In this document: in pieces, positions 1 to 64,000 of the stretch
Numbering within the stretch: position 1 is the stretch's first letter
Layout of the letters: every line of letters begins with the position of its first letter
Source of the DNA: a virus
IMG/VR virus record: IMGVR_UViG_3300045988_168437
Strand: one strand, 5' to 3'
Length of the DNA stretch: 64,000 nt
Position numbers and translations under genes: made by a program
Notes under the pieces: generated by a model
Databases searched by the model: none
The model's input: only the letters and a program-made list of their open reading frames with translations
What the model was told of the DNA's origin: nothing

Positions 1-2
1 AG

Positions 3-194
3 TTTATAAGCAGAGTACCATCTGGAATATATGGTGGTAAAAATGAAGACGGAGAAGAAGTTATAACAGTTGTATCTCAAGGATTTGGGATGACAATAAA
101 GACTAAACATCATGAGAAACCAAACTGGTGGGAATGTGTTGATTATGATGAACTTGGCTGCATGGAATGTGTAACATATGAAAGAGCAGATTAA
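3..194 (+). CDS. hypothetical protein, 3' fragment (gene starts upstream of window)
   Basis: Frame open from window edge to TAA 192-194; ends ...KPNWWECVDYDELGCMECVTYERAD*; co-oriented with downstream operon. Confidence 0.5.
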   Translation, partial: FISRVPSGIYGGKNEDGEEVITVVSQGFGMTIKTKHHEKPNWWECVDYDELGCMECVTYERAD

Positions 195-197
195 TTA

Positions 198-290
198 GAA
201 GGATAAATTCGAAACAGGTAGAATGAGGCAACTCATTTTACTTGTCTATAAGGTTAAGCTACTTATACTGACGAGATAGCTTAATCCTTC
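198..290 (+). ncRNA. type II hammerhead self-cleaving ribozyme (HH-1)
   Basis: Core CUGACGA 268-274 and GAAA 211-214; stem III 214-227/232-245 capped by GCAA tetraloop; GUC triplet 244-246 (predicted cleavage after C246); stem I 247-252/262-267; open stem II G275-C210, A276-U209, then 198-204/284-290; loop I 255-261 complementary to 277-283 (pseudoknot). Confidence 0.85.
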
Positions 291-312
291 AAAATGAAAG
301 GGGATAAAAAAG

Positions 313-840
313 ATGATGAAAAGAGAAAATGTTGTGAAATTTTTAGATTTATTACGTTCTGATGAAGTTAATGACGAAATAAAAGATTTATATATTGAAC
401 TATTAGAAGGACATATTCAAGATGCTCCAGGAACTCAAATTGAAATTATATTAGACTTAGACGGAGAAATTGATGAAAGATACTTTGTAGGAAATTCAAC
501 TAGAATGGATGTATATGAAGGCGATGCAATAGTTGTAGCAAGTATCAGATATGATGCAAACGTTACTTATGAAGACATGGGAGAATTATCAGATGCTTTA
601 GATGAATCTGAATATGAAAAATTCGTAGAATGGATATTTGCATACGAAGATATATCAGAAGATGATGAAAAAGAATATTTCGAAGAAAACTTTACATGGG
701 AAAATTTTTCAGAATTTAATCCTGATAGATTTAAAGAGCTAGAAGAAGAATCTTGGCAAGCAAATGTTGATTATTACGGATATGAAGAAATTGGGCAAAA
801 ATTATCTGAATGTATACAACAATTAGAAACTTTATTATAG
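313..840 (+). CDS. hypothetical acidic protein
   Basis: 175-aa ORF with SD-like aaagggga upstream; strongly D/E-rich; no family recognised. Confidence 0.6.
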   Translation: MMKRENVVKFLDLLRSDEVNDEIKDLYIELLEGHIQDAPGTQIEIILDLDGEIDERYFVGNSTRMDVYEGDAIVVASIRYDANVTYEDMGELSDALDESEYEKFVEWIFAYEDISEDDEKEYFEENFTWENFSEFNPDRFKELEEESWQANVDYYGYEEIGQKLSECIQQLETLL

Positions 841-856
841 GGGCAGCAATTGCTCC

Positions 857-913
857 TACTTTAAACCTACCAATGATGGTCCAAAGTCCATATGGAAAAA
901 GGTGATGGGAGTA
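857..913 (+). ncRNA. twister self-cleaving ribozyme (Tw-1, P1 type, no P3)
   Basis: P1 857-861/909-913; predicted cleavage U862/A863; P2 865-868/900-903; ACCAAUG linker; P4 876-879/888-891 with loop UCCAAAGU; 3' internal loop GAUGG 904-908. Nearly collinear with the rice Osa-1-4 twister as I recall it (..UAACACUGCCAAUGCCGGUCCCAAGCCCGGAUAAAAGUGGAGGG..). Confidence 0.8.
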
Positions 914-977
914 AATAAAGGCGAAGCTACTAAAATACTCGTCTATATATAAGAGTAGCAATTAAAAGGGGGTAAAA

Positions 978-1292
978 ATGAAGGTATATTTAGGGAATGC
1001 TTTTAGTTTACAAATGTTAGACACAACAAAGACTACAGATATAAAAGTAACACCAGTTGATGCATCAGTTGTAGCAAGTTCAGATTTTACATCAGTTATA
1101 GGTCATCCAGATACAGCTGCAGTAGTTTCAAACATCTTAGGAAAAGACGTAGCTTGTAATAGAGTTTCTGTTAGTTTAAGTAAAGGTGACATTTTATATG
1201 TAGCACAAGTTGTTGGTGGCAGACTTCCTGCTGGAGCTACCACTCTACCAGACGGATTTAGTTTAGTATTTTTAAAAGTTGTCATTCTATAA
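978..1292 (+). CDS. DUF1874 / STIV B116-like protein
   Basis: YLGNAFSLQML at N-terminus and IGHPDTAAVVSNILG...NRVSVSLSKGDILYV match the B116 pattern (FLTNAFSINML ... IGHDSTINLVNTL ... NRVEVKMNEGD) from memory; SD aaaaggggg. Confidence 0.75.
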   Translation: MKVYLGNAFSLQMLDTTKTTDIKVTPVDASVVASSDFTSVIGHPDTAAVVSNILGKDVACNRVSVSLSKGDILYVAQVVGGRLPAGATTLPDGFSLVFLKVVIL

Positions 1293-1357
1293 AAAGGTAG
1301 AAGGCTTATAGGAGTGTCTCAAACTCCTACATTATGTAAATGAAGGGAGAATTAAAA

Positions 1358-1495
1358 ATGAAAGTTAAAAAAGAAATTACAATTGAAGAAGAATTTGAAA
1401 TACATATGAAAAGCATGGAAGGGCATGTTTGCTATGGTTGCTCAGGTTGTAAGTTTGCTTACTATGGAGTTTGCCCATATGTTCAAGAGGGTTAA
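1358..1495 (+). CDS. small Cys-rich protein (45 aa)
   Basis: ATG 1358 preceded by SD gaagggaga; MKVKKEITIEEEFEIHMKSMEGHVCYGCSGCKFAYYGVCPYVQEG*; below ORF-track cutoff. Confidence 0.5.
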   Translation: MKVKKEITIEEEFEIHMKSMEGHVCYGCSGCKFAYYGVCPYVQEG

Positions 1496-1501
1496 TCCCT
1501 C

Positions 1502-1563
1502 TACTTTAAACTCACTTGACTAAGTCAAAAGGTCCAAAGTCCTTGAAAAGAGTGATGGGAGTA
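1502..1563 (+). ncRNA. twister self-cleaving ribozyme (Tw-2, with P3 hairpin)
   Basis: P1 1502-1506/1559-1563; predicted cleavage U1507/A1508; P2 1510-1513/1550-1553 (ACUC/GAGU versus ACCU/AGGU in Tw-1); extra P3 1516-1520/1524-1528; P4 1529-1532/1541-1544 (AAGG/CCUU versus AUGG/CCAU) with identical loop UCCAAAGU; GAUGG 1554-1558. Confidence 0.8.
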
Positions 1564-1583
1564 AATGAAAGGGGTAAAATGAT

Positions 1584-1859
1584 ATGAATAATTCTATTAA
1601 AAGATTAAAAGAAAAATTAATTGGAAAAGAATTCAAAGAAGAAGATTATAATAAAGAGTTAAATAATCTTGTAAAAGAATTTCATTTAGAGGCAAATACT
1701 TGTGATTTTGATTTTGACAGATTATATCACATTGGATATGAAGAAAAAGAAAATTGGGATGATGAATATGTTTGTAGTATACAAGTTAATTATATTCCTG
1801 TATATGATGAAAATGGATATCATGACTTTGATATCATAAAAATATTTGATGTGTTTTAA
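1584..1859 (+). CDS. hypothetical protein
   Basis: 91-aa ORF, SD aaagggg upstream. Confidence 0.6.
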   Translation: MNNSIKRLKEKLIGKEFKEEDYNKELNNLVKEFHLEANTCDFDFDRLYHIGYEEKENWDDEYVCSIQVNYIPVYDENGYHDFDIIKIFDVF

Positions 1860-1889
1860 TATAATTAAATCATATAGGGAGGTATGAAA

Positions 1890-2057
1890 ATGAGAACTTA
1901 CTTAGCAGATTATGAAGACGATAATTTTGAAACAATAATAGCGAATACAGATAATGAAGCTTACTTTGAAGCTCTTGACCATGAAGAAGAACATGGGACT
2001 TTATATAATCTTTTTGAAATTGATGATGACTACAATAAAATAAGAGAAGTTAAATAG
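1890..2057 (+). CDS. hypothetical small acidic protein (55 aa)
   Basis: ATG 1890, SD GGGAGG 1877-1882; MRTYLADYEDDNFETIIANTDNEAYFEALDHEEEHGTLYNLFEIDDDYNKIREVK*; stop TAG 2055-2057. Confidence 0.5.
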   Translation: MRTYLADYEDDNFETIIANTDNEAYFEALDHEEEHGTLYNLFEIDDDYNKIREVK

Positions 2058-2135
2058 AAGGCAAAATTCGAAACCGTGGTGGTCCACGGTCTGTAAGCAA
2101 TAGGCTACTTATACTGACGAGATAGCCTTGCCAAC
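2057..2135 (+). ncRNA. type II hammerhead self-cleaving ribozyme (HH-2)
   Basis: GAAA 2070-2073; stem III 2073-2079/2084-2090; GUC 2089-2091 (cleavage after C2091); stem I 2092-2097/2108-2113; CUGACGA 2114-2120; G2121-C2069; loop I 2102-2107 pairs with 2123-2128 (AGGCUA/UAGCCU versus AAGCUA/UAGCUU in HH-1). Confidence 0.85.
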
Positions 2136-2262
2136 AATAAAAAGGAAGGTAAGATAAAATAGCTATCAAGAACTCGTGAAAACGGGTGTTGAATAAATTA
2201 TCATTTTGGGAGAGGGTTGCCCTCTCCTATCCCCAATATAAATGGGAGAGAGGAGTATAATA

Positions 2263-2613
2263 ATGATAAATACTTATGCTTATGAAATAAAACCACATAT
2301 CTTTGACAGTATTATAGTTACTGTGAAAGATGATGATAATAACTATGTTGAATTATTAGCTATGAAAGATAAGACAATTGGGGATTATAGAACTTTTTTA
2401 CACGGTGAAGTAAATAGCACTATTTTCCAAAAAGATTATCGTAATAGTAAATATTATAAAAAGGTAGGCAGAGGTAGAATAAAGGACGAAAAAAGAACCC
2501 TAGATACAATTAGCAGATTAGTTGGGACAGGAAAACATATTATTCTTTTTCGTTTAGATAACTATATAAAAGATAATAATTTTGAAGGTGACATTAAAAT
2601 ATCATTTAAGTAA
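2263..2613 (+). CDS. hypothetical protein
   Basis: ORF track starts at 2242, but GGGAGAGAGGAG 2244-2255 looks like the SD for ATG 2263 (MINTYAYEIK...). Confidence 0.6.
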   Translation: MINTYAYEIKPHIFDSIIVTVKDDDNNYVELLAMKDKTIGDYRTFLHGEVNSTIFQKDYRNSKYYKKVGRGRIKDEKRTLDTISRLVGTGKHIILFRLDNYIKDNNFEGDIKISFK

Positions 2614-2623
2614 TATATATAAT

Positions 2624-2651
2624 AATCCCCTGATTGGGGGTTATTTTTTTG
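2624..2651 (+). terminator. intrinsic terminator ending the ribozyme operon
   Basis: Stem 2624-2630/2636-2642 (AAUCCCC/GGGGGUU) followed by AUUUUUUUG. Confidence 0.75.
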
Positions 2652-2683
2652 CTTAAAAATAATTTATTTTTTACAGAAATCAC

Positions 2684-2712
2684 TTGCAAGTTTTATATCA
2701 AAATGCTATAAT
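2684..2712 (+). promoter_or_regulatory. sigma70-type promoter
   Basis: TTGCAA 2684-2689, 17-bp spacer, TGcTATAAT with -10 at 2707-2712. Confidence 0.65.
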
Positions 2713-2734
2713 TAAATCAAAGGCGGTGAATAAT

Positions 2735-3025
2735 ATGAAAAATATTTCATTAGTGCAACTTAGAAAAGATTACAATTATCTAAATAGTAAAATTTCTTAT
2801 CATGTGTTAAATGAAGATGAACTATTAAATGAAGTTGTTCCTAAAATGTTGAGCGGGAAAATGGATTTAAAAAACTTTATTCTGTGGGCAATAAAAGATA
2901 CTATAACATATGTAGTAGAAGACAGAGAGGCAATGAATACAAAAGAAGACATTGAATTTATTGAATCAGATAAAAGATTTAAAAGGATTCTTGACAGATA
3001 CGATATTGATATAGAGGAGGTTTAA
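2735..3025 (+). CDS. hypothetical protein (tandem paralog A)
   Basis: ATG 2735 after SD aaaggcggtga; upstream part of the track ORF overlaps the promoter. Similar to the next ORF (LRKDYNYL.. / LRADFEYL.., NFILWAIKD / QFLLWSIWD). Confidence 0.6.
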   Translation: MKNISLVQLRKDYNYLNSKISYHVLNEDELLNEVVPKMLSGKMDLKNFILWAIKDTITYVVEDREAMNTKEDIEFIESDKRFKRILDRYDIDIEEV

Positions 3026-3026
3026 T

Positions 3027-3347
3027 ATGAATATAGAGCAACAATTAAAAGGATTAGAAATAAAACAATCTACAACTACTCTAAGAGCAGATTTTGAATA
3101 TTTAGATGATAATATCAATTGGTATCTAATTGATGAAGCAATATTAGTAACAGAAATTGCTCCAGGATTGCAATATGGAACACTAAATCTAAAACAATTT
3201 TTGCTTTGGAGCATCTGGGACATTATTGCTTTTGTTATTATAGAAAATCATGACGAAGATGATGTCAATTTTGTTAAAACAGACAGTAGGGTTAAAAGAA
3301 TCATAAGAAAATATGGTTTAAAAGAAAGTATAGAAAAATTACTATAG
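3027..3347 (+). CDS. hypothetical protein (tandem paralog B)
   Basis: 106-aa ORF, SD gaggagg; paralog of 2735-3025. Confidence 0.6.
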   Translation: MNIEQQLKGLEIKQSTTTLRADFEYLDDNINWYLIDEAILVTEIAPGLQYGTLNLKQFLLWSIWDIIAFVIIENHDEDDVNFVKTDSRVKRIIRKYGLKESIEKLL

Positions 3348-3352
3348 AAAGG

Positions 3353-4150
3353 ATGACAAAGATGTTAAAAAATAGTTACTGGAATCATACAGGAAAATAT
3401 CAAAATGAAAGTGAAGAATTAGAAAAATTAATACCTCACTGGGGTAGAACTACTAACCCTTATATGAACTTATTCATAGTTGCAAGTCAATTATACTATG
3501 ATGTTTATAACAATGGTGGTTGTAATATCGAGGATTGTTATGTTGATGATATTGAAAAATATATAAAACCTTATGCAAAGGAATTAGAAGGAATTAATTT
3601 TAAATGTTCATTAAGAACAATAGTTAATAATCTTATGAACGAAGAAAAATTAGAAAATTTCTTAAATTCCGTTATGGAATTTATTTCTGACAAAGACTTG
3701 TCTTATCGTAAATATTTAGCTTATTTTGATAGTAACAATCACCTTCTTTCTTATGATAAAAAAGAGGGTTATTATGAAATAAGTTTTGGTGAAAAAGAAG
3801 AATTTGAAAGATGGATAAACAACAGAAAAAATTCTGGGTATAAATTAATAGGAGGTATAGTGATGAAATATAGAGTTTGGTGGATACCGCAAATAGGTTA
3901 TGATGGTACTTTTTATGTACCTGTAAATTCTCCAGAAGAAGGACTAAAAATAATGTCAGTATTAGGTGCATATGATTTATTTCAATTAAAGAATAATATT
4001 AAACCAGACTTTTCAAATACAGGTGGCTTAGAAGTCTTTGAAGACGGAGAATGGGTAGATTACTATGATGAAGACGGCAGAGATATAGATGAACATTTTG
4101 AAGAAGATGTGAATATGCAAGATTTTATAGAAAAAGTTTATAATTTTTAG
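3353..4150 (+). CDS. hypothetical protein, possibly two fused modules
   Basis: 265-aa ORF; strong in-frame internal SD AGGAGG 3850-3855 plus ATG 3863 (MKYRVWWIPQ...). Confidence 0.6.
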   Translation: MTKMLKNSYWNHTGKYQNESEELEKLIPHWGRTTNPYMNLFIVASQLYYDVYNNGGCNIEDCYVDDIEKYIKPYAKELEGINFKCSLRTIVNNLMNEEKLENFLNSVMEFISDKDLSYRKYLAYFDSNNHLLSYDKKEGYYEISFGEKEEFERWINNRKNSGYKLIGGIVMKYRVWWIPQIGYDGTFYVPVNSPEEGLKIMSVLGAYDLFQLKNNIKPDFSNTGGLEVFEDGEWVDYYDEDGRDIDEHFEEDVNMQDFIEKVYNF

Positions 4151-4163
4151 AGGGGGTTTTAAA

Positions 4164-4466
4164 ATGAAGGTTTTAATTAAGAATATAGGAGAAAACACTA
4201 AAATTACAGATATTGAAAATGATTTACAATCATTGCAAAATCTAGTAGGAGGGTATATTGAGGCATTACCATTAACTAAAGATGTATTATTAATATGTAA
4301 TGAAGAAGGAAAGCTAAAAGGACTTCCTGTAAATTTCAACATAGTCATAAATGGAAAGATAGAATCTATCGTAGGGAATGTATTTTTCGTAGGAAAAAAT
4401 GATTCTGATTTCGATAGTCTCACTAATGAACAAATCATTATATTACAAGATTATCTTGATAATTAA
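4164..4466 (+). CDS. DUF3846-like protein
   Basis: MKVLIKNIGENTKITDIENDLQSLQNLVGGYIEALPL...ICNEEGKLKGLPVN fits the DUF3846 pattern seen on phages and conjugative elements (recollection). Confidence 0.6.
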   Translation: MKVLIKNIGENTKITDIENDLQSLQNLVGGYIEALPLTKDVLLICNEEGKLKGLPVNFNIVINGKIESIVGNVFFVGKNDSDFDSLTNEQIIILQDYLDN

Positions 4467-4500
4467 TATTCCAAAATAAAAAATAAAATATATAAGGGAT

Positions 4501-4531
4501 AGAGCAGCTTAATTGCTGCTTTATTTTTTTA
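4501..4531 (+). terminator. intrinsic terminator
   Basis: Stem AGCAGC 4503-4508 / GCUGCU 4515-4520, then UUAUUUUUUU. Confidence 0.7.
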
Positions 4532-4551
4532 TAAAAAATTCCATATAATAG

Positions 4552-4580
4552 TTGACATACTTACATAAAAGTATTAATAT
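4552..4580 (+). promoter_or_regulatory. sigma70-type promoter
   Basis: TTGACA 4552-4557, 17 bp, TAATAT 4575-4580. Confidence 0.6.
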
Positions 4581-4633
4581 ATAAGTATAGTTAGTTTTAC
4601 ACAAAAACAAAATTTCTAAAAGGGGATGAAGAT

Positions 4634-5368
4634 ATGTTTACACTAGGCAACAGTAAAATTAAAACGGCACTAAAGAATATATCACAAAGGAAGTATGATT
4701 GTGATGTGTTTAAAATGGAAGTAAATAGTATATCAGAAATATGTAAAAAAGAATTTCAAGCAGAATATAGTAAGATGGAAAAATTCTCTTTCAACAAAGG
4801 ATATCTTGAATTTACATTTAAAGACCAAGCAGTAATTGGTTATTTTGAAATACAAGGATTTAATATAAGTTTAATTATTGCTCCCACAAATAATGTTTAT
4901 GGCAGTAGTTTTATCTTTAATGTAAATATAAAAGATATGCAAGGAGAAGTTGGATATGTAAAGAATTCTTTATTAATATTAGTGGAAGAAGATGAATCTT
5001 TGCATAAGAAAATTGGTGGAATTGGGAAAGCATTATGCGAAGGAATTTTAGTTGCAAATTATTTAGCTCAAACAAATCCAACAATAATAAAAGACAATGA
5101 AACTAGGATTGTTAAAAAGTCAAATAAAAAGGGAAAACATAAAAATAAAACTATCAGGAAAATAAACCTTACTAATATAAGACATGTAAAAGAATACAGT
5201 AATACTAATATAAATACAGATAAAAGAAATTACGAAAGACATACTGAATCTTGGACTGTAAGAGGGCATTACAGACATTATAAAAGTGGTAAGGTAGTTT
5301 GGATAGAACCATCTACTAGAGGGACTGGAAAACCTCAAGGAAAAGTTTACAATATAAATGTTGAATAA
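4634..5368 (+). CDS. hypothetical protein with basic C-terminal motif (paralog of 57981-58715)
   Basis: 244 aa; C-terminus RHTESWTVRGHYRHYKSGKVVWIEPSTRG matches RRTESWKVKGFWRTYKNGKKVWIKPSVRG in the other copy. Confidence 0.65.
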   Translation: MFTLGNSKIKTALKNISQRKYDCDVFKMEVNSISEICKKEFQAEYSKMEKFSFNKGYLEFTFKDQAVIGYFEIQGFNISLIIAPTNNVYGSSFIFNVNIKDMQGEVGYVKNSLLILVEEDESLHKKIGGIGKALCEGILVANYLAQTNPTIIKDNETRIVKKSNKKGKHKNKTIRKINLTNIRHVKEYSNTNINTDKRNYERHTESWTVRGHYRHYKSGKVVWIEPSTRGTGKPQGKVYNINVE

Positions 5369-5381
5369 GGGGGACTAAAAC

Positions 5382-5756
5382 ATGGTAGAAGTAAATAAAT
5401 TATACAGATGCAGACAAGATATAGTTTTAAATCCAAGTACAGTTGATAAAATCAATATATCATTAGACTTAGATATGGGAAATACAGTTATGGCAACTAT
5501 TGATGATGTTGGGATATATAAACCTATAACAATTTCAGAATTTAATTTAGCAAAAGAAATACTTAAGAAAAAAGCAGAGCAGCTAATTATAGAGAATAAA
5601 GAAGTGGACCATGTAATATACTCTATAGTAGAAACTGACTATGAAGGTTATTGTAATCGAATAATTATATGTCTTATTCCTCTTACTCATGAAGAATATG
5701 TTAGAAGAATGAGACTTTTAAATGACACAACAAAGTGTTTTGTATTAAATAGATAA
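5382..5756 (+). CDS. hypothetical protein
   Basis: 124-aa ORF, SD aaggggga. Confidence 0.6.
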   Translation: MVEVNKLYRCRQDIVLNPSTVDKINISLDLDMGNTVMATIDDVGIYKPITISEFNLAKEILKKKAEQLIIENKEVDHVIYSIVETDYEGYCNRIIICLIPLTHEEYVRRMRLLNDTTKCFVLNR

Positions 5757-5770
5757 TAGGAGGGTTTTAT

Positions 5771-6718
5771 ATGAGTAATTGTTATAAAGAGTTTTTAGGA
5801 TATATGAAAGATGTGCAAGGAGTTGATAATAAAACTCTAGTATGTTACGAAAAAAATTTAAAAGACTTTAACGAGTATATTTTTGGCGGGAAAGCAGATA
5901 CTACTTTTGAAGAAATAGCAAACTTAAAAGTATCTGAAATACAAACAAAATGGCTCAATAGACTTAAAGATGAAAAAGGATATAAATCAAATACCTTAAA
6001 TAACCGCATAATTACACTTACAAGACTTTACACATATATGGTAGGAGAAAACTATACTACTGTAAATAAAGGCAAACTAATACCTCATTACAAAGGCGAC
6101 AAGAAAGTTAAAAAAGAAATATCAACTGATGATTATATATCTTTATTAGAAGAACTTAGAAAAAATAGAGATAAAAACTTCACTAGTCTTAGAAATTGGT
6201 TTATGGTAGAATTCTTTTTAGCAACTGGACTTCGTAGAGCGGAAATCATAGCATTAGACATCGAAGATGTAAATATTCTTACTGGTGAAATAAAAGTCAC
6301 TAGAAAATATGACGAAGGTGTTAAATTTGGTAAAGAAAGAATAGAGTATCTTCCAGAAATACTTTTAGATGATTTACACTATTATCTTTCACGCAGATTA
6401 GACATAGAAACAGATAGTGATGCTTTCTTTATTTCTACTCATAAGAAAAGAATGTGTGCATCTAATATCAATAAGTTGCTTAATAAGATAGCAGATAATA
6501 ACGGCATGAAAATACACCCTCATATGCTTAGAGCGGGATTTTCAAGCAATACCATTAATAGTGGTAGGGTAGAATCATATGAAGTCGCAGAAGCGATGGG
6601 ACACAGTAATAAGACTACTACTTTGAACTATTATCATAAGTCTAATACAGAAGTATTAAAGAAAGTTGCCAACAGTAATATGATATTTGACAAAAGACAA
6701 GATGATAATGTAATATAA
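5771..6718 (+). CDS. tyrosine recombinase / integrase (XerC/D-like)
   Basis: LATGLRRAEIIALDIEDV (Arg box), HPHMLRAGF (HxLR), GHSNKTTTLNYYH (GH..Y) catalytic signature. Confidence 0.85.
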   Translation: MSNCYKEFLGYMKDVQGVDNKTLVCYEKNLKDFNEYIFGGKADTTFEEIANLKVSEIQTKWLNRLKDEKGYKSNTLNNRIITLTRLYTYMVGENYTTVNKGKLIPHYKGDKKVKKEISTDDYISLLEELRKNRDKNFTSLRNWFMVEFFLATGLRRAEIIALDIEDVNILTGEIKVTRKYDEGVKFGKERIEYLPEILLDDLHYYLSRRLDIETDSDAFFISTHKKRMCASNINKLLNKIADNNGMKIHPHMLRAGFSSNTINSGRVESYEVAEAMGHSNKTTTLNYYHKSNTEVLKKVANSNMIFDKRQDDNVI

Positions 6719-6751
6719 AAATAGTATAAATAAAACATAGAGGTGATTAAT

Positions 6752-7441
6752 ATGATGAAAAACAAAAACTCAATTGGGTTCTATATAGAAAGTTTAGGAT
6801 TCGATTTAGATAAAGTTTGGGATTTTGAAAAGAATACAAAAAATCCTGATGAAGTGACAAAAATGTCAAATGTTGAAATATGGTTAAAATGTGTTAATCA
6901 TGATTATCACGGCAGTTATAAAACAACTGCTAAGGCTTACTATTATTCCTCTTCTACAGAGGGATATGGTTGCCCTTACTGTTCTAAAATAAGTCCAAAT
7001 AGAAAGGTCCACATACTTGATAGTTTTGCATATAAACATCAAGATTGGGCAAAATGGTGGGATAGTTCTAATAAGAAAACTCCTTTTGAATGCAAAGGAA
7101 ATGAACAACATGAGACATTTAAATTTACTTGTCCTGTTTGTGGATATAGTTTTGAAAGTACATTAATGTTCCTTTCCGATTTAAAATTTAAACATGTATG
7201 TGAATCAGATAAAACAAGAGGTAAGGGGTATGATGAATATCAAGACTATAGAAAACAACAACAGTTTGAAAGGGCAGCAAAGCATATAAAGAAATCTGGT
7301 AAAGGAGAATGGGAACTTATAGAATTCAATGGAACAAACAGACCTGGTACTGTTAAGCATCATTGTGGAGCAACTAAGACAGTTACTAGAATATCTTCTT
7401 TATATAATAAAAATATAGTTTGTCCTAATTGTGATAAATAG
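6752..7441 (+). CDS. zinc-ribbon protein (DUF4379-like repeats)
   Basis: ATG 6752 after SD GAGGTGA; W.KC...H.......GCPYCS plus CPVCG...CPNC motifs. Confidence 0.6.
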   Translation: MMKNKNSIGFYIESLGFDLDKVWDFEKNTKNPDEVTKMSNVEIWLKCVNHDYHGSYKTTAKAYYYSSSTEGYGCPYCSKISPNRKVHILDSFAYKHQDWAKWWDSSNKKTPFECKGNEQHETFKFTCPVCGYSFESTLMFLSDLKFKHVCESDKTRGKGYDEYQDYRKQQQFERAAKHIKKSGKGEWELIEFNGTNRPGTVKHHCGATKTVTRISSLYNKNIVCPNCDK

Positions 7442-7470
7442 TTGACATACTTATAAAAAAATAGTAAGAT
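7442..7470 (+). promoter_or_regulatory. sigma70-type promoter
   Basis: TTGACA 7442-7447, 17 bp, TAAGAT 7465-7470; 160-nt leader follows. Confidence 0.55.
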
Positions 7471-7631
7471 AAAAAAAAGAGGTAGATGTCGAACCCATCT
7501 ACCTTAAACAATATTGATATAATCAATCTTTAGAATTGTTTTTAGAGTTAATCTTTTTAAATTGTATTTTTATAATACCATAAAAGGATTGATTATGTCA
7601 AGAAGTACTGCTATTTTTTAAGGAGAATTTT

Positions 7632-8588
7632 ATGAAAAAAAAGGAAGAGAAATTAGAACACTTAAGAGAATACGGCATAGTCAATTTAAATGACGGCAGA
7701 TTAGTATTTTCGGCTTGTCATGATGTATCAAAAGAAGAAAATCTTACGATAATTAACGATTTAAACAAAGAAGACAAAGAAAAGAGAAACAAAATATTAG
7801 AATTCAAAAGATTTAATAGAAAGTTAGGAGGATTTTATTTTATGGTTTACAGTAATAACAAAGCTTTATTTTCTGAAATTCCAGAAGTTAAAAATGGGGA
7901 CTTACCTAAATTGCTTTATTTAGCCTCATACATGGATTATGAGAATAGACATGGGAATAAGATATGTAAGGTAATAGGAGGAAATAAAAAAGTCCCTATG
8001 CCTAAGAGAGAAGTTTTTAAGTTAATAAGATTTGCAGATTCAACAAAGGCAAAAAATTGGTTTTTAAAAATGGAGAAATTAGGACTATTATATATTTATG
8101 ATGATTCAGTAGAACTAAATGAAAAATATTTTATTAAAGGCTGTACTGGAACAGAATATAAATATAGTCGAGTTTATATTAACACGATAAGGGGATTATA
8201 TACTAATTGTGATTTAAGAAAACATAGACAAATTGGCTTAATATTAAGACTATTGCCTTATATGAATATAAATTCAAATATACTTTGTAGCACTAGTGAA
8301 GATGAAATTCACAAACTAGATAGATATGAAATTGCAGAAATACTTGATGTAAAAGACGATAAGAGAAATTTATCTAAAATGATAAGAACTCTTTTAAATC
8401 TTAAAGTTGATTTTGAAAATTATAAATTGCAGGTATTTAAATTAGTAAAAGTATATGACACCAATTTTGTTGAAGAATATTTTGTAGTCAATCCAATTTT
8501 AGCATATAAAGGAGATGACTATTATAAGATGCAAGAAATCCTAAAAACATATTTCTTTGATGAAGATGATATTAAAATAATAAGATAA
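7632..8588 (+). CDS. Rep-like replication initiator candidate (paralog 1)
   Basis: 318 aa; paralog of 16073-17008 (LGGFYFMVY/LGGFIHVCY, LLYLASYMDYEN/LIYLATYIDYNN, YFVVNPILAYKGDD/YFITNPLLIWKGND); followed by an iteron array. The Rep function is inferred from context only. Confidence 0.5.
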   Translation: MKKKEEKLEHLREYGIVNLNDGRLVFSACHDVSKEENLTIINDLNKEDKEKRNKILEFKRFNRKLGGFYFMVYSNNKALFSEIPEVKNGDLPKLLYLASYMDYENRHGNKICKVIGGNKKVPMPKREVFKLIRFADSTKAKNWFLKMEKLGLLYIYDDSVELNEKYFIKGCTGTEYKYSRVYINTIRGLYTNCDLRKHRQIGLILRLLPYMNINSNILCSTSEDEIHKLDRYEIAEILDVKDDKRNLSKMIRTLLNLKVDFENYKLQVFKLVKVYDTNFVEEYFVVNPILAYKGDDYYKMQEILKTYFFDEDDIKIIR

Positions 8589-8659
8589 ATAGATTCGCTC
8601 TGATTAATTTCAGGGCGATTTTTAATATTTTTGAACATTGGTGTATTTGAGGACGATTT

Positions 8660-8766
8660 TAAAAAAGTAAAAACCACTCTCAAAAGCCAATAAAGAGTGG
8701 TTCGCATAAATAATAGTTAATACTTCAAGAACTTCCACTCTACTACCAATAGAATGTAGTTCTCTT
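8660..8766 (-). ncRNA. candidate sRNA-1 (promoter to terminator, about 105 nt)
   Basis: Minus-strand promoter TTGTAA(8795-8800 rc)-16-TGaTATAAT(8773-8778 rc); terminator stem 8672-8680/8694-8702 followed on the minus strand by UUUUUACUUUUUU; no ORF or SD. Confidence 0.5.
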
Positions 8767-8772
8767 TTTTTA

Positions 8773-8800
8773 ATTATATCATATATGGAAAATTTTACAA
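8773..8800 (-). promoter_or_regulatory. extended -10 promoter of sRNA-1
   Basis: Reverse complement reads TTGTAA-16 nt-TGATATAAT. Confidence 0.55.
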
Positions 8801-8859
8801 TAGTTTTTTTACAAATAATAAATTTAATGTTTTTGAACCTTAGTGTATTTGAGGACGAT

Positions 8860-8966
8860 TTTAAAAAATAAAAAACCACTCAAATGCCGATAAGAGTGGT
8901 TTAAACTAAAAAAATTTTTATCTTAAGGAACTATCCATCTAAGGCTAAATAGAATGCAGTTCTCTT
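8860..8966 (-). ncRNA. candidate sRNA-2 (tandem paralog of sRNA-1)
   Basis: Promoter TTGCAA(8996-9001)-17-TGaTATAAT(8973-8978 rc); terminator stem 8873-8881/8894-8902 plus U-run; loop UUAUCGGCAUUU versus UUAUUGGCUUUUG in sRNA-1. Confidence 0.5.
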
Positions 8967-8972
8967 ATTTTT

Positions 8973-9001
8973 ATTATATCATGTATAGAAAAATTTTGCA
9001 A
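8973..9001 (-). promoter_or_regulatory. extended -10 promoter of sRNA-2
   Basis: Reverse complement reads TTGCAA-17 nt-TGATATAAT. Confidence 0.55.
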
Positions 9002-9521
9002 GAATTTATTTTTTAAACAACTTCATGTTTTTGAACATCAGTATATTTGAGGCAGACTTTTTTATATAAAATCCATGTTTTTAAACATTAGTGTATTTGA
9101 GGACGATTTTAAAAAAACACATTAAAAACATTGATATTTCAACGATTGCATAGCAATAGGATTTGATTAGGTTAAATTTAATGGTCTACTTTGAGGCAGA
9201 AAAAAACAACGATTTTGACACTTTGAGGCAGATTTTTAAAATGGCAGAGAATGTTGATATTTCAACAATAACTCCAATTTTAGGTAGTTGTATCATTATT
9301 ATTATTCTCTCTATATAGCTAACGCCAAATTCTTTTCCGATAAACGAGAAATATTCTTTAAATTTTCCCAAGCGATTAATTAGTTTTCGTGATATAAAAA
9401 CACATGGAAAATTCTGTTCAGATTTATTTTTATCTTCCCTCACTTCATAACAAATAGATAAGATAGAAACAACTAGATGTTCAGTCCAGCTAAAAAACAT
9501 CTGAACTTTTACAAATTATTC

Positions 9522-9550
9522 TTGACATTTTTATATTAAAATACTATAAT
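9522..9550 (+). promoter_or_regulatory. sigma70-type promoter
   Basis: TTGACA 9522-9527, 17 bp, TATAAT 9545-9550. Confidence 0.7.
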
Positions 9551-9582
9551 CTACTTATAAACAGTAAAGGAGAGATTCAATC

Positions 9583-9615
9583 ATGAAAAATAACTCTTCA
9601 TTTTATAGGAAATAA
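9583..9615 (+). CDS. 10-codon upstream ORF (MKNNSSFYRK)
   Basis: Strong SD aaaggagag 7 nt upstream of ATG 9583, located in the leader of the 9663 gene. Confidence 0.3.
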   Translation: MKNNSSFYRK

Positions 9616-9662
9616 GGGTTTTATACTTGTTGTATAATTCCCAAATAAAAAGGAGAAGGAAA

Positions 9663-10580
9663 ATGAAAGAAATCAATATTTATAACGAAAAAAAAGTAGA
9701 AGAAGTTATGTCAACATGGAAACCAACTGCAAGGAATTCTGCTAAAGGTGGTTATAAAAAATTACTTTTTTACTTAAAAAGAGAAGGTTCTTTAAAAGTA
9801 AAAGGGAAAAACTATTATACAACAAAAGACATGTTAGACAGATATTTAGAAGAGACAACAAATAAGAGTTCGTATCAGGCTATGAGTATTATTAAAACTT
9901 ATATGAACAAACTGTTTAGAGAGTTGGAAATTGATTATCAATTCGAAGCAATATCTAGTAAGCAATACATTAGAAATACAGACTTTTACAACAAAGAAGA
10001 AGTAAAACAAATAGCTCTATTAACTAGAAATGCACAGGATAGATTTATAATCTACGGACTGTTTAGCGGTCTAAAAGGCAGCAAGTTTTGTGAGTTATTA
10101 GATTTAAAAACGAAAGACATAGATTTTAAGCACAATCTAATTAAAATAAACAATAGAAAAATAGAAATGGATGAATTCATGACTATGATAGCTAAAGATA
10201 CAGTTAATCAAGAAATTTATTATAAGAAAGGGGAGAAAGAAAACACTAGTAAGTCATCTATGTTTTATGAACTTAATATGCATAGTGAATATGTTTTAAA
10301 ACCAAAGCCATACGCTAAAAACAATAAAGGTTTAAAGCCATTTAGTTTATGTGGATTTAAAACAAAGCTAGAAAAAATAAGTGCAGATTTAGAGGATTCT
10401 AGTTTTTATCCAGTTTTAGCAGACAAACTGTATAAGTCAGGAATCTTATATCAAATGAAAAAAATAGAAGAAGAAACAGGTATAGTATGGAAAAATAAAA
10501 ATCTTGATGACTGGAAAAAAACAGAAGGCTTAATTTTTGGTACTTCTGAAATTCTAAATATCTATAGACAAATGAATTAA
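9663..10580 (+). CDS. hypothetical protein, weak tyrosine-recombinase-like box
   Basis: ATG 9663 after SD aaaaggagaagg. IIYGLFSGLKGSKFCELLDLKTKDIDF resembles recombinase box I with K in place of R; no clear HxxR or Tyr box. Confidence 0.55.
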   Translation: MKEINIYNEKKVEEVMSTWKPTARNSAKGGYKKLLFYLKREGSLKVKGKNYYTTKDMLDRYLEETTNKSSYQAMSIIKTYMNKLFRELEIDYQFEAISSKQYIRNTDFYNKEEVKQIALLTRNAQDRFIIYGLFSGLKGSKFCELLDLKTKDIDFKHNLIKINNRKIEMDEFMTMIAKDTVNQEIYYKKGEKENTSKSSMFYELNMHSEYVLKPKPYAKNNKGLKPFSLCGFKTKLEKISADLEDSSFYPVLADKLYKSGILYQMKKIEEETGIVWKNKNLDDWKKTEGLIFGTSEILNIYRQMN

Positions 10581-10603
10581 CATTTCGGAAAGGGTTTTGT
10601 TGT

Positions 10604-10945
10604 ATGTTAAGAAATATTGAGGGAAATAATGTTTTAGATATGCTAAAAACATTAGAAAGAGTAGAAAAAAATAAAACAAATGAGGAATATTATATTCCTA
10701 AGTTTAAGCAACTAAAAGGGTTTTTATACAGAAAAGAAATACTTAAAGCAATAGAAGTATTCGAAGAACTTTTTAGTGAAAAAATCAATATCTGTTTTAG
10801 AGACATACTGACACAATATTTAAGAAACAAAACTAAGGCAGATATTGACAAAGACATTCAAAGATGGATGACAGAATATAAAAATAGAGCCGAATGGGGG
10901 TTCATAACTTGTATAGGAGCAGAAATGCATAAAAACATAGGCTAG
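10604..10945 (+). CDS. hypothetical protein
   Basis: 113-aa ORF. Confidence 0.55.
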   Translation: MLRNIEGNNVLDMLKTLERVEKNKTNEEYYIPKFKQLKGFLYRKEILKAIEVFEELFSEKINICFRDILTQYLRNKTKADIDKDIQRWMTEYKNRAEWGFITCIGAEMHKNIG

Positions 10946-10973
10946 GGTTCTCCCTAGTCTTTAGGAGGTAATT

Positions 10974-11501
10974 ATGGAGCAAAATAAATTACGTTGCAGT
11001 TGGTGTCAATATCATATTCATGAAGGCATAGGTTATAAGCCTTGTCCTAATTTAGACCATGATAAAATACAGTTAAGACCACAAGTGTTTAATGGGTATT
11101 CTGGGGCATATGACAGTTGTGAAATATGTTCACATTATAAGTCTGCGAAATGGATTAAAAATCCAACATTTACAAATATAGAAGATTATATAGAGTTCTT
11201 AGATAAAGAATGGTATGAACCTAGTAATTATCAAAAGGCAATCGGCATTAGTAATCTTAAACAATTCAGATATGTAAGCATAAGAATACCTTCTGAAGAT
11301 TTAGAAATAGAAGTACCTTTGATACATTGGTTAAAGGGCACTTGGAGAAACGAAAATAAAATAAGATATAAAAAAATTAGCAGATTAATCAAAAATAAAA
11401 AAGGCGAATATTATAAAATGGAATTAATAGATACTGTCAACATAAAAACCGATGAAGTTTATCATGGCGAGTTTAAATGGCATGAATTAAAGGAGAAATA
11501 A
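10974..11501 (+). CDS. hypothetical protein, Cys/His-rich N-terminus
   Basis: 175-aa ORF, SD taggaggt; CSWCQYHIH...CPNLDH...CEIC. Confidence 0.6.
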   Translation: MEQNKLRCSWCQYHIHEGIGYKPCPNLDHDKIQLRPQVFNGYSGAYDSCEICSHYKSAKWIKNPTFTNIEDYIEFLDKEWYEPSNYQKAIGISNLKQFRYVSIRIPSEDLEIEVPLIHWLKGTWRNENKIRYKKISRLIKNKKGEYYKMELIDTVNIKTDEVYHGEFKWHELKEK

Positions 11502-11503
11502 TT

Positions 11504-11701
11504 ATGAGAACTTTTAAATTCACAAAGAAAGAACAACAATTATTAAGAGATGTCTATGATATGGGGATGGGGCAGATGTGTCGTAGTGGTTGTTATATTG
11601 AGAAATATCAAAATAACCCAAGAATAAGTTGTTATACCAACTGTAAGTTTTATAAAGAAATGTGGGACTTATGGGAAAGATTAGAAAATGAATGTGAGTA
11701 A
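11504..11701 (+). CDS. hypothetical small Cys-rich protein
   Basis: 65-aa ORF coupled to the upstream stop. Confidence 0.55.
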   Translation: MRTFKFTKKEQQLLRDVYDMGMGQMCRSGCYIEKYQNNPRISCYTNCKFYKEMWDLWERLENECE

Positions 11702-11718
11702 GAAATGGAGATGATTAG

Positions 11719-12639
11719 ATGAATAATTACAGTACAGAAACTAAGAAAAGATTTTGTAAAGATTTTGATATTCCAATAAAAATTTTTAGCGAGCCTTACT
11801 GGAGTTACTTGACAAACTTATATGAAAACTATTTTGGATTGTCAGATAAGCTTGCTTTACTAGATGAAGAAATCAGTAAATGCAATTCAGAGCAAGAGTT
11901 TTTAGATAAAATGTTTCATCTTAGAGACGATATTATAACAAAAACAAAAGAGACGGATGCTTATAAACATTTTTTAGAAATGGATATGAATAAATATGGA
12001 GTTAAAACAAAATATTCTAGTAAACATATTTACAACAATCAGAATATTGGACAGGTGTTTATATCTATTGATTTAGTAAAGGCTAATTTCCAAGCATTAA
12101 AACATATAGACAAAGAACTTGTATTCGGCTCTAAAACCTACGGAGAGTATCTTGGTAGATTTACCAATAGTAAGTATCTAAAAGAGAGTAAAAGACTAAG
12201 ACAGGTCATTTTTGGGAATATGAATCCTAAGCGACAAGTTACAGTAGAAAAATTTCTAATGAAGCAAGTCCTAGACTTGTTAGAAAGAAAATATGAATTA
12301 GGGACAATAGTTTCTTTTTCTAATGATGAAATCATATATCAAGCAGATGATTTTGTTGCAGAATATTTAACTAATTTTCTTCCTGAAAATATAAAAAACA
12401 TAGTAAAGGCAAATTTAGGATTAGATGTTCGTGTTGAAATATTTAAACTTTGCAAAATAGAAAATTCAGACTTTTATGTAAAAGAAAATGTTAATACCAA
12501 TGATTATAAATTGATGTGCGTACCATCTAATTATTTTGCTCAAGCATATAAAAAATATAATGGACTAAAAATTATTGATATGGATTTGGCTTTTTGGTAT
12601 GAAAATCAATTATGTAAATTTATGAATCCATTGTTTTAA
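11719..12639 (+). CDS. hypothetical protein (faint family-A polymerase-like motifs)
   Basis: 306 aa; FISIDLVKANFQAL, KRLRQVIFGNMNPKR and VSFSNDEIIYQADD loosely recall PolA motifs A/B/C, but key residues and spacing differ. Confidence 0.55.
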   Translation: MNNYSTETKKRFCKDFDIPIKIFSEPYWSYLTNLYENYFGLSDKLALLDEEISKCNSEQEFLDKMFHLRDDIITKTKETDAYKHFLEMDMNKYGVKTKYSSKHIYNNQNIGQVFISIDLVKANFQALKHIDKELVFGSKTYGEYLGRFTNSKYLKESKRLRQVIFGNMNPKRQVTVEKFLMKQVLDLLERKYELGTIVSFSNDEIIYQADDFVAEYLTNFLPENIKNIVKANLGLDVRVEIFKLCKIENSDFYVKENVNTNDYKLMCVPSNYFAQAYKKYNGLKIIDMDLAFWYENQLCKFMNPLF

Positions 12640-12658
12640 CATAAATAGGAGGGAACAT

Positions 12659-12913
12659 ATGAAGTTTTATAAGACAAAAAGAAATGAGTTAAATGACAAA
12701 TTGAGGAATACAGAAACTATGGAGCAGCTACTCTCTTTAGAAGGTGAAGCTCTATGTTATGGATTCGGGTTTTATTCCAAACGTTGCCAAGATAGGCAAA
12801 TAGGAAACTTTAGAGATGGAGTTAACGACAAAGTCCAATATCTTTATATAGAGGATAAAAAAATAGGACATTCTCAAATAAAGAATTTATATAAATATTT
12901 TGAAATCAGATAA
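12659..12913 (+). CDS. hypothetical protein
   Basis: 84-aa ORF, SD taggaggg. Confidence 0.6.
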   Translation: MKFYKTKRNELNDKLRNTETMEQLLSLEGEALCYGFGFYSKRCQDRQIGNFRDGVNDKVQYLYIEDKKIGHSQIKNLYKYFEIR

Positions 12914-12924
12914 AGGAGGCTATC

Positions 12925-13623
12925 ATGAATTTTAAAACAGATGAAGAAAGAAATAACTTTGTAATAGACAATATGAGCCTTGTACCATTTTTAGTAAATA
13001 GATATTTCATGAATTATGTTGGAATAGATTCTGCATGGGGATATGAGGATATTTTACAGCTTGGATATATTTCATTAATAAAAGCTACAAATAAATTTGA
13101 TGAAGATGTAAATATAAAATTTTCATATTGGCTAAGACTTTTCATGAAAAGAGAATTTCAAAACACTTTTAGAGAAGTCAGATGTGGAATCAGATATAAG
13201 AGAGACATACCTAAGAAAAGAGATATGGTAATTAAATTAGCAAATAATGGGTTTACAGATAAAGAAATATCTAAAAAGACAGGAATGTCTTTAAAAGATA
13301 TAGATAGCATGAAACAAATCTCATATAATGGCATCAGTTTAGATGCATTAGACGATGACGGAGAAGAAACAGATTTTACATCTATTGACAGACTTATGTA
13401 TAAATCTAAGAATTATTCTACTTTAGATATAGAAGAAGATATCTTAGAAGGCTTTTCAGAGCGAGATAAAGACATTTTTAAATTAGCTAAAATAGGTGGG
13501 TTTACACATAAAGAAATTGCTAAAAAATATAATATGTCTGCTAAGAATGTTGGAAGAATAATATGCGATATAAAAAAAGGAATGAAAGAAAAGATAAATC
13601 CAGATATGAAAAAAGTTAGCTAA
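12925..13623 (+). CDS. sigma-70 family RNA polymerase sigma factor
   Basis: Region 2-like YEDILQLGYISLIKATNKFDEDVNIKFSYWLRLFMKREF and region 4 HTH FSERDKDIFKLAKIGGFTHKEIAKKYNMSAKNVGRII. Confidence 0.8.
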   Translation: MNFKTDEERNNFVIDNMSLVPFLVNRYFMNYVGIDSAWGYEDILQLGYISLIKATNKFDEDVNIKFSYWLRLFMKREFQNTFREVRCGIRYKRDIPKKRDMVIKLANNGFTDKEISKKTGMSLKDIDSMKQISYNGISLDALDDDGEETDFTSIDRLMYKSKNYSTLDIEEDILEGFSERDKDIFKLAKIGGFTHKEIAKKYNMSAKNVGRIICDIKKGMKEKINPDMKKVS

Positions 13624-13638
13624 ATTTAAAAAATAAAG

Positions 13639-13667
13639 TTGACAAACTAGTATAAAAAACATATAAT
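13639..13667 (+). promoter_or_regulatory. sigma70-type promoter
   Basis: TTGACA 13639-13644, 17 bp, TATAAT 13662-13667. Confidence 0.7.
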
Positions 13668-13735
13668 ATAATTAGTTAAATGCTTAATAGAATTTAACAT
13701 AAATAACAAATTTCCTCATATATCTTATCTATCTC

Positions 13736-13770
13736 GGCTCAAGATTATCCCCCTTGAGCCTATTTTTTTT
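13736..13770 (+). terminator. intrinsic terminator inside the 5' leader of the Bro-N gene
   Basis: Stem GGCUCAAG 13736-13743 / CUUGAGCC 13753-13760, loop AUUAUCCCC, then UAUUUUUUUU; lies about 70 nt downstream of the promoter and 40 nt upstream of ATG 13809. Confidence 0.7.
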
Positions 13771-13808
13771 AAGTATTTGACTGAACTATAAAGATTGGAG
13801 AATGTAAA

Positions 13809-14660
13809 ATGAATGAATTAATAAAAGTATTTAATTTTGAAGGAAAAGAATTAGAAGTATTAATGTATAACAATGAAGCTTTATTTAATCCAAGAGATGT
13901 TGGGAGATGTTTAGAAATCTCTGATGTAACAGTTAGAAGACATATGCAAAATATGAATCAAAAACAATTCATTAAGCTTACAAATTCAGATGTTCAAGAT
14001 ATGAACTTCCGAAAATTAAATAATGCAGGAGAAAATTTCTTAACAGAATCTGGTGTTTATAAGCTTATTTTTAAGTCCCATAAAGAATCCGCAGAAAAAT
14101 TTCAAGACTGGATAACAGATGAAGTTCTTCCAAGTATAAGAAAACATGGAACATATATGACAGATAATGTATTAGAACAAGCAATATCAAACCCAGATTT
14201 TTTAATAGGATTACTACAAAATTTAAAAGAAGAACAACAACAAAGAAAGATAGCAGAAGAAAAAGCTAAAGCATTAGAAATTGAAGTAGACCATAAAGAG
14301 GATGTTATTGTTGGTCTTTGTCAAGATATATCTTTAGCAGAAAAAAGACAAAGAATAAAACAAATTATAAATCATAATTCAAACGGCAGATATTCAGATA
14401 GATATAATCTTTTATATAAAGAATTCCAAGATAAATATCATATAGACTTAAAAAGACGTATGAATAATCTTGAAGTCAAATCAATTAGTGAGAATAGGCA
14501 TCATGAAGACATTAAGATTACATCAAAAATTAAGACTAACAAAATGGAGTACATAGATAAAATATTATGTATGATTCCTGAACTATACGAAATCAGCTGC
14601 AAGATATTTGAAAACGATGTCGCAGAACTAATGAAAGAATGGGAAACAACAATAGTATAA
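13809..14660 (+). CDS. Bro-N domain antirepressor-like protein
   Basis: FNFEGKELEVL...ALFNPRDVGRCLEI...FLTESGVYKLIFKSHKESAEKFQDWITDEVLPSIRKHGTYM is the typical Bro-N / phage antirepressor signature. Confidence 0.8.
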   Translation: MNELIKVFNFEGKELEVLMYNNEALFNPRDVGRCLEISDVTVRRHMQNMNQKQFIKLTNSDVQDMNFRKLNNAGENFLTESGVYKLIFKSHKESAEKFQDWITDEVLPSIRKHGTYMTDNVLEQAISNPDFLIGLLQNLKEEQQQRKIAEEKAKALEIEVDHKEDVIVGLCQDISLAEKRQRIKQIINHNSNGRYSDRYNLLYKEFQDKYHIDLKRRMNNLEVKSISENRHHEDIKITSKIKTNKMEYIDKILCMIPELYEISCKIFENDVAELMKEWETTIV

Positions 14661-14673
14661 ATTGGAGGCAAAA

Positions 14674-15000
14674 ATGGGAAAAGAAATAACTAAAAAAGAA
14701 TGGTTTCAATATGAATTAAAAGTACATTTTTCAGATGGAGCATATAGAAAAAGAACTTTAGAAGAATATAGTTTCTTAGATGAAGAGACCTTCTTATATT
14801 ATCAAATGAAATTACCAATTTGGAAAATGGACACAGGCGAATATTATAATACAAATTTTATTACATCTATAGAAATAGGAATTAAAGATATTCAATATGT
14901 AATTGGAGATTCAGAATTGGACCTTGGATTATATGCAACTCGTGAAGAAATAAAGAAATATAACGAGGAGGTTTTGAAAAAGAAAAAATGGCAATTTTAA
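14674..15000 (+). CDS. hypothetical protein
   Basis: ATG 14674 after SD GGAGG 14664-14668. Confidence 0.55.
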   Translation: MGKEITKKEWFQYELKVHFSDGAYRKRTLEEYSFLDEETFLYYQMKLPIWKMDTGEYYNTNFITSIEIGIKDIQYVIGDSELDLGLYATREEIKKYNEEVLKKKKWQF

Positions 15001-15926
15001 CGATAACTCAAAAAGATTACGATTTAATTAAGATTAAAAAGGGGGAAATAGGTTATACAACACTTGAAGATTTTTTAGATTATGGAAAAGAAAAATTTAA
15101 TTTAGAAGAAGAAAGAATTAAAGAAATATTTTTTGAAAACATTCAAGCAAAAATTTCAGATTTAATTTATTTAGATAATGAGAATAAATCAATTTGTGGA
15201 ATTCATATAACTCATTGTGAAATAGAGAATATAAAATTAGAAGGAATCAAACATTTAAGAATAAAAAAATCTAAAATAGGAACAGTTTGTGCAGAAGAAA
15301 TAAAAACAATAGGTCTTCTTAATTCAACAATTTTCTTTTTACAATTGTCTGAAAGTATTGTGAACATAACTCTTTCAGATACTACAAATATAGGAACATT
15401 ACATTTATTTTGTTGTATTTATAAAATTTTTACTGATTCTCCCTTCTGTACGCTAGAAAAGATTCATGTAGAAAATAGTTATGTTACAAATATATGTAGG
15501 AACACTTCTTTATTAATGAAGGAAAGTAAGAAAATAACTAATTGTGGAAACAATCTATATCCTATAGTTCCAGAAACGGGTTCTTTTATTGGATACAAAA
15601 AAGCACTTAGTTGTATTACTCCAGGAAGACATTTTCCTGTAATTATAAAGCTGGAAATACAAGAAGATAGTTTAAGAAATTCTGCTTGTGGGAGAAAATG
15701 CAGAGCAAGTAAGGTAAAAGTTTTAGATATTTATAGTATTAAAGATAAAAATATAAAATACGAAATTGCTTATAGTAAATTTGGTTTATGTTACGAAAAT
15801 TCATTAAAATATGAAATTGGGAAAATAGTTGAGCCAAATTCTTTTGAAGAAGATAGATGGATTGAGTGCGCTCCAGGTATTCATTTCTTTATAACAGAAG
15901 AAGAAGCAATAAATTATGATTTTTAG
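14988..15926 (+). CDS. hypothetical protein (repeat-rich N-terminus, conserved C-terminal domain)
   Basis: 312-aa ORF; C-terminus ...GRKCRASKVKVLDIY...CAPGIHFFITEEEAINY; family not assigned. Confidence 0.55.
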   Translation: MAILTITQKDYDLIKIKKGEIGYTTLEDFLDYGKEKFNLEEERIKEIFFENIQAKISDLIYLDNENKSICGIHITHCEIENIKLEGIKHLRIKKSKIGTVCAEEIKTIGLLNSTIFFLQLSESIVNITLSDTTNIGTLHLFCCIYKIFTDSPFCTLEKIHVENSYVTNICRNTSLLMKESKKITNCGNNLYPIVPETGSFIGYKKALSCITPGRHFPVIIKLEIQEDSLRNSACGRKCRASKVKVLDIYSIKDKNIKYEIAYSKFGLCYENSLKYEIGKIVEPNSFEEDRWIECAPGIHFFITEEEAINYDF

Positions 15927-15955
15927 TTGACAAACTTAAATAAAAAATATATAAT
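15927..15955 (+). promoter_or_regulatory. sigma70-type promoter
   Basis: TTGACA 15927-15932, 17 bp, TATAAT 15950-15955. Confidence 0.7.
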
Positions 15956-16027
15956 GTATATATACTCAATTAAATACTCTCCCCAGTATTTAGTTATCAA
16001 TAATATATATCATTAATATATTCCTCA

Positions 16028-16058
16028 GACCCAAGAATTCCCCTTGGGTCCATTTTTT
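16028..16058 (+). terminator. intrinsic terminator inside the 5' leader of Rep paralog 2
   Basis: Stem GACCCAAG 16028-16035 / CUUGGGUC 16043-16050, loop AAUUCCC, then CAUUUUUU; SD aaggag follows immediately. Confidence 0.7.
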
Positions 16059-16072
16059 AAGGAGATGAACAG

Positions 16073-17008
16073 ATGCCAAACTACAAAAGAATTTACAAAG
16101 AAAATGAAACAGAAGGGCAAGATGTTATTGGTTATATAAAACCCAATGAAACAGTAAGAGTTGTAAAGAATCTAACTCCTCAACAAATAGCTATTATAAA
16201 TCAAAAAGACGAACTTAAAGAGCATTGTAGAGAATTAGGTGGATTTATTCATGTTTGTTATGTAAAAAACGAATTGCTATTTAATAATTTAAATTTAACA
16301 AGACCCACAATCACGAGACTAATTTACTTAGCTACATATATTGATTATAATAACAGGGATTCAAATTTATTAGTAAAATACGGAAAGAATCACAAATTAG
16401 AACCATTGAAGAAAAAAGATATAGAAAATCTAATGAAACTTTCAAACCCATCTTTTCTTAAATTTTTTAATGAAATAAAAGAAAAGGGAATATTATTTGA
16501 AGACAATAAGAAATATTATTTATCAAATAAATATTTTTCTAAAGGGCAAAGTATTTATAAAAAGAAAGAATATACTAGAATTTTTATTGACTCTACTAGA
16601 TTTTTCTATCAAAATTCAACTAGTAGGCAACACACACAATTGTCATATGTTTTTCAATTAATTCCATTTTTGCATTACGAAACAAATATTTTATGTAGAA
16701 ATCCAGATGAACTAGATATAGATAATTTAGATATATTATCTTTGAGAGATATATGTGAATTACTTAAAATTAAAACAAGCTACGAACAAATGAGTAGAGT
16801 TGAAAATTCTTTATTAAAATTCAAGTTAATATTTAACAATAAAAAATACCATTTATTTAAAAGAATAATAGTCAAAGGAGAAGATGAAAAAGTAGATTAT
16901 TTTATAACTAATCCGCTATTGATTTGGAAAGGAAATGATGTGGATAAAAACAAAGAAACTATTGAAAAATTGTATTTTTCTAACAAAAATAACAAGGTCT
17001 CACACTAA
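16073..17008 (+). CDS. Rep-like replication initiator candidate (paralog 2)
   Basis: 311 aa, paralog of 7632-8588; direct repeats start on its stop codon. Confidence 0.5.
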   Translation: MPNYKRIYKENETEGQDVIGYIKPNETVRVVKNLTPQQIAIINQKDELKEHCRELGGFIHVCYVKNELLFNNLNLTRPTITRLIYLATYIDYNNRDSNLLVKYGKNHKLEPLKKKDIENLMKLSNPSFLKFFNEIKEKGILFEDNKKYYLSNKYFSKGQSIYKKKEYTRIFIDSTRFFYQNSTSRQHTQLSYVFQLIPFLHYETNILCRNPDELDIDNLDILSLRDICELLKIKTSYEQMSRVENSLLKFKLIFNNKKYHLFKRIIVKGEDEKVDYFITNPLLIWKGNDVDKNKETIEKLYFSNKNNKVSH

Positions 17009-17046
17009 GTTTTAAAAAATAGCCTAAAACCTCACACTAAGTTTTA
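16999..17046 (+). repeat. two 16-bp direct repeats CTCACACTAAGTTTTA
   Basis: Copies at 16999-17014 and 17031-17046, immediately 3' of Rep paralog 2. Confidence 0.7.
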
Positions 17047-17176
17047 TGTTAAAAACACTTAATTAGATAGAAAAATATAACCAGATAGTATATTTTTTAT
17101 TGCTCGACTGTTATTATTATTAGACTACACACTACTAAACCATTCATACAGTATAATATTTTTAAGGAGTAAAATT

Positions 17177-18142
17177 ATGAATAAATTTATAAAAGAAATT
17201 GAGAAAACAAATAAAATAGCCTTATTAACTTACGGAGGCAGCTATGCATATGGAACAAATGTAGAAGGCTCTGATATTGATTTAAGGGGTATATTTCTAC
17301 CTTCTAAATTAGAAATATTATCTATGACATCAGGAGACAAAGCATTGACTGACAATGAAACAGATACAGTTATGTACCCTTTAAAACAAATGATTCAACT
17401 GTTATGTAATGCAAATCCAAATACAATTGAAGTTTTAGGCACGAGAGAGCAAGATATATTCATAATATCAGAGGAAGGGCAAATGCTTAGGAAAAATGTA
17501 AATTTATTTTTAACTAAGAGTAAAGTTCATTCTGCCTTTTTAGGATATGCACAAAATCAATTAAGAAGACTTAAAAATGCAATAGCTCGAGATGATTTAG
17601 AACAGGCAGAAAAAGAGAAACATATTTTAAAATCAGTTGAAAAGAGAATGTCTGCTTTCGAACAGTCATATGCTCCAATAACAAATGGAAAATTAAAGCT
17701 GCACATAGAAAAATCAAATAAAGAAGATTTAGAAGAGGAAATTATGATAGACATGTGCTTAGAAAATTATCCATTACGAGACTGTAAAAAAATGTTAGAT
17801 GAAATGGCAATAACCTTAAAACAATATGGAAAATTAAATCACAGAAATAAAAAGAAAGACGAACAACATCTTCTGAAACATTCTATGCACCTTGTGAGAC
17901 TTTATTTAATGGGAATTGATATATTACAAGGAAATGGAATTAAAACTTACAGAGAGGACGACAGAGAGTTATTATTAGATATTAGAAATGGCAAATATTC
18001 TTATGAACAAATTTATAATATGGCAGAAAAATTAGAAGAAGAATTTAAAGATGTACTGCAAACAAGTAAATTGCCTGAAAAATTAGATTATAACAAAATA
18101 AATAACCTTGTTGCAGAAATAAATAAACAAATGTTAAAATAA
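17177..18142 (+). CDS. nucleotidyltransferase (Pol-beta superfamily, RlaP/PF10127-like)
   Basis: N-terminal TYGGSYAYGTNVEGSDIDLRGIF (GS...SD.D NTase motif). Confidence 0.7.
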   Translation: MNKFIKEIEKTNKIALLTYGGSYAYGTNVEGSDIDLRGIFLPSKLEILSMTSGDKALTDNETDTVMYPLKQMIQLLCNANPNTIEVLGTREQDIFIISEEGQMLRKNVNLFLTKSKVHSAFLGYAQNQLRRLKNAIARDDLEQAEKEKHILKSVEKRMSAFEQSYAPITNGKLKLHIEKSNKEDLEEEIMIDMCLENYPLRDCKKMLDEMAITLKQYGKLNHRNKKKDEQHLLKHSMHLVRLYLMGIDILQGNGIKTYREDDRELLLDIRNGKYSYEQIYNMAEKLEEEFKDVLQTSKLPEKLDYNKINNLVAEINKQMLK

Positions 18143-18163
18143 TTATTTTTTTTAGAAATTCAC

Positions 18164-18192
18164 TTGACAGTTTAATACAAAAATGCTATTAT
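18164..18192 (+). promoter_or_regulatory. sigma70-type promoter upstream of tnpB
   Basis: TTGACA 18164-18169, 17 bp, TGcTATTAT (-10 at 18187-18192); the cassette closely resembles the promoter at 2684. Confidence 0.65.
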
Positions 18193-18217
18193 TTATATAT
18201 GTAAAGGGGGTTATAAA

Positions 18218-18304
18218 ATGAGAATGACAAGTAGAAGATTCAATAATATAGTTAAGAAAATGATTAAGGAGTTGATAGAAGATGATACTTGCAAAGAAAG
18301 TTAG
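18218..18304 (+). CDS. possible 28-aa basic peptide overlapping the tnpB start
   Basis: ATG 18218 after SD aaaggggg; MRMTSRRFNNIVKKMIKELIEDDTCKES*. Confidence 0.25.
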   Translation: MRMTSRRFNNIVKKMIKELIEDDTCKES

Positions 18305-19397
18305 ATTGCGCCCAAGTGAACTACAAGAAGAAAAATTATGGAAATCAGTAGGGACTGCAAGATTTATTTATAATTGGACTTTAAATAGGCAAGAAGAAAA
18401 TTATAAAGGTGGTGGTAAATTCATACCTGATAGTGTTCTTAGAAAAGAAATAACTCAATTAAAGAAAACTGACTTAAGTTGGTTAAATGAAGTATCTAAT
18501 AATGTTGCAAAACAAGCTGTAAAAGATGCCTGTGATTCATATAAAAGATTCTTTAAAGGATTGTCAGGTAAACCTAGATTTAAAAGTAGGAAAAGAAGTA
18601 AGAAGTCTTTTTATCATGACAATGTTAAACTTAAAGTTAAAGATAATAAATTAGTTAAGATTGAAAAAGTTGGGTGGATAAAAACCAATGAACAATTACC
18701 TATTGGAGTTAAATATACCAATCCGAGAATTAGTTATGATAATAAGTATTGGTATTTATCTGTAGGAATTGAACAGGAAGGAATCCAAGAAGAATTAACA
18801 GAAATATCATTAGGAATAGATTTAGGGTTGAAAAACTTAGCAATTTGTTCCGATGGTGCAATATATAAAAATATAAATAAAACTTGTACAGTCAAAAAAA
18901 TCGAAAAGAAACTAAAAAGATTACAAAGACAAATAAGTAGAAAGTATGAAAAAAATAAAAAAGGAAAGGAGTATGTCAAAACTAAAAATATTATAAAACT
19001 TGAAAAGCAGATACAACAAGTACATAGAAGGTTGACTAACATTAGAAATAACTATCTTCATCAAACTACGACAAGTATAGTGAAAACCAAACCATACAGA
19101 GTTGTAATAGAAGATTTAAGTGTTTCTAATATGATGAAAAATAAACATTTATCTGATGCTATAAGGAAACAAGGATTCTATGAATTCAGAAGACAACTTG
19201 AATACAAGTGTAAATTTAGAGGAATTAAGTTAGTCGTAGCAGATAGATTTTATCCATCGTCAAAAATTTGTAGCCAATGTGGAGAGATTAAGAAGGATTT
19301 AAAGCTATCCGATAGAGTATACAAGTGTGATTGTGGGCTTGTGATTGATAGAGATTTAAATGCAAGTATTAATCTTTCTAAATATAAATTAGCATAA
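18282..19397 (+). CDS. tnpB: TnpB (IS200/IS605-family OrfB, RNA-guided nuclease)
   Basis: KKVRLRPSELQEEKLWKSVGTARFIYNWTL N-terminus; RuvC triad candidates GIDLGLKNLA, VIEDLSVSNM, DRDLNASINL; zinc ribbon CSQCGE...YKCDCG. Confidence 0.85.
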   Translation: MILAKKVRLRPSELQEEKLWKSVGTARFIYNWTLNRQEENYKGGGKFIPDSVLRKEITQLKKTDLSWLNEVSNNVAKQAVKDACDSYKRFFKGLSGKPRFKSRKRSKKSFYHDNVKLKVKDNKLVKIEKVGWIKTNEQLPIGVKYTNPRISYDNKYWYLSVGIEQEGIQEELTEISLGIDLGLKNLAICSDGAIYKNINKTCTVKKIEKKLKRLQRQISRKYEKNKKGKEYVKTKNIIKLEKQIQQVHRRLTNIRNNYLHQTTTSIVKTKPYRVVIEDLSVSNMMKNKHLSDAIRKQGFYEFRRQLEYKCKFRGIKLVVADRFYPSSKICSQCGEIKKDLKLSDRVYKCDCGLVIDRDLNASINLSKYKLA

Positions 19398-19560
19398 TAT
19401 CATTAATAAGATAATGCTAATATGTAGGATGTGTTGTATCCGAATTTACGCCCTTGGAGAGTTATATCAAACGAAAGTAGGTTGTTATTTATAATTTCCA
19501 AAATCGAATTCGTAGAACAGGGAATTAAACAAGATTTATAGATATTTATAGATTTTTGGC
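19280..19560 (+). ncRNA. candidate omega/reRNA scaffold of TnpB (boundaries not determined)
   Basis: By analogy with characterised TnpB loci, the guide RNA overlaps the 3' end of tnpB and the right end. Hairpins are visible at 19390-19420 and 19494-19527. No right-end boundary could be fixed by eye. Confidence 0.3.
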
Positions 19561-19595
19561 AACAGAGATTTTCTCCTCTTTATTTAAAAAATAAG

Positions 19596-19624
19596 TTGAC
19601 ATATTATTATAAAAATGCTAATAT
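19596..19624 (+). promoter_or_regulatory. sigma70-type promoter
   Basis: TTGACA 19596-19601, 17 bp, TGcTAATAT (-10 at 19619-19624). Confidence 0.65.
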
Positions 19625-19649
19625 ATAAATATGCAAGGGAGGTTGAAAA

Positions 19650-20600
19650 ATGCTAAAACTTATAACTCATAATGATTTAGACGGAGTTGGGTGTGGGATT
19701 ATTGCAAGTTATATACTGGGAAATGGAATAGACATAAGTTATTGTAGTAATCATCAAGTCGATAAAGTTTTTTCAGATGCTTTATCTAGTGGAGAATACG
19801 AAATGATAATTCTAACAGATGTAAGCATTAATAAAGAAAATGCAGAAAAGGTTAAAGAATCAGATATGAACGTTCTTTTATTAGACCATCATCCAACTGC
19901 ACTTTGGTTAAATGAATATCCGTTTGCTAAAGTTTTTATAGAAGATGCAGATGGAACAAAGACTTGTGGAACTCAACTATTTGCAAGTTTCCTTTATCAA
20001 TCAATAGAGGAAGACAAAGATTTCCACAAAGGCAGAAAAATGTTTGAAATGGTTACAAATAAAGTTCTTTGGAAATTTGTAAAACTAGTAACTTATTGGG
20101 ACACATGGCAATGGAAAGAAGAAAATATATTAGAAGCAAAAGAGCTTAATATGTTATTTGACATTTATGGACTTGAAGAATTTTCAAAGCTAATTAAAAA
20201 GAAATTTGAAAACTATGAGCTATATGGAGACGATTCTAGTTTCTTTGGAATGGCAGAAAGACATGTATTAAAATTAAGACAAAGAGAAATAGATGATTTG
20301 TTCAAAAAGAAAAATAAATCATTAAAGAAAACTAAATTCGAAGGTCATGATGTTGGAGTTATATTCTGTGATAGATTTTATTCAGAAATAGGAAATAGAA
20401 TTTGTGAAGAGAATTCTGACATAGATTTTGTGGTTATGTTACAAGACTATACTACAAGCCTTAGAGGTATAGATAAAGTTAATTTAGGAGATATCGCCAA
20501 AAAATACGGTGGTGGAGGACATAATAATGCTGCAGGATTCCCAATTGGTGCAGTAAATTTTATAGATGAAATATTGGGTGATATGAATGATTTCTTATAA
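19650..20600 (+). CDS. DHH-family phosphoesterase (NrnA/RecJ-core-like)
   Basis: HNDLDGVGCG, LLLDHHP and GGGGHNNAAGF (DHH and DHHA1 motifs). Confidence 0.8.
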   Translation: MLKLITHNDLDGVGCGIIASYILGNGIDISYCSNHQVDKVFSDALSSGEYEMIILTDVSINKENAEKVKESDMNVLLLDHHPTALWLNEYPFAKVFIEDADGTKTCGTQLFASFLYQSIEEDKDFHKGRKMFEMVTNKVLWKFVKLVTYWDTWQWKEENILEAKELNMLFDIYGLEEFSKLIKKKFENYELYGDDSSFFGMAERHVLKLRQREIDDLFKKKNKSLKKTKFEGHDVGVIFCDRFYSEIGNRICEENSDIDFVVMLQDYTTSLRGIDKVNLGDIAKKYGGGGHNNAAGFPIGAVNFIDEILGDMNDFL

Positions 20601-21153
20601 GGTTGCATTTACTGGACATAGACCAAATGGTTTATATGGATATGATATGAATGCCTATAAATATATTGAATTAGAACTTAAAATTGAGCAAACTATCAGA
20701 TGGTTAATTCAAAAGTATGGTTCTAATGATTTTTATACAGGTGGAGCTTTAGGATTTGATACGCTTGTAGCAAAAATCTTAATAAACTTTAGAAAAAATG
20801 AATATCCAAATATTCAAGATTATGTATGTGTTCCTTTCAAAGAGCAATATAAGGCTTGGAGTAAAGAACAAATAAAAGAATGGTTATATATTGTAAATAA
20901 TTGTTATAAATCATTTGCAATTGATACAATAGAAGGTTATACTTGTAATAAGGCAGAAATTGGAAAATATCATCCATATAAAATGGAATTAAGAAACCAA
21001 TATATGGTAGATAATTGCGATATTCTTATTGCTTGTTGGAATGAGGAGAAACATGGAGGAACTTACAACTGTGTTAGATATGCTTTAGAGAATAATAAAA
21101 AAGTTTTAGTCATAAACCCTCAAACCTTAAAAACAAATAAAATTAACTTTTAG
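20587..21153 (+). CDS. DUF1273 / SLOG-family protein (YoqJ-like)
   Basis: VAFTGHRPNGL...GGALGFDTLVAKIL...VCVPFKEQYKAWS...RNQYMVDNCDILIACWNEEKHGGTYN. Confidence 0.7.
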   Translation: MISYKVAFTGHRPNGLYGYDMNAYKYIELELKIEQTIRWLIQKYGSNDFYTGGALGFDTLVAKILINFRKNEYPNIQDYVCVPFKEQYKAWSKEQIKEWLYIVNNCYKSFAIDTIEGYTCNKAEIGKYHPYKMELRNQYMVDNCDILIACWNEEKHGGTYNCVRYALENNKKVLVINPQTLKTNKINF

Positions 21154-21167
21154 GAGGAGACAAAGAA

Positions 21168-21674
21168 ATGGAAGTTTACAAATTATTAGAAAAAGGAATT
21201 GGAAGTTTCCCAGGAGATAATGGGACAGAATGGATGAATAAAGAATTCGCCCTTATACACAAAGGAGCTATAGCTACTACATTATTTGGACCACTAGAGT
21301 CATCTGGTGCAGAATTATTTGGAATTTCAGAACTTACATTTAAAAATCACTTTGTAAGAACTGGAGAAACAAATAATCCAATAGTAAAAAAAATAGCAAC
21401 AATGTATAAAGAAATTTCAACAGATATAGAAAAAGATATATTATCTGATATGTTAAAAACAAAATTAGGAATATCTGATAAAGAAGAAAAGAAAAAGGAA
21501 ACAGTAAATAAGAGTTTAGATTTCTTAGACTTTTTAAATAAAATATTTGATGTAGATACTGATTCAGATGAAGAATGTGATGTAGATATAGAAGAAAGAT
21601 TAGACAGAATGGAGCAAAAATTAGATAGAATAGAATCTGTAATAGATAGAATAGCTGCTTTCTGCAAATTATAA
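21168..21674 (+). CDS. hypothetical protein
   Basis: 168-aa ORF, SD aggagga. Confidence 0.6.
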   Translation: MEVYKLLEKGIGSFPGDNGTEWMNKEFALIHKGAIATTLFGPLESSGAELFGISELTFKNHFVRTGETNNPIVKKIATMYKEISTDIEKDILSDMLKTKLGISDKEEKKKETVNKSLDFLDFLNKIFDVDTDSDEECDVDIEERLDRMEQKLDRIESVIDRIAAFCKL

Positions 21675-21684
21675 AGCATTTTAA

Positions 21685-21714
21685 GGTAGTCAAAATTTTG
21701 GCTACCATTTTTTA
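21685..21714 (+). terminator. intrinsic terminator
   Basis: Stem GGUAGUC 21685-21691 / GGCUACC 21700-21706, then AUUUUUU. Confidence 0.7.
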
Positions 21715-21723
21715 TAAAATCAG

Positions 21724-21752
21724 TTGACATACTAATACAAAAAATATATAAT
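21724..21752 (+). promoter_or_regulatory. sigma70-type promoter
   Basis: TTGACA 21724-21729, 17 bp, TATAAT 21747-21752; nearly identical to the promoter at 29304. Confidence 0.7.
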
Positions 21753-21777
21753 TAATATATACGAAAGGAGAATGAAA

Positions 21778-22551
21778 ATGTTAGAAGTTTTATATTGTGA
21801 CGAAAAGGTAATAATAGACACTTTAGCTGAAAGTTTAGTAATAGGTGGACTACCTATGAATGACAAAATTCCTACGCAAGAAGATTTAACTAATGAAATA
21901 GAGGATTTAAAACTTAAATTAAAGTTAATTTGGGCACATAAAAAGTTATTTAATTTTGACAAAAATAATAAAATTATAAGACTTAAAAAAGATTTAACAG
22001 AAGAGGACTTAAAAAAATCTTATATTGAACCAGAAGAAATACCTATGATAAATAAAATATGTGAACAGTTAGATGTCTATTGTAAAAGAGGTAGAACTCT
22101 TGGAAATGTCCCAACAGGAAGTGGACACAACTCTTTATTCAAAGGAGTTCAGTTTAATATGGTGGTTAACTTTCCATTATATTGGCTTAAAGAGTATCAG
22201 AGGTATCATTTTACAGATATAATATCTAGTCAATCTACTATGCATAAAATATTAAAATTTAATTTAGATGATATGTTCAGTAATGAAGTTGACCCAAGAT
22301 GTATCTCTGTAATCAAAGAATTAAAATGTGAGTATGAACAGGAAGAAAATAAAGACAAAAAGAAACAAATATGGAGAAGAATAATAAATAGTTTACCAGA
22401 CGGATTTACAATGTCTATGGGAATCACAATGAACTATTTGCAATTAACAACTATGATTCCCCAACGTAGACACCATAAATTATCTGAATGGTCCAAAGAT
22501 TTAATTCCTTTCTTTGAATCCTTACCATATTATGATTTCTTTTTAATATAA
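21778..22551 (+). CDS. divergent ThyX-like (flavin-dependent thymidylate synthase fold) protein
   Basis: HNSLFKGVQFNMVVNFPLYWLKEYQRYHFTDIISSQSTMH aligns by eye with ThyX ETPFEH..F.F.V.AP.....Q..RHR..S..E.S.RY. ITMNYLQLTTMIPQRRHHKLSEWSKDL aligns with N.RSL.NF..LR....AQWEI. The canonical RHR/RY residues are not conserved. Confidence 0.45.
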   Translation: MLEVLYCDEKVIIDTLAESLVIGGLPMNDKIPTQEDLTNEIEDLKLKLKLIWAHKKLFNFDKNNKIIRLKKDLTEEDLKKSYIEPEEIPMINKICEQLDVYCKRGRTLGNVPTGSGHNSLFKGVQFNMVVNFPLYWLKEYQRYHFTDIISSQSTMHKILKFNLDDMFSNEVDPRCISVIKELKCEYEQEENKDKKKQIWRRIINSLPDGFTMSMGITMNYLQLTTMIPQRRHHKLSEWSKDLIPFFESLPYYDFFLI

Positions 22552-22589
22552 AATTCATTAATAAAATAAAAAAACAGGAGGATTTTATA

Positions 22590-23453
22590 ATGGCGAAAGT
22601 AAATATGAAATCAACAAAAGCAGAGATTTTTGAAAAATTACAAGAAGTTGAAAAACAACTTGAAGCAGAAAGAAACTCTAAGAAAACAGCAGTAGATGTA
22701 GCTCAAGAAAAAGTTGCTACAGAAAGAAAAGTAAAGGTAAATAACCTAGTAGGGAAAGAAATTCTTTCACAAGAAATAATAGACGGATATAATGCTTTAA
22801 AAGAAGAAGAAGTGTCTATAAAGAAAAGAATAAAAGATTTATATGACATAGAAGTTAATTTAAATACTTTAGATGCTTTAAAAATAGTACATAAAGAAGA
22901 ACTAGAAAAACATAAAGCAGAATTAGAATCTATTAACGAAGAAATAAAAACTTCAAAACTTGAAACTCAAAGAGAAAGAGAAGAGGAAGAAAAAGAATAT
23001 ATATTCCAAAGAGATAAAAAGAGAAAAGCAGAACAAAGAGAATATGAAACTCAAAAGACAGAAAGAGAAATTGCTATCAGAGAAAAAGAAAGAGCAGTTG
23101 AAGTTAGGGAAAATGACATAGCAAATAAAGAAGAAGAAATTTCTAATTTATATAAAGAAATAACAGAGTTAAAACTTCTTGCAGAAGAAAAATACAAAGA
23201 AGGTTTAGAAAAAGGGAAGAAAGACGAATCTAAATCAAATGTATTTGAAAAGAGAGCTTTAGAAAATAAACATAGTGCTGAAATAGAAAAACTACAAAAT
23301 AAAATAGAAATCTTAGAAGATAGCTTATCAACTGAAAAACAAAGAAATATAGACTTATCTTCTAAATTAGATAAAGCTTATGAAAAAATAAATAATACTG
23401 CTTTAGAAGTTGCTAAAAACTCAGGCACTAAAATCTTGAATGACAATAAATAA
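22590..23453 (+). CDS. hypothetical K/E-rich coiled-coil protein
   Basis: 287 aa, heptad-like charged repeats throughout. Confidence 0.6.
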   Translation: MAKVNMKSTKAEIFEKLQEVEKQLEAERNSKKTAVDVAQEKVATERKVKVNNLVGKEILSQEIIDGYNALKEEEVSIKKRIKDLYDIEVNLNTLDALKIVHKEELEKHKAELESINEEIKTSKLETQREREEEEKEYIFQRDKKRKAEQREYETQKTEREIAIREKERAVEVRENDIANKEEEISNLYKEITELKLLAEEKYKEGLEKGKKDESKSNVFEKRALENKHSAEIEKLQNKIEILEDSLSTEKQRNIDLSSKLDKAYEKINNTALEVAKNSGTKILNDNK

Positions 23454-23476
23454 TATTTAGATGGGGGCTGATATAT

Positions 23477-24424
23477 TTGGCTAAAATAAAATTTAATGAA
23501 GTAGTTATATCTGGGGAAGTTCTTGATTTATTTAATCCAAGAATAACTCCAATTAAATCTAAAGATGCAGATGGAGTTGAATTTGACAATGAAATGTTAT
23601 CATATCAAATTCAAGTAGAAACAGGAAAAGACGAAAGTAAAGTTGTTGATATTAATTCAAGAAAATTTAACTTTGATGGAACACCTTCTCAAGATTATAT
23701 GAGAAAGAAAACTTTAGGGAATGACCTAGAAACTAGAGCAGAAAATGAAGAAGGTGGAGAATTAGTTAGATGTACAGGTTCTTTAATAGGAAATGTTTAC
23801 TACAATAAAGAGGGCGAATTAGTGCAAGGATATAGAATAGACTGCCAATTCTGTAATAGAAAATCAGACAGTAAATTCAATATCTATAAAACTCAAAACT
23901 GGAAAGCATATGCTCTTATAAAAGAAATTGTAGAAATGGAAGATTCTCTAAACGGACAACCTTATTTATTAGTTACTTTAGCTATAAACAAATGGGTTAA
24001 AAAAGACAGAACAAATGCTGCTTGGAGTATAGTTAAAGCTAGAACTTATGACAATATAGAAGTATTCAAAAAAATGTATAAAGTTGGAGATGTAGCTTTC
24101 TTTAAAGGAAAATTTAGTTCTCATATGGTAGAAGAAACAGGTGCATTTGGTGAATGCAATACTAGAAAAACAGAATCCTTTTTAGAAATAAAAGGAGGGA
24201 AACCACCTGTACAAGAAACTCTTGAAAATGGAGAATTTTCTGTATTAGATAAAGAAATATGTTCAGATGAAAAATATCCTTTTACAAAAGAACTTGTTGA
24301 AATACAAGAAAAAGCCTATGAAGAAGAATTAGCTAGAGCCAAAGAGAAATGGGTTAAAAAACAAGAAGAAGAAGTAAACACATCATCACAAATGGAAATA
24401 ACTGACGATGACATACCATTCTAG
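23477..24424 (+). CDS. SSB-like protein with canonical acidic C-terminal tip
   Basis: Ends ...EITDDDIPF*, the bacterial SSB protein-interaction tip; TTG start; sits directly upstream of the ERF annealase. Confidence 0.55.
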   Translation: MAKIKFNEVVISGEVLDLFNPRITPIKSKDADGVEFDNEMLSYQIQVETGKDESKVVDINSRKFNFDGTPSQDYMRKKTLGNDLETRAENEEGGELVRCTGSLIGNVYYNKEGELVQGYRIDCQFCNRKSDSKFNIYKTQNWKAYALIKEIVEMEDSLNGQPYLLVTLAINKWVKKDRTNAAWSIVKARTYDNIEVFKKMYKVGDVAFFKGKFSSHMVEETGAFGECNTRKTESFLEIKGGKPPVQETLENGEFSVLDKEICSDEKYPFTKELVEIQEKAYEEELARAKEKWVKKQEEEVNTSSQMEITDDDIPF

Positions 24425-24437
24425 GAAAGGAGAAAAT

Positions 24438-25055
24438 ATGGAAGAAGTAAAAGAAACACCAGTTGTTAATGAAGAATTAGAAAACCTTAAAAAAGAAAAA
24501 GAAACAGCACTTAAAAAAGTGACTGTTTTATCACAAGAAAATGAAATGTTGAGTTCTATAATAGAAGATTATCAAAAAGAATCGGGAGTTAAATTCAATC
24601 TTAACAAAGGAAAATTACTTCCTGCTTTGGTAGCTACACAAATGGAATTAAAAGAGGTTGAAAAAAGTAGTGAAAACCCTTTCTTTAATTCTAGTTATGC
24701 AGATTTATCTACGATAATAAAAGAGACAAGACCAATCCTAGCAAAACATGGCTTAGTAGTCGTACAAGCTCCGATTAATGGTAAAATGGGATTAGATAAG
24801 AAACCAACACTTACAGTAAAAACAATTCTTTTCCATGAGGATGGAGAATTTATAGAATATGATTCAACTACCTTTGCTCCAAAAAACCCAGCAGATATAC
24901 AGGCTTGGGGTTCTGCTATGACTTATTTAAAACGTTATACTTTGCAATCATTATTATGCATTTCTTTCAAAGTAGAGGACGATGACGGAAATTCAAATAG
25001 TGGAAAATCACCAGTTAAAGCTACTCCAACAAAGACAAAAGGTAATAGACTATAG
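24438..25055 (+). CDS. ERF-family single-strand annealing protein
   Basis: ATG 24438 after SD aaaggaga; NPFFNSSYADLSTIIKETRPILAKHGL...QAWGSAMTYLKRYTLQSLL. Confidence 0.8.
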   Translation: MEEVKETPVVNEELENLKKEKETALKKVTVLSQENEMLSSIIEDYQKESGVKFNLNKGKLLPALVATQMELKEVEKSSENPFFNSSYADLSTIIKETRPILAKHGLVVVQAPINGKMGLDKKPTLTVKTILFHEDGEFIEYDSTTFAPKNPADIQAWGSAMTYLKRYTLQSLLCISFKVEDDDGNSNSGKSPVKATPTKTKGNRL

Positions 25056-25061
25056 AAAAGG

Positions 25062-25093
25062 AATAGGTGAGCTTTCGGGTTCGCCTATTTTTT
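25062..25093 (+). terminator. intrinsic terminator
   Basis: 11-bp stem 25062-25072/25079-25089 (two G-U pairs), then UUUUU. Confidence 0.6.
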
Positions 25094-25630
25094 ATGGCTA
25101 GAACTGTTAAATGTAAATATTGTAATAAAAAAATTTTAAATACAGAGGCTTTTAAGCAAGAAGTTTCTGTAGGGAGTAAAACTCAAAACTGGTATTTTTG
25201 CAATAAAGAAGAGGCAAGACAGTATAGAATAGATTTAGACACATGGAAAACTATCATGTTTGCACTTGATGTCTTAGCAAAAGACAAAATAGCACATAGC
25301 AGTAAAGCAAAGAAAATGAATGATATTTTGAATCAAGGTTACACAAAAACAGATATATATTGTTGTTTAGTTGAAATGGTTAATGATATTTATCTTGAAA
25401 GTAAAATGAAGTATGACATAGAGACCCCTTATCAAAAATTGTGTTATCTTAGTGCAGTAATAGAAAACAACATAGCTAGGATTCACAAAGATAATACTAG
25501 AGCAAATATGGAGCAGCAATATACTCCAACTGTAGAAGTCTTTAAAGAGCAAACAAAGGTAAAAAATAATAGAAGAAAAACATTGAGGGATAAAATAAAT
25601 GAAAAACTTCAAGATAATAACAAAGAATAG
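25094..25630 (+). CDS. hypothetical protein, N-terminal zinc-ribbon-like motif
   Basis: ATG 25094 (MARTVKCKYCNKK...). An alternative GTG at 25067 would lie inside the terminator hairpin. Start uncertain, no clear SD. Confidence 0.5.
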   Translation: MARTVKCKYCNKKILNTEAFKQEVSVGSKTQNWYFCNKEEARQYRIDLDTWKTIMFALDVLAKDKIAHSSKAKKMNDILNQGYTKTDIYCCLVEMVNDIYLESKMKYDIETPYQKLCYLSAVIENNIARIHKDNTRANMEQQYTPTVEVFKEQTKVKNNRRKTLRDKINEKLQDNNKE

Positions 25631-27179
25631 AAAACAAATAGAATCTCTTGTTTTAGGAGGTTTCTTAAGCAACTTAGATTTTTATGGAACTTACAATAAA
25701 ATAAGCGACAAAGATTTTAGAATTGAAGAAATTAAATTCTTTTTTAACATAGCAAAAACTATCAGTAAAAAATATAAAGAATTAGATGAATTTAGCATCA
25801 TGGAATTAATTTCAGGAAACAAAGAATCTAAGATTAAATATGAAAAATATGGTGGTTGGGATGCAATAGAAGAATATATAGATAACTCAAATCCAAACAA
25901 TATAGATGCATATATAGATAATTTAGCAAAAAATAATTATTTATTATATTTAGATGAAAAAGGCATTGATTTAGTTGAAGAAATTGAAATAGAGGGAACT
26001 ATGATTTCTCCTTTAGATTTATTTTCTACATGGACTTGTGCAGAAGTTGGAGCTTTTTACGAAGGAATAGTTGCAAAAGGAGAAGTTCAGTCTATTAATA
26101 AAAAATACAAAAGAGAAAGTCTTCTGTTTAGTGATGAAGAAATAATAAACTTGCAAGATAAAGTCGAAGCAGGAACTCCATACAATGTCATATTTGAATA
26201 TACAGACAAAGAAATCGGGATGGGAGATTCAGAAGAGCCAAGGTATATTTATGGACTTCCTCTTACTTCTAATAAAACATCAGGAATGGGCAAAGGTGGA
26301 GGAGTTTCTTTTATAGCTGGTTATTCAGGTATAGGGAAATCAACTTTAACTTTCATTGATATTATTCTACCGCTTATCTATCAAGGAGAGAAAATAGTTA
26401 TGTTCTCCAATGAACAAGGCTCTTTATATTTTAAGACTATCTTATATTCATTTGTAGCTTATAATGTATTTGGATATAAAAACCTAAGAAGAAGTGACAT
26501 TGTTAATGGGGAATTTGATGCCGAAAGTCTTGAAATTATGAAAAAAGTTAAAAAATTCCTTCAAGATAGAGAATATGACGAATTATTGACTTTTTATGAG
26601 TTAGAAGACTTTGACATTAGTGAAATTCTAAAAGTGGCAACAAGTTTAGTAACTCATGAAGGATATACTGGAATACTGGTAGATACTTTCAAAAGTGAAG
26701 ATATGGCAGATGCACAATATGTTGGAAAAATATTAGAAAATGCGAAACAAATAGATAAATTTGGAAATAAATATAAAATATTAACTTTTTTAACTATGCA
26801 ATTAACTCCCGCTACTACTGATAAAAACGCTTATTTGACCGTAGGAGAGCTTTCTGAATGTAAGGCAATAGTTACTGTGGCAGATTTATTATTCCTCGTT
26901 AGAAGGGTAATAAACGACTTAGAACTAGATGAAAAAAATAAAAAATATTATTTAAATCCATATAGGCTTAAATACAACGAAGTAACAGAAGAATATGAAA
27001 GAGAATATATACAATTTAATGAAGAAGATTTAAAGAAAGACTATAGACTTGTATTTCTTACAAAATCACGAAGAGGGGGAGATGGAATGATTATTTTGTT
27101 AAGATTTAATGGGACAACAGGCTGGTTTAAAGAAATTGGCTATGTCAGTCATGTATATAGAGGGCCACTTAGCTATTGA
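25599..27179 (+). CDS. DnaB-type replicative helicase
   Basis: N-terminal ESLVLGGFL; Walker A IAGYSGIGKSTL; RecA-like C-terminal domain. Confidence 0.8.
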   Translation: MKNFKIITKNRKQIESLVLGGFLSNLDFYGTYNKISDKDFRIEEIKFFFNIAKTISKKYKELDEFSIMELISGNKESKIKYEKYGGWDAIEEYIDNSNPNNIDAYIDNLAKNNYLLYLDEKGIDLVEEIEIEGTMISPLDLFSTWTCAEVGAFYEGIVAKGEVQSINKKYKRESLLFSDEEIINLQDKVEAGTPYNVIFEYTDKEIGMGDSEEPRYIYGLPLTSNKTSGMGKGGGVSFIAGYSGIGKSTLTFIDIILPLIYQGEKIVMFSNEQGSLYFKTILYSFVAYNVFGYKNLRRSDIVNGEFDAESLEIMKKVKKFLQDREYDELLTFYELEDFDISEILKVATSLVTHEGYTGILVDTFKSEDMADAQYVGKILENAKQIDKFGNKYKILTFLTMQLTPATTDKNAYLTVGELSECKAIVTVADLLFLVRRVINDLELDEKNKKYYLNPYRLKYNEVTEEYEREYIQFNEEDLKKDYRLVFLTKSRRGGDGMIILLRFNGTTGWFKEIGYVSHVYRGPLSY

Positions 27180-28252
27180 TTGAACAAATAATAAATTCCT
27201 TCTCAAGTAACGATATCATTAACTTCATGAAAATAGTCTTTGATGCCGACATTTTATTTGAAAATAACGAGAGATTAGTCTTTTCTACAGAAGTTTGTCA
27301 TGGTGGAGATAGCCATAATTTAGTTTATTTTAAAAGTAATCATCTTTTCTTTTGTAGGACTCATTGTAATAATATTGGGTCACTTCTTGATTTAGTTATG
27401 AAAAATAAAAACTGTAATGAATCTGCTGCTACTGATATTATATTAGAATTTGTAAATCTTAGAAGAGAAGGTTATGAGTTTGATTTTGATTCAAGCATAG
27501 AGAATGTTGAAAAACAAACTGTAGATGACATTGAAATAGAATTTTTACCTACAATAGATAAACCATTCCTTCATAGAATATTTAGTAACAGAACTATTAA
27601 GTGTTGGGAATCTGAATTCATTACAAAAGAAACTATGCAAAAATATGAAATAAGATATGACATAGAACGTAATCAAATTATAATTCCACACTTTTGTTGG
27701 AACTCTCGACATAGAGTGGTAGGGATTAGAGTTCGAAATTTAGATTCTAAGGTATCTGAAAAATATGGAAAGTATATTCCTTTGACTTATCATGGAGTAT
27801 CTTATAATCATGCATTATCAAAGAATTTATATGGATTTAATTTTAATAAAAAGTTCATTAAAAAAAAGAAAAAGGTAATTATTTTTGAAGGTGAGAAATC
27901 TGTTTTACAGATGGATTCATTTTATAGAGATAAAAATTTAGCAGTAGCAGTTTGTGGAAGTGCTTTAAATATTTTTCAAAAGAAAATTCTTATAGATAAT
28001 GGAGTTAAAGATATTACAATAGCTTTTGATAAGCAATTTCAAAAAACGGGGGACGAAGAATATTATATTTGGAAAGAAAAAATAAAGAAAATTACAATGG
28101 ACTTAAGAGGGATTGTTGATGTTTATGTTATTTGGGATACCAATAATATCCTCGATTATAAGGATAGTCCATCAGATAAAGGTAAGAAAATATTTGAACA
28201 ATTGTACAAAGAAAGAATCAGATTGGAGGATTTTTATGAGCAAGAGCTTTAA
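27176..28252 (+). CDS. DNA primase (zinc finger plus Toprim)
   Basis: CHGGDSHNLVYFKSNHLFFCRTHC zinc-binding motif; Toprim IIFEGEKSVLQMDS; start codon uncertain (TTG 27176 overlaps the dnaB-like stop). Confidence 0.75.
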   Translation: MIEQIINSFSSNDIINFMKIVFDADILFENNERLVFSTEVCHGGDSHNLVYFKSNHLFFCRTHCNNIGSLLDLVMKNKNCNESAATDIILEFVNLRREGYEFDFDSSIENVEKQTVDDIEIEFLPTIDKPFLHRIFSNRTIKCWESEFITKETMQKYEIRYDIERNQIIIPHFCWNSRHRVVGIRVRNLDSKVSEKYGKYIPLTYHGVSYNHALSKNLYGFNFNKKFIKKKKKVIIFEGEKSVLQMDSFYRDKNLAVAVCGSALNIFQKKILIDNGVKDITIAFDKQFQKTGDEEYYIWKEKIKKITMDLRGIVDVYVIWDTNNILDYKDSPSDKGKKIFEQLYKERIRLEDFYEQEL

Positions 28253-28556
28253 GAAAATACCAATTTGTCTTGATAAAACAGGAAAGAAATATAAAAAATT
28301 AAGTAATAAAATCATTAGACGATATAATAGAGAGCTTGTACAAAATCTCCACTTAAACAACTATGATACAGATGATTATATTGGATTTTATGTAAAGGAA
28401 ATTCCAAACGGGAATACATATAAACATGTGTTTCAAAGTTGGGATATTTGTGATTGGAAGATTGAAATATCTTTTGAGGAATATCTTGATTTTTGGAATA
28501 TAGAATCCAATAAAGAGTCTTATAGAGATTGGTATACGAGATATATCATGAAATAG
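28236..28556 (+). CDS. hypothetical protein
   Basis: ATG 28236 after SD ggagga (MSKSFKKIP...); upstream part of the track ORF overlaps the primase. Confidence 0.55.
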   Translation: MSKSFKKIPICLDKTGKKYKKLSNKIIRRYNRELVQNLHLNNYDTDDYIGFYVKEIPNGNTYKHVFQSWDICDWKIEISFEEYLDFWNIESNKESYRDWYTRYIMK

Positions 28557-28587
28557 TTGACAAACTTAAACGGAAAGGAAATAAAAA

Positions 28588-29247
28588 ATGTATAATTATA
28601 AGTATGCTAGAATTATAGATTCTCTATGTACAAGACCAACATATACTGAATTTATTAGTAAATATTTTAAAGAATGGCTTCCTTCATTCTCTTATGATAA
28701 ATTACCTGAAAACGGAGAAAAAGTTGTTGTCTTAGGGAGTCAAGTAGAGGAAAATACAGAAGAATTGATTTATTTAGTTAGAAGTATTTTTACAGGGAAT
28801 GTTTATATGATAGATGACGAAGGAATTGACTTTACAAATATAAAAGATTTCTTATGTCCAGGAATGAATATACAGTTAAAAAATGGAACTTGGTATTTCG
28901 TTTCGCACAATAAAGAATCTCTTATAAAAGAGAAAAATTATAGAATCCCATTAAAGTCATATGATTCAAATTTAAGCCATATAGAAGGAATGGAACAATG
29001 GGATATATCATCTGTAGTTATTAATTTAAATGGCACTACATGGCGAATATGGGAACGAAAAAAGGTAGATTGGAGTAAAGTTCCAAAAGACACAAGAGTA
29101 TTTGTAAGAGATTCTACAGATAAAGAATGGAAGAAAGCTCATTTTGCTCTTTATGATAAAGGAACTTTTTATGTTTATCAAGAAGGAATGTCTTCTTGGA
29201 CGGCAGAGAAAATTTATCCATACAGATATTGCGAGTTAGCAAAATAA
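28588..29247 (+). CDS. hypothetical protein (C-terminal domain shared with 38714-39064)
   Basis: VDWSKVPKDTRVFVRDSTDKEWKKAHFALYDKGTFYVYQEGMSSWT versus IDWTKVPVDAKILVREFHNDRWLKRRFAKFENGKVYAFQLGMDSWT. Confidence 0.6.
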   Translation: MYNYKYARIIDSLCTRPTYTEFISKYFKEWLPSFSYDKLPENGEKVVVLGSQVEENTEELIYLVRSIFTGNVYMIDDEGIDFTNIKDFLCPGMNIQLKNGTWYFVSHNKESLIKEKNYRIPLKSYDSNLSHIEGMEQWDISSVVINLNGTTWRIWERKKVDWSKVPKDTRVFVRDSTDKEWKKAHFALYDKGTFYVYQEGMSSWTAEKIYPYRYCELAK

Positions 29248-29254
29248 TGCAATC

Positions 29255-29293
29255 AAGACTATTGGATTATTTCTAATAGTCTTATTTTATTTC
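29255..29293 (+). terminator. intrinsic terminator
   Basis: 9-bp stem 29255-29263/29275-29283, then AUUUUAUUU. Confidence 0.65.
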
Positions 29294-29303
29294 CAAAAAT
29301 TAG

Positions 29304-29332
29304 TTGACATACTAATATAAAAAATATATAAT
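29304..29332 (+). promoter_or_regulatory. sigma70-type promoter (probable leaderless transcript)
   Basis: TTGACA 29304-29309, 17 bp, TATAAT 29327-29332; ATG 29339 begins 7 nt after the -10 with no SD. Confidence 0.65.
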
Positions 29333-29338
29333 TAAGAT

Positions 29339-31021
29339 ATGAAGATAAAGTTAAATAAAACAACAGAAGACATTAAAACAAACATGTTGACTAATCGAGG
29401 ATTGACTGTAGAAGAAGTAAATAATCTTTTAAATCCAACTGGAAAAATGGTAGAAAGTATTTCTCATTATAATGTTGAAAAAGGGATTGATATGTATTTA
29501 AATTCAATAAAAAATAATGAATTAATTGCCACTTTAGTAGATGTAGATGCAGATGGTTATTGTTCTTCTTCTATAGTATATCAAGTTACAACAGACGAAT
29601 TTGGATATGAAAATATTGTTTATATACTTCAAGACGGCAAAACTCATGGACTTACAAGAAAGGTTGTAGATAAACTTCTAAATTCAGATGTAAAATTACT
29701 GATAATTCCAGATGCGGGTTCAGATAATATTAAATTATTAAAAGAAATTTCAACACATGGTATTAGTGTACTGATACTGGACCATCATATAATTGAATTG
29801 CCAATGGATGAATTAAATAGTTTACATAATATTGTTCTAGTAAACTGTCAGAATGGAATTGTAGAAAATAAATATCTATCAGGAACTGGAGTCACATATA
29901 AATTTTTTAGTGAAGTGGCTAAAAAACAAGGAATAAAGCTAAGAAGTAAATATTTAGACTTAGTTGCTCTTAGTCTTATTACAGATGTGTGTGATATGAA
30001 ATTTAGTTTTGAAAATAGATATTATCTTTCTCAAGGTTCGAAAATAAGCAAAATAACTAATCCATTAATTGAACTTTTCAAAGAAAAACTTAAAAAGAAA
30101 AGCAAAGATAAGTTTTCTATTACAGAGTTTGGATTTGAAATAGGCCCAAAGATAAATGCAATTATACGATATGGGACATTAGAAGAAAAAGAAATTCTTT
30201 TTAATGCAATGATTGGAGTTGAAGAATTACTACCGAATAAAAAGACATATCAACAAGAAACTTACACTATTGGTAGTAGATATCAAAGAATTCAAAGAGA
30301 ATCCAGTAAAGAAATTATTCCATTACTCAATGACATTGTAGAAGAGACAAAAGCAAATGAGAAACCTGTAATTTTTATAGATGGGACAGACATTGTTCCA
30401 AAGGAAATAAAAGGATTATTATGTAACAAAATGCTTGATATATATAAAAAGCCAATTATGATTTCCACTTTAGATAATGGAATTTATAGTGGTAGTAGCA
30501 GAAGTATAAAAACAGAACAATTATCTGATTTTAAATCTTTTTGTGAAAAAAGTCAATTGTTTGAATGGGTTCGTGGACATAATAATGCACATGGACATAA
30601 GATTAAAAAAGAAAACATACCTAAATTTTTAGAATACTGTGACAATAATTTAGATATGCAAGAGTATCAAGAGGAAGTAGAAAATATTTATGTAAATGAA
30701 ATACCTCTTGAAGATGTAGTAGAAATAGCTAATTATGAAGAATTATGGTGCAATCAAATAGAACCACCAAAATACCTTCTTAAAGGAGTTTGTTTAACTC
30801 CTGAAAGCATAGTTAGAGCAGGAAGTTCAACTTATAACATAATAATAGGAGATGTTAAATTTACTAAAGAATTTGGTTCTTTAGCTTGGTATAATGAAGT
30901 TTTAGATGAAATTTCAAAAACGGGATTATTAAATGTTGAACTTATTGTTGAATTTAGACAACAAAAGAATAAACAACCTTACGCAAAAATTCTTGAATTG
31001 AGGTGGGAACATGAAAGTTAG
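29339..31021 (+). CDS. RecJ-like single-strand DNA exonuclease (DHH/DHHA1)
   Basis: VDVDADGYCSS, LILDHHI and GHNNAHGH motifs; 560 aa. Confidence 0.75.
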   Translation: MKIKLNKTTEDIKTNMLTNRGLTVEEVNNLLNPTGKMVESISHYNVEKGIDMYLNSIKNNELIATLVDVDADGYCSSSIVYQVTTDEFGYENIVYILQDGKTHGLTRKVVDKLLNSDVKLLIIPDAGSDNIKLLKEISTHGISVLILDHHIIELPMDELNSLHNIVLVNCQNGIVENKYLSGTGVTYKFFSEVAKKQGIKLRSKYLDLVALSLITDVCDMKFSFENRYYLSQGSKISKITNPLIELFKEKLKKKSKDKFSITEFGFEIGPKINAIIRYGTLEEKEILFNAMIGVEELLPNKKTYQQETYTIGSRYQRIQRESSKEIIPLLNDIVEETKANEKPVIFIDGTDIVPKEIKGLLCNKMLDIYKKPIMISTLDNGIYSGSSRSIKTEQLSDFKSFCEKSQLFEWVRGHNNAHGHKIKKENIPKFLEYCDNNLDMQEYQEEVENIYVNEIPLEDVVEIANYEELWCNQIEPPKYLLKGVCLTPESIVRAGSSTYNIIIGDVKFTKEFGSLAWYNEVLDEISKTGLLNVELIVEFRQQKNKQPYAKILELRWEHES

Positions 31022-31433
31022 AGCAATACAAAATGTTGCTTTTATCAAAAAAGGTGAAATATACGATGCAACAGTCAATCATTGGGGAAATTATAGTATT
31101 TCTATAGATGGAGTGAGTCGTAGTTTCTCTCCTAAGTGGTTTGAGAAAATAACAAGAAAGGAACAAAAGCAAATGAAAAATAATAACACTATTTATGAAA
31201 TGCCGTCATATGTAACACTTCTTAGTGAAGGAGATGTAACTAAAGTTATATTTAACGAAGAAAAAGGAGTTACAGTTGTAAAACTTAATGATGGAACAAA
31301 AGCAACTGCAAGATGTAGTGAACATGATGTATTTTGTAGAGAAACAGGTTTTAGAGTTGCTTATGCAAAGGCAGAAATAAAACAACTTAAAAAAATGATA
31401 AAAGACAGAGAAGAATTTATAGCAAGAGTTTAA
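31011..31433 (+). CDS. hypothetical protein
   Basis: 140-aa ORF overlapping the upstream stop. Confidence 0.55.
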   Translation: MKVRAIQNVAFIKKGEIYDATVNHWGNYSISIDGVSRSFSPKWFEKITRKEQKQMKNNNTIYEMPSYVTLLSEGDVTKVIFNEEKGVTVVKLNDGTKATARCSEHDVFCRETGFRVAYAKAEIKQLKKMIKDREEFIARV

Positions 31434-31544
31434 AACTCAATAGAAAAATAAAAGTTGCCAACTGTCTATTGAGTTAATATAAAAAAGGTATGTGGATGTT
31501 TTAAATAGCTACATACCTTTAATCGTAAAAGGAGTGGTATTTTA

Positions 31545-32348
31545 GTGACATTAAAAGTATTTGAATCTTTTAGTGGTTATGGTTCACAATCTATTGCTTT
31601 AGAAAATATAGGCATTGATTATGAAGTAGTAGCAACTTCTGAAATTGATAAATATGCTATTATTGCTTATGATGCATTACATAGACATAATATGAATACA
31701 GAAGTAGAACAAAAAACAAAAGAAGAAATGGTAGAGTATTTACAAAATAAAAGAATAGCATGGGATTCAAAGAAAGAAAAATGTATGTTGCCGAAGTCTG
31801 AAAAACAAATAAGGCAGCTATATGAAGCCTGTGTTAGAAGTAAGAATTTGGGAGACATAAGTAACATCAAAGTAGAAGATATTCCAAAACACGATTTATT
31901 TACAGTAAGTTCTCCTTGTACTGATTTTTCAGTAGCAGGGAAAACAAAAGGAGCAATGTGGACTTGTAAAAAATGTGAAACTAAGTTTAATCCTTTTGAA
32001 ACAAATTTCACATCGAAATGTCCTAATTGTGGTTCAGAGGAAATAACAAAAACTGCTAGTTCATTATTAGTTGAATGCAGTAAAATCATTCAATATTGTC
32101 GTCCTAAATTTATATTTATGGAAAATGTAAAAAACCTAGTAGGAAAGAAATTTAAACCATTCTTTGATAAATGGTGTGAATACTTAGAATCTCTTGGATA
32201 TACAAATTATTATTCTGTTCTTAATGGAAAGGATTTTGGAATTCCACAAAACAGAGAAAGAGTTTTTATGATAAGTATACACGGAGAGCATACTCCGTAT
32301 GAATTCCCAAAAGGATTTCCTTTGAAATTAAGACTTAAGATATGTTAG
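31545..32348 (+). CDS. DNA (cytosine-5) methyltransferase, N-terminal part (motifs I-VIII)
   Basis: FESFSGYGSQ (I), SSPCTDFSVAGK (IV), ENVKNLV (VI), QNRERVFMISI (VIII); Cys4 zinc-ribbon insertion CKKCETKF...CPNCGS between motifs IV and VI; GTG start. Confidence 0.85.
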   Translation: MTLKVFESFSGYGSQSIALENIGIDYEVVATSEIDKYAIIAYDALHRHNMNTEVEQKTKEEMVEYLQNKRIAWDSKKEKCMLPKSEKQIRQLYEACVRSKNLGDISNIKVEDIPKHDLFTVSSPCTDFSVAGKTKGAMWTCKKCETKFNPFETNFTSKCPNCGSEEITKTASSLLVECSKIIQYCRPKFIFMENVKNLVGKKFKPFFDKWCEYLESLGYTNYYSVLNGKDFGIPQNRERVFMISIHGEHTPYEFPKGFPLKLRLKIC

Positions 32349-34348
32349 AAGATAAAGTAGATGAAAAATATTATTTGCCACAAGAAATGCACGATAGATT
32401 TCTTGCTTTTCCAAAGAACAGACTTAATAATGAAGACTTAGAAGTGATTGGAACTACTGCTCCCAATCCTTATGATAAAGAAGGAAATATAATTTATGAT
32501 AAATGTACTTCTGCATGGTGTTATAGTCCAGATAAATGTATTTCAACTTTATCTGCTAGAGATTATAAACAACCTAAACAGATAGTTGAATCAAATAATG
32601 ATAAATTCGTTTCTAAAAAATACAAAGAGTTTATTGATAAAAACGGATATATCCCAGAGATGTTTAATCCTTACAATTGCAAGGAAGTAAATGATATTTC
32701 TCCAACTCAAACAACTCAATGTGGAAGTACAACAAGTAGTGCTACTGTTTTAAAAACAGAAACAGATAGAGTTATTGTAGAAGGAAATGCATCTAAAAAT
32801 CCAAAATCACAGGCTAATCAAGTTGTTTCGGACAAAGGTATTTCAATGACTTTATGTTCAGGCACTCATGGGTATGCAATGGGATATGTAAAGGAATCAA
32901 AAGATTCTGCAAAAATAATAGAACATAAATTAATGCAAAATGTAAAAGTTAGAAAACATAAAGTAGACATTGAAAAATTAAAAGAAATTTTAAAAGTTCA
33001 GAAACAAAAATTAGGATTAACTATAAATGATATAAGTAATACCTTAAATGTCAATAAAACAACAGTAGAACATTGGTTTAGGAGCGATGATTGTTTTAGT
33101 ATTCCTGATGCAGAAATTTGGTTAGATTTAAAAAAATTACTTCAAATGGATACAGATGAATTCATGGATAAATCTATTATGGAATTTGAAATAAAACCAA
33201 ATGAGTATGATATGACAAATAGAGTTTATGATGAAAATGGTATTTCTCCAACTTTAACGTGTACTGGAGAAAGTGGAGCTAAAAAAGTCCTTCAATATAT
33301 AGAAGAATCAAAACCAATTAAACTTAATGAAAAAGAAAACTTCCAATTCAAGAAAAGTGGAGAGAATATAATAGGAGAATTAAGTGGAGAACTATGGGAC
33401 TCAAGACATGAACAAACAAGAAGAGTATATGATACAAATACGATATCTCCTACTATTCCAACCTCTCAAGGCGGAGGAGTTTGCCCCAAAATATTAGTGG
33501 AAAAACTAGGAAATATATATCCTAGTAATGGGCAAAATGGCAATATATATAGCTCAAATGGAATATCTCCAACAATTTCTGCTGGAACAGGAATAAAAGG
33601 AAATGGTATTGGAAGTAATAATGCTCCTAAAATATTAATAGATAAACTAAATTTTGTAGGTGGAATTGGAGAAAAAGATTGGGCAGGAGACGGCAAGAAA
33701 TTATCAAGAAATTACCCGCAAGGAAATAGAGTATATGACGAAAATGGAATAGCTTGCAGTCAAACCTCTAATGGCGGAGGATTAGGTGGCCCAACTGGAT
33801 TATATTTAACAGATAATAAAGATATAAATCCAATTCGACTAGGTGGAGTTTTTGACGATGAAAAATCAAGACATCAAGCAGGTAGTGTGCGGGATAAAGA
33901 ACAACTATCTCCAACTTTAGATACTGCACAAGGAGGTTATAGAGAGCCTTGTATAGTAGAAAAAGTCCAATTAAAAAATTCGGATATTGAGTTAACTCAA
34001 GAAGAATTACCTTGTTGCGTTGCTAGTCGAGGAAGAAATGTCGATAATCCATCTCGTAGAATCACAGGAGACGATTTGGAACAGAGATTAGAACCAAATA
34101 GAAATAACTGTACAAATACTCTTACAAGTGTATCTAAAGACAATTATGTTATGCAAAGAAATTTCAGAATCAGAAGACTTACTTGTCGAGAATGTTTTAG
34201 ATTAATGGGACTTAAAGATTATCAAATTGATTTAATTCAAAATGCAAAAATATCAGATACTCAACAATATAAAATGGCTGGAAATTCAATAATTGTAGAT
34301 GTTCTTGAATATATTTTTTCTAATTTATTCAAAGGGACTGATTTGTAA
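32342..34348 (+). CDS. DNA (cytosine-5) methyltransferase, C-terminal part (multiple TRD modules plus motifs IX-X)
   Basis: In the -1 frame relative to the N-terminal part (ATGTTAG overlap). At least 8 repeats of the TRD-like module (RVYDENGISPTLT, RVYDTNTISPTIPTSQGGG, NIYSSNGISPTISAG, ...). Ends FRIRRLTCRECFRLMG ... QYKMAGNSI (IX, X). Confidence 0.85.
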   Translation: MLEDKVDEKYYLPQEMHDRFLAFPKNRLNNEDLEVIGTTAPNPYDKEGNIIYDKCTSAWCYSPDKCISTLSARDYKQPKQIVESNNDKFVSKKYKEFIDKNGYIPEMFNPYNCKEVNDISPTQTTQCGSTTSSATVLKTETDRVIVEGNASKNPKSQANQVVSDKGISMTLCSGTHGYAMGYVKESKDSAKIIEHKLMQNVKVRKHKVDIEKLKEILKVQKQKLGLTINDISNTLNVNKTTVEHWFRSDDCFSIPDAEIWLDLKKLLQMDTDEFMDKSIMEFEIKPNEYDMTNRVYDENGISPTLTCTGESGAKKVLQYIEESKPIKLNEKENFQFKKSGENIIGELSGELWDSRHEQTRRVYDTNTISPTIPTSQGGGVCPKILVEKLGNIYPSNGQNGNIYSSNGISPTISAGTGIKGNGIGSNNAPKILIDKLNFVGGIGEKDWAGDGKKLSRNYPQGNRVYDENGIACSQTSNGGGLGGPTGLYLTDNKDINPIRLGGVFDDEKSRHQAGSVRDKEQLSPTLDTAQGGYREPCIVEKVQLKNSDIELTQEELPCCVASRGRNVDNPSRRITGDDLEQRLEPNRNNCTNTLTSVSKDNYVMQRNFRIRRLTCRECFRLMGLKDYQIDLIQNAKISDTQQYKMAGNSIIVDVLEYIFSNLFKGTDL

Positions 34349-34509
34349 TGTATAAAGTATTTTATAGTATTTTAATAATTATTTGGCTATTAGATGTTTC
34401 TAATTTCCTGCAAATGGAATTTTTAGATACAACATATCCAGTCAATGGAGTTCTTTGGTTTTTGATTTGGTGTATCTTACCAAGTCCAGATGAAAATAAA
34501 AAAGAATAA
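34348..34509 (+). CDS. small membrane protein (53 aa)
   Basis: ATG overlaps the MTase stop (TAATG); MYKVFYSILIIIWLLDVSNF...VLWFLIWCILPSPDENKKE*. Confidence 0.4.
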   Translation: MYKVFYSILIIIWLLDVSNFLQMEFLDTTYPVNGVLWFLIWCILPSPDENKKE

Positions 34510-34582
34510 AAAATACGACTCCCTAGAATCAATTCTAAGGGGTCTGCAATTTATTCATAATGTATTTATATGGAGGTTTGAA

Positions 34583-34657
34583 ATGGAAAGAATTATTACA
34601 GATTTCATTATGTTAATAATTTTAGTTATACTTGCGATATGTTTGCTAGGAGGATAG
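34583..34657 (+). CDS. 24-aa hydrophobic peptide
   Basis: SD GGAGG 34572-34576; MERIITDFIMLIILVILAICLLGG*. Confidence 0.4.
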   Translation: MERIITDFIMLIILVILAICLLGG

Positions 34658-34660
34658 ATT

Positions 34661-34978
34661 ATGGGTTGGGAACATTTAAAAGAAAGCATTGATAATCTTG
34701 GGAAAGACTCAAAAGAAAATGAAGTAAAAATAGCATTATGTCATTTTACTGGTGGGACAAAATTATATGCTTTCAAAACAATAGAACAGGAATTAAAGTT
34801 TGGAGATACAGTTATCGTAAATGTACTTGATGGATTTGAAATTGTTAAATTTATTGAATATACTGATTCAAGTCAAATGAGAAATATAGCATCTAAGTGG
34901 CTTATTGAAAAAATAGATATTCAAGGATTTTATAATAAAGTAAAAGAATTAGATAAATTAATAAACATAAGGAGATGA
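34661..34978 (+). CDS. hypothetical protein
   Basis: 105-aa ORF, SD aggagga. Confidence 0.6.
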   Translation: MGWEHLKESIDNLGKDSKENEVKIALCHFTGGTKLYAFKTIEQELKFGDTVIVNVLDGFEIVKFIEYTDSSQMRNIASKWLIEKIDIQGFYNKVKELDKLINIRR

Positions 34979-34988
34979 ATTATGAATT

Positions 34989-35201
34989 ATGAAATGTTTT
35001 AGAGGAATAAGTGGTTGTGTGGGATATTCAAATGGAGAATGTCATAGTATAGAGAATTGTAAGTATCAAGATTATTTTTATAATAGCACAACAAATGACA
35101 ACAGTTCAAAATCTACTAACGAATGCAGTAAGAAAGGATTTTGCCCATATAAATCAGGTGATTGGTGTACAGTGGTAAAAAATTGTGCTTATAAAGGTTG
35201 A
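34989..35201 (+). CDS. hypothetical Cys-rich protein
   Basis: 70-aa ORF with 8 Cys. Confidence 0.5.
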   Translation: MKCFRGISGCVGYSNGECHSIENCKYQDYFYNSTTNDNSSKSTNECSKKGFCPYKSGDWCTVVKNCAYKG

Positions 35202-35222
35202 GAATAATTGTGAGGGCAGACT

Positions 35223-35891
35223 ATGAAAATAGGAATAACTGGAGATGTTCATGGAGATAGGGATTTTAGACAAATATATAATGCCAAAAAACTTGGAATT
35301 ACCCATTTAATTATATGTGGAGATTTTGGACATATTTGGGATGGCTCATATAAAGAGCAAAAAAGACTTAATTACATGAACAAAATAGGAATAAAGATAT
35401 TATTTGTCGATGGAAACCATGAAAATTTTGACTTGTTATATAAATATCCTGTATCAGAAATGTATAGTGGGAAAGTTCAAGTCATAAGAGAAAATATTAT
35501 ACATCTTATGAGAGGAGAAATTTATACAATTAACAACAAGAAGTTCTTTGCTTTTGGTGGAGCAGCATCAACTGACAAAGAGTTTCGCACAGAAGGGAAA
35601 AGTTGGTGGGAACAAGAACTTCCTAGCATCGAAGAATATCAAAATGCAATACTTAATTTACAAAAACATAATTTTAATGTTGATTATATAGTAACACATA
35701 CAAGCTTTCCAAAAGCTTTGATTGAATTAGGTGGAGATTATAGAATTGACGATATGTCTAATTTTTTGAATTACGTGAAAACACAAACAAATTATAAATA
35801 TTGGTTCTTTGGACATATGCATACAAATACAGATATAAAAGGCTTAAATGCTATGTGTTTATATAAAAATATATATGTATTGGAGGAATAA
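35223..35891 (+). CDS. calcineurin-like metallophosphoesterase
   Basis: GDVHGD, CGDFG, DGNHENF, THT and GHMH motifs in canonical order. Confidence 0.8.
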   Translation: MKIGITGDVHGDRDFRQIYNAKKLGITHLIICGDFGHIWDGSYKEQKRLNYMNKIGIKILFVDGNHENFDLLYKYPVSEMYSGKVQVIRENIIHLMRGEIYTINNKKFFAFGGAASTDKEFRTEGKSWWEQELPSIEEYQNAILNLQKHNFNVDYIVTHTSFPKALIELGGDYRIDDMSNFLNYVKTQTNYKYWFFGHMHTNTDIKGLNAMCLYKNIYVLEE

Positions 35892-35895
35892 AAAA

Positions 35896-36696
35896 ATGGC
35901 AATATTAGGTGCAATTATGGGAGATATAGCTGGTTCTCCTTATGAGTTTCATAATATAAAATATCAATTAAAAAAAGAAGAGTTAATTACTAACAAATGT
36001 AAATTTACAGACGATACAGTTATGACGATTGCAGTTGCAGATGCTTTGCTTGATTGTAATATTAGAGGAATTGATTCAGATGAAACTATCAAATCAACTA
36101 TTTCAAGATATATGAAAAGTTATGGAAGAAAATATCCACATGTAGGATATGGAGGGAATTTTAGAACCTGGCTTAAATCAGATTCTCTCGAAGCATATAA
36201 TAGCTGGGGTAATGGTTCTGCTATGAGATGTTCTTATTGTGGTTGGATAGCGACAGATTTAAATGAGGCAAATAAATTTGGAAGACTATCAGCAGAGACA
36301 ACTCACAATCACCCAGAGGGGATTAAAGGAGCAGTAGTTATCTCTGAATGCATTTATCTTTTGAAAAATGGAGCTACTAAAGAAGAAATATTTAATCATG
36401 CATCAAAATATTATGATTTAAACTTTACTTTAGACCAAATTAGACCTTATTATATTTTTGATGTAAGTTGTCAAGGTTCAGTTCCTCAAGCAATAAAGGC
36501 ATTTTTAGAATCAAATGATTTTTATGATGCAATTTCTAAAGCTATATCAATAGGTGGAGATAGCGACACGATAGCTACTATTACTGGAAGTTTAGCAGAA
36601 GCTCACTATGGGATTCCTAATGACTTTAAAATAAAATTGCCATTGGATGATTTTTTATTTAAAAAAGTACTCAATTTAGAATTAGCAATTTCGTAA
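35896..36696 (+). CDS. ADP-ribosylglycohydrolase family protein
   Basis: ATG 35896 after SD tggagga; GAIMGDIAGSPYEF, FTDDTVMT, GNGSAMR and GGDSDTIATITGSLAEAHYG. Confidence 0.85.
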   Translation: MAILGAIMGDIAGSPYEFHNIKYQLKKEELITNKCKFTDDTVMTIAVADALLDCNIRGIDSDETIKSTISRYMKSYGRKYPHVGYGGNFRTWLKSDSLEAYNSWGNGSAMRCSYCGWIATDLNEANKFGRLSAETTHNHPEGIKGAVVISECIYLLKNGATKEEIFNHASKYYDLNFTLDQIRPYYIFDVSCQGSVPQAIKAFLESNDFYDAISKAISIGGDSDTIATITGSLAEAHYGIPNDFKIKLPLDDFLFKKVLNLELAIS

Positions 36697-36709
36697 AAGA
36701 GGGATTCAT

Positions 36710-37021
36710 ATGAATAGTATATTAGATTTAGGTTCAGTTTATGAAATAAGAAATATAAATTATGTAATAATAGAAGTTTATAAATTAGAGGACCATGATT
36801 GTGGTGGATGGGGTAATGGAGGCTGGATAACGTATTATTATAAAGCGATTCCATTAAGTATTATTAAAGCAGATACATATAATCTATTAGATTTAGATAA
36901 TAGGATTATTGAATTTAATTCTGATGATAAAGAAATAATGGAAAATATTAAAAAAGTAAGTGATATTAATTATGATGTTAAAAGTTGGACCATAAGTGGT
37001 TTTATTTTAAATAAAAAATAA
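36710..37021 (+). CDS. hypothetical protein
   Basis: 103-aa ORF. Confidence 0.55.
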   Translation: MNSILDLGSVYEIRNINYVIIEVYKLEDHDCGGWGNGGWITYYYKAIPLSIIKADTYNLLDLDNRIIEFNSDDKEIMENIKKVSDINYDVKSWTISGFILNKK

Positions 37022-37206
37022 TTGACAATTATTATCAATAAGACGACCTCATGAGAGCCATTTTAAAAATATGGTCGAGTGTTTATACCTTGAGATTCTT
37101 AGAATTGAAATTAGAAAAATTCAAAAGTTTAAACTTTCCGTTTACAATAAAAAATGTGTGAATAACACCATATTTTATATATTTTAATAAAAACATAATA
37201 AAATCC

Positions 37207-37236
37207 TTGCTAATAACCCCGTAATCTCTATATAAT
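37207..37236 (+). promoter_or_regulatory. sigma70-type promoter of the mini-integrase
   Basis: TTGCTA 37207-37212, 18 bp, TATAAT 37231-37236. Confidence 0.5.
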
Positions 37237-37265
37237 ATGGGTAATAGGGTAAAAGGAGATTTATT

Positions 37266-37856
37266 ATGGAAAGAAAAATTAAATCAAGAAAGATACCAGA
37301 GGTTCTTACTGATTATGAACAAAGACAATTAATTAATGTTTTTAATACAAGATATTTTTATCCGTACAGAAATCAAACTATGATTGAATTATTTTTATGT
37401 ACTGGATTAAGACTTTCAGAAATGACGCATTTAAAATGGAAAGATATAAATTTAATGACTGGGCAGCTTAAAGTTGTTCAAGGTAAGAATTCAAAAGATA
37501 GAATATTGTGGATTAGTGAAAATATGTTAAACAAACTTCAAATTTGGAAATCAAAAGAATTCGAAAGATTTGGAAAGTGTGAATTGGTTTTCTGTACTAG
37601 TAATCATAATCCAATAGATAGCAAGACTATGGATACTATGATAAAAACTTATTCAAAAAAAGCAGGAATAACTAAACATATTTCATGTCACACACTTAGA
37701 CATACTTTTGCTACAGACTTACTTAAAGCGACTAAAAATATACGATTAGTTCAAAAAGCATTGGGACATTCAGATATATCAACTACTATGATTTATACTC
37801 ATATTGTAGATGATGAATTGGAAGATGCTTTAAAAAACTTTAGAAGGGAGTTATAA
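37266..37856 (+). CDS. small tyrosine recombinase (196 aa, catalytic domain only)
   Basis: LCTGLRLSEMTHLKWKDI, HTLRHTFATDLL and LGHSDISTTMIYTH. Confidence 0.85.
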   Translation: MERKIKSRKIPEVLTDYEQRQLINVFNTRYFYPYRNQTMIELFLCTGLRLSEMTHLKWKDINLMTGQLKVVQGKNSKDRILWISENMLNKLQIWKSKEFERFGKCELVFCTSNHNPIDSKTMDTMIKTYSKKAGITKHISCHTLRHTFATDLLKATKNIRLVQKALGHSDISTTMIYTHIVDDELEDALKNFRREL

Positions 37857-37859
37857 ATT

Positions 37860-38219
37860 GTGATTGTAAAAGGTGATGAATATATTAAAAAAATGAGAAC
37901 ACAGATTCTTTTAAACAGTTCAGATGTAATGTCTCCTACTTTTTCTCATATTTCATATAGTGAGAAAATAAATAATGAAAAAGATATGACATTAATGAGA
38001 TATGTTGATTACGAAGAATTTACATTAAATGAAATGATTAGAATGTTCAAGAGTTTAATAAATCGCAATATTCATTTAGATACAGAAAAAATATTAAGTA
38101 AGAAAACTAGATATATAATTGGAGATTTAAGAATAGAAAATCCTAAAGTATCAAGTAGGTGTGGATTTATTGAGTTACCAATAAGAGTAATTGAGGAGGA
38201 ACAAATATGGCAGAAGTAG
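37860..38219 (+). CDS. hypothetical protein
   Basis: 119-aa ORF, GTG start, start uncertain. Confidence 0.5.
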   Translation: MIVKGDEYIKKMRTQILLNSSDVMSPTFSHISYSEKINNEKDMTLMRYVDYEEFTLNEMIRMFKSLINRNIHLDTEKILSKKTRYIIGDLRIENPKVSSRCGFIELPIRVIEEEQIWQK

Positions 38220-38614
38220 ATTATAAATTTCAACGTTGTGATAGAGATGAAAATGGCAATTTTAAATTAACAACTATTAAACCATTAGAAGATATCTTTA
38301 AAGATTTAGAAAATTACAATAAATATTTGGAAGATGTAATTGTTGATTTACGAAAAGAAGTAAAAAAATTAAAAAACTTTAATAAAGACGAAGAAATTGA
38401 AAAGCTTAAAAAAGAAATAGAAAATTTGGAAGAACAATCAGTTTATATCTTAACTAAATCTCAAAAAGAAAAAATGGAAAAATTCAGACACGAACACTAT
38501 AAAATGACAGGTCATAGTTATCATCAAGTTGTATTAAGACCCAACGAGATATTTACAAAGGTTGTAATACAATGTGATAAATGTGATGAAGAATTAGATT
38601 TGACTATATATTAA
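38207..38614 (+). CDS. hypothetical coiled-coil protein
   Basis: 135-aa ORF, SD gaggagga. Confidence 0.6.
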   Translation: MAEVDYKFQRCDRDENGNFKLTTIKPLEDIFKDLENYNKYLEDVIVDLRKEVKKLKNFNKDEEIEKLKKEIENLEEQSVYILTKSQKEKMEKFRHEHYKMTGHSYHQVVLRPNEIFTKVVIQCDKCDEELDLTIY

Positions 38615-38628
38615 GTGGAGAAAATATA

Positions 38629-38697
38629 ATGTATTTATTGTGTTTTTTGTTTGGAATAGTAATTGGAATGGCTATTTTAAGTATTTTAGAAAAATAG
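38629..38697 (+). CDS. 22-aa hydrophobic peptide
   Basis: SD gtggag; MYLLCFLFGIVIGMAILSILEK*. Confidence 0.35.
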   Translation: MYLLCFLFGIVIGMAILSILEK

Positions 38698-38713
38698 AAA
38701 TTGAGGTGAAAAT

Positions 38714-39064
38714 ATGAATAGAACACAATTAAATGACAGATTTGATAAATATTGTGAACAAAAAGATTGTGAGAGAATCTGTACATTAGAAAACTATAGA
38801 GATTGTTTTATTGGTTATTTATTAGATAATTATGATTTAAAATTAAAAGAAGAACCAAAAATTGACTGGACAAAAGTTCCAGTCGATGCTAAAATATTGG
38901 TAAGAGAATTTCATAACGATAGATGGCTTAAAAGACGATTTGCAAAATTCGAAAATGGAAAAGTATATGCTTTTCAACTTGGAATGGATTCTTGGACAAC
39001 AGGAATTAAATCTCCGATAAGTTGGAATTTTGCAAAATTAGTTGACAAACTTGAACAAAAATAA
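38714..39064 (+). CDS. hypothetical protein (shares C-terminal domain with 28588-29247)
   Basis: 116-aa ORF, SD gaggtga. Confidence 0.6.
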   Translation: MNRTQLNDRFDKYCEQKDCERICTLENYRDCFIGYLLDNYDLKLKEEPKIDWTKVPVDAKILVREFHNDRWLKRRFAKFENGKVYAFQLGMDSWTTGIKSPISWNFAKLVDKLEQK

Positions 39065-39095
39065 TGTTTTTAAATAATAAAACGGAGGAAATGAA

Positions 39096-39890
39096 ATGGG
39101 ATTATTTAACAAATTGTTTGGAAAACAAGAAAACAAAGAAGAATCTTTGAAAGTGGGAACACAAAATATAACGCCACAAGGTATTACAGATGTTGAATTT
39201 AAAATGCCAGATAGCACTGAACAAATGAGAAAAATCAATCTTAGAAAAGAAACTTTAAATAAGGTATGCTTAACTAAAGAGCCTTTGAATAACTTAACAG
39301 CAAGAGTTGTTGTAGCACTTGACTATTCTGGCTCAATGAGAAGTTTATACAAAAATGGAGCAGTACAAGATGTTTTGAATAGATTATTACCTTTAGGATT
39401 AAAATTTGATGATAACGGAGAAGTTGAGCTACATTTATTTTCAAATAAATCTTGGCAAATTCCTTCATTAAATATAAACAATTTTTACAATTATATAAAT
39501 AAGAATAAAATTTTAAAAAAATACGAAATGGGCGGAACTAATTATGCTCCTGTCATGGAATCAATAATTAAAGAACATTCGTCACATAAAGACAAAGTAC
39601 CAACTTTTGTTATTTTTATTACAGATGGAGATGCATGGGATAAGCCTAAATCAGAAAAAGTTATTAAAGATGCATCAAAATTAGGAATCTTTTGGCAGTT
39701 TGTTGGAATTGGATATGAAGATTTTGATTTCTTAGAAAAACTAGATGACATGACTGGAAGAGTTGTTGATAATGCAGATTTTTTAAATGTAAATAAAATA
39801 GCAAACCTATCTGATGAAGAACTATATGCTAAATTATTAGGAGAATTTCCAAACTGGATTCAAGCTGCTAAAAATAAAAACATAATTTAA
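39096..39890 (+). CDS. vWA-domain protein (TerF C-terminal-like / TerY-like)
   Basis: MIDAS-like VVALDYSGSM, GGTNYAPV and VIFITDGD; WQFVGIG. Confidence 0.7.
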   Translation: MGLFNKLFGKQENKEESLKVGTQNITPQGITDVEFKMPDSTEQMRKINLRKETLNKVCLTKEPLNNLTARVVVALDYSGSMRSLYKNGAVQDVLNRLLPLGLKFDDNGEVELHLFSNKSWQIPSLNINNFYNYINKNKILKKYEMGGTNYAPVMESIIKEHSSHKDKVPTFVIFITDGDAWDKPKSEKVIKDASKLGIFWQFVGIGYEDFDFLEKLDDMTGRVVDNADFLNVNKIANLSDEELYAKLLGEFPNWIQAAKNKNII

Positions 39891-39944
39891 CAGACGGTGA
39901 GAGAGTAATTTACTCTCTCATTTTACTAGAAAGGAATAATTTTT

Positions 39945-40712
39945 ATGAGCAAAAAAATAGATAGGACAGGAGAAGAAAGACATAATAATTTTGGAAGCAA
40001 AATGATTATAAAGGAATACAGAAACAATATGGATATAGATGTATATTTCCCAGAATATAATTACACAAAATATAATGTTAAATATAAACCATTCCAAACA
40101 GGGCAAATTCGCTGCCCTTATGAAAAGAGAGCATACGGAAAAGGATATTTAGGGGAAGGAAAATATCCAACAAAGATAAACAAAAAAAGAACAAAACCAT
40201 ATCTCAAATGGACTCAAATGTTATTAAGATGTTACGATGAAAATTATAAGAAAAAACAAAAAACATACGAAAACTGTAAAGTTTGTGACGAATGGTTAAA
40301 TTTCCAAAATTTTGCAGAATGGTATGAAGAAAATTATTATGAGATAAAAGGACAAAATATGCAATTAGATAAGGATATATTAATTAAAGGGAATAAAATA
40401 TATAGTCCTAAAACATGTGTATTCGTTCCCCAAGATATAAATCTTCTTTTTGTTAAGAGAGAAACATGTAGAGGAGATTTACCGATTGGAGTACATTGCG
40501 ATAAAACTAAAAAGAAAGTATTTATATCTAGCATTGGAATAAACAATAACACTATTTCTTTAGGAAGATATAAAACTCCAGAAGAAGCATTTGTGGCATA
40601 TAAAGAATATAAAGAAAAAATAATTAAGGAATTTGCCAATAAATATAAAACTCAAATACCACAAAAACTTTATGATGCTATGTATCAATACGAAGTAGAA
40701 ATAACAGATTAA
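39945..40712 (+). CDS. free-standing homing-endonuclease-like DNA-binding protein (AP2-like C-terminus)
   Basis: W..MLLRCYDENY...CDEWLNFQNFAEWYEENYY...LDKDIL.KGNKIYSPKTCVFV...LPIGVH...ISLGRYKTPEEAFVAYKEYKE; typical phage endonuclease architecture; catalytic class not assigned. Confidence 0.5.
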   Translation: MSKKIDRTGEERHNNFGSKMIIKEYRNNMDIDVYFPEYNYTKYNVKYKPFQTGQIRCPYEKRAYGKGYLGEGKYPTKINKKRTKPYLKWTQMLLRCYDENYKKKQKTYENCKVCDEWLNFQNFAEWYEENYYEIKGQNMQLDKDILIKGNKIYSPKTCVFVPQDINLLFVKRETCRGDLPIGVHCDKTKKKVFISSIGINNNTISLGRYKTPEEAFVAYKEYKEKIIKEFANKYKTQIPQKLYDAMYQYEVEITD

Positions 40713-40723
40713 GGAGCGATTTT

Positions 40724-43700
40724 ATGAAAACATATGTTAATTATCACAAACATAGTTATTACTCAAATGCTTTTGTGCAAGATTCAACTGTATCTGTAGA
40801 ACAATATTTAGAAAGAATTGCAGAATTAGGGCATAAAGCATATTCGACAGTAGAACATGGATACATGGGAATGTTTTACAATCATTACTTAGAAGTAGAA
40901 AAATTTAATAAAAAAAGAATTGATAGAGGTTTAGAGCCTATAAAAATAATTGCAGGATGTGAGGCATATTGGGTTCAAAATCGTTTCGAAAAAGATAAGG
41001 CAAATGGACATATAGTTCTTTTGGCTAGAAATAATAACGGAAGAAAAGCCATAAATAGAATTACAAGTCAGGCGAATAAAGACGGATACTATTATAAGCC
41101 TAGAGTTGATTTAGAACTTCTTATGACCCTTCCTCCAAATGATGTAATGATAACAACGGCTTGCATCGCTTTTAATAGATATGAAGACATAGATGATATA
41201 ATACTTATGTTAAATGATAGATTTCCACATTTTTATTTAGAAGTTCAAGCACATAATGTAGAAACTCAAAAGAAATGGAATCAACACCTTTTAGATTTAA
41301 GCTATGAGTATGATTTAAAAATAATTGCAGGGTGCGATTCTCATATGATAAATAAAAGTCAAGAGATTGAAAGAGATAATTATTTAAAAAGTTATAAAAT
41401 ATCATATGAAGAAGAAAGTGGTTGGGATTTAACATATCCAGACTACGATACTTTGTTTAAAAATTTTCAAAGACAAGGAGTTTTATCGGACGAAGAAATA
41501 TCTATTGCTATAGATAACACGAATAAAATTTTGGATTTTGAAGATATAATATTAGATAAGAATTTGAAATTACCAAATGTATATCCTGATTTATCTCAAG
41601 AAGAAAGAAATATAAAGTTGAAAAATCTTGTATATGAAAATTGGGAAAAGGAAAAAATAAACATACCTCAAAAAGAATGGAAACATTATAAGGAACAAAT
41701 TGAATATGAGTTATCTGAAATAATAGGTTGTCATATGGCAGATTATTTCTTATTAAATGAAAAAATAGTTGGATTAGGAATTAAGAAATATGGGGGAATT
41801 TTAACTCATAGTTCAAGAGGTTCTGCTGGTGGATGTTATATAGGCAAACTGTTAGGATTTACAAATATAGATAGAATAAATGCCCCAGTTCCTCTGATAT
41901 TTGAAAGATTCCTTACAAAAGACAGAATATTAAAAAGTAAAAGTCTAGTAGATATAGATTGGAATGTTGCAGACAGACAACCATTTATAATGGCTCAAAA
42001 AGAGTTATTAGGAGAAAAAAGTTCATATGATTTATTAGCATTTGGAACATTAAAAACAAAAGCTGCTTTTAAACTCTATTGTAGAGCTTGTAATGTAAAC
42101 CCAGAAGAGGCCAATGAAGTTTCTAAACAAATTGAAAAGTACGAAGAAAAACTTAAATATGCAGAACGAGACGATACAGGAGAATTATTAGAAGAAATTA
42201 ATATTGAAGACTTTGTTGAACCTAAGTATTCTTATTTAATAGAAGAAAGTAAAAAATATCTTGGGATAAAAACAAATGCGAGACCACACCCTTGTGGGTT
42301 TTGTACGACTTCAATCAATTTAGAGGAAGAAATTGGAATTATAAAAGTTAAATCAGAGGCTACGAGAAATGAGGTTTTATGCGTCTGTATAGAAAGTGGA
42401 GATATGGATGCATTTCAATTTGTAAAAGAAGATTTCTTAAAAGTTGAAGTGGTAAAAACAACAAATGAAATATACAAAAGAATAGGAATCTCACAACCTT
42501 CTGTTTCAGAATTATTAAATATTGTAAAAAACAATGATAAAGTTTGGAATATCTATGCAAAGGGATTAACATTAGGAATTAATCAAGTAGAACAAGAGGG
42601 AAGTAGAAATAAATGTAAAAAATATAAACCTAAGAATATCGTAGAATTAACAGCTTTTGTTGCTGCGATTAGACCATCGTTTAAGTCTTTAGTAAAACAA
42701 TTTATATCAAGAAAATCTTTTGAGTATGGAATAAAAGAATTGGACGAACTTTTACAAACAAAAGAAATGCCATATTCCTATATCTTCTATCAAGAACAAT
42801 TAATGAAAATACTCGAATTTGCAGGATTTCCAATGAAGGAAACATATGACATTATCAAAATGATTAGTAAGAAAAAAACTTATTGTGCAAATTGTGGAAC
42901 TATAGGTAACGATGGAATGACAATTTGTCCTTCTTGTAAGGGACGAGTAATAAAACCTTTAGTTGATAAATATAAGGAACAATTCGTAGAAGGATTTATT
43001 AAGAGAACTGGAGAAGGTAATTCGGACATGGCCCTTAAAGTATATCAAATAGTTGTTGATTTTGCTAAATATGGATTTAACTGTTCGCATAGCTATGCGA
43101 TGGCTTTAGATTCAGTAGAACAAGCATATTTAAAAGCATATTATTCAGGAGAATTTTATGAGGTAATGTTAAGAACATATACTGAAAAAGGAGAAAAAGA
43201 TAAAGTAAGCGCCTTTAAACAAGAAATGAAAAACTTTGGCATCAAATTAGGTAAAATAGCTTTTGGAGAAAATAATTATGAGTTTAAATACATTCCTGAA
43301 AAGAATGAAATAACTCAAAATATAACTTCTTTTAAAAATATAAATCAACAATGTGCGATAGAGTTATATAAACTTTCTCAAGCTAAACGCTATAATAATT
43401 TTTTAGAATTATTAAAAGATATAAAAGAAAAAACTTCAATCTCAAAAAGACAATTAGACCCACTTATAGATATGGGATATTTTGCAGAATTTGGAAACAC
43501 ACAATATATTAGAAAATGTTATGAAGTATTTGAAATGTTTTATAAAAAAGTACAATTTAGTAATACAAATCCATATTCTTATATTATTGAAAAATACGCT
43601 AATAAAAAAACTCTTAAGCAATACAGAGAAGTAGATACAGATAAAGTAATGTTAGATATCATGAGTAACTATGATAAAGCTGTGAGCGACATTGAAAAGG

Positions 43701-43996
43701 TTATATACGATTTTAAAAAATACAATGAAACAAGTCACATAACAGAAAATAAATATTATGTCGTTATGGATTTAGATACAAAATATTCTCCAAAACTTAC
43801 TTTGTATAATACTAAAAATAAAAACAAACAGGTAGTAAAAATAAGTAAAGCTTTGTTTAATAAAATACCATTGTCAGAGTATGATGCAATTAAAATAAAA
43901 AAAGTAGTTCCAAAACCTAGAAAGAAAAAAATTGACGGAGAATGGACTAATTTATCTGTAACAGATTATTGGATAATAGACTATGAAAAAGTATAG
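40724..43996 (+). CDS. dnaE: DNA polymerase III alpha subunit (DnaE-type, PHP domain)
   Basis: PHP motifs YVNYHKHSYYS and TVEHGYM; 1090 aa; internal Cys4 insertion CANCGTIGNDGMTICPSCKG. Confidence 0.8.
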   Translation: MKTYVNYHKHSYYSNAFVQDSTVSVEQYLERIAELGHKAYSTVEHGYMGMFYNHYLEVEKFNKKRIDRGLEPIKIIAGCEAYWVQNRFEKDKANGHIVLLARNNNGRKAINRITSQANKDGYYYKPRVDLELLMTLPPNDVMITTACIAFNRYEDIDDIILMLNDRFPHFYLEVQAHNVETQKKWNQHLLDLSYEYDLKIIAGCDSHMINKSQEIERDNYLKSYKISYEEESGWDLTYPDYDTLFKNFQRQGVLSDEEISIAIDNTNKILDFEDIILDKNLKLPNVYPDLSQEERNIKLKNLVYENWEKEKINIPQKEWKHYKEQIEYELSEIIGCHMADYFLLNEKIVGLGIKKYGGILTHSSRGSAGGCYIGKLLGFTNIDRINAPVPLIFERFLTKDRILKSKSLVDIDWNVADRQPFIMAQKELLGEKSSYDLLAFGTLKTKAAFKLYCRACNVNPEEANEVSKQIEKYEEKLKYAERDDTGELLEEINIEDFVEPKYSYLIEESKKYLGIKTNARPHPCGFCTTSINLEEEIGIIKVKSEATRNEVLCVCIESGDMDAFQFVKEDFLKVEVVKTTNEIYKRIGISQPSVSELLNIVKNNDKVWNIYAKGLTLGINQVEQEGSRNKCKKYKPKNIVELTAFVAAIRPSFKSLVKQFISRKSFEYGIKELDELLQTKEMPYSYIFYQEQLMKILEFAGFPMKETYDIIKMISKKKTYCANCGTIGNDGMTICPSCKGRVIKPLVDKYKEQFVEGFIKRTGEGNSDMALKVYQIVVDFAKYGFNCSHSYAMALDSVEQAYLKAYYSGEFYEVMLRTYTEKGEKDKVSAFKQEMKNFGIKLGKIAFGENNYEFKYIPEKNEITQNITSFKNINQQCAIELYKLSQAKRYNNFLELLKDIKEKTSISKRQLDPLIDMGYFAEFGNTQYIRKCYEVFEMFYKKVQFSNTNPYSYIIEKYANKKTLKQYREVDTDKVMLDIMSNYDKAVSDIEKVIYDFKKYNETSHITENKYYVVMDLDTKYSPKLTLYNTKNKNKQVVKISKALFNKIPLSEYDAIKIKKVVPKPRKKKIDGEWTNLSVTDYWIIDYEKV

Positions 43997-44005
43997 TTTT
44001 CTTAG

Positions 44006-44034
44006 TTGACATACCGAAATAAAAATACTATAAT
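44006..44034 (+). promoter_or_regulatory. sigma70-type promoter
   Basis: TTGACA 44006-44011, 17 bp, TATAAT 44029-44034. Confidence 0.7.
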
Positions 44035-44157
44035 TAACTTATAAAATACATAAGCAAATAAATAATTAATATGCCACCTATTAATGCAGAATGTGTTTTA
44101 ATTAGGGTAATATGTTTTATTTTTCTTGTGATTAGGTGGCATATGGAAAGGATGTAA

Positions 44158-44412
44158 ATGACAAAAGAAAAACCTATAAGAGTTCTTTTTGGAAATGAAA
44201 GTGGTAGAATCCTCGTAGATAAAGACTACTTAGAAATTGAAAATGGATTATATAAAGTTTCTTCAAATGCAGAAGATGTAACAGGTGATGCAATATTTGC
44301 AGTCGCCAAATTCTTAGAACAAGGAAAATGGAAATTTGAATTTGAAGAAGACGGGAAAATCTATCAGTTGAAATTAAAGACAAAGAAAAAAATCAGAAAG
44401 AGAAATGATTAG
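44158..44412 (+). CDS. hypothetical protein
   Basis: 84-aa ORF, SD ggaaagga. Confidence 0.6.
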   Translation: MTKEKPIRVLFGNESGRILVDKDYLEIENGLYKVSSNAEDVTGDAIFAVAKFLEQGKWKFEFEEDGKIYQLKLKTKKKIRKRND

Positions 44413-44414
44413 AC

Positions 44415-45872
44415 ATGAAAAAGAAAAACAACGATGTTATCATTGAGTTTTTAGGGACCAGTAGAGACGAAGTTACTGGCTCATGTGTGCTAGTTTCATA
44501 TGTAAATTCAGATAACGAAAGGGAAAATATCCTAATCGAATGTGGAATGAATCAGGGGTGTCCTACTATATTATCTGACTATAATACAAATAAAAGAATG
44601 GTTGAGAAAGTTCCGTTTTCAAACATTAAATATATATTTGTTAATCATGTCCATGTAGACCATATAGGAAACCTTCCTACTGCCTTCAACAGAGGATTTA
44701 CAGGAGAGGTAATAACAACAGAAGACAATAGAGAATTAATGATTCCCTTACTTAATGACACATATACAATACATTTAAAAAATGTAAAAAAAATAAATGA
44801 AAAAGGAAAGAATTTAGATTTACTCTTTAATAAAATAGATGTACATACTGCTATTCATAAAACTAGAATCTTTGAAAAAAATATTATTCATAAATTAAAT
44901 GAAACTCTTTCTTTTAGATTCTTGCCAAATAATCATTGCGTAGGAGCTTGTCAATTAGAATTGTTTATTAAGAAACCAAGTGGGAAAATTGCTAAAATAT
45001 TTTATTCATCAGATTTAGGCTCTAATTACAATTCTAAGTACTCTCCTTTCTTGGATGATATAGTATATTCAACTACTTCTGACATAGCTATATTCGAAGC
45101 GACATATGGCAATAAAGACAGAAATTTTGCTAAGAAAAACGTAATCAACGAAAGAAAAGATTTAATTACACAAATAAAAAAATATACTAGTATGAATCAT
45201 CGAGTTTTAATACCTTCTTTTTCATTTAGTAGAAGTCAAATGCTTATGTCATTTTTATATGATAATTTAAAAGACGATAAAGATTTTGACAACATTTCAG
45301 TTATAGTCGATTCTAAACTATTAAATGACATTAATGGAGTTTATAGCAAAATACTTAAAGGAGAAAATAAAGAATATTGGGAACAGGTTTTAAGTTGGAG
45401 CAATTTTCATTTTGTTAAGGAATTTAAAGATACCGAAACCATTATTAAGAAGAAAGATATCCCAATGGTGATAATTTCAAGCGCTGGAATGTGTAATGCA
45501 GGGCATGTAGTAAGTTATGCTAAATCTATATTGCTAAATCCTAATGACTGCATGATATTTGTTGGTTATTGTGGCTTAAACACTTTAGGAAGTATGATTC
45601 AGAATAATAGACTAAATAGCGTTACAATAAACAGAGAAATATACGAAAAAAAATGCGATATCATTTCTTACAAAACTTTTTCTTCTCATATACAACAAGC
45701 AGAACTTATTGATTATATGAAAAAAATCAATACAGGAAAAATTTTATTGCATCATGGTAGTACTAGCAGTAAAGAGGAACTTAAATTAGCAGCTAAAGAA
45801 GAATTGTTCAAGGCAAATAAAACAACTCCTATTGAAATAGTAACAAATAAGAACAAGGAGTTTAGAGTTTAA
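44415..45872 (+). CDS. MBL-fold beta-CASP nuclease
   Basis: NHVHVDHIGNLP (HxHxDH); beta-CASP-like D, H (FSSH) and H (LHHGS) positions. Confidence 0.7.
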   Translation: MKKKNNDVIIEFLGTSRDEVTGSCVLVSYVNSDNERENILIECGMNQGCPTILSDYNTNKRMVEKVPFSNIKYIFVNHVHVDHIGNLPTAFNRGFTGEVITTEDNRELMIPLLNDTYTIHLKNVKKINEKGKNLDLLFNKIDVHTAIHKTRIFEKNIIHKLNETLSFRFLPNNHCVGACQLELFIKKPSGKIAKIFYSSDLGSNYNSKYSPFLDDIVYSTTSDIAIFEATYGNKDRNFAKKNVINERKDLITQIKKYTSMNHRVLIPSFSFSRSQMLMSFLYDNLKDDKDFDNISVIVDSKLLNDINGVYSKILKGENKEYWEQVLSWSNFHFVKEFKDTETIIKKKDIPMVIISSAGMCNAGHVVSYAKSILLNPNDCMIFVGYCGLNTLGSMIQNNRLNSVTINREIYEKKCDIISYKTFSSHIQQAELIDYMKKINTGKILLHHGSTSSKEELKLAAKEELFKANKTTPIEIVTNKNKEFRV

Positions 45873-46075
45873 TGTATGACTTAGAATTTTATGACATTTT
45901 AGAACAAAGAAACGACTTATTACGAGAAGTCGAAGAACTTAAAGATGAAATTCGTTTTCTTACAGAAGAAATAGAAGATTATCAAGAAGCTCTTGAACAA
46001 CGGAATAACTTTAGAGACGAAATACAAAAAGAAAAAAAGTTTAAATCTCTTTACGAAAAAATAAAAGATTTCTAA
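45872..46075 (+). CDS. hypothetical small coiled-coil protein
   Basis: 67-aa ORF, ATG overlaps the upstream stop. Confidence 0.55.
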   Translation: MYDLEFYDILEQRNDLLREVEELKDEIRFLTEEIEDYQEALEQRNNFRDEIQKEKKFKSLYEKIKDF

Positions 46076-46084
46076 GGAGAAACT

Positions 46085-46243
46085 ATGGAAAGCAAAATAA
46101 AGACTTATATTGGAGAAGATATAAGATTTAAAAATAAAAAAGTAACAATAAAATCAACTAGAGGAAATAAAAAACGTATATTTATTAATGATGAAATATA
46201 TGGGAAAATTTATGCAACAGTTGATAAAAAATATTTGAAATAG
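46085..46243 (+). CDS. hypothetical small basic protein (52 aa)
   Basis: ATG 46085 after SD aaggaga; below ORF-track cutoff. Confidence 0.45.
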   Translation: MESKIKTYIGEDIRFKNKKVTIKSTRGNKKRIFINDEIYGKIYATVDKKYLK

Positions 46244-46251
46244 GAGAAAAT

Positions 46252-46734
46252 ATGAGCTTTGACAAAGACATTATACTCGGAAACGTTGGAGAAGAATTAA
46301 CTTTAAAATTACTTAAACAAGATAAAACTATAACAAAAATTAAAGATGTTAGGACAGAGAGAAAATTTCAAAAATGGGATATTGATTTTATTATATATAA
46401 AGGAGATAAAAAAATAAAACTAGAAGTCAAAACAGACAGATTGGCTTTTGAAACAGGAAATATTATATATGAAAAATATAGTAATATAAAATACAATTCA
46501 ATCGGTTGTTTTGAGAAGACTAGAGCAAATTATATTCTTTATTATATTTTATATACAAATGTTTTGTATATCATTAATGTATTAGAATTTAATTTTTGGG
46601 TTAATAGTCATAAACCTAATGAGTTAGAAGTTATTAGAATGGGCGATAATGCAATAGGTTATTTATTTTCATTAGAAGAATTAGAAGAACATTCTTTTAT
46701 TGAGAAAGTATATTTAAGGGAGCGATTGATATGA
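46252..46734 (+). CDS. PD-(D/E)xK nuclease-fold protein
   Basis: WDIDFIIYKGDKKIKLEVKTD fits the D...(D/E)xK motif. Confidence 0.5.
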   Translation: MSFDKDIILGNVGEELTLKLLKQDKTITKIKDVRTERKFQKWDIDFIIYKGDKKIKLEVKTDRLAFETGNIIYEKYSNIKYNSIGCFEKTRANYILYYILYTNVLYIINVLEFNFWVNSHKPNELEVIRMGDNAIGYLFSLEELEEHSFIEKVYLRERLI

Positions 46735-47051
46735 ATAATTGTGCAACATGTTCAATGAGAGTAAAGCCTTATATTTCAAAAGAAATTGACTCACAATTAA
46801 TGGATAAAGGCTTTAAATTTGACAATGGAGCTATCTATTATGATGATTCTGAAAACAATATTCATTTTACTATTTCAGTCTTTAGAAAAGATATAATAAT
46901 AGGAAATGATTTAGACGATGGATATTCTGTACAATGTATAGTAGAAAAAGAAAAAATTACAAGTATTGATAAAATATTTGAAATATTTGAAACAATTAAA
47001 AAAAGCAAATTTAAATTAAAAGATGATTTTAATGACGAAATTTTTAAATAG
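46731..47051 (+). CDS. hypothetical protein
   Basis: 106-aa ORF. Confidence 0.55.
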   Translation: MNNCATCSMRVKPYISKEIDSQLMDKGFKFDNGAIYYDDSENNIHFTISVFRKDIIIGNDLDDGYSVQCIVEKEKITSIDKIFEIFETIKKSKFKLKDDFNDEIFK

Positions 47052-47065
47052 GAAGAAGGAGTTAA

Positions 47066-49324
47066 ATGTTTGTAATAAAACGTAACAACAGTTTAGTAGA
47101 TTTTGATTTAAATAAAATAAAGGTTGCTATTTCAAAAGCAATGAAAGAATGTGATAAATACGATAAAGCAGATTTAGATAAAGTCGTTGAAAAAATAGAT
47201 AATGAAATATCGGATTGGAATAAAGAATACAACGAAGACTTAATTCATATTGAAGATATTCAAAATATAATCGAAAATCAATTAATGAAAAATGGCTTAA
47301 CAGAAGTTGCTAAGGCTTATATTTTATATCGTGATAATAGAAGAAAAATAAGAGATGAACAAGCTCATTTATACAAAGAATCTCAAGATAGAATTAAAGA
47401 AATTATAGAAATGAAAAATATAGAAAATGCAAATGCAAATGTAGACGAAGGTTCTTTTAGTGGTAAAAATGCCAAAATAACTTCTTATTTTTTAAAAGAA
47501 TATGCATTAAATAATTTAATAGATAAAGAGGTAGCTAAAGCACATAGAGAAGGCAGATTATATACTCATGATTTAGATAGTTATTGTTGTGGACAGCATA
47601 ATTGTTTGTTTATAGATTTTCAAGATTTATTTGACAACAATAAAGGTTTTGAAACAAGAAATGGAGATGTAAGAAAGCCAAATGATATCATGACTTTCTT
47701 TCAACTCGTAGCAGTTGTATTTCAATGTGAGAGTCAAGTCCAATATGGAGGAGTTGGAGCAAATAAAATAGATTATGATGCTGCACCATATGTCGCAATA
47801 ACTTTTAGAAAGACTTTCGTAGATGCCTTAGTTGACTTAAGAGATATTACAGAACAAGAAGCTAAAAAAATAGTTGAATCAATTAAAGACAAAGTTAAAT
47901 TAGAAAGCTCTTATTTGAAAGATTACTATCCAAAAGAATATGAAGTCGCAAAACGACATACTATAAAAAAAACAATGCAAGGAGCAGAAAGTCTTTATCA
48001 TAACTTAAATACTCTCGAAAGTAGAGCTGGAAGCCAAGTTCCGTTTACATCTATAAACTTTGGAACAGATACTTCTCCAGAAGGACGATTAGTTTCTAAA
48101 TCTTTATTACAAGCGAGTATAAACGGTATTGGAAAATTTCATAGAACATCAATCTTTCCAATCTCAATATTTAAATATAAGAAAGGTATTAACGATAAAA
48201 AAGGAACTCCAAACTATGATTTAAAACTATTAGCTATTGAAAGCTTAAGTAAAAGAATCTATCCTAATTTTTGTAATGTAGATATATCTTATCAGAAAGA
48301 AATAAATTGTCCAGATGACGAGTTTTCTACTATGGGATGTAGAACAACAGTAGGTAAGGATATAAACGGATTAGGTTGGAGTAAAGGTGGCAGAGGAAAC
48401 ATTTCTCCAGTTACAATAAATTTAGTTGATATCGGTATTAAAAATGGAATATGTTTAGGAGAAAGAAATAAAGCAGATATAGAAGGCTTTTGGAAAGACT
48501 TAGATGATATGCTTAAATTATCTGAAAAGGCTTTATTAGATAGATACGAATGGATATGCTCTCAAAAAGCCAAAAGCGGATTCTTTTTACATCAAAATGG
48601 ATTAATGAAAAACACAATAGGTAGAAAATTAAATTTAGAGGAAGATGTAAGAGAATCAATGAAACATGGAACGCTTGCAATTGGCTATATTGGTATAGCA
48701 GAAACAATGGTCGCTATGTTTGGAGAAACCCAAACTAATAATGATAAAATATATGATTTTGCATATAAAATCGTAGAAAGAATTTATAATTTCACAAAAG
48801 AGTGTACAGAAAGAAATTCATTGAACTTTAGTTGTTATGCTACTCCTGCCGAAAACTGCTGTAAGACATTACGAAATGATTTAGTTAAAAGATATGGAGT
48901 AATAAAGGGAGTTACGGATAAAAAATATATTACAAATTCACATCATATTCCAGTATATGATGAAATTACTATTAAAGATAAAATCGACAAAGAAGCTCCT
49001 TTTAGTAAATTAGCTACGGGCGGAAATATAATGTATGTAGAATTAGAATCTAGCATGATAAATAATTTAAAAGCTATTGAAAAAATGATTGATTATGCTA
49101 TGTCTAAAGATGTTTCATATTTCGCATTAAATTTCCCAATTGATACATGTATGAATTGTGGATATTCTTCTGAAATAAATGACAAATGCCCTCAATGTGG
49201 TAGTAAAGATATTGAAAGACTTAGACGCGTAACAGGTTACTTAACTACAGATTATAGAAAATTTAATGAAGGAAAAATAGAAGAAGTCCACGATAGAGTT
49301 AGACATTCATTAGGAGAGATGTAA
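47066..49324 (+). CDS. nrdD: anaerobic ribonucleoside-triphosphate reductase
   Basis: ATP-cone-like N-terminus VIKRNNSLVDFDLNKI; C-terminal CMNCGY...CPQCGS zinc site and glycyl-radical RRVTGYL. Confidence 0.9.
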   Translation: MFVIKRNNSLVDFDLNKIKVAISKAMKECDKYDKADLDKVVEKIDNEISDWNKEYNEDLIHIEDIQNIIENQLMKNGLTEVAKAYILYRDNRRKIRDEQAHLYKESQDRIKEIIEMKNIENANANVDEGSFSGKNAKITSYFLKEYALNNLIDKEVAKAHREGRLYTHDLDSYCCGQHNCLFIDFQDLFDNNKGFETRNGDVRKPNDIMTFFQLVAVVFQCESQVQYGGVGANKIDYDAAPYVAITFRKTFVDALVDLRDITEQEAKKIVESIKDKVKLESSYLKDYYPKEYEVAKRHTIKKTMQGAESLYHNLNTLESRAGSQVPFTSINFGTDTSPEGRLVSKSLLQASINGIGKFHRTSIFPISIFKYKKGINDKKGTPNYDLKLLAIESLSKRIYPNFCNVDISYQKEINCPDDEFSTMGCRTTVGKDINGLGWSKGGRGNISPVTINLVDIGIKNGICLGERNKADIEGFWKDLDDMLKLSEKALLDRYEWICSQKAKSGFFLHQNGLMKNTIGRKLNLEEDVRESMKHGTLAIGYIGIAETMVAMFGETQTNNDKIYDFAYKIVERIYNFTKECTERNSLNFSCYATPAENCCKTLRNDLVKRYGVIKGVTDKKYITNSHHIPVYDEITIKDKIDKEAPFSKLATGGNIMYVELESSMINNLKAIEKMIDYAMSKDVSYFALNFPIDTCMNCGYSSEINDKCPQCGSKDIERLRRVTGYLTTDYRKFNEGKIEEVHDRVRHSLGEM

Positions 49325-49819
49325 ATGAATTTAGGTGGAATAATATACGATTCTGTTGTAGATGGAGACGGAATTAGAAATACAATTTTTGTTAGTGGTT
49401 GTTTACATAAATGTAAATCCTGTCAAAATCCTCAAACATGGGATTTCAATTATGGTTATCCATTTACTTATGAACTGCAAGAATCCTTCATAGAGGAATG
49501 CAAAGAAAATATTATGCTAGATGGCATAACAATAAGTGGAGGAGACCCAATATATAGCTACAAAGACCTTGTTCCTTTTTTAACAAAATATAAAGAAAAA
49601 AATCCAACACATACAATTTGGTTATATACAGGATTTAGATTTGAAGAAATTAAAGAAAATCCAATTCTTAAATATATAGATGTATTAGTAGATGGAGAAT
49701 ACATAAATGAATTAAAAGACTTAACCTTAAGGTTTAGAGGTTCATCAAATCAAAGAATTATAGATGTTCAAAAATCTTTAAAGCAAAATAAAATAATAGA
49801 ATATATAGGTGAGAATTAA
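49325..49819 (+). CDS. nrdG: anaerobic RNR activating protein (radical SAM)
   Basis: GDGIRNTIFVSGCLHKCKSCQNPQTW. Confidence 0.85.
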   Translation: MNLGGIIYDSVVDGDGIRNTIFVSGCLHKCKSCQNPQTWDFNYGYPFTYELQESFIEECKENIMLDGITISGGDPIYSYKDLVPFLTKYKEKNPTHTIWLYTGFRFEEIKENPILKYIDVLVDGEYINELKDLTLRFRGSSNQRIIDVQKSLKQNKIIEYIGEN

Positions 49820-49822
49820 TTT

Positions 49823-50293
49823 ATGAATAGAAAATTATGTATTGAAGATTTAATAATATATGCTCTAAGAGGAATTGATTATGCCGAAACTAAGAAGGGA
49901 GGTGAATTAATGCGAAAATTAGATACAATACAAACTAAAGAAAACTTAAACGACATTTATGCAATAGATAATATTGGACCAGGTGGAGCAAATCATCAAT
50001 ATATGATTGTTCCAAATGGAACTCAGGTAACAGAAGAAACACTCAACTATGGATATTTAAATAAAATCCAAATGCAATGCGGCCCAAGAAATGAGACAAA
50101 TCTAGCAAATGGATTACTCCCTAATGATTTATTAGAGATAGCTAGAGATGTGCTAAAGGGTTTTCAATCAAGTGACTTTGCAAATATATATAATGAAAAA
50201 GCATTAGGACATATTGAAATAGCTTTACTATATCTTAATAAAAGAGTAGAAGACAGAATAAAAAGACAGGTGTTAGGCAAATATGAAAAATAA
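49823..50293 (+). CDS. hypothetical protein
   Basis: 156-aa ORF; the better start may be ATG 49910, preceded by GGGAGGTGA. Confidence 0.55.
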   Translation: MNRKLCIEDLIIYALRGIDYAETKKGGELMRKLDTIQTKENLNDIYAIDNIGPGGANHQYMIVPNGTQVTEETLNYGYLNKIQMQCGPRNETNLANGLLPNDLLEIARDVLKGFQSSDFANIYNEKALGHIEIALLYLNKRVEDRIKRQVLGKYEK

Positions 50294-50495
50294 TCATGAA
50301 ACATCTAAATATATAATATCAATTCTTGCAGTAGTTGGAATTATGTCTATTACTGTAGTAACAATTGCATATATATGTGTAATATTTAATCTTGACGTAA
50401 ACAACTATGAATCATTTGTTAAAGTATTACTTATAACAATTTTAATAGGCGGAACTTTATTTATAGCCAATGAAATAGACAAAATATCAAAATAG
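50283..50495 (+). CDS. small membrane protein (2 TM)
   Basis: 70-aa ORF, hydrophobic segments. Confidence 0.5.
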   Translation: MKNNHETSKYIISILAVVGIMSITVVTIAYICVIFNLDVNNYESFVKVLLITILIGGTLFIANEIDKISK

Positions 50496-50537
50496 AAAAA
50501 GTGGGAACAAAGAAAAATAATAATTAGGAGTGATAAT

Positions 50538-50774
50538 ATGAAAATATATCCAAAAACTTTTAAGGTACTTGATGTAGTTAAAGGTAAATATAACCACATC
50601 ACTGCATTAAAAGGAGCTACATTACAAATAGTTTCTTTTGGAAAACTAAGTTATCTATTATTTGATAATAAAATATGGATAAAAGAATTTAACAAACAAA
50701 TAACTTATTTAGAATCTAAAAATGTATATCACTTAGAGTCTAAAGTAGGATTATTTGTATTGGCAGAAGTTTAG
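50538..50774 (+). CDS. hypothetical protein
   Basis: 78-aa ORF, SD aggagtga. Confidence 0.55.
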   Translation: MKIYPKTFKVLDVVKGKYNHITALKGATLQIVSFGKLSYLLFDNKIWIKEFNKQITYLESKNVYHLESKVGLFVLAEV

Positions 50775-50782
50775 GAGGCAGT

Positions 50783-51346
50783 ATGAATCTATTTTTAATA
50801 TGTGGAAAATCAAATAGCGGTAAAGATAGTTTAGTAAATGCTTTAATACAAAATCCTTTTTGTCATGTAGAAAAAGCAATAAACTTTACCACTAGACCAA
50901 AAAGAGAAGGAGAAGTTGACGGACTTACATATAATTTCATTACAGAACAAGACTTTGAAGAAAAGCTTAGAAATGGAGAAATACTAGAATACGAATCATA
51001 TCAAATAGATTCAGAAAACACTAACTGGCTATATGGCTCTATAAAAGGTGAGTTGACTAAATCAGATAATGTAGTAGTAATAGTAAATCCAAAAGGCTTA
51101 AAATCCATTCTAGCAACTGATTTAGTCCCTTATATAACCACAATACTAATAGAATGTGATGACAAGATTCGCCTACAAAGAGCTTTAGTCAGAGATTCTA
51201 ATGTTAAAGAAATTATTGATAGATATTTGCGTGATGAAAAAGACTTTGAACATACAGATTTATATGACTATAAAATAAATAATAAAGACTTTTGTAAAGC
51301 TTATAATGAGCTTTTAGCAATAATAAAATCTAAACAAGGAGAATAA
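50783..51346 (+). CDS. guanylate-kinase-like dNMP kinase
   Basis: P-loop CGKSNSGKDSL; TTRPKREGEVDGLTYNFI...GEILEY. Confidence 0.75.
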   Translation: MNLFLICGKSNSGKDSLVNALIQNPFCHVEKAINFTTRPKREGEVDGLTYNFITEQDFEEKLRNGEILEYESYQIDSENTNWLYGSIKGELTKSDNVVVIVNPKGLKSILATDLVPYITTILIECDDKIRLQRALVRDSNVKEIIDRYLRDEKDFEHTDLYDYKINNKDFCKAYNELLAIIKSKQGE

Positions 51347-51347
51347 T

Positions 51348-51725
51348 ATGGATAAAGAAAATTATTTAATTATGACGAAGATATTAAAAAATGAAGGAAA
51401 GACTTTATTAGATTGCAAAGAAGAAACTGTTTCAAATTTTTTAGAATTTATAGGATTTAAATTAACTTTTCAAAGTTCAAAAATTTGTTATCAAAAATAT
51501 ATTGTAATTAACAAATCTCAATATAGAATAACGATATCTCCAAAAACATATAACGAATGTGATATATCTATTTGGAATATTACTAAAAATTCTCCATTTG
51601 AACACACAGAAAAAATAATTTTTGAAGATGGGAAAAGCAGAGTAATTCCTATTTGTAATAAAATTATGCAAGGATTTGAAGACTTAGAGGAAGACTTAAC
51701 TGAATTAAAATTAAAATATAAGTAA
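51348..51725 (+). CDS. hypothetical protein
   Basis: 125-aa ORF. Confidence 0.55.
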   Translation: MDKENYLIMTKILKNEGKTLLDCKEETVSNFLEFIGFKLTFQSSKICYQKYIVINKSQYRITISPKTYNECDISIWNITKNSPFEHTEKIIFEDGKSRVIPICNKIMQGFEDLEEDLTELKLKYK

Positions 51726-51735
51726 GGAGAATAAT

Positions 51736-51978
51736 ATGGATATTAGAGATTTAGAAAAAAGAATAAGTAATGAAATAGAATATGTTAAATTGCTCCTTAA
51801 TGAAAGACTTGATGAAGTGAATATTTTAATAAAAAAAGAATCAAATTATTTACAACCTAAAACAATAGAACAACTAAATTTAGAAAAGAAAATAGTAAGC
51901 AAAGAATTAATTGTATTACAAGAGTTAGAACGTAGAGTTATGGGAAGTTTTAAAGAGTTTAAAAAAGGCAGAGTATAG
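51736..51978 (+). CDS. hypothetical protein
   Basis: 80-aa ORF, SD aaggaga. Confidence 0.55.
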   Translation: MDIRDLEKRISNEIEYVKLLLNERLDEVNILIKKESNYLQPKTIEQLNLEKKIVSKELIVLQELERRVMGSFKEFKKGRV

Positions 51979-51980
51979 GA

Positions 51981-52481
51981 GTGATTGACATAAAAATATT
52001 AGGATTAGATGCATCCCTGTCTTGTACAGGGCGGTGTATATTAGAAAACAATAAAGTAATTTCATATGGTAAAATTCAAACAAAGAAATCAGACTTTGAT
52101 AATGACTTACAGAGATTAAAACATATTACAGACGAAATTGAAAAAATAGCTATACAAAATAAAATTAAAATAGCAGCTCTTGAAGACAGTATCCCAGTTA
52201 AAAGTAGTAGAAGTGTTATGCAGCTTAATATATTAAAAGGAGAGCTTATAAGAGCCTTACAGATGAATCAGATTGACATCGACCTAATATTCCCTTCTTC
52301 TGTTAAAAAACTTGTAACAGGCAATGGGAGAGCCACAAAGGAAATTGTAGCTAAATACATTCAAGAAAACTACATTGACATAGGTGAATATAGCGATAAG
52401 CAAGGAAAGAATAAAACATCTGATATATACGATGCAATAAGTATAGCAATAGCACATAATAATAAAATGTCAAAAGAGTAG
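51981..52481 (+). CDS. RuvC-like Holliday junction resolvase
   Basis: ILGLDASLSCTG, AALEDSIP and DIYDAISIAIAH; start codon uncertain (GTG). Confidence 0.7.
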   Translation: MIDIKILGLDASLSCTGRCILENNKVISYGKIQTKKSDFDNDLQRLKHITDEIEKIAIQNKIKIAALEDSIPVKSSRSVMQLNILKGELIRALQMNQIDIDLIFPSSVKKLVTGNGRATKEIVAKYIQENYIDIGEYSDKQGKNKTSDIYDAISIAIAHNNKMSKE

Positions 52482-52500
52482 GATTTTTCCTACTTTTTTT
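52478..52500 (+). terminator. intrinsic terminator
   Basis: GUAGGA 52478-52483 / UCCUAC 52488-52493, then UUUUUUU. Confidence 0.75.
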
Positions 52501-52501
52501 G

Positions 52502-52530
52502 TTGACATACTATTACAAAAATATTATAAT
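52502..52530 (+). promoter_or_regulatory. sigma70-type promoter
   Basis: TTGACA 52502-52507, 17 bp, TATAAT 52525-52530. Confidence 0.7.
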
Positions 52531-52562
52531 AAACTCATAGAAATAAAAAAGGAGGAATCGAA

Positions 52563-53132
52563 ATGAGCGAATTTCAAGATTTAGTAAAAGGTCAAAAAGT
52601 TGACTTAACAAAAGGAAATCCAGGATTAACTAAAATTCAAGTTGGACTTGGTTGGGATGTAAAAGCAGGAAATGGAGCAGACTTTGATTTAGATGCAGTT
52701 GCTTTATGTTTAACAAATGATAAACTAGTAGATAAATCAGATATGGTATTCTATGGAAATCTTACACATACTAGTGAAGCAATAAAACATAGTGGAGATA
52801 ACCTTACAGGAGTAGGAGAAGGTGTTGACGAGGCTATAAACATAGATTTATCTAAAGTTCCTGATTCAATAAATAAAATAGTATTTGTTGTAAGTATATA
52901 TCAAGCAAATGCAAGAAGACAAAATTTTGGACAAGTCAATAATGCTTTTATTCAATTAGTAAATTCAGAATCTAATGAAAACTTAGTTAAATTTGATTTA
53001 TCAGAAGATTATTCAGTTGAAACTTCTATGATTCTAGGAGAAATATACAGACACAATGGAGAATGGAAGTTTAGTGCTAAAGGAGAAGGAATAGAAGGAG
53101 AGCTTGGAGATGTTAGAGCAAAATATTTGTAA
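52563..53132 (+). CDS. terD: TerD-family stress protein
   Basis: GLGWDV....GADFDLDAVALCL...MVFYGNL...SGDNLTG.GEGVDE.I.IDL..VP..I.KIVFVVSIY; full-length TerD-domain signature. Confidence 0.85.
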   Translation: MSEFQDLVKGQKVDLTKGNPGLTKIQVGLGWDVKAGNGADFDLDAVALCLTNDKLVDKSDMVFYGNLTHTSEAIKHSGDNLTGVGEGVDEAINIDLSKVPDSINKIVFVVSIYQANARRQNFGQVNNAFIQLVNSESNENLVKFDLSEDYSVETSMILGEIYRHNGEWKFSAKGEGIEGELGDVRAKYL

Positions 53133-53139
53133 GAGACTT

Positions 53140-53478
53140 ATGAGATGTCCTAAAAAAAGACGAGTATATGTTTCTGCTAAATATGGAGGAAAACAAGAAA
53201 ATAAAGATATTATAGAAAAACAAATAAAAGAATTAATTGAATATGATAAAGAAATGGGAGTAGACGATATTATTTATATTTCTCCAGTTCATTGTTTCGG
53301 ATATTTGTATGATGTAGTTCCTTATGAAGAAGGACTTGATATGTGCTTAGAATTATTAAAAACATGTGATGAAATAATATTTTTAGATTCTTGGCAAACT
53401 AGCAGAGGAGCTAATGTCGAATATGGATTTGCAAAAGGTATGAGAATGCCAATGTATTATAAAACATCAAGAAAATAA
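53140..53478 (+). CDS. DUF4406 / nucleoside 2-deoxyribosyltransferase-like protein
   Basis: VYVSAKYGG...YISPVHCFGYLYD...CDEIIFLDSWQTSRGANVEYGFAKGMRMP; family call from recollection. Confidence 0.45.
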   Translation: MRCPKKRRVYVSAKYGGKQENKDIIEKQIKELIEYDKEMGVDDIIYISPVHCFGYLYDVVPYEEGLDMCLELLKTCDEIIFLDSWQTSRGANVEYGFAKGMRMPMYYKTSRK

Positions 53479-53506
53479 GACATAAATAAGACAATTGAGA
53501 CAATAT

Positions 53507-53534
53507 AGGGACTGGAGATTTTCTAGTCCCTTTG
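53507..53534 (+). terminator. hairpin / weak terminator
   Basis: 10-bp stem 53507-53516/53522-53531, followed by UUGUAAU (poor U-tract). Confidence 0.4.
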
Positions 53535-53549
53535 TAATAGGAGGGTTTT

Positions 53550-54050
53550 ATGAAAGTTAAAATTAAAAAAACACACAAAGATAGTAAGATACCAGAATAT
53601 AAAAATGGAAATTGGATGGATGCTTATGTTGCAGATGTGGCAATTGTATCTAATAACCAAGATTTCAAAATGAGTAATTTAATATGGACAAGTGAAATAT
53701 GTGAAGATGCAAAAACAATATATGTTCCTAGCAATGCGGTAGTTGTTATAAATCTAGGATTTGCAATAAGTCTACCAGAAGGTAAAGAAATGCACATATT
53801 ACCTAGAAGTGGGACATTCCGTAAATATGGACTTTTACTTACAAATAGCGAAGGCATAATAGACAATAACTATAATGGGGATACAGATGTTGTAATGGCT
53901 ATGTTTTATTCAACAAGACAAACAAGAATTTCAATTGGAGAAAGACTTGTACAATTAAAAATAGAAGATGTTATGGAACAATATGAATTTGAAGAAGTGG
54001 ACGACCTTGGTAATGAGGCTAGAGGTGGTTTTGGAGGAACTGGTCGATGA
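53550..54050 (+). CDS. dut: dUTPase
   Basis: LPRSGTFRKYGLLL, GIIDNNYNGD and C-terminal ARGGFGGTG. Confidence 0.8.
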   Translation: MKVKIKKTHKDSKIPEYKNGNWMDAYVADVAIVSNNQDFKMSNLIWTSEICEDAKTIYVPSNAVVVINLGFAISLPEGKEMHILPRSGTFRKYGLLLTNSEGIIDNNYNGDTDVVMAMFYSTRQTRISIGERLVQLKIEDVMEQYEFEEVDDLGNEARGGFGGTGR

Positions 54051-54409
54051 TTAGTTCAATAAAGAATACAGAACTTGTTAGAATTGCAAATACAAGGCTT
54101 TCTCAAATAACTAGATTTTCTTCTGATTTAAAGGTTAATTACGTAATTTGTGATGAAAAAGTTACAGAATCTAATTGTGATTATTGTCATTATCTAAAAA
54201 CTGTTTGGGATACTTCCACTTTTGAATTACAAAATGCTTTATTGGGAATATATTTAAAATTAATTACAAAAGAAATACTTCCTAAATACGGAAATAAAAA
54301 TTTTGGAAACAGAGATTTTAAATATTTAATCGGAAATGTGCAGCTTGATTTAGATTTCGAGGGTAGACTAATGACAATTAAGTTACCAATAAAATTTGAG
54401 GAGATATAA
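54047..54409 (+). CDS. hypothetical protein
   Basis: 120-aa ORF overlapping the dut stop. Confidence 0.55.
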   Translation: MISSIKNTELVRIANTRLSQITRFSSDLKVNYVICDEKVTESNCDYCHYLKTVWDTSTFELQNALLGIYLKLITKEILPKYGNKNFGNRDFKYLIGNVQLDLDFEGRLMTIKLPIKFEEI

Positions 54410-54411
54410 AT

Positions 54412-55062
54412 ATGGCATTATTAGGAATTGGATATCAAAACAAATGGACTTCTAGATGTATAGTTCATGAAAATAAAGTAATGCAATTAACAAATTTTTA
54501 TAACGAAAAATTTGACGATATTGCTTATACAGTAAGTAAATATATTGAAATGTATAATGTAAATAAAATTCTTTTAGATAAAACAGAATCAGATTTATTT
54601 GAAGAATTATGCAAAGAAGTTGGACCATCAAAAGTATATCAATATGTTAGAGACAAACAAAGAGAATTAGAGCTTTATGATATATTAAAAAATAACTCTT
54701 TTGTTGAAGAGTTAGGACATAAGATTTACAGAAAACAACCAGATTTTTTAGGAGATAAACAACTAGATAGAAGTAAATATACTGATTCAGAAATAGCCAC
54801 TTTAGATGCTATAGATTGGGCATTTTATCAAAAAGAAGAAACACATAAAGCTCCTAAGCCATATAATTATAGCTATTTTGTTTCTTATCATTATAAAGTA
54901 GATGAAGGATTTGCAATTGGAAATACTATTATAGGAAGAAAAACAGAAATAAAAACAGTAGCAGACTTTAGAGACGTAGAAAAAGAAATTCTTGATTATG
55001 TGATAGGAGAGGATTGTGAAGTAGATAAAATAATTATCTTAAATTTCCAAAGAATGGAGTAA
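54412..55062 (+). CDS. hypothetical protein
   Basis: 216-aa ORF. Confidence 0.55.
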   Translation: MALLGIGYQNKWTSRCIVHENKVMQLTNFYNEKFDDIAYTVSKYIEMYNVNKILLDKTESDLFEELCKEVGPSKVYQYVRDKQRELELYDILKNNSFVEELGHKIYRKQPDFLGDKQLDRSKYTDSEIATLDAIDWAFYQKEETHKAPKPYNYSYFVSYHYKVDEGFAIGNTIIGRKTEIKTVADFRDVEKEILDYVIGEDCEVDKIIILNFQRME

Positions 55063-55066
55063 TTAA

Positions 55067-55183
55067 GTGACAAAATACAAAAGAATTATTGAAAAAGGAG
55101 TAATTGGTAGAAATGATTTCTTTGCAATCAATCCTTGTGTAATTTGGAAAGGTTCTGATATTATTAGACACACTACAGGTTAA
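55067..55183 (+). pseudogene. remnant of a third Rep-like paralog (38 codons)
   Basis: VTKYKRIIEKGVIGRNDFFAINPCVIWKGSDIIRHTTG*. FFAINPCVIWKGSD matches the C-terminal YFVVNPILAYKGDD / YFITNPLLIWKGND of the two full-length paralogs, and KYKRI matches the N-terminus NYKRI of paralog 2. Confidence 0.5.
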
Positions 55184-55243
55184 GTCATTTAAAAATAAAT
55201 TAGGTTGCTCTAATTATAGGGCGACCTATAGAAAGGAGAAAAT

Positions 55244-55606
55244 ATGGCAAATGAAATAATAAAAGTCTTAGATAATCTTGGTGAGAAATTTGGTATAGCT
55301 ATAGATTGGTCATCTGCAAATATTATGCCGTATCTTCAAGATTTGATGACAAGAATTGTAAAATATGAAACATACACTAGCATAGCTTGGATTATATTAT
55401 TTATCTTAGGAATATTAATATTATTTGCTATAAAAAAACTTATAAAAGATGAAGAAATTAAAGAATATATAAGCATGGGGTTAGTGATATGGATAGTATT
55501 GTCGGCTTTAGTATTTTCAAAACAAGTACTTGACATTATAGAAGTAAATACAATTCCTGAAAAATATGTTATTCATATGATAAATAATGAATTAGATAAT
55601 GAATAA
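55244..55606 (+). CDS. membrane protein (2 TM)
   Basis: 120-aa ORF, SD aaaggaga. Confidence 0.6.
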   Translation: MANEIIKVLDNLGEKFGIAIDWSSANIMPYLQDLMTRIVKYETYTSIAWIILFILGILILFAIKKLIKDEEIKEYISMGLVIWIVLSALVFSKQVLDIIEVNTIPEKYVIHMINNELDNE

Positions 55607-55653
55607 TTAGACAAAGAAAGAAACAGGTTGATTTTACATAAGGAGGGTATAGC

Positions 55654-56001
55654 ATGAAATTAATGAGTTGTTTTGATAATTTTCAAGCAGATAGAACTTG
55701 TGAATTATGTAAGATTGCAAACCATATGCAATATAGATATTGTAAACAATTAATGCAACTAAAGAAAGAAATTGAAAAATGTTGTCGTGTTTCAGAATGT
55801 GAATATGCAAAAGAAAGATATGAAGAATGGCAACCTTATACCGAATGTGTATATTTTAAATGTGATTGTAAACCTAGAGAACTTTGTATGAAATCAGAAT
55901 ACGATAAAGCCGTTAGTGAATATAATACACTCAAAGAAGGAGCTCTAAAATCAATTAGAAATCAAATAGGAACATATGTTCTTAATGACGAAGGGAGATA
56001 A
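55654..56001 (+). CDS. hypothetical Cys-rich protein
   Basis: 115-aa ORF, SD aaggaggg. Confidence 0.6.
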   Translation: MKLMSCFDNFQADRTCELCKIANHMQYRYCKQLMQLKKEIEKCCRVSECEYAKERYEEWQPYTECVYFKCDCKPRELCMKSEYDKAVSEYNTLKEGALKSIRNQIGTYVLNDEGR

Positions 56002-56004
56002 CTT

Positions 56005-56490
56005 ATGAAGTTACCAAAGTTTAGAGCATGGAATAAAAAACAAGAAAAAATGTATTATAATGTAAGTATATTATCAGATACTAATAGTGTAGCAATTGAA
56101 AATAGTTCTGTTTTGTATTCTAATTGTGGACAATTTTCTTGCTATAGAGAATATTGCATATATGAAACAGATACATTTAAATTTGAAGATATAGAATTAA
56201 TGCAATATATAAACAAAAAAGATATTAAAAAACAAGAAATATATGAAGGAGATATAGTTGAAATAGTTGGAAATCCAAGCATGCATCCGAACCTTTGTTA
56301 CATAGGAACTAAATTTAAAGTCTTCTACAATAAAAAAAGTTGCAGCTTTATGATGCAAGATATCTCTAATAAAAATAATGTACAATACTTCGATTTAGAT
56401 TTAGGAGGGATACCTTCAAAAGATTTACTTGTTATTGGAAATATCTATAAAGATAAAAAGGTATTGGAGGAAAATAATGAGAGAGTATAA
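56005..56490 (+). CDS. YopX-family protein
   Basis: MKLPKFRAWNKKQEKMYY...EIYEGDIVE. Confidence 0.7.
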   Translation: MKLPKFRAWNKKQEKMYYNVSILSDTNSVAIENSSVLYSNCGQFSCYREYCIYETDTFKFEDIELMQYINKKDIKKQEIYEGDIVEIVGNPSMHPNLCYIGTKFKVFYNKKSCSFMMQDISNKNNVQYFDLDLGGIPSKDLLVIGNIYKDKKVLEENNERV

Positions 56491-56860
56491 ATTTAAAGGA
56501 TTTTCTAAGTCAAAAAATGCTTGGATTATTGGATTTGGAGCAAAAGAAATAAGAGTTAAAGAAGAAAATATCGCTATTTTATGTACTAACAAAGGATATG
56601 AACAAGTTTATCCAAATAGTGTGGGACAATATACAGGAATAAAAGATATAAACGGACAAGAAATATATGAAGGAGATTTAATTAGAATGGATATTGACTC
56701 AATGGCAGATTTAGATTCAACTCCTTCTGACTATGTATTTTATGGAGAAGTTAAATTTTATGATGGATGCTTTTATATAGATAATGGAATAGATGCTCAT
56801 TTATTGTTTCAAGAAATTAATCAAATAGAAATAGTTGGACATAAACTTATAGTTCCATAA
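56477..56860 (+). CDS. YopX-family protein (second copy)
   Basis: ATG 56477 after SD ggagga; MREYKFKGF...QYTGIKDINGQEIYEGDLI. Confidence 0.7.
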   Translation: MREYKFKGFSKSKNAWIIGFGAKEIRVKEENIAILCTNKGYEQVYPNSVGQYTGIKDINGQEIYEGDLIRMDIDSMADLDSTPSDYVFYGEVKFYDGCFYIDNGIDAHLLFQEINQIEIVGHKLIVP

Positions 56861-56877
56861 AGAAAAGAGGTGAATTT

Positions 56878-57030
56878 ATGACTTTATCAGGAGTTATTAC
56901 AGTAGTGTTACTTGTATTAAAAGTGTTAAACATAATTAATATTTCATGGTGGATTGTGTTTGCTCCAGTAGTAATAGTTGCATTAATACAAATAATAATA
57001 TTTGTTGTTCTACATTTAATTTTAAAATAA
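56878..57030 (+). CDS. small membrane protein (50 aa)
   Basis: ATG 56878 after SD agaggtga; two hydrophobic segments. Confidence 0.45.
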   Translation: MTLSGVITVVLLVLKVLNIINISWWIVFAPVVIVALIQIIIFVVLHLILK

Positions 57031-57040
57031 GGAGAAACGT

Positions 57041-57205
57041 ATGAAAATGTATGAAATTGAATGGAAATATAAAATATATAATACCATTAATATATCTTTC
57101 GTGGCAGGAAGAAATACTAGAGCTGCGATAAAATCATTTCTAGATGTAACAAAAAACTTTTCTCCAATAATAATTGTTGGAGTTAATAAGGTAAAGGATA
57201 TATAA
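57041..57205 (+). CDS. hypothetical small protein (54 aa)
   Basis: ATG 57041 after SD aaggaga. Confidence 0.45.
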   Translation: MKMYEIEWKYKIYNTINISFVAGRNTRAAIKSFLDVTKNFSPIIIVGVNKVKDI

Positions 57206-57207
57206 AA

Positions 57208-57426
57208 ATGGATAATACTACATTACTAGATAAATACATAGACATAAGAAATAAAGTAAAAAATAATAAATCTGTATCTCAAAATGAATTAATAATAAAA
57301 GACTTATTAGAAACTCTGTTTGATATTATAGAATATAAAACATCTTTAGATAAGTCACATATTTCAGAAGATGTGTTTATAGATAAATTAGATAAGGCTT
57401 TAAATGTAATAGATAAGAAATATTAA
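57208..57426 (+). CDS. hypothetical protein
   Basis: 72-aa ORF. Confidence 0.55.
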   Translation: MDNTTLLDKYIDIRNKVKNNKSVSQNELIIKDLLETLFDIIEYKTSLDKSHISEDVFIDKLDKALNVIDKKY

Positions 57427-57447
57427 GTGTTTAGAAAGGAGAATAAA

Positions 57448-57885
57448 ATGAAATTAACAATAAAGCAAATGGACTTGTTTAAAAGTAAAAGAAAAGTATT
57501 AGTTCATTGTATTTCACAAGATTGTGCTATGGGTGCAGGAATTGCTAAAACATTTGATAAAAAGTTTCCAAACATGAGAAATGCCCTTTTATATGAGTTA
57601 TCTGAAAACAAAATTAAATATCCAGTTTCCATTCCATATTGTGAAAAGGATATGGTTGTTATAAACATGATAACTAAGCCAAGATACTTTAATAAACCTA
57701 CATATTCAGAGTTTAGAAAGGCTCTAATAGAGGTTAAATATATTTGTCTTATGAATGGTTATAAAGAAATTGGAATGCCTAAGATTGGATGTGGGTTAGA
57801 TAAACTGTCATGGAAGAAAGTTGAAAAAATGATAAGAGAGATATTTGACGATACAGATATTGATATATTGGTATGTTGGAAATAA
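57448..57885 (+). CDS. macrodomain (ADP-ribose binding/hydrolase) protein
   Basis: ATG 57448 after SD aaaggaga; VLVHCISQDCAMGAGIAKTFDKKFP...IGMPKIGCGLDKLSW. Confidence 0.75.
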   Translation: MKLTIKQMDLFKSKRKVLVHCISQDCAMGAGIAKTFDKKFPNMRNALLYELSENKIKYPVSIPYCEKDMVVINMITKPRYFNKPTYSEFRKALIEVKYICLMNGYKEIGMPKIGCGLDKLSWKKVEKMIREIFDDTDIDILVCWK

Positions 57886-57947
57886 GGTAATTTAGTTATC
57901 TTGAAATAATAATTTCAATAATTTTCATATTAAAAATATTATTTTTA

Positions 57948-57956
57948 TGCTAATAT
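57948..57956 (+). promoter_or_regulatory. extended -10 element TGcTAATAT
   Basis: Same aTGcTAnnAT element as the promoters at 2704, 18184 and 19616; no good -35. Confidence 0.4.
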
Positions 57957-57980
57957 AATATCAAAAAAAGAGGTGAAAAT

Positions 57981-58715
57981 ATGAAATTTAAAAAGAAAGA
58001 ACAAATAATACTTCTTCTTAATAAAATGAAAAAAAATAATTATGATTTAGATGTTATTAAAGCTAATCCTAATTGTTTTACAGATTCATATTCAATAGAT
58101 ACATACTATAAATCATTAGGGAATATGTTCATTGAAGAAGGTTATTATATATATACAATAAGTCAAGATAATTTTATTAAATGTTATTTTAAAAAACAAG
58201 AAAACAATATTTATGTACTTATATTTGTATCTGAAAAACATTTTAATATATATTTTGAAATAATTTATGATATTGATAAAATTAATGCACAAATAAATGT
58301 TGATGATAAAATTTTTATAAAGAATAAAGAAGAAATGGAACAGGTAATTAAAGAAGTCTCTGAAATGGTTATGGTTCAAATTGCTTGCATTAATTATTAT
58401 GCCACAAATAGTGATGTAACATATTATCAAAAAGTTGAAAGAAAAATAGTAAACAAATATTCTAATGTTTCTAGTAAAAAAAATAAAACAAAGAATAAAT
58501 CTAAAAAAATAACTTTATCTACTAAAGTAATCACTATTCCGAATAATTTGAATAATAATCCAATTAAAAGAAGTTATATCAGAAGAACTGAAAGTTGGAA
58601 AGTCAAAGGTTTCTGGAGAACTTATAAAAACGGTAAAAAAGTATGGATTAAACCTAGTGTTAGAGGAGAAAAAGATAAAAAAGCAGAATCAAATATATAT
58701 GAATTAGAAAAATGA
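57981..58715 (+). CDS. hypothetical protein, paralog of 4634-5368
   Basis: 244 aa, same length and same C-terminal basic motif. Confidence 0.65.
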   Translation: MKFKKKEQIILLLNKMKKNNYDLDVIKANPNCFTDSYSIDTYYKSLGNMFIEEGYYIYTISQDNFIKCYFKKQENNIYVLIFVSEKHFNIYFEIIYDIDKINAQINVDDKIFIKNKEEMEQVIKEVSEMVMVQIACINYYATNSDVTYYQKVERKIVNKYSNVSSKKNKTKNKSKKITLSTKVITIPNNLNNNPIKRSYIRRTESWKVKGFWRTYKNGKKVWIKPSVRGEKDKKAESNIYELEK

Positions 58716-58717
58716 CA

Positions 58718-58746
58718 TTGACATATTTTTATAATTATGATATTCT
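58718..58746 (+). promoter_or_regulatory. promoter of sRNA-3
   Basis: TTGACA 58718-58723, 17 bp, TGaTATTCT (-10 at 58741-58746). Confidence 0.55.
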
Positions 58747-58752
58747 ATATGC

Positions 58753-58886
58753 ATAGAAATATTTTTGCTTTGAGTGAATGTTCTCAAAAATATTACTTAT
58801 TATAGAACACTCTTATTGGCATTTGAGTGTTCCTTTCGCAATAAGAAAAAAATTAGGGACGGGAGTTACCCCGTCCCTTTTGCTTT
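58753..58886 (+). ncRNA. candidate sRNA-3 (inverted homolog of sRNA-1/2)
   Basis: Hairpin 58805-58812/58825-58832 with loop UUAUUGGCAUUU, the same loop as the sRNA-1/2 terminator hairpins; ends at terminator 58855-58886; no ORF. Confidence 0.5.
58855..58886. terminator. bidirectional intrinsic terminator between convergent blocks
   Basis: 9-bp GC-rich stem AGGGACGGG 58855-58863 / CCCGUCCCU 58870-58878; U-runs on both strands. Confidence 0.8.
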
Positions 58887-58908
58887 AGTTTTTTATAATA
58901 TAAAACAA

Positions 58909-59724
58909 TTATCTTTCAAATACTTCTATATATTTACTTGATGCAGTTACATAAATTCCTGATTTAGTAAGATACATATCAGTTCCAGTTCTTTCTATTT
59001 TCTTTACTATAGTTAATACTGTTCCAACTTCAAGTTTTCCACATACAGAATCTTTATTGAAATTTGGAGCATTATGCATATTTATTTCCTTAATTACTCT
59101 TAAGTATTTAGTTTTAGTAGTTGTAGTATTTGGAACTTGAGTTACTTTACCTTTCCCATTTGTACAATTTACTATATCGTTGACTTTTATTTTTCCTTTT
59201 GTTAAATTATAACAGTCTAATTTAAACTGTTCGTATTTTTTAGGATTTAAAACCATATATATTGGACATAACTTATAAGCTCTACCAACAACATCTGTAT
59301 GTCTTATTATATCCTTTTTACAATTTAGTCCTTTTCTATCACATAGCCATGCACATAATTGAACCATACTTCTATAAGTTGCATCTGTATAATGATTATC
59401 TTTACCTGTTGTCGCAACTTCAATTCCAACCGCATATGAATTAGCACTATTTGTAGCATAACACATTTCATTAATTGGTATTAATTGATATATAGTACCA
59501 TCAAGGTCTATTACATAATGAGCAGATGCATAAATATATCTACCATTTACTTTAGTTCCATTTGCAACGACATTGTTAAAGTAAGAGACTGTTGCACTTC
59601 CTTTTACATCTGCTTGACCTGTGTAATGAATGGCAACCTTTGTATAATTTAATGATGTTCCAGGTCTACCATATTTGTTTTTCTTTTGCCATTTTTCAAC
59701 TATTGTTGGTTTTTTAACTGACAT
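58909..59724 (-). CDS. N-acetylmuramoyl-L-alanine amidase endolysin (amidase_2/PGRP plus SH3-like C-terminus)
   Basis: VAIHYTGQ...SAHYVIDLDGTIYQLIP...YAVGIEV...RHTDV....KLCP. Confidence 0.85.
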   Translation of the reverse strand: MSVKKPTIVEKWQKKNKYGRPGTSLNYTKVAIHYTGQADVKGSATVSYFNNVVANGTKVNGRYIYASAHYVIDLDGTIYQLIPINEMCYATNSANSYAVGIEVATTGKDNHYTDATYRSMVQLCAWLCDRKGLNCKKDIIRHTDVVGRAYKLCPIYMVLNPKKYEQFKLDCYNLTKGKIKVNDIVNCTNGKGKVTQVPNTTTTKTKYLRVIKEINMHNAPNFNKDSVCGKLEVGTVLTIVKKIERTGTDMYLTKSGIYVTASSKYIEVFER

Positions 59725-59784
59725 TTAACATCACCTTTCTTTAATTATTTTTATGTAAATTTGTCAACTTATTTTGTTTGATTG

Positions 59785-60192
59785 TTATTTATCTTTATTT
59801 TCAGTTGAATCTCTTAGTTGTTCTAAAACATCTTTTAATGCATCAGGAATAGGAATGAATTCGCTTGCATTCTCTAATAAGCTTATAGATTCATTTGCAA
59901 TAAAAAACATTATAACCATTTCTCTTATAGCAATATTACTTGCAGTTACTTTTTGTATTTCGTATGCAACAGCTATCACTATAAATATGAATACTTTTCT
60001 AATTATTCCCCTATATCCAATTTTGCTAGATAATTTTTTATTATATATAGCTTTTAAAACACCTGCTATATAGTCTAAGACAACCAGAGTTAGCATTGTG
60101 CTTAATAACATATCCCAACCTCCTAAGTGCTGTCCTATGAATCCACCTAATATGGCTGCAAAAATACTTATAGTATTAAAATATTTTTCCAT
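59785..60192 (-). CDS. holin (phage_holin_4_1 / TcdE-like)
   Basis: Three TM segments; LVVLDYIAGVLKAIYNKKLSSKIGYRGIIRKV; directly upstream of the endolysin. Confidence 0.8.
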   Translation of the reverse strand: MEKYFNTISIFAAILGGFIGQHLGGWDMLLSTMLTLVVLDYIAGVLKAIYNKKLSSKIGYRGIIRKVFIFIVIAVAYEIQKVTASNIAIREMVIMFFIANESISLLENASEFIPIPDALKDVLEQLRDSTENKDK

Positions 60193-60293
60193 AAAAATCT
60201 TCCTTTCTAATTTTATTACAATAAATTACTGTTTCTTTCTTTAAACTTCCACCTCCTTTATATAAAATATCTATATTAAAATCCTAAAATAGA

Positions 60294-60321
60294 CAATAAA
60301 AAAGCCACCATAAAAGGTGGC
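60294..60321 (-). terminator. intrinsic terminator (minus strand), about 100 nt upstream of the holin
   Basis: Reverse complement reads GCCACC-UUUUAU-GGUGGC followed by UUUUUUAUU. Confidence 0.7.
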
Positions 60322-60399
60322 AAGCTCCATAAGTGTATCTTTCTTTTTTTGGCAAGTAGGAGCAATATATGTAATAATACCATAATTACCCATGTATTT

Positions 60400-60426
60400 C
60401 AATAAAAAAATTGCATAAAGCAATTT
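60400..60426 (-). terminator. intrinsic terminator-like hairpin (minus strand)
   Basis: Reverse complement reads AAAUUGC-UUUAU-GCAAUUU followed by UUUUAUU. Confidence 0.5.
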
Positions 60427-60445
60427 AATATTTGGAATTATTTGC

Positions 60446-60479
60446 ATATATAAAACAAACCCAGATTAATTTCTAGGTT
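60446..60479 (-). terminator. intrinsic terminator-like hairpin (minus strand)
   Basis: Reverse complement reads AACCUAGA-AAUUAA-UCUGGGUU plus UGUUUUAUAU. The U-G wobble on the minus strand would be a C-A mismatch on the plus strand. Confidence 0.55.
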
Positions 60480-60744
60480 CATTTCCGTATCCTGTATGGT
60501 AAAAGTGTATATTCATATTATATTTGTCTAAATAGATTTTATGCTTTAAATTATATGTTAAAATTTTGTAAAATTGGAATATTTCTAAAGACAAAAATCA
60601 TATGCTATGATATGTGTAACGATTATATAGGGAGCGATAGCGACCGAGAGTAATCGTGAAACGGTCATATCAAGGTTATAGCAATTTAGGATATCTATGT
60701 CTTTTAAAGTCTTTTAAAATCTTTACATAGAATTATATATTTTT

Positions 60745-60772
60745 CCAGAAAAATAAGGAGATTTCTCTCCTT
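60745..60772 (-). terminator. intrinsic terminator of the ATPase gene (minus strand)
   Basis: Reverse complement reads AAGGAGA-GAAA-UCUCCUU plus AUUUUUC, immediately after the stop at 60774. Confidence 0.7.
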
Positions 60773-60773
60773 T

Positions 60774-63029
60774 TTATTTTGGTAATTTAACCACAAATGC
60801 AGAATATACTTTTTCATCACTCTTAACCAAACAGAGTGCATGAAATCTTTTCAAATTAAGGAAATCAGACTCTGTATAGCCTTCCTTGATAAATAGTTCC
60901 TTAAGTTCAAAGAAGTTTCTTATATCCGCTCCAGCAATGAGTATGAAACTCATACCACTACTTAATATTGCTTCTTTACACTTCTTATTACATTGATTAA
61001 GAAAATGCAAGCTTATTGTTGGAATAAAAGAGAATTTTCTACATTCAGTTAAAATGTCTTGGAATATGATTTGAGCAGTTGGAAATAAATTAATTTCATC
61101 AATAAATATATGAGTTTTAGTCTTGGAGCTAATTTGTTTAGCTAACCATACTTTGCTAAGATAAAATGTAGCAATTAAATCTCTTATACTTCTATTTGTA
61201 AAATCTTCTTCTCTAGCCTTTATTAATATAATTTTATTTTCATTAAGAGCTTTAACAAAATTAATATTATTTGCAGCAGATTTATTAAAAGCTAATTTAG
61301 TATATAAGTTTGTTTTTAATATACTGATTCTATCTATAATTCCATCAATTTTTGTATCATAATTTTCAACATTTCCGTTTTTATCTACTTTATCTAATTC
61401 CATTAAGTCATTTATTTCATCTTCTAATAATACCTTGTCATCGCTACTTAAACCATGTAGTAAGTCTTCTCTTGAATTAGGACTCATTAAAACTCTTATA
61501 ATGTCTTTAAAACTTGAATTTGAGTCTTTATAAAAAGATATTGTACATGCTGCATTAAAATATCTTAACATTCGTGGAGTTAATTTTGTTTCTGCATTTA
61601 TAGTATTTAAAAGCATATAAAGTTGAGATGATTTTTCCATACATTTCGCTATTTTTCTATACTTATCAGGACTATTACAGGTAAGTTCGTTAAAACAAAA
61701 TCCTTGCAGTTGATGAACATCTGAACAATCTATTTCTATTAATCTATTCTTTGGAGTTACTGCTTTAATATTTTCTGCTAATTCGCAGTCTTTTATGATG
61801 TCTAAAACTACTAAGCCATCTCCTTTTTGTATTATACTCTCTGCTAAACGAGTCATATTATTAGTTTTACCTGAACCCATTCCTCCTATTAAAACTCTTC
61901 CCAATCTACTAAAGTTTTTATCAGTAGAATAATATACTTTTTCTCCTTTTAAGGAATGTGCCATAAATAAATCTCCTGTTTTCAAAGAATTTGGAATGGC
62001 TTTATCATATATATCATTGTGTTCAATACTTTTATATTGTTTAATAATAGAATCTCCAGGTAATGCTACGAAATTAGCATCTTCATATATAGAAGTATTA
62101 AGAACTTTTACATATGGTAATACTGGTTTAGTGATGTCTATTTCTTTTTTTAATCTTTTGCTAACAAGTTCATTGTCATTACTCACTTCACTATATGTCC
62201 CTATGAGACTCTCTGCAATCGTTTTAGAGCGACTTTTGGAGTTTCCGTTAGTAGTTATTAGTATTTGTGTTTTACAAATGTCAGAATTGCTTTTATCAAG
62301 TGTCTTTTGACTTAACTTATCAAATACAACTTTTCTTTCAGTTTGTTTTATATCAAATATAAAATCTAATGTAGAGTTTATAAAATCAATACTATAATCT
62401 AATATTTTTATTACTATATTAAGGAGTTTATTAGATGTATATTTTACAGAACTTTCTTTATATTCTTTTATGAATTTTTGACAAGAAGCTTTAAAATAGT
62501 TTAGCTGCTTTTCAGAGGTAGGAATAAAATTATATAGAATGCTAACTTCTTCATCACTTTGTAAAAGTTCTATAATTGTCATATTTGCATTAAGAAGCTC
62601 ATTGTTTCTCATATCTGCATTAGTAGAGAAAAAATCTTTTTTCTTGTACATAAGTTGATATTGAATTCCATTTTCTATTAGTGGAATATTATCAAGTTCT
62701 TCTATTTCTACCGACTTCCAAACCTCTTTGAATTTTACTTTAAATTTAGAATAAAAGATTTTTGGAACAATGAAATAGAAATTAATTTTTTCTTTAGTAA
62801 TATAGACATAATAGCTAGCTTTAAGTTGCGTTTTTATTACTAATTTTTTATCTTCTATACATATTAATTTATTTAGGCTTATAAACATTTTATTGACTAA
62901 TCTTAAAATATCATGAGTTTTATTGTTTTTTATAGATTTTGTAGGAATGAGCTTAAGATAAATATATTCCTGATTTTTTATTTCAAAATATTTAGATATA
63001 GGAATACTAAGCATTTGTAATAACTCCAA
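60774..63029 (-). CDS. FtsK/HerA/TraD-like P-loop ATPase (751 aa)
   Basis: Walker A LIGGMGSGKTNN followed by GLVVLDIIKD; Walker B HIFIDEINLF; exact family not assigned. Confidence 0.65.
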   Translation of the reverse strand: MELLQMLSIPISKYFEIKNQEYIYLKLIPTKSIKNNKTHDILRLVNKMFISLNKLICIEDKKLVIKTQLKASYYVYITKEKINFYFIVPKIFYSKFKVKFKEVWKSVEIEELDNIPLIENGIQYQLMYKKKDFFSTNADMRNNELLNANMTIIELLQSDEEVSILYNFIPTSEKQLNYFKASCQKFIKEYKESSVKYTSNKLLNIVIKILDYSIDFINSTLDFIFDIKQTERKVVFDKLSQKTLDKSNSDICKTQILITTNGNSKSRSKTIAESLIGTYSEVSNDNELVSKRLKKEIDITKPVLPYVKVLNTSIYEDANFVALPGDSIIKQYKSIEHNDIYDKAIPNSLKTGDLFMAHSLKGEKVYYSTDKNFSRLGRVLIGGMGSGKTNNMTRLAESIIQKGDGLVVLDIIKDCELAENIKAVTPKNRLIEIDCSDVHQLQGFCFNELTCNSPDKYRKIAKCMEKSSQLYMLLNTINAETKLTPRMLRYFNAACTISFYKDSNSSFKDIIRVLMSPNSREDLLHGLSSDDKVLLEDEINDLMELDKVDKNGNVENYDTKIDGIIDRISILKTNLYTKLAFNKSAANNINFVKALNENKIILIKAREEDFTNRSIRDLIATFYLSKVWLAKQISSKTKTHIFIDEINLFPTAQIIFQDILTECRKFSFIPTISLHFLNQCNKKCKEAILSSGMSFILIAGADIRNFFELKELFIKEGYTESDFLNLKRFHALCLVKSDEKVYSAFVVKLPK

Positions 63030-63258
63030 TGATTATATTTAAAATTAAGTATATGCAAGGAATCATAAATGCCCATTTTTTACCTTTGTCGTAGCCAAAA
63101 ACATACAATAATAGTGCTACAAATCCTGCAACAAGGCAAACATTAAATGAAAATTTTTCAATAAGAATTAAAAGCTCATATCCAGTTTCTTTTAAACTTT
63201 CTATCGGATGTAAAAGAATATCCAATTTATCCATAACTTGCATAAATTTTTCTTCCAT
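63007..63258 (-). CDS. small membrane protein (2 TM)
   Basis: 83-aa ORF overlapping the ATPase start. Confidence 0.55.
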   Translation of the reverse strand: MEEKFMQVMDKLDILLHPIESLKETGYELLILIEKFSFNVCLVAGFVALLLYVFGYDKGKKWAFMIPCIYLILNIIIGVITNA

Positions 63259-63271
63259 AACTTTCTCTCCT

Positions 63272-63658
63272 TTACATTTTTATCATTGAAAATAATTTTG
63301 GGTAAAATGTTAAAAGTATATATATCAAAAAGTATTGGATTCCTGCTGTTGTAGCTTGACGGAAGTCTGCTCCTTGCAATGCATTTTCTATAATGCTTTT
63401 AATCCCCATGCACATGCAACCATATTGTGCAAATATCATTAATAAATCGAGTATTTGATTTGCTACATTTGATATTTCAGCTTCAGTTGTTATTCCATAA
63501 GAAATAAATCCTTTATGCATAAATATAGCTATTAAAATAATAATTTTTTTATATTCTACTTTACTTAGGCTATTAAGAAACTTTTCAACAATAATATATT
63601 TACTAATATTTTCATTTTCTATCATTTGTTTATATTCTGAAAATGTATAAGATTTCAT
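63272..63658 (-). CDS. membrane protein (about 3 TM)
   Basis: 128-aa ORF, SD aaggagg (reverse complement of 63666-63672). Confidence 0.6.
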   Translation of the reverse strand: MKSYTFSEYKQMIENENISKYIIVEKFLNSLSKVEYKKIIILIAIFMHKGFISYGITTEAEISNVANQILDLLMIFAQYGCMCMGIKSIIENALQGADFRQATTAGIQYFLIYILLTFYPKLFSMIKM

Positions 63659-63739
63659 GTATAATTTACCTCCTTTTGGCTATACTAAAAAATAAAACGA
63701 GGTGATATAACAATGGGTGAAGCTTTATTTTGGTTTGGA

Positions 63740-63928
63740 CTATCTTTTGCTTTCAACTGCTTGCGTAGTTTGATTTAGCTCTGAATACATTTTCTCTCTT
63801 AAAACATATTTGATATAGGCACTCTTATTCCCATATGCAGAAAATTTTTCTTCTAACCAGGAATATAAAAGAGTGTCTTCCATATTATTCTTGAAACTTA
63901 CCTCAAACGATTTTTTATTTTTACGCAT
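63740..63928 (-). CDS. ribbon-helix-helix-like small DNA-binding protein
   Basis: KKSFEVSF (beta strand) followed by two predicted helices; SD aaggaggt upstream; fold assignment by pattern only. Confidence 0.45.
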   Translation of the reverse strand: MRKNKKSFEVSFKNNMEDTLLYSWLEEKFSAYGNKSAYIKYVLREKMYSELNQTTQAVESKR

Positions 63929-64000
63929 GAATTTTACCTCCTTTTACTGTCTTTTAATAAAAAATATGTAAAAGTACTGAAAAATATTCCAAAAAAAAAT

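What the first reader, a model, noticed from the sequence alone, without database searches (positions are those of the whole stretch)
31545..34348. Split, hyper-multispecific C5-cytosine methyltransferase with at least 8 target-recognition modules, a zinc ribbon and an HTH insertion
Motifs I-VIII are in ORF 31545-32348, and motifs IX-X are at the end of ORF 32342-34348. About 600 residues between them contain at least eight repeats of the short signature that marks target-recognising domains of C5-MTases: CISTLSARDYKQP, DISPTQTTQ, GISMTLCSG, RVYDENGISPTLTCTG, RVYDTNTISPTIPTSQGGG, NIYSSNGISPTISAG, RVYDENGIACSQTSNGGG and EQLSPTLDTAQGG. Known multispecific Bacillus-phage MTases (SPR, phi3T, rho11s) carry only a few TRDs. 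There are also two insertions. One is a Cys4 zinc ribbon between motifs IV and VI. The other is an HTH-like segment (LTINDISNTLNVNKTTVEHWF, about 33010-33085). The two ORFs are joined by a frame change: ...LRLK|DMLEDKVDEKYYL is restored by re-reading one base at 32339, and the overlap reads ATGTTAG. The enzyme is therefore a naturally split two-subunit MTase (as in M.AquI), a frameshift-dependent product, or a recent pseudogene.
Basis: partly seen in the sequence, partly recalled or inferred. Interest (0 to 1): 0.7.

Follow-up and report, generated by a model that had tools for sequence, protein, structure and literature searches.

The report
Frameshifted nine-module phage cytosine methyltransferase
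A gut phage carries a DNA cytosine methyltransferase with nine swappable target-recognition modules on one catalytic core; in this contig a one-base deletion breaks it in two, one of several natural lesions and module-loss variants of this gene.

Summary
The sequence observations hold. ORF 31545-32348 carries C5-MTase motifs I-VIII. ORF 32342-34348 carries motifs IX-X. About 600 residues of tandem TRD-like modules lie between them, and all eight quoted signatures are present.

- **Modules:** Seven signatures match each other in a leave-one-out profile test. The first is a different, Dcm-like class. A ninth module (NCTNTLTSVSKDNYV) was missed.
- **Zn ribbon:** It is a real Cys4 insertion after motif IV.
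- **HTH:** It is a predicted Xre-type domain. It is part of a widespread ~130-aa TRD type, not a separate insertion.
- **Split:** It is not a conserved two-subunit design. At least 11 contigs of the same phage population encode one intact 934-aa protein. The window has lost one A (CTTAAAGAT to CTTAAGAT), and this is seen in one assembly only.
- **Other alleles:** In-frame loss of single modules gives 887, 832, 762, 695, 669 and 637 aa proteins. Independent null lesions (Q91*, an A5-to-A6 frameshift, another nonsense) recur across samples.
- **Portability:** Every module has homologues in distant MTases, in different orders.

Verdict: this is an orphan phage multispecific C5-MTase of the SPR/phi3T/H2 kind with an unusually large, actively shuffled TRD array. 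It is recently broken here. No methylation activity or specificity was tested.

The parts
31530..31534 (+). Shine-Dalgarno AGGAG, 10 nt upstream of the GTG start
   Evidence: Read directly from the sequence.
31545..32348 (+). ORF1, 267 aa. It is the N-terminal catalytic fragment (motifs I-VIII plus the Zn ribbon) and ends in two out-of-frame residues (I-C) and TAG.
   Evidence: Pfam PF00145 E 2.5e-49. M.MpeI E 2.7e-24.
31560..31586 (+). Motif I (FESFSGYGS), AdoMet binding
31908..31940 (+). Motif IV (SSPCTDFSVAG) with catalytic Cys125. It is a PCT variant of PCQ.
   Evidence: (C125 invariant).
31965..32030 (+). Cys4 zinc ribbon (CKKC-x14-CPNC) inserted after motif IV, in the catalytic-loop region
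   Evidence: sub-threshold Zn_ribbon_8, HypA and DZR hits; pLDDT 63-88; the same insertion occurs in other subfamilies.
32115..32138 (+). Motif VI (FMENVKNL)
32247..32267 (+). Motif VIII (QNRERVF)
32337..32338 (+). Lesion site. AA here is AAA in intact relatives (CTT AAA GAT ATG). The 1-nt deletion splits the gene 24 residues after motif VIII.
32342..34348 (+). ORF2, 668 aa. It holds the TRD array plus motifs IX-X and starts at native Met267. It has no SD of its own, and its ATG overlaps the ORF1 stop (ATGTTAG).
32339..32593 (+). Module M1: conserved linker (DMLEDKVDEKYYL) plus a Dcm-like TRD core (CISTLSARDYKQPKQIV). It is present in all alleles.
   Evidence: Smith-Waterman against the Dcm variable region, z 4.2, 0 of 500 shuffles; homologues in 58 of 80 distant relatives.
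32594..32758 (+). Module M2 (..NPYNCKEVNDISPTQTTQCGSTTSSATVL). It is a cassette absent from the 832-aa allele.
32759..32908 (+). Module M3 (..QANQVVSDKGISMTLCSGTHGYAMGYV). It is a cassette absent from the 669-aa allele.
32909..33313 (+). Module M4, a ~130-aa TRD. It has an Xre-type HTH sub-domain (32963-33178) followed by the core NRVYDENGISPTLTCTG. It is absent from the 695-, 669- and 637-aa alleles.
   Evidence: 50% identity over 129 aa to Deep Blue gp147, E 4.6e-40; pLDDT above 90. Foldseek hits to Xre, cI and HipB..
33314..33493 (+). Module M5 (..HEQTRRVYDTNTISPTIPTSQGGGVCPKI), related to the phi3T/H2 'RVYSPEGLSPTLTTMGGGHREPKI' TRD
33494..33634 (+). Module M6 (VEKLGNIYPSNGQNGNIYSSNGISPTISAG..). 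It is flanked by a 24-nt PKIL direct repeat and is absent from the 887- and 832-aa alleles.
   Evidence: 51% identity over 37 aa to H2/rho11s third TRD, E 1e-8; repeat D9.
33635..33817 (+). Module M7 (FVGGIGEKDW..QGNRVYDENGIACSQTSNGGGLGGPTGLY). It is HhaI-like and H2-TRD1-like, and S-Q replaces the T-L dipeptide.
   Evidence: HhaI alignment; 58% identity over 57 aa, E 4e-17; absent from the 637-aa allele.
33818..33973 (+). Module M8 (..SRHQAGSVRDKEQLSPTLDTAQGGYREPCIVE), related to the phi3T/H2 F-type TRD. It is present in all alleles.
33974..34159 (+). Module M9 (..ASRGRNVDNPSRR..EQRLEPNRNNCTNTLTSVSKDNYV). It belongs to a different TRD class and is present in all alleles.
   Evidence: z 12.8 against Bacillus phage LY1 gp07; homologues in 59 of 80 distant relatives, in varying positions.
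34172..34213 (+). Motif IX (RRLTCRECFRLMGL)
34262..34306 (+). Motif X (QQYKMAGNSIIVDVL)

Best explanation
The locus is the orphan (no partner nuclease) self-protection C5-cytosine methyltransferase of an uncultured ~140-kb, 28% GC phage from the human gut. Its host is probably a clostridial Firmicute.

**Architecture (shown)**
- The ancestral gene is one 934-aa ORF with a single catalytic core (motifs I-VIII and IX-X).
- A Cys4 ribbon is inserted after motif IV.
- A ~600-residue variable region between motifs VIII and IX consists of nine tandem target-recognition modules.

**Mechanism (inferred from the SPR/phi3T/rho11s/H2 paradigm)**
- Each module, together with the shared core, reads its own short target.
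- The enzyme therefore methylates phage DNA at many different sites and blunts many host Type II restriction systems at once.

**Modules as cassettes (shown)**
- Near-identical alleles lack single modules in frame.
- Some alleles carry hybrid modules formed at the repeated RVYDENGI and PKIL sequences.
- Distant enzymes carry the same modules in other orders.

**The split in this contig**
- Loss of one A (AAA to AA at 32337-32338) splits the gene between motif VIII and the first TRD.
- This is most likely a recent lesion. It is one of several independent inactivating lesions circulating in this phage population.
- Any remaining activity would need two things: re-initiation at the overlapping ATGTTAG, and non-covalent reassembly of the two fragments. 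This is inferred, and any activity is probably low.
For: **Core and context**
- Core motifs and the predicted fold.
- Phage context is DnaB, primase, RecJ, a DnaE-type polymerase, NrdD and an integrase, and no nuclease was detected in the neighbouring ORFs scanned.

**Nine modules**
- The leave-one-out profile is significant for M2-M8.
- The profile is calibrated on H2, rho11s, phi3T and SPR.
- Homology of individual modules:
  - M7, M6, M8 and M5 match SPbeta-group TRDs.
  - M4 matches the sole TRD of Deep Blue gp147.
  - M9 matches the last module of LY1 gp07.
  - M1 matches the Dcm TRD core.

**Cassette behaviour**
- The allele alignment covers 934, 887, 832, 762, 695, 669 and 637 aa forms.
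- DNA repeats lie at the junctions.
- All nine modules are found in distant relatives in permuted order, often at higher identity than the core.

**Lesion**
- The intact allele is on at least 11 contigs.
- It reads CTTAAAGAT where the window reads CTTAAGAT.
- The split allele occurs in one assembly only.

**Other lesions in the population**
- Q91* in 3 or more samples.
- An A5-to-A6 frameshift in 4 samples.
- CGG to TGA.
- Further truncated products are listed.

**Possible residual activity**
- M.AquI is naturally two-chain (PMC3404938).
Against: - No methylation data exist for this enzyme or any close relative, so the number of active specificities is unknown.
- AlphaFold gives about 20 pLDDT for seven of the nine modules. 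There is therefore no structural support that they fold as TRDs.
- M2 (T-Q) and M7 (S-Q) lack the canonical T-L/I/V dipeptide. By analogy with the inactive TRD in rho11s they may be silent.
- GGCC, CCGG, GCGC and GDGCHC are strongly under-represented in the window. That is not what full protection at those sites would predict, although 5mC deamination could also erode them.
- The single-base deletion cannot be told apart from an assembly error without the reads.
Confidence: 0.7

Rival explanations
1. The frameshift is a sequencing or assembly error. The real phage in this sample carries the intact 934-aa gene.
For: - The split allele is seen only on one 140,164-bp MEGAHIT contig, which appears as ENA and IMG copies.
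- Apart from the missing A, the gene differs from intact L001 by 28 substitutions, 19 of them synonymous. It shows no other damage.
Against: - A one-base deletion in a run of only three A is an unusual error for an Illumina consensus.
- Independent, clearly real lesions of the same gene recur across samples: the A5-to-A6 allele in 4 samples and Q91* in 3 or more. A genuine lesion is therefore unremarkable here.
Confidence: 0.22
2. The split is a selected two-subunit methyltransferase, as in M.AquI. The N-terminal catalytic chain and the C-terminal TRD chain are translated separately and assemble into a fully functional enzyme.
For: [quoted passage not shown]
- ORF2 starts at native Met267.
- The ORF2 ATG overlaps the ORF1 stop, which would allow translational coupling.
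Against: - The split is not conserved. Every other allele of this gene, and all 120 best homologues, are single ORFs at this point.
- There is no Shine-Dalgarno sequence in front of ORF2.
- Engineered splits at this position retain only about 4% activity.
Confidence: 0.05
3. Programmed -1 ribosomal frameshifting or transcriptional slippage restores the 934-aa protein from the split gene.
For: The two frames join seamlessly to give the conserved LRLK-DMLEDKVDEKYYL sequence.
Against: - There is no X XXY YYZ slippery heptamer.
- There is no long homopolymer. The run is only AA.
- A TAA stop in the ORF2 frame lies directly upstream (32336-32338), which leaves a one-codon window for any shift.
- Relatives encode the junction in a single frame.
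Confidence: 0.02
4. The array is largely a graveyard. Only two to four modules are active TRDs, and the rest are pseudo-domains or linkers kept by drift. On this reading the enzyme is ordinarily multispecific, not hyper-multispecific.
For: - rho11s carries a TRD that differs by one residue (GGG to GEG) from the H2 and phi3T version. From my own knowledge of the Trautner-lab literature, rho11s lacks that specificity.
- M2 and M7 lack the T-L dipeptide.
- AlphaFold confidence over most modules is very low.
- The commonest allele, on about 62 contigs, is the shorter 669-aa form.
Against: - Every module has homologues in distant enzymes at 39-69% median identity, often above the identity of the catalytic core, and in different positions. 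That argues for purifying selection on each module as a unit.
- All cassette deletions are in frame.
Confidence: 0.3

Closest known systems
Multispecific C5-MTases of Bacillus SPbeta-group phages (M.SPRI, M.Phi3TI, M.Rho11sI, M.H2I)
   Same: - These are phage-encoded orphan enzymes with one catalytic core and tandem, non-overlapping ~40-60-aa TRDs between motifs VIII and IX.
- M7, M6, M8 and M5 are sequence homologues of their TRDs: 58%, 51% and 40-45% identity, E 4e-17 to 1.5e-5.
- The same linker, (E/D)xLExxVDEKYYL, follows motif VIII.
   Different: - The window enzyme has nine modules. Here I see two to four in the Bacillus enzymes, which have two to three published specificities (from my own knowledge).
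- It has extra TRD classes: the HTH-bearing M4, the Dcm-like M1, and M9.
- It has a Zn ribbon after motif IV and PCT in place of PCQ.
- It has an M.MpeI-like insertion between motifs II and IV.
- Overall identity is only about 35%.
M.BssHII / M.phiBssHII (Bacillus stearothermophilus prophage multispecific MTases)
   Same: From my own knowledge, these have the highest published number of targets for one C5-MTase (five). M.phiBssHII has TRDs at separated locations. Relatives of the window enzyme (P0062, P0081) likewise carry modules both N-terminal to motif I and in the variable region.
   Different: In the window enzyme all modules sit in the canonical variable region.
Bacillus phage Deep Blue gp147 and Bacillus phage vB_BceS_LY1 gp07
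   Same: - Both carry the same HTH-containing TRD as M4: 50% identity over 115-129 aa, E 1e-34 to 1e-40.
- LY1 gp07 also shares an M9-type module.
   Different: - Deep Blue gp147 is a 419-aa enzyme in which this is the only TRD.
- LY1 gp07 has about four modules.
- Neither has the Zn ribbon.
M.AquI and M.EcoHK31I (natural two-chain C5-MTases), and engineered split M.SssI and M.HhaI
   Same: [quoted passage not shown]
   Different: Here the split is a non-conserved 1-nt deletion in one assembly. Relatives are single-chain.
M.MpeI / M.SssI (CpG MTases; PDB 4dkj)
   Same: - M.MpeI is the best structural and sequence match for the catalytic core: phmmer E 2.7e-24, Foldseek E 1.6e-19, TM 0.62.
- The helical insertion between motifs II and IV is shared.
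   Different: M.MpeI is monospecific with a single TRD and has no Zn ribbon.

Membership tests
DNA (cytosine-5) methyltransferase (Pfam PF00145) | Motif I FxGxG (AdoMet pocket) | tested here: met
   FSGYGS at residues 9-14. Pfam and PDB alignments.
DNA (cytosine-5) methyltransferase (Pfam PF00145) | Motif IV Pro-Cys catalytic dipeptide | tested here: met
   SPCT. C125 is invariant in 62 homologues. Thr replaces the usual Gln, as in other FPCTD[LIV]S subfamilies.
DNA (cytosine-5) methyltransferase (Pfam PF00145) | Motifs VI (ENV), VIII (QxRxR), IX and X (GNS) | tested here: met
DNA (cytosine-5) methyltransferase (Pfam PF00145) | Transfers methyl to C5 of cytosine in DNA | not testable with these tools
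   Needs expression followed by bisulfite, EM-seq or nanopore sequencing.
Multispecific phage C5-MTases (SPR/phi3T/rho11s/H2 type) | One catalytic core with an enlarged variable region between motifs VIII and IX | tested here: met
   About 607 residues lie between motifs VIII and IX.
Multispecific phage C5-MTases (SPR/phi3T/rho11s/H2 type) | Two or more tandem, non-overlapping TRDs sharing the conserved core (..VY..G.SPT[LIV]..GG..) | tested here: met
   Seven modules pass the leave-one-out test. The profile finds the TRDs of H2, rho11s, phi3T and SPR.
Multispecific phage C5-MTases (SPR/phi3T/rho11s/H2 type) | Sequence homology of TRDs to those of the type enzymes | tested here: met
   M7, M6, M8 and M5 match H2, rho11s and phi3T at E 4e-17 to 1.5e-5. 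M1-M4 and M9 have no counterpart in those four enzymes.
Multispecific phage C5-MTases (SPR/phi3T/rho11s/H2 type) | TRDs are separable. One can be removed while the frame and the other TRDs are kept. | tested here: inconclusive
   Natural in-frame cassette-loss alleles exist. Their activity is unknown.
Multispecific phage C5-MTases (SPR/phi3T/rho11s/H2 type) | Methylates several unrelated target sequences | not testable with these tools
   No methylome data are available.
Multispecific phage C5-MTases (SPR/phi3T/rho11s/H2 type) | Phage-borne, without a cognate restriction endonuclease | tested here: met
   The gene sits in a phage replication module. The neighbours have no nuclease domains.
Natural two-subunit C5-MTases (M.AquI type) | Two-ORF arrangement conserved among relatives | tested here: not met
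   All relatives are single ORFs at this point. The intact 934-aa allele is 99% identical.
Natural two-subunit C5-MTases (M.AquI type) | Own translation signals for the second chain | tested here: inconclusive
   There is no SD. The ATG overlaps the upstream stop by 7 nt, so coupling is possible.
Programmed -1 frameshift genes | Slippery heptamer or long homopolymer at the shift site | tested here: not met
   The sequence is CTTAAGATATG with an in-frame TAA just upstream in the ORF2 frame.
Xre/lambda-cI-type HTH domain (sub-domain of M4) | Five-helix lambda-repressor-like fold | tested here: met
   - AlphaFold pLDDT is above 90 over the helices.
- Nearly all of the listed 50 Foldseek PDB hits (including the top 20) are Xre, cI, HipB, P22 c2 or ImmR, with TM 0.65-0.74 and probability 0.97-1.0, but E is only 0.08-0.4.
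Xre/lambda-cI-type HTH domain (sub-domain of M4) | Match to the Pfam HTH_3 or HTH_19 profile above threshold | tested here: not met
   The window sequence gives no HTH hit. 10 of 22 homologous modules hit HTH_3 below threshold, best E 3.8e-5. phmmer against PDB gives E 0.2-0.7.
Zinc ribbon | Two CxxC knuckles forming a beta-ribbon, conserved in relatives | tested here: met
   The motif is CKKC-x14-CPNC. The same insertion, with conserved cysteines, occurs in P0071, P0079, P0088, P0099, P0105 and P0117 (in P0115 the third Cys is not in a CPxC knuckle). Pfam hits are below the gathering score. Metal binding was not tested.

The most novel reading that the evidence does not exclude
The gene may be a population-level 'master-key' system. 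In this reading, a single-core methyltransferase protects against nine or more unrelated targets (relatives carry about 14 modules). Recombination at the conserved TRD cores continually re-assorts the repertoire. Short-homopolymer indels and C-to-T nonsense mutations switch the gene off, and these may be driven by the enzyme's own 5mC marks. The balance would be protection from Type II restriction against exposure to methyl-dependent (Type IV) restriction. The HTH-bearing TRD and the Zn ribbon in the catalytic loop would be new DNA-reading elements for C5-MTases.
Probability: 0.3. Interest if true: 0.75.

Novelty: new variant of a known kind. Interest (0 to 1): 0.5.

Why it matters
**An open structural question.** Multispecific C5-MTases have been a textbook curiosity since the 1980s. 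To my knowledge, how several TRDs share one catalytic centre has never been resolved structurally, and only enzymes with two to five specificities have been characterised.

**A ready-made allelic series.** This phage population offers natural alleles that differ by single cassettes:
- 934, 887, 832, 762, 695, 669 and 637 aa forms;
- hybrid TRDs formed at the conserved core.

With these, each module can be assigned to a motif by subtraction. One can also test whether hybrids create new specificities.

**Tools and prediction.**
- A nine-target methyltransferase would help pre-methylate DNA to transform restriction-rich Clostridia.
- It would also help predict phage host range.

**Fitness cost.** About one contig in five carries a broken copy. 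This points to a real cost of heavy 5mC marking and can be tested against Type IV restriction systems.

Tried and rejected
- **Megablast of the locus against GenBank phages.** No match. The phage has no cultured close relative.
- **phmmer of M1-M3 against PDB.** Only spurious hits.
- **AlphaFold of the full enzyme.** The core and HTH are confident, but seven modules sit at about 20 pLDDT. The model says nothing about how TRDs dock. The Foldseek search with the whole model only recovers the core.
- **Host assignment through GTDB genomes.** Only 37-38% identical relatives turned up, in Candidatus Fimenecus and Acutalibacteraceae MAGs. The host remains unknown.
- **Classical Trautner-lab papers** (PMC450048, PMC1171429). 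Not held in the library. The published specificities of SPR, phi3T, rho11s, H2 and BssHII are quoted from my own knowledge. Full-text searches found no paper on C5-MTases with more than five TRDs.
- **Assigning targets to modules.**
  - All four GGCC-methylating Bacillus enzymes share only their last module.
  - phi3T has one other module, which therefore goes with GCNGC.
  - M8 and M5 resemble that module at only 40-45% identity. I do not claim a target for any window module.
- **Site-frequency analysis**. It is ambiguous, because restriction avoidance and 5mC decay both deplete sites.
- **Programmed frameshift.** Rejected on sequence grounds.
- **C-to-T nonsense mutations.** They lie at GCAGC and GCGG/CCGC. 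This is suggestive of 5mC deamination, but it rests on two events only.

Full report
**1. What is in the sequence**

An AGGAG lies 10 nt before the GTG.
- Pfam PF00145 matches ORF1 at E 2.5e-49 and the C-terminus of ORF2 at E 3.6e-11.
- phmmer against PDB aligns ORF1 with M.MpeI (E 2.7e-24) and M.HhaI. It aligns ORF2 residues 607-662 with HhaI motifs IX-X.
- Motifs I, IV, VI, VIII, IX and X are all present.
- Motif IV reads PCT instead of PCQ. Other subfamilies share this variant, and the Cys is invariant in 62 homologues.
- A CKKC-x14-CPNC ribbon sits between motif IV and the T-x-S-x-L-L element that precedes motif VI.
  - The same insertion, with conserved cysteines, occurs in other subfamilies.
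  - Pfam zinc-ribbon hits are below threshold.
  - AlphaFold confidence there is 63-88.

**2. The frame change**

- Joining the frames gives a 934-aa protein.
- A database search returns P0001, which is 934 aa, 99% identical and covers 100%. Further 934-aa members bring the total to at least 11 contigs, the longest 138 kb.
- At the junction the intact relative reads CTT AAA GAT ATG. The window reads CTTAAGATATG, so one A of three is missing at 32337-32338.
- The window is part of ENA ERZ27261314 contig k119_117257 (140,164 bp). The split proteins are on record only for contigs of exactly that length, as ENA and IMG copies.
- There is no slippery heptamer and no long homopolymer. A TAA in the ORF2 frame lies immediately upstream. 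ORF2 has no Shine-Dalgarno sequence, but its ATG (native Met267) overlaps the ORF1 stop.
- The split is therefore a non-conserved single-base lesion, or less likely an assembly error. It is not an M.AquI-like design and not a programmed frameshift.
- The break falls 24 residues after motif VIII. This is the region where fragment complementation works best. M.SssI fragments split there give about 4% activity, and M.AquI is naturally two-chain (PMC3404938). Some residual activity therefore cannot be excluded.

**3. The gene is repeatedly broken in this phage population**

- Q91* (CAG to TAG) occurs in at least three samples.
- An A5-to-A6 insertion gives 171-aa and 478-aa products in four samples.
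- CGG to TGA in module M8 occurs on a 136-kb contig.
- Further truncated products end in out-of-frame residues. One is a 5' deletion that fuses upstream sequence to module M5.
- By my rough tally of the contig counts, about one contig in five carries a disrupted copy.
- The window's lesion is one more of these.

**4. The variable region is an array of nine modules**

A ninth, NCTNTLTSVSKDNYV, precedes motif IX.
- In a leave-one-out profile test, M2-M8 each score 7-27 bits against a profile of the others, and no shuffle out of 300 reaches those scores. M1 and M9 do not fit this class.
- The same profile finds three hits each in H2 and rho11s and one each in phi3T and SPR. It misses their shared last module, so it undercounts.
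- Module-by-module homology:

| Module | Best match | Identity / score |
|---|---|---|
| M7 | first TRD of H2 and rho11s; also the HhaI TRD | 58% over 57 aa, E 4e-17 |
| M6 | third TRD of H2 and rho11s | 51% over 37 aa, E 1e-8 |
| M8, M5 | the phi3T/H2 module RVYSPEGLSPTLTTMGGGHREPKI | 40-45%, E 1.5e-5 |
| M9 | last module of Bacillus phage LY1 gp07 | z 12.8 |
| M1 core | Dcm TLSARYYK | z 4.2, 0 of 500 shuffles |

- M2 (T-Q) and M7 (S-Q) lack the T-L/I/V dipeptide typical of TRDs and may be silent.

**5. The 'HTH insertion' is part of a TRD**

- M4 is about 130 aa. It is 50% identical over 129 aa (E 4.6e-40) to the variable region of Deep Blue gp147, a 419-aa MTase in which it is the only TRD.
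- AlphaFold predicts a confident five-helix domain (pLDDT above 90) flanked by strands, followed by the NRVY..GISPTLT core.
- Nearly all of the listed 50 Foldseek hits in PDB, including the top 20, are Xre, cI, HipB, P22 c2 or ImmR domains, with TM 0.65-0.74 and probability 0.97-1.0. E is only 0.08-0.4 for this small domain.
- Half of the homologous modules hit Pfam HTH_3 or HTH_23 below threshold. The window copy itself gives no such hit.
- A profile of this module finds 334 representative clusters at E up to 1e-30 among 1.84 billion proteins. 67 of the 120 best homologues carry its EHWF motif.

**6. Modules behave as cassettes**

- Alleles with otherwise 97-99% identical sequence differ by in-frame presence or absence of modules:

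| Allele | Difference from the 934-aa form |
|---|---|
| 887 aa | lacks M6 |
| 832 aa | lacks M2 and M6 |
| 762 aa | M4 head joined to M7 tail at the RVYDENGI repeat |
| 695 aa | lacks M4-M6 |
| 669 aa (commonest, about 62 contigs) | M2 head joined to M5 tail |
| 637 aa | lacks M4-M7 |

- The DNA carries matching direct repeats at the junctions: 24 nt at 83% identity around M6, and 51 nt at 73% identity between the M4 and M7 cores.
- In 80 more distant homologues (core about 37-56% identical), every module has counterparts: from 6 relatives for M3 up to 66 for M4.
  - They appear in different orders.
  - In P0062 and P0081 they also appear N-terminal to motif I.
  - Module identity there (M2 75%, M6 78%, M8 70%) often exceeds core identity.
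- This is what portable, individually selected recognition units would look like. It also shows the window enzyme is not unique, since P0062 has about 14 modules.

**7. Context**

- The window is 28% GC and almost all genes up to about 58 kb are on one strand.
- It encodes DnaB, a primase, a RecJ-like nuclease, a DnaE-type polymerase (38% identity to Geobacillus virus E3; 35% to phiCD211), NrdD and an integrase.
- No nuclease is detectable in the neighbouring ORFs scanned.
- No close relative exists among cultured phages or GTDB genomes.

**8. Limits**

- Nothing here measures methylation.
- AlphaFold is uninformative for seven modules, at about 20 pLDDT.
- The target sets of the classical enzymes are quoted from my own knowledge, because the original papers were not available. 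I do not assign targets to window modules.
- GGCC, CCGG, GCGC and GDGCHC are depleted in the window while GCWGC is twofold enriched. This can be read either way.

**9. Verdict**

This is a very large multispecific-type phage C5-MTase, but the 'split' is a recent one-base lesion of a single-chain gene, and the HTH belongs to a TRD.
- It is a new variant of a known kind.
- Its main value is the natural allelic series of TRD cassettes and the evidence for frequent loss of the gene.

Noticed in passing
window 1-64000: GATC is completely absent, with 0 occurrences where about 136 sites are expected. CCGG is also absent. GGCC has 6 sites (O/E 0.26), and GCWGC is about twofold over-represented. The total lack of GATC points to strong selection by a GATC-specific restriction system in the host range.
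   Followed up: partly
P0062 (1198 aa), P0081 (894 aa) and relatives P0089, P0094, P0107, P0112: These homologous MTases carry TRD modules both N-terminal to motif I and in the canonical variable region. P0062 has about 14 modules, which recalls M.phiBssHII.
   Followed up: partly
P0067, P0072, P0092, P0095, P0096, P0101: Several homologous MTases carry intein or Hint domains (PF14890, PF14528, PF13403) inside the methyltransferase.
   Followed up: no
L007 2465-2470; L010 about 4050-4056 (equivalent to window 31815 and 33893-33895): Both verified nonsense alleles arise by C-to-T changes. One is at the first C of GCAGC (a GCNGC site). The other is on both strands of GCGG/CCGC. This is compatible with deamination of 5mC laid down by the enzyme itself, but it rests on only two events.
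   Followed up: partly
window 31487-31522: An inverted repeat, AAAGGTATGT..ACATACCTTT, lies between the upstream 140-aa ORF and the MTase start. It could be a terminator or a regulatory hairpin. The simple terminator scan did not call it.
   Followed up: no
window 34989-35201: A small Cys-rich ORF (70 aa, with repeated C-x-x-C-like spacing) lies downstream of the MTase and is conserved in all related loci. It has no family match.
   Followed up: no
L005 (Bacillus phage Deep Blue 74062-77451): Deep Blue carries three adjacent C5-MTase genes (gp147, gp146, gp145). It spreads specificities over separate genes where the window phage stacks TRDs in one gene.
   Followed up: no
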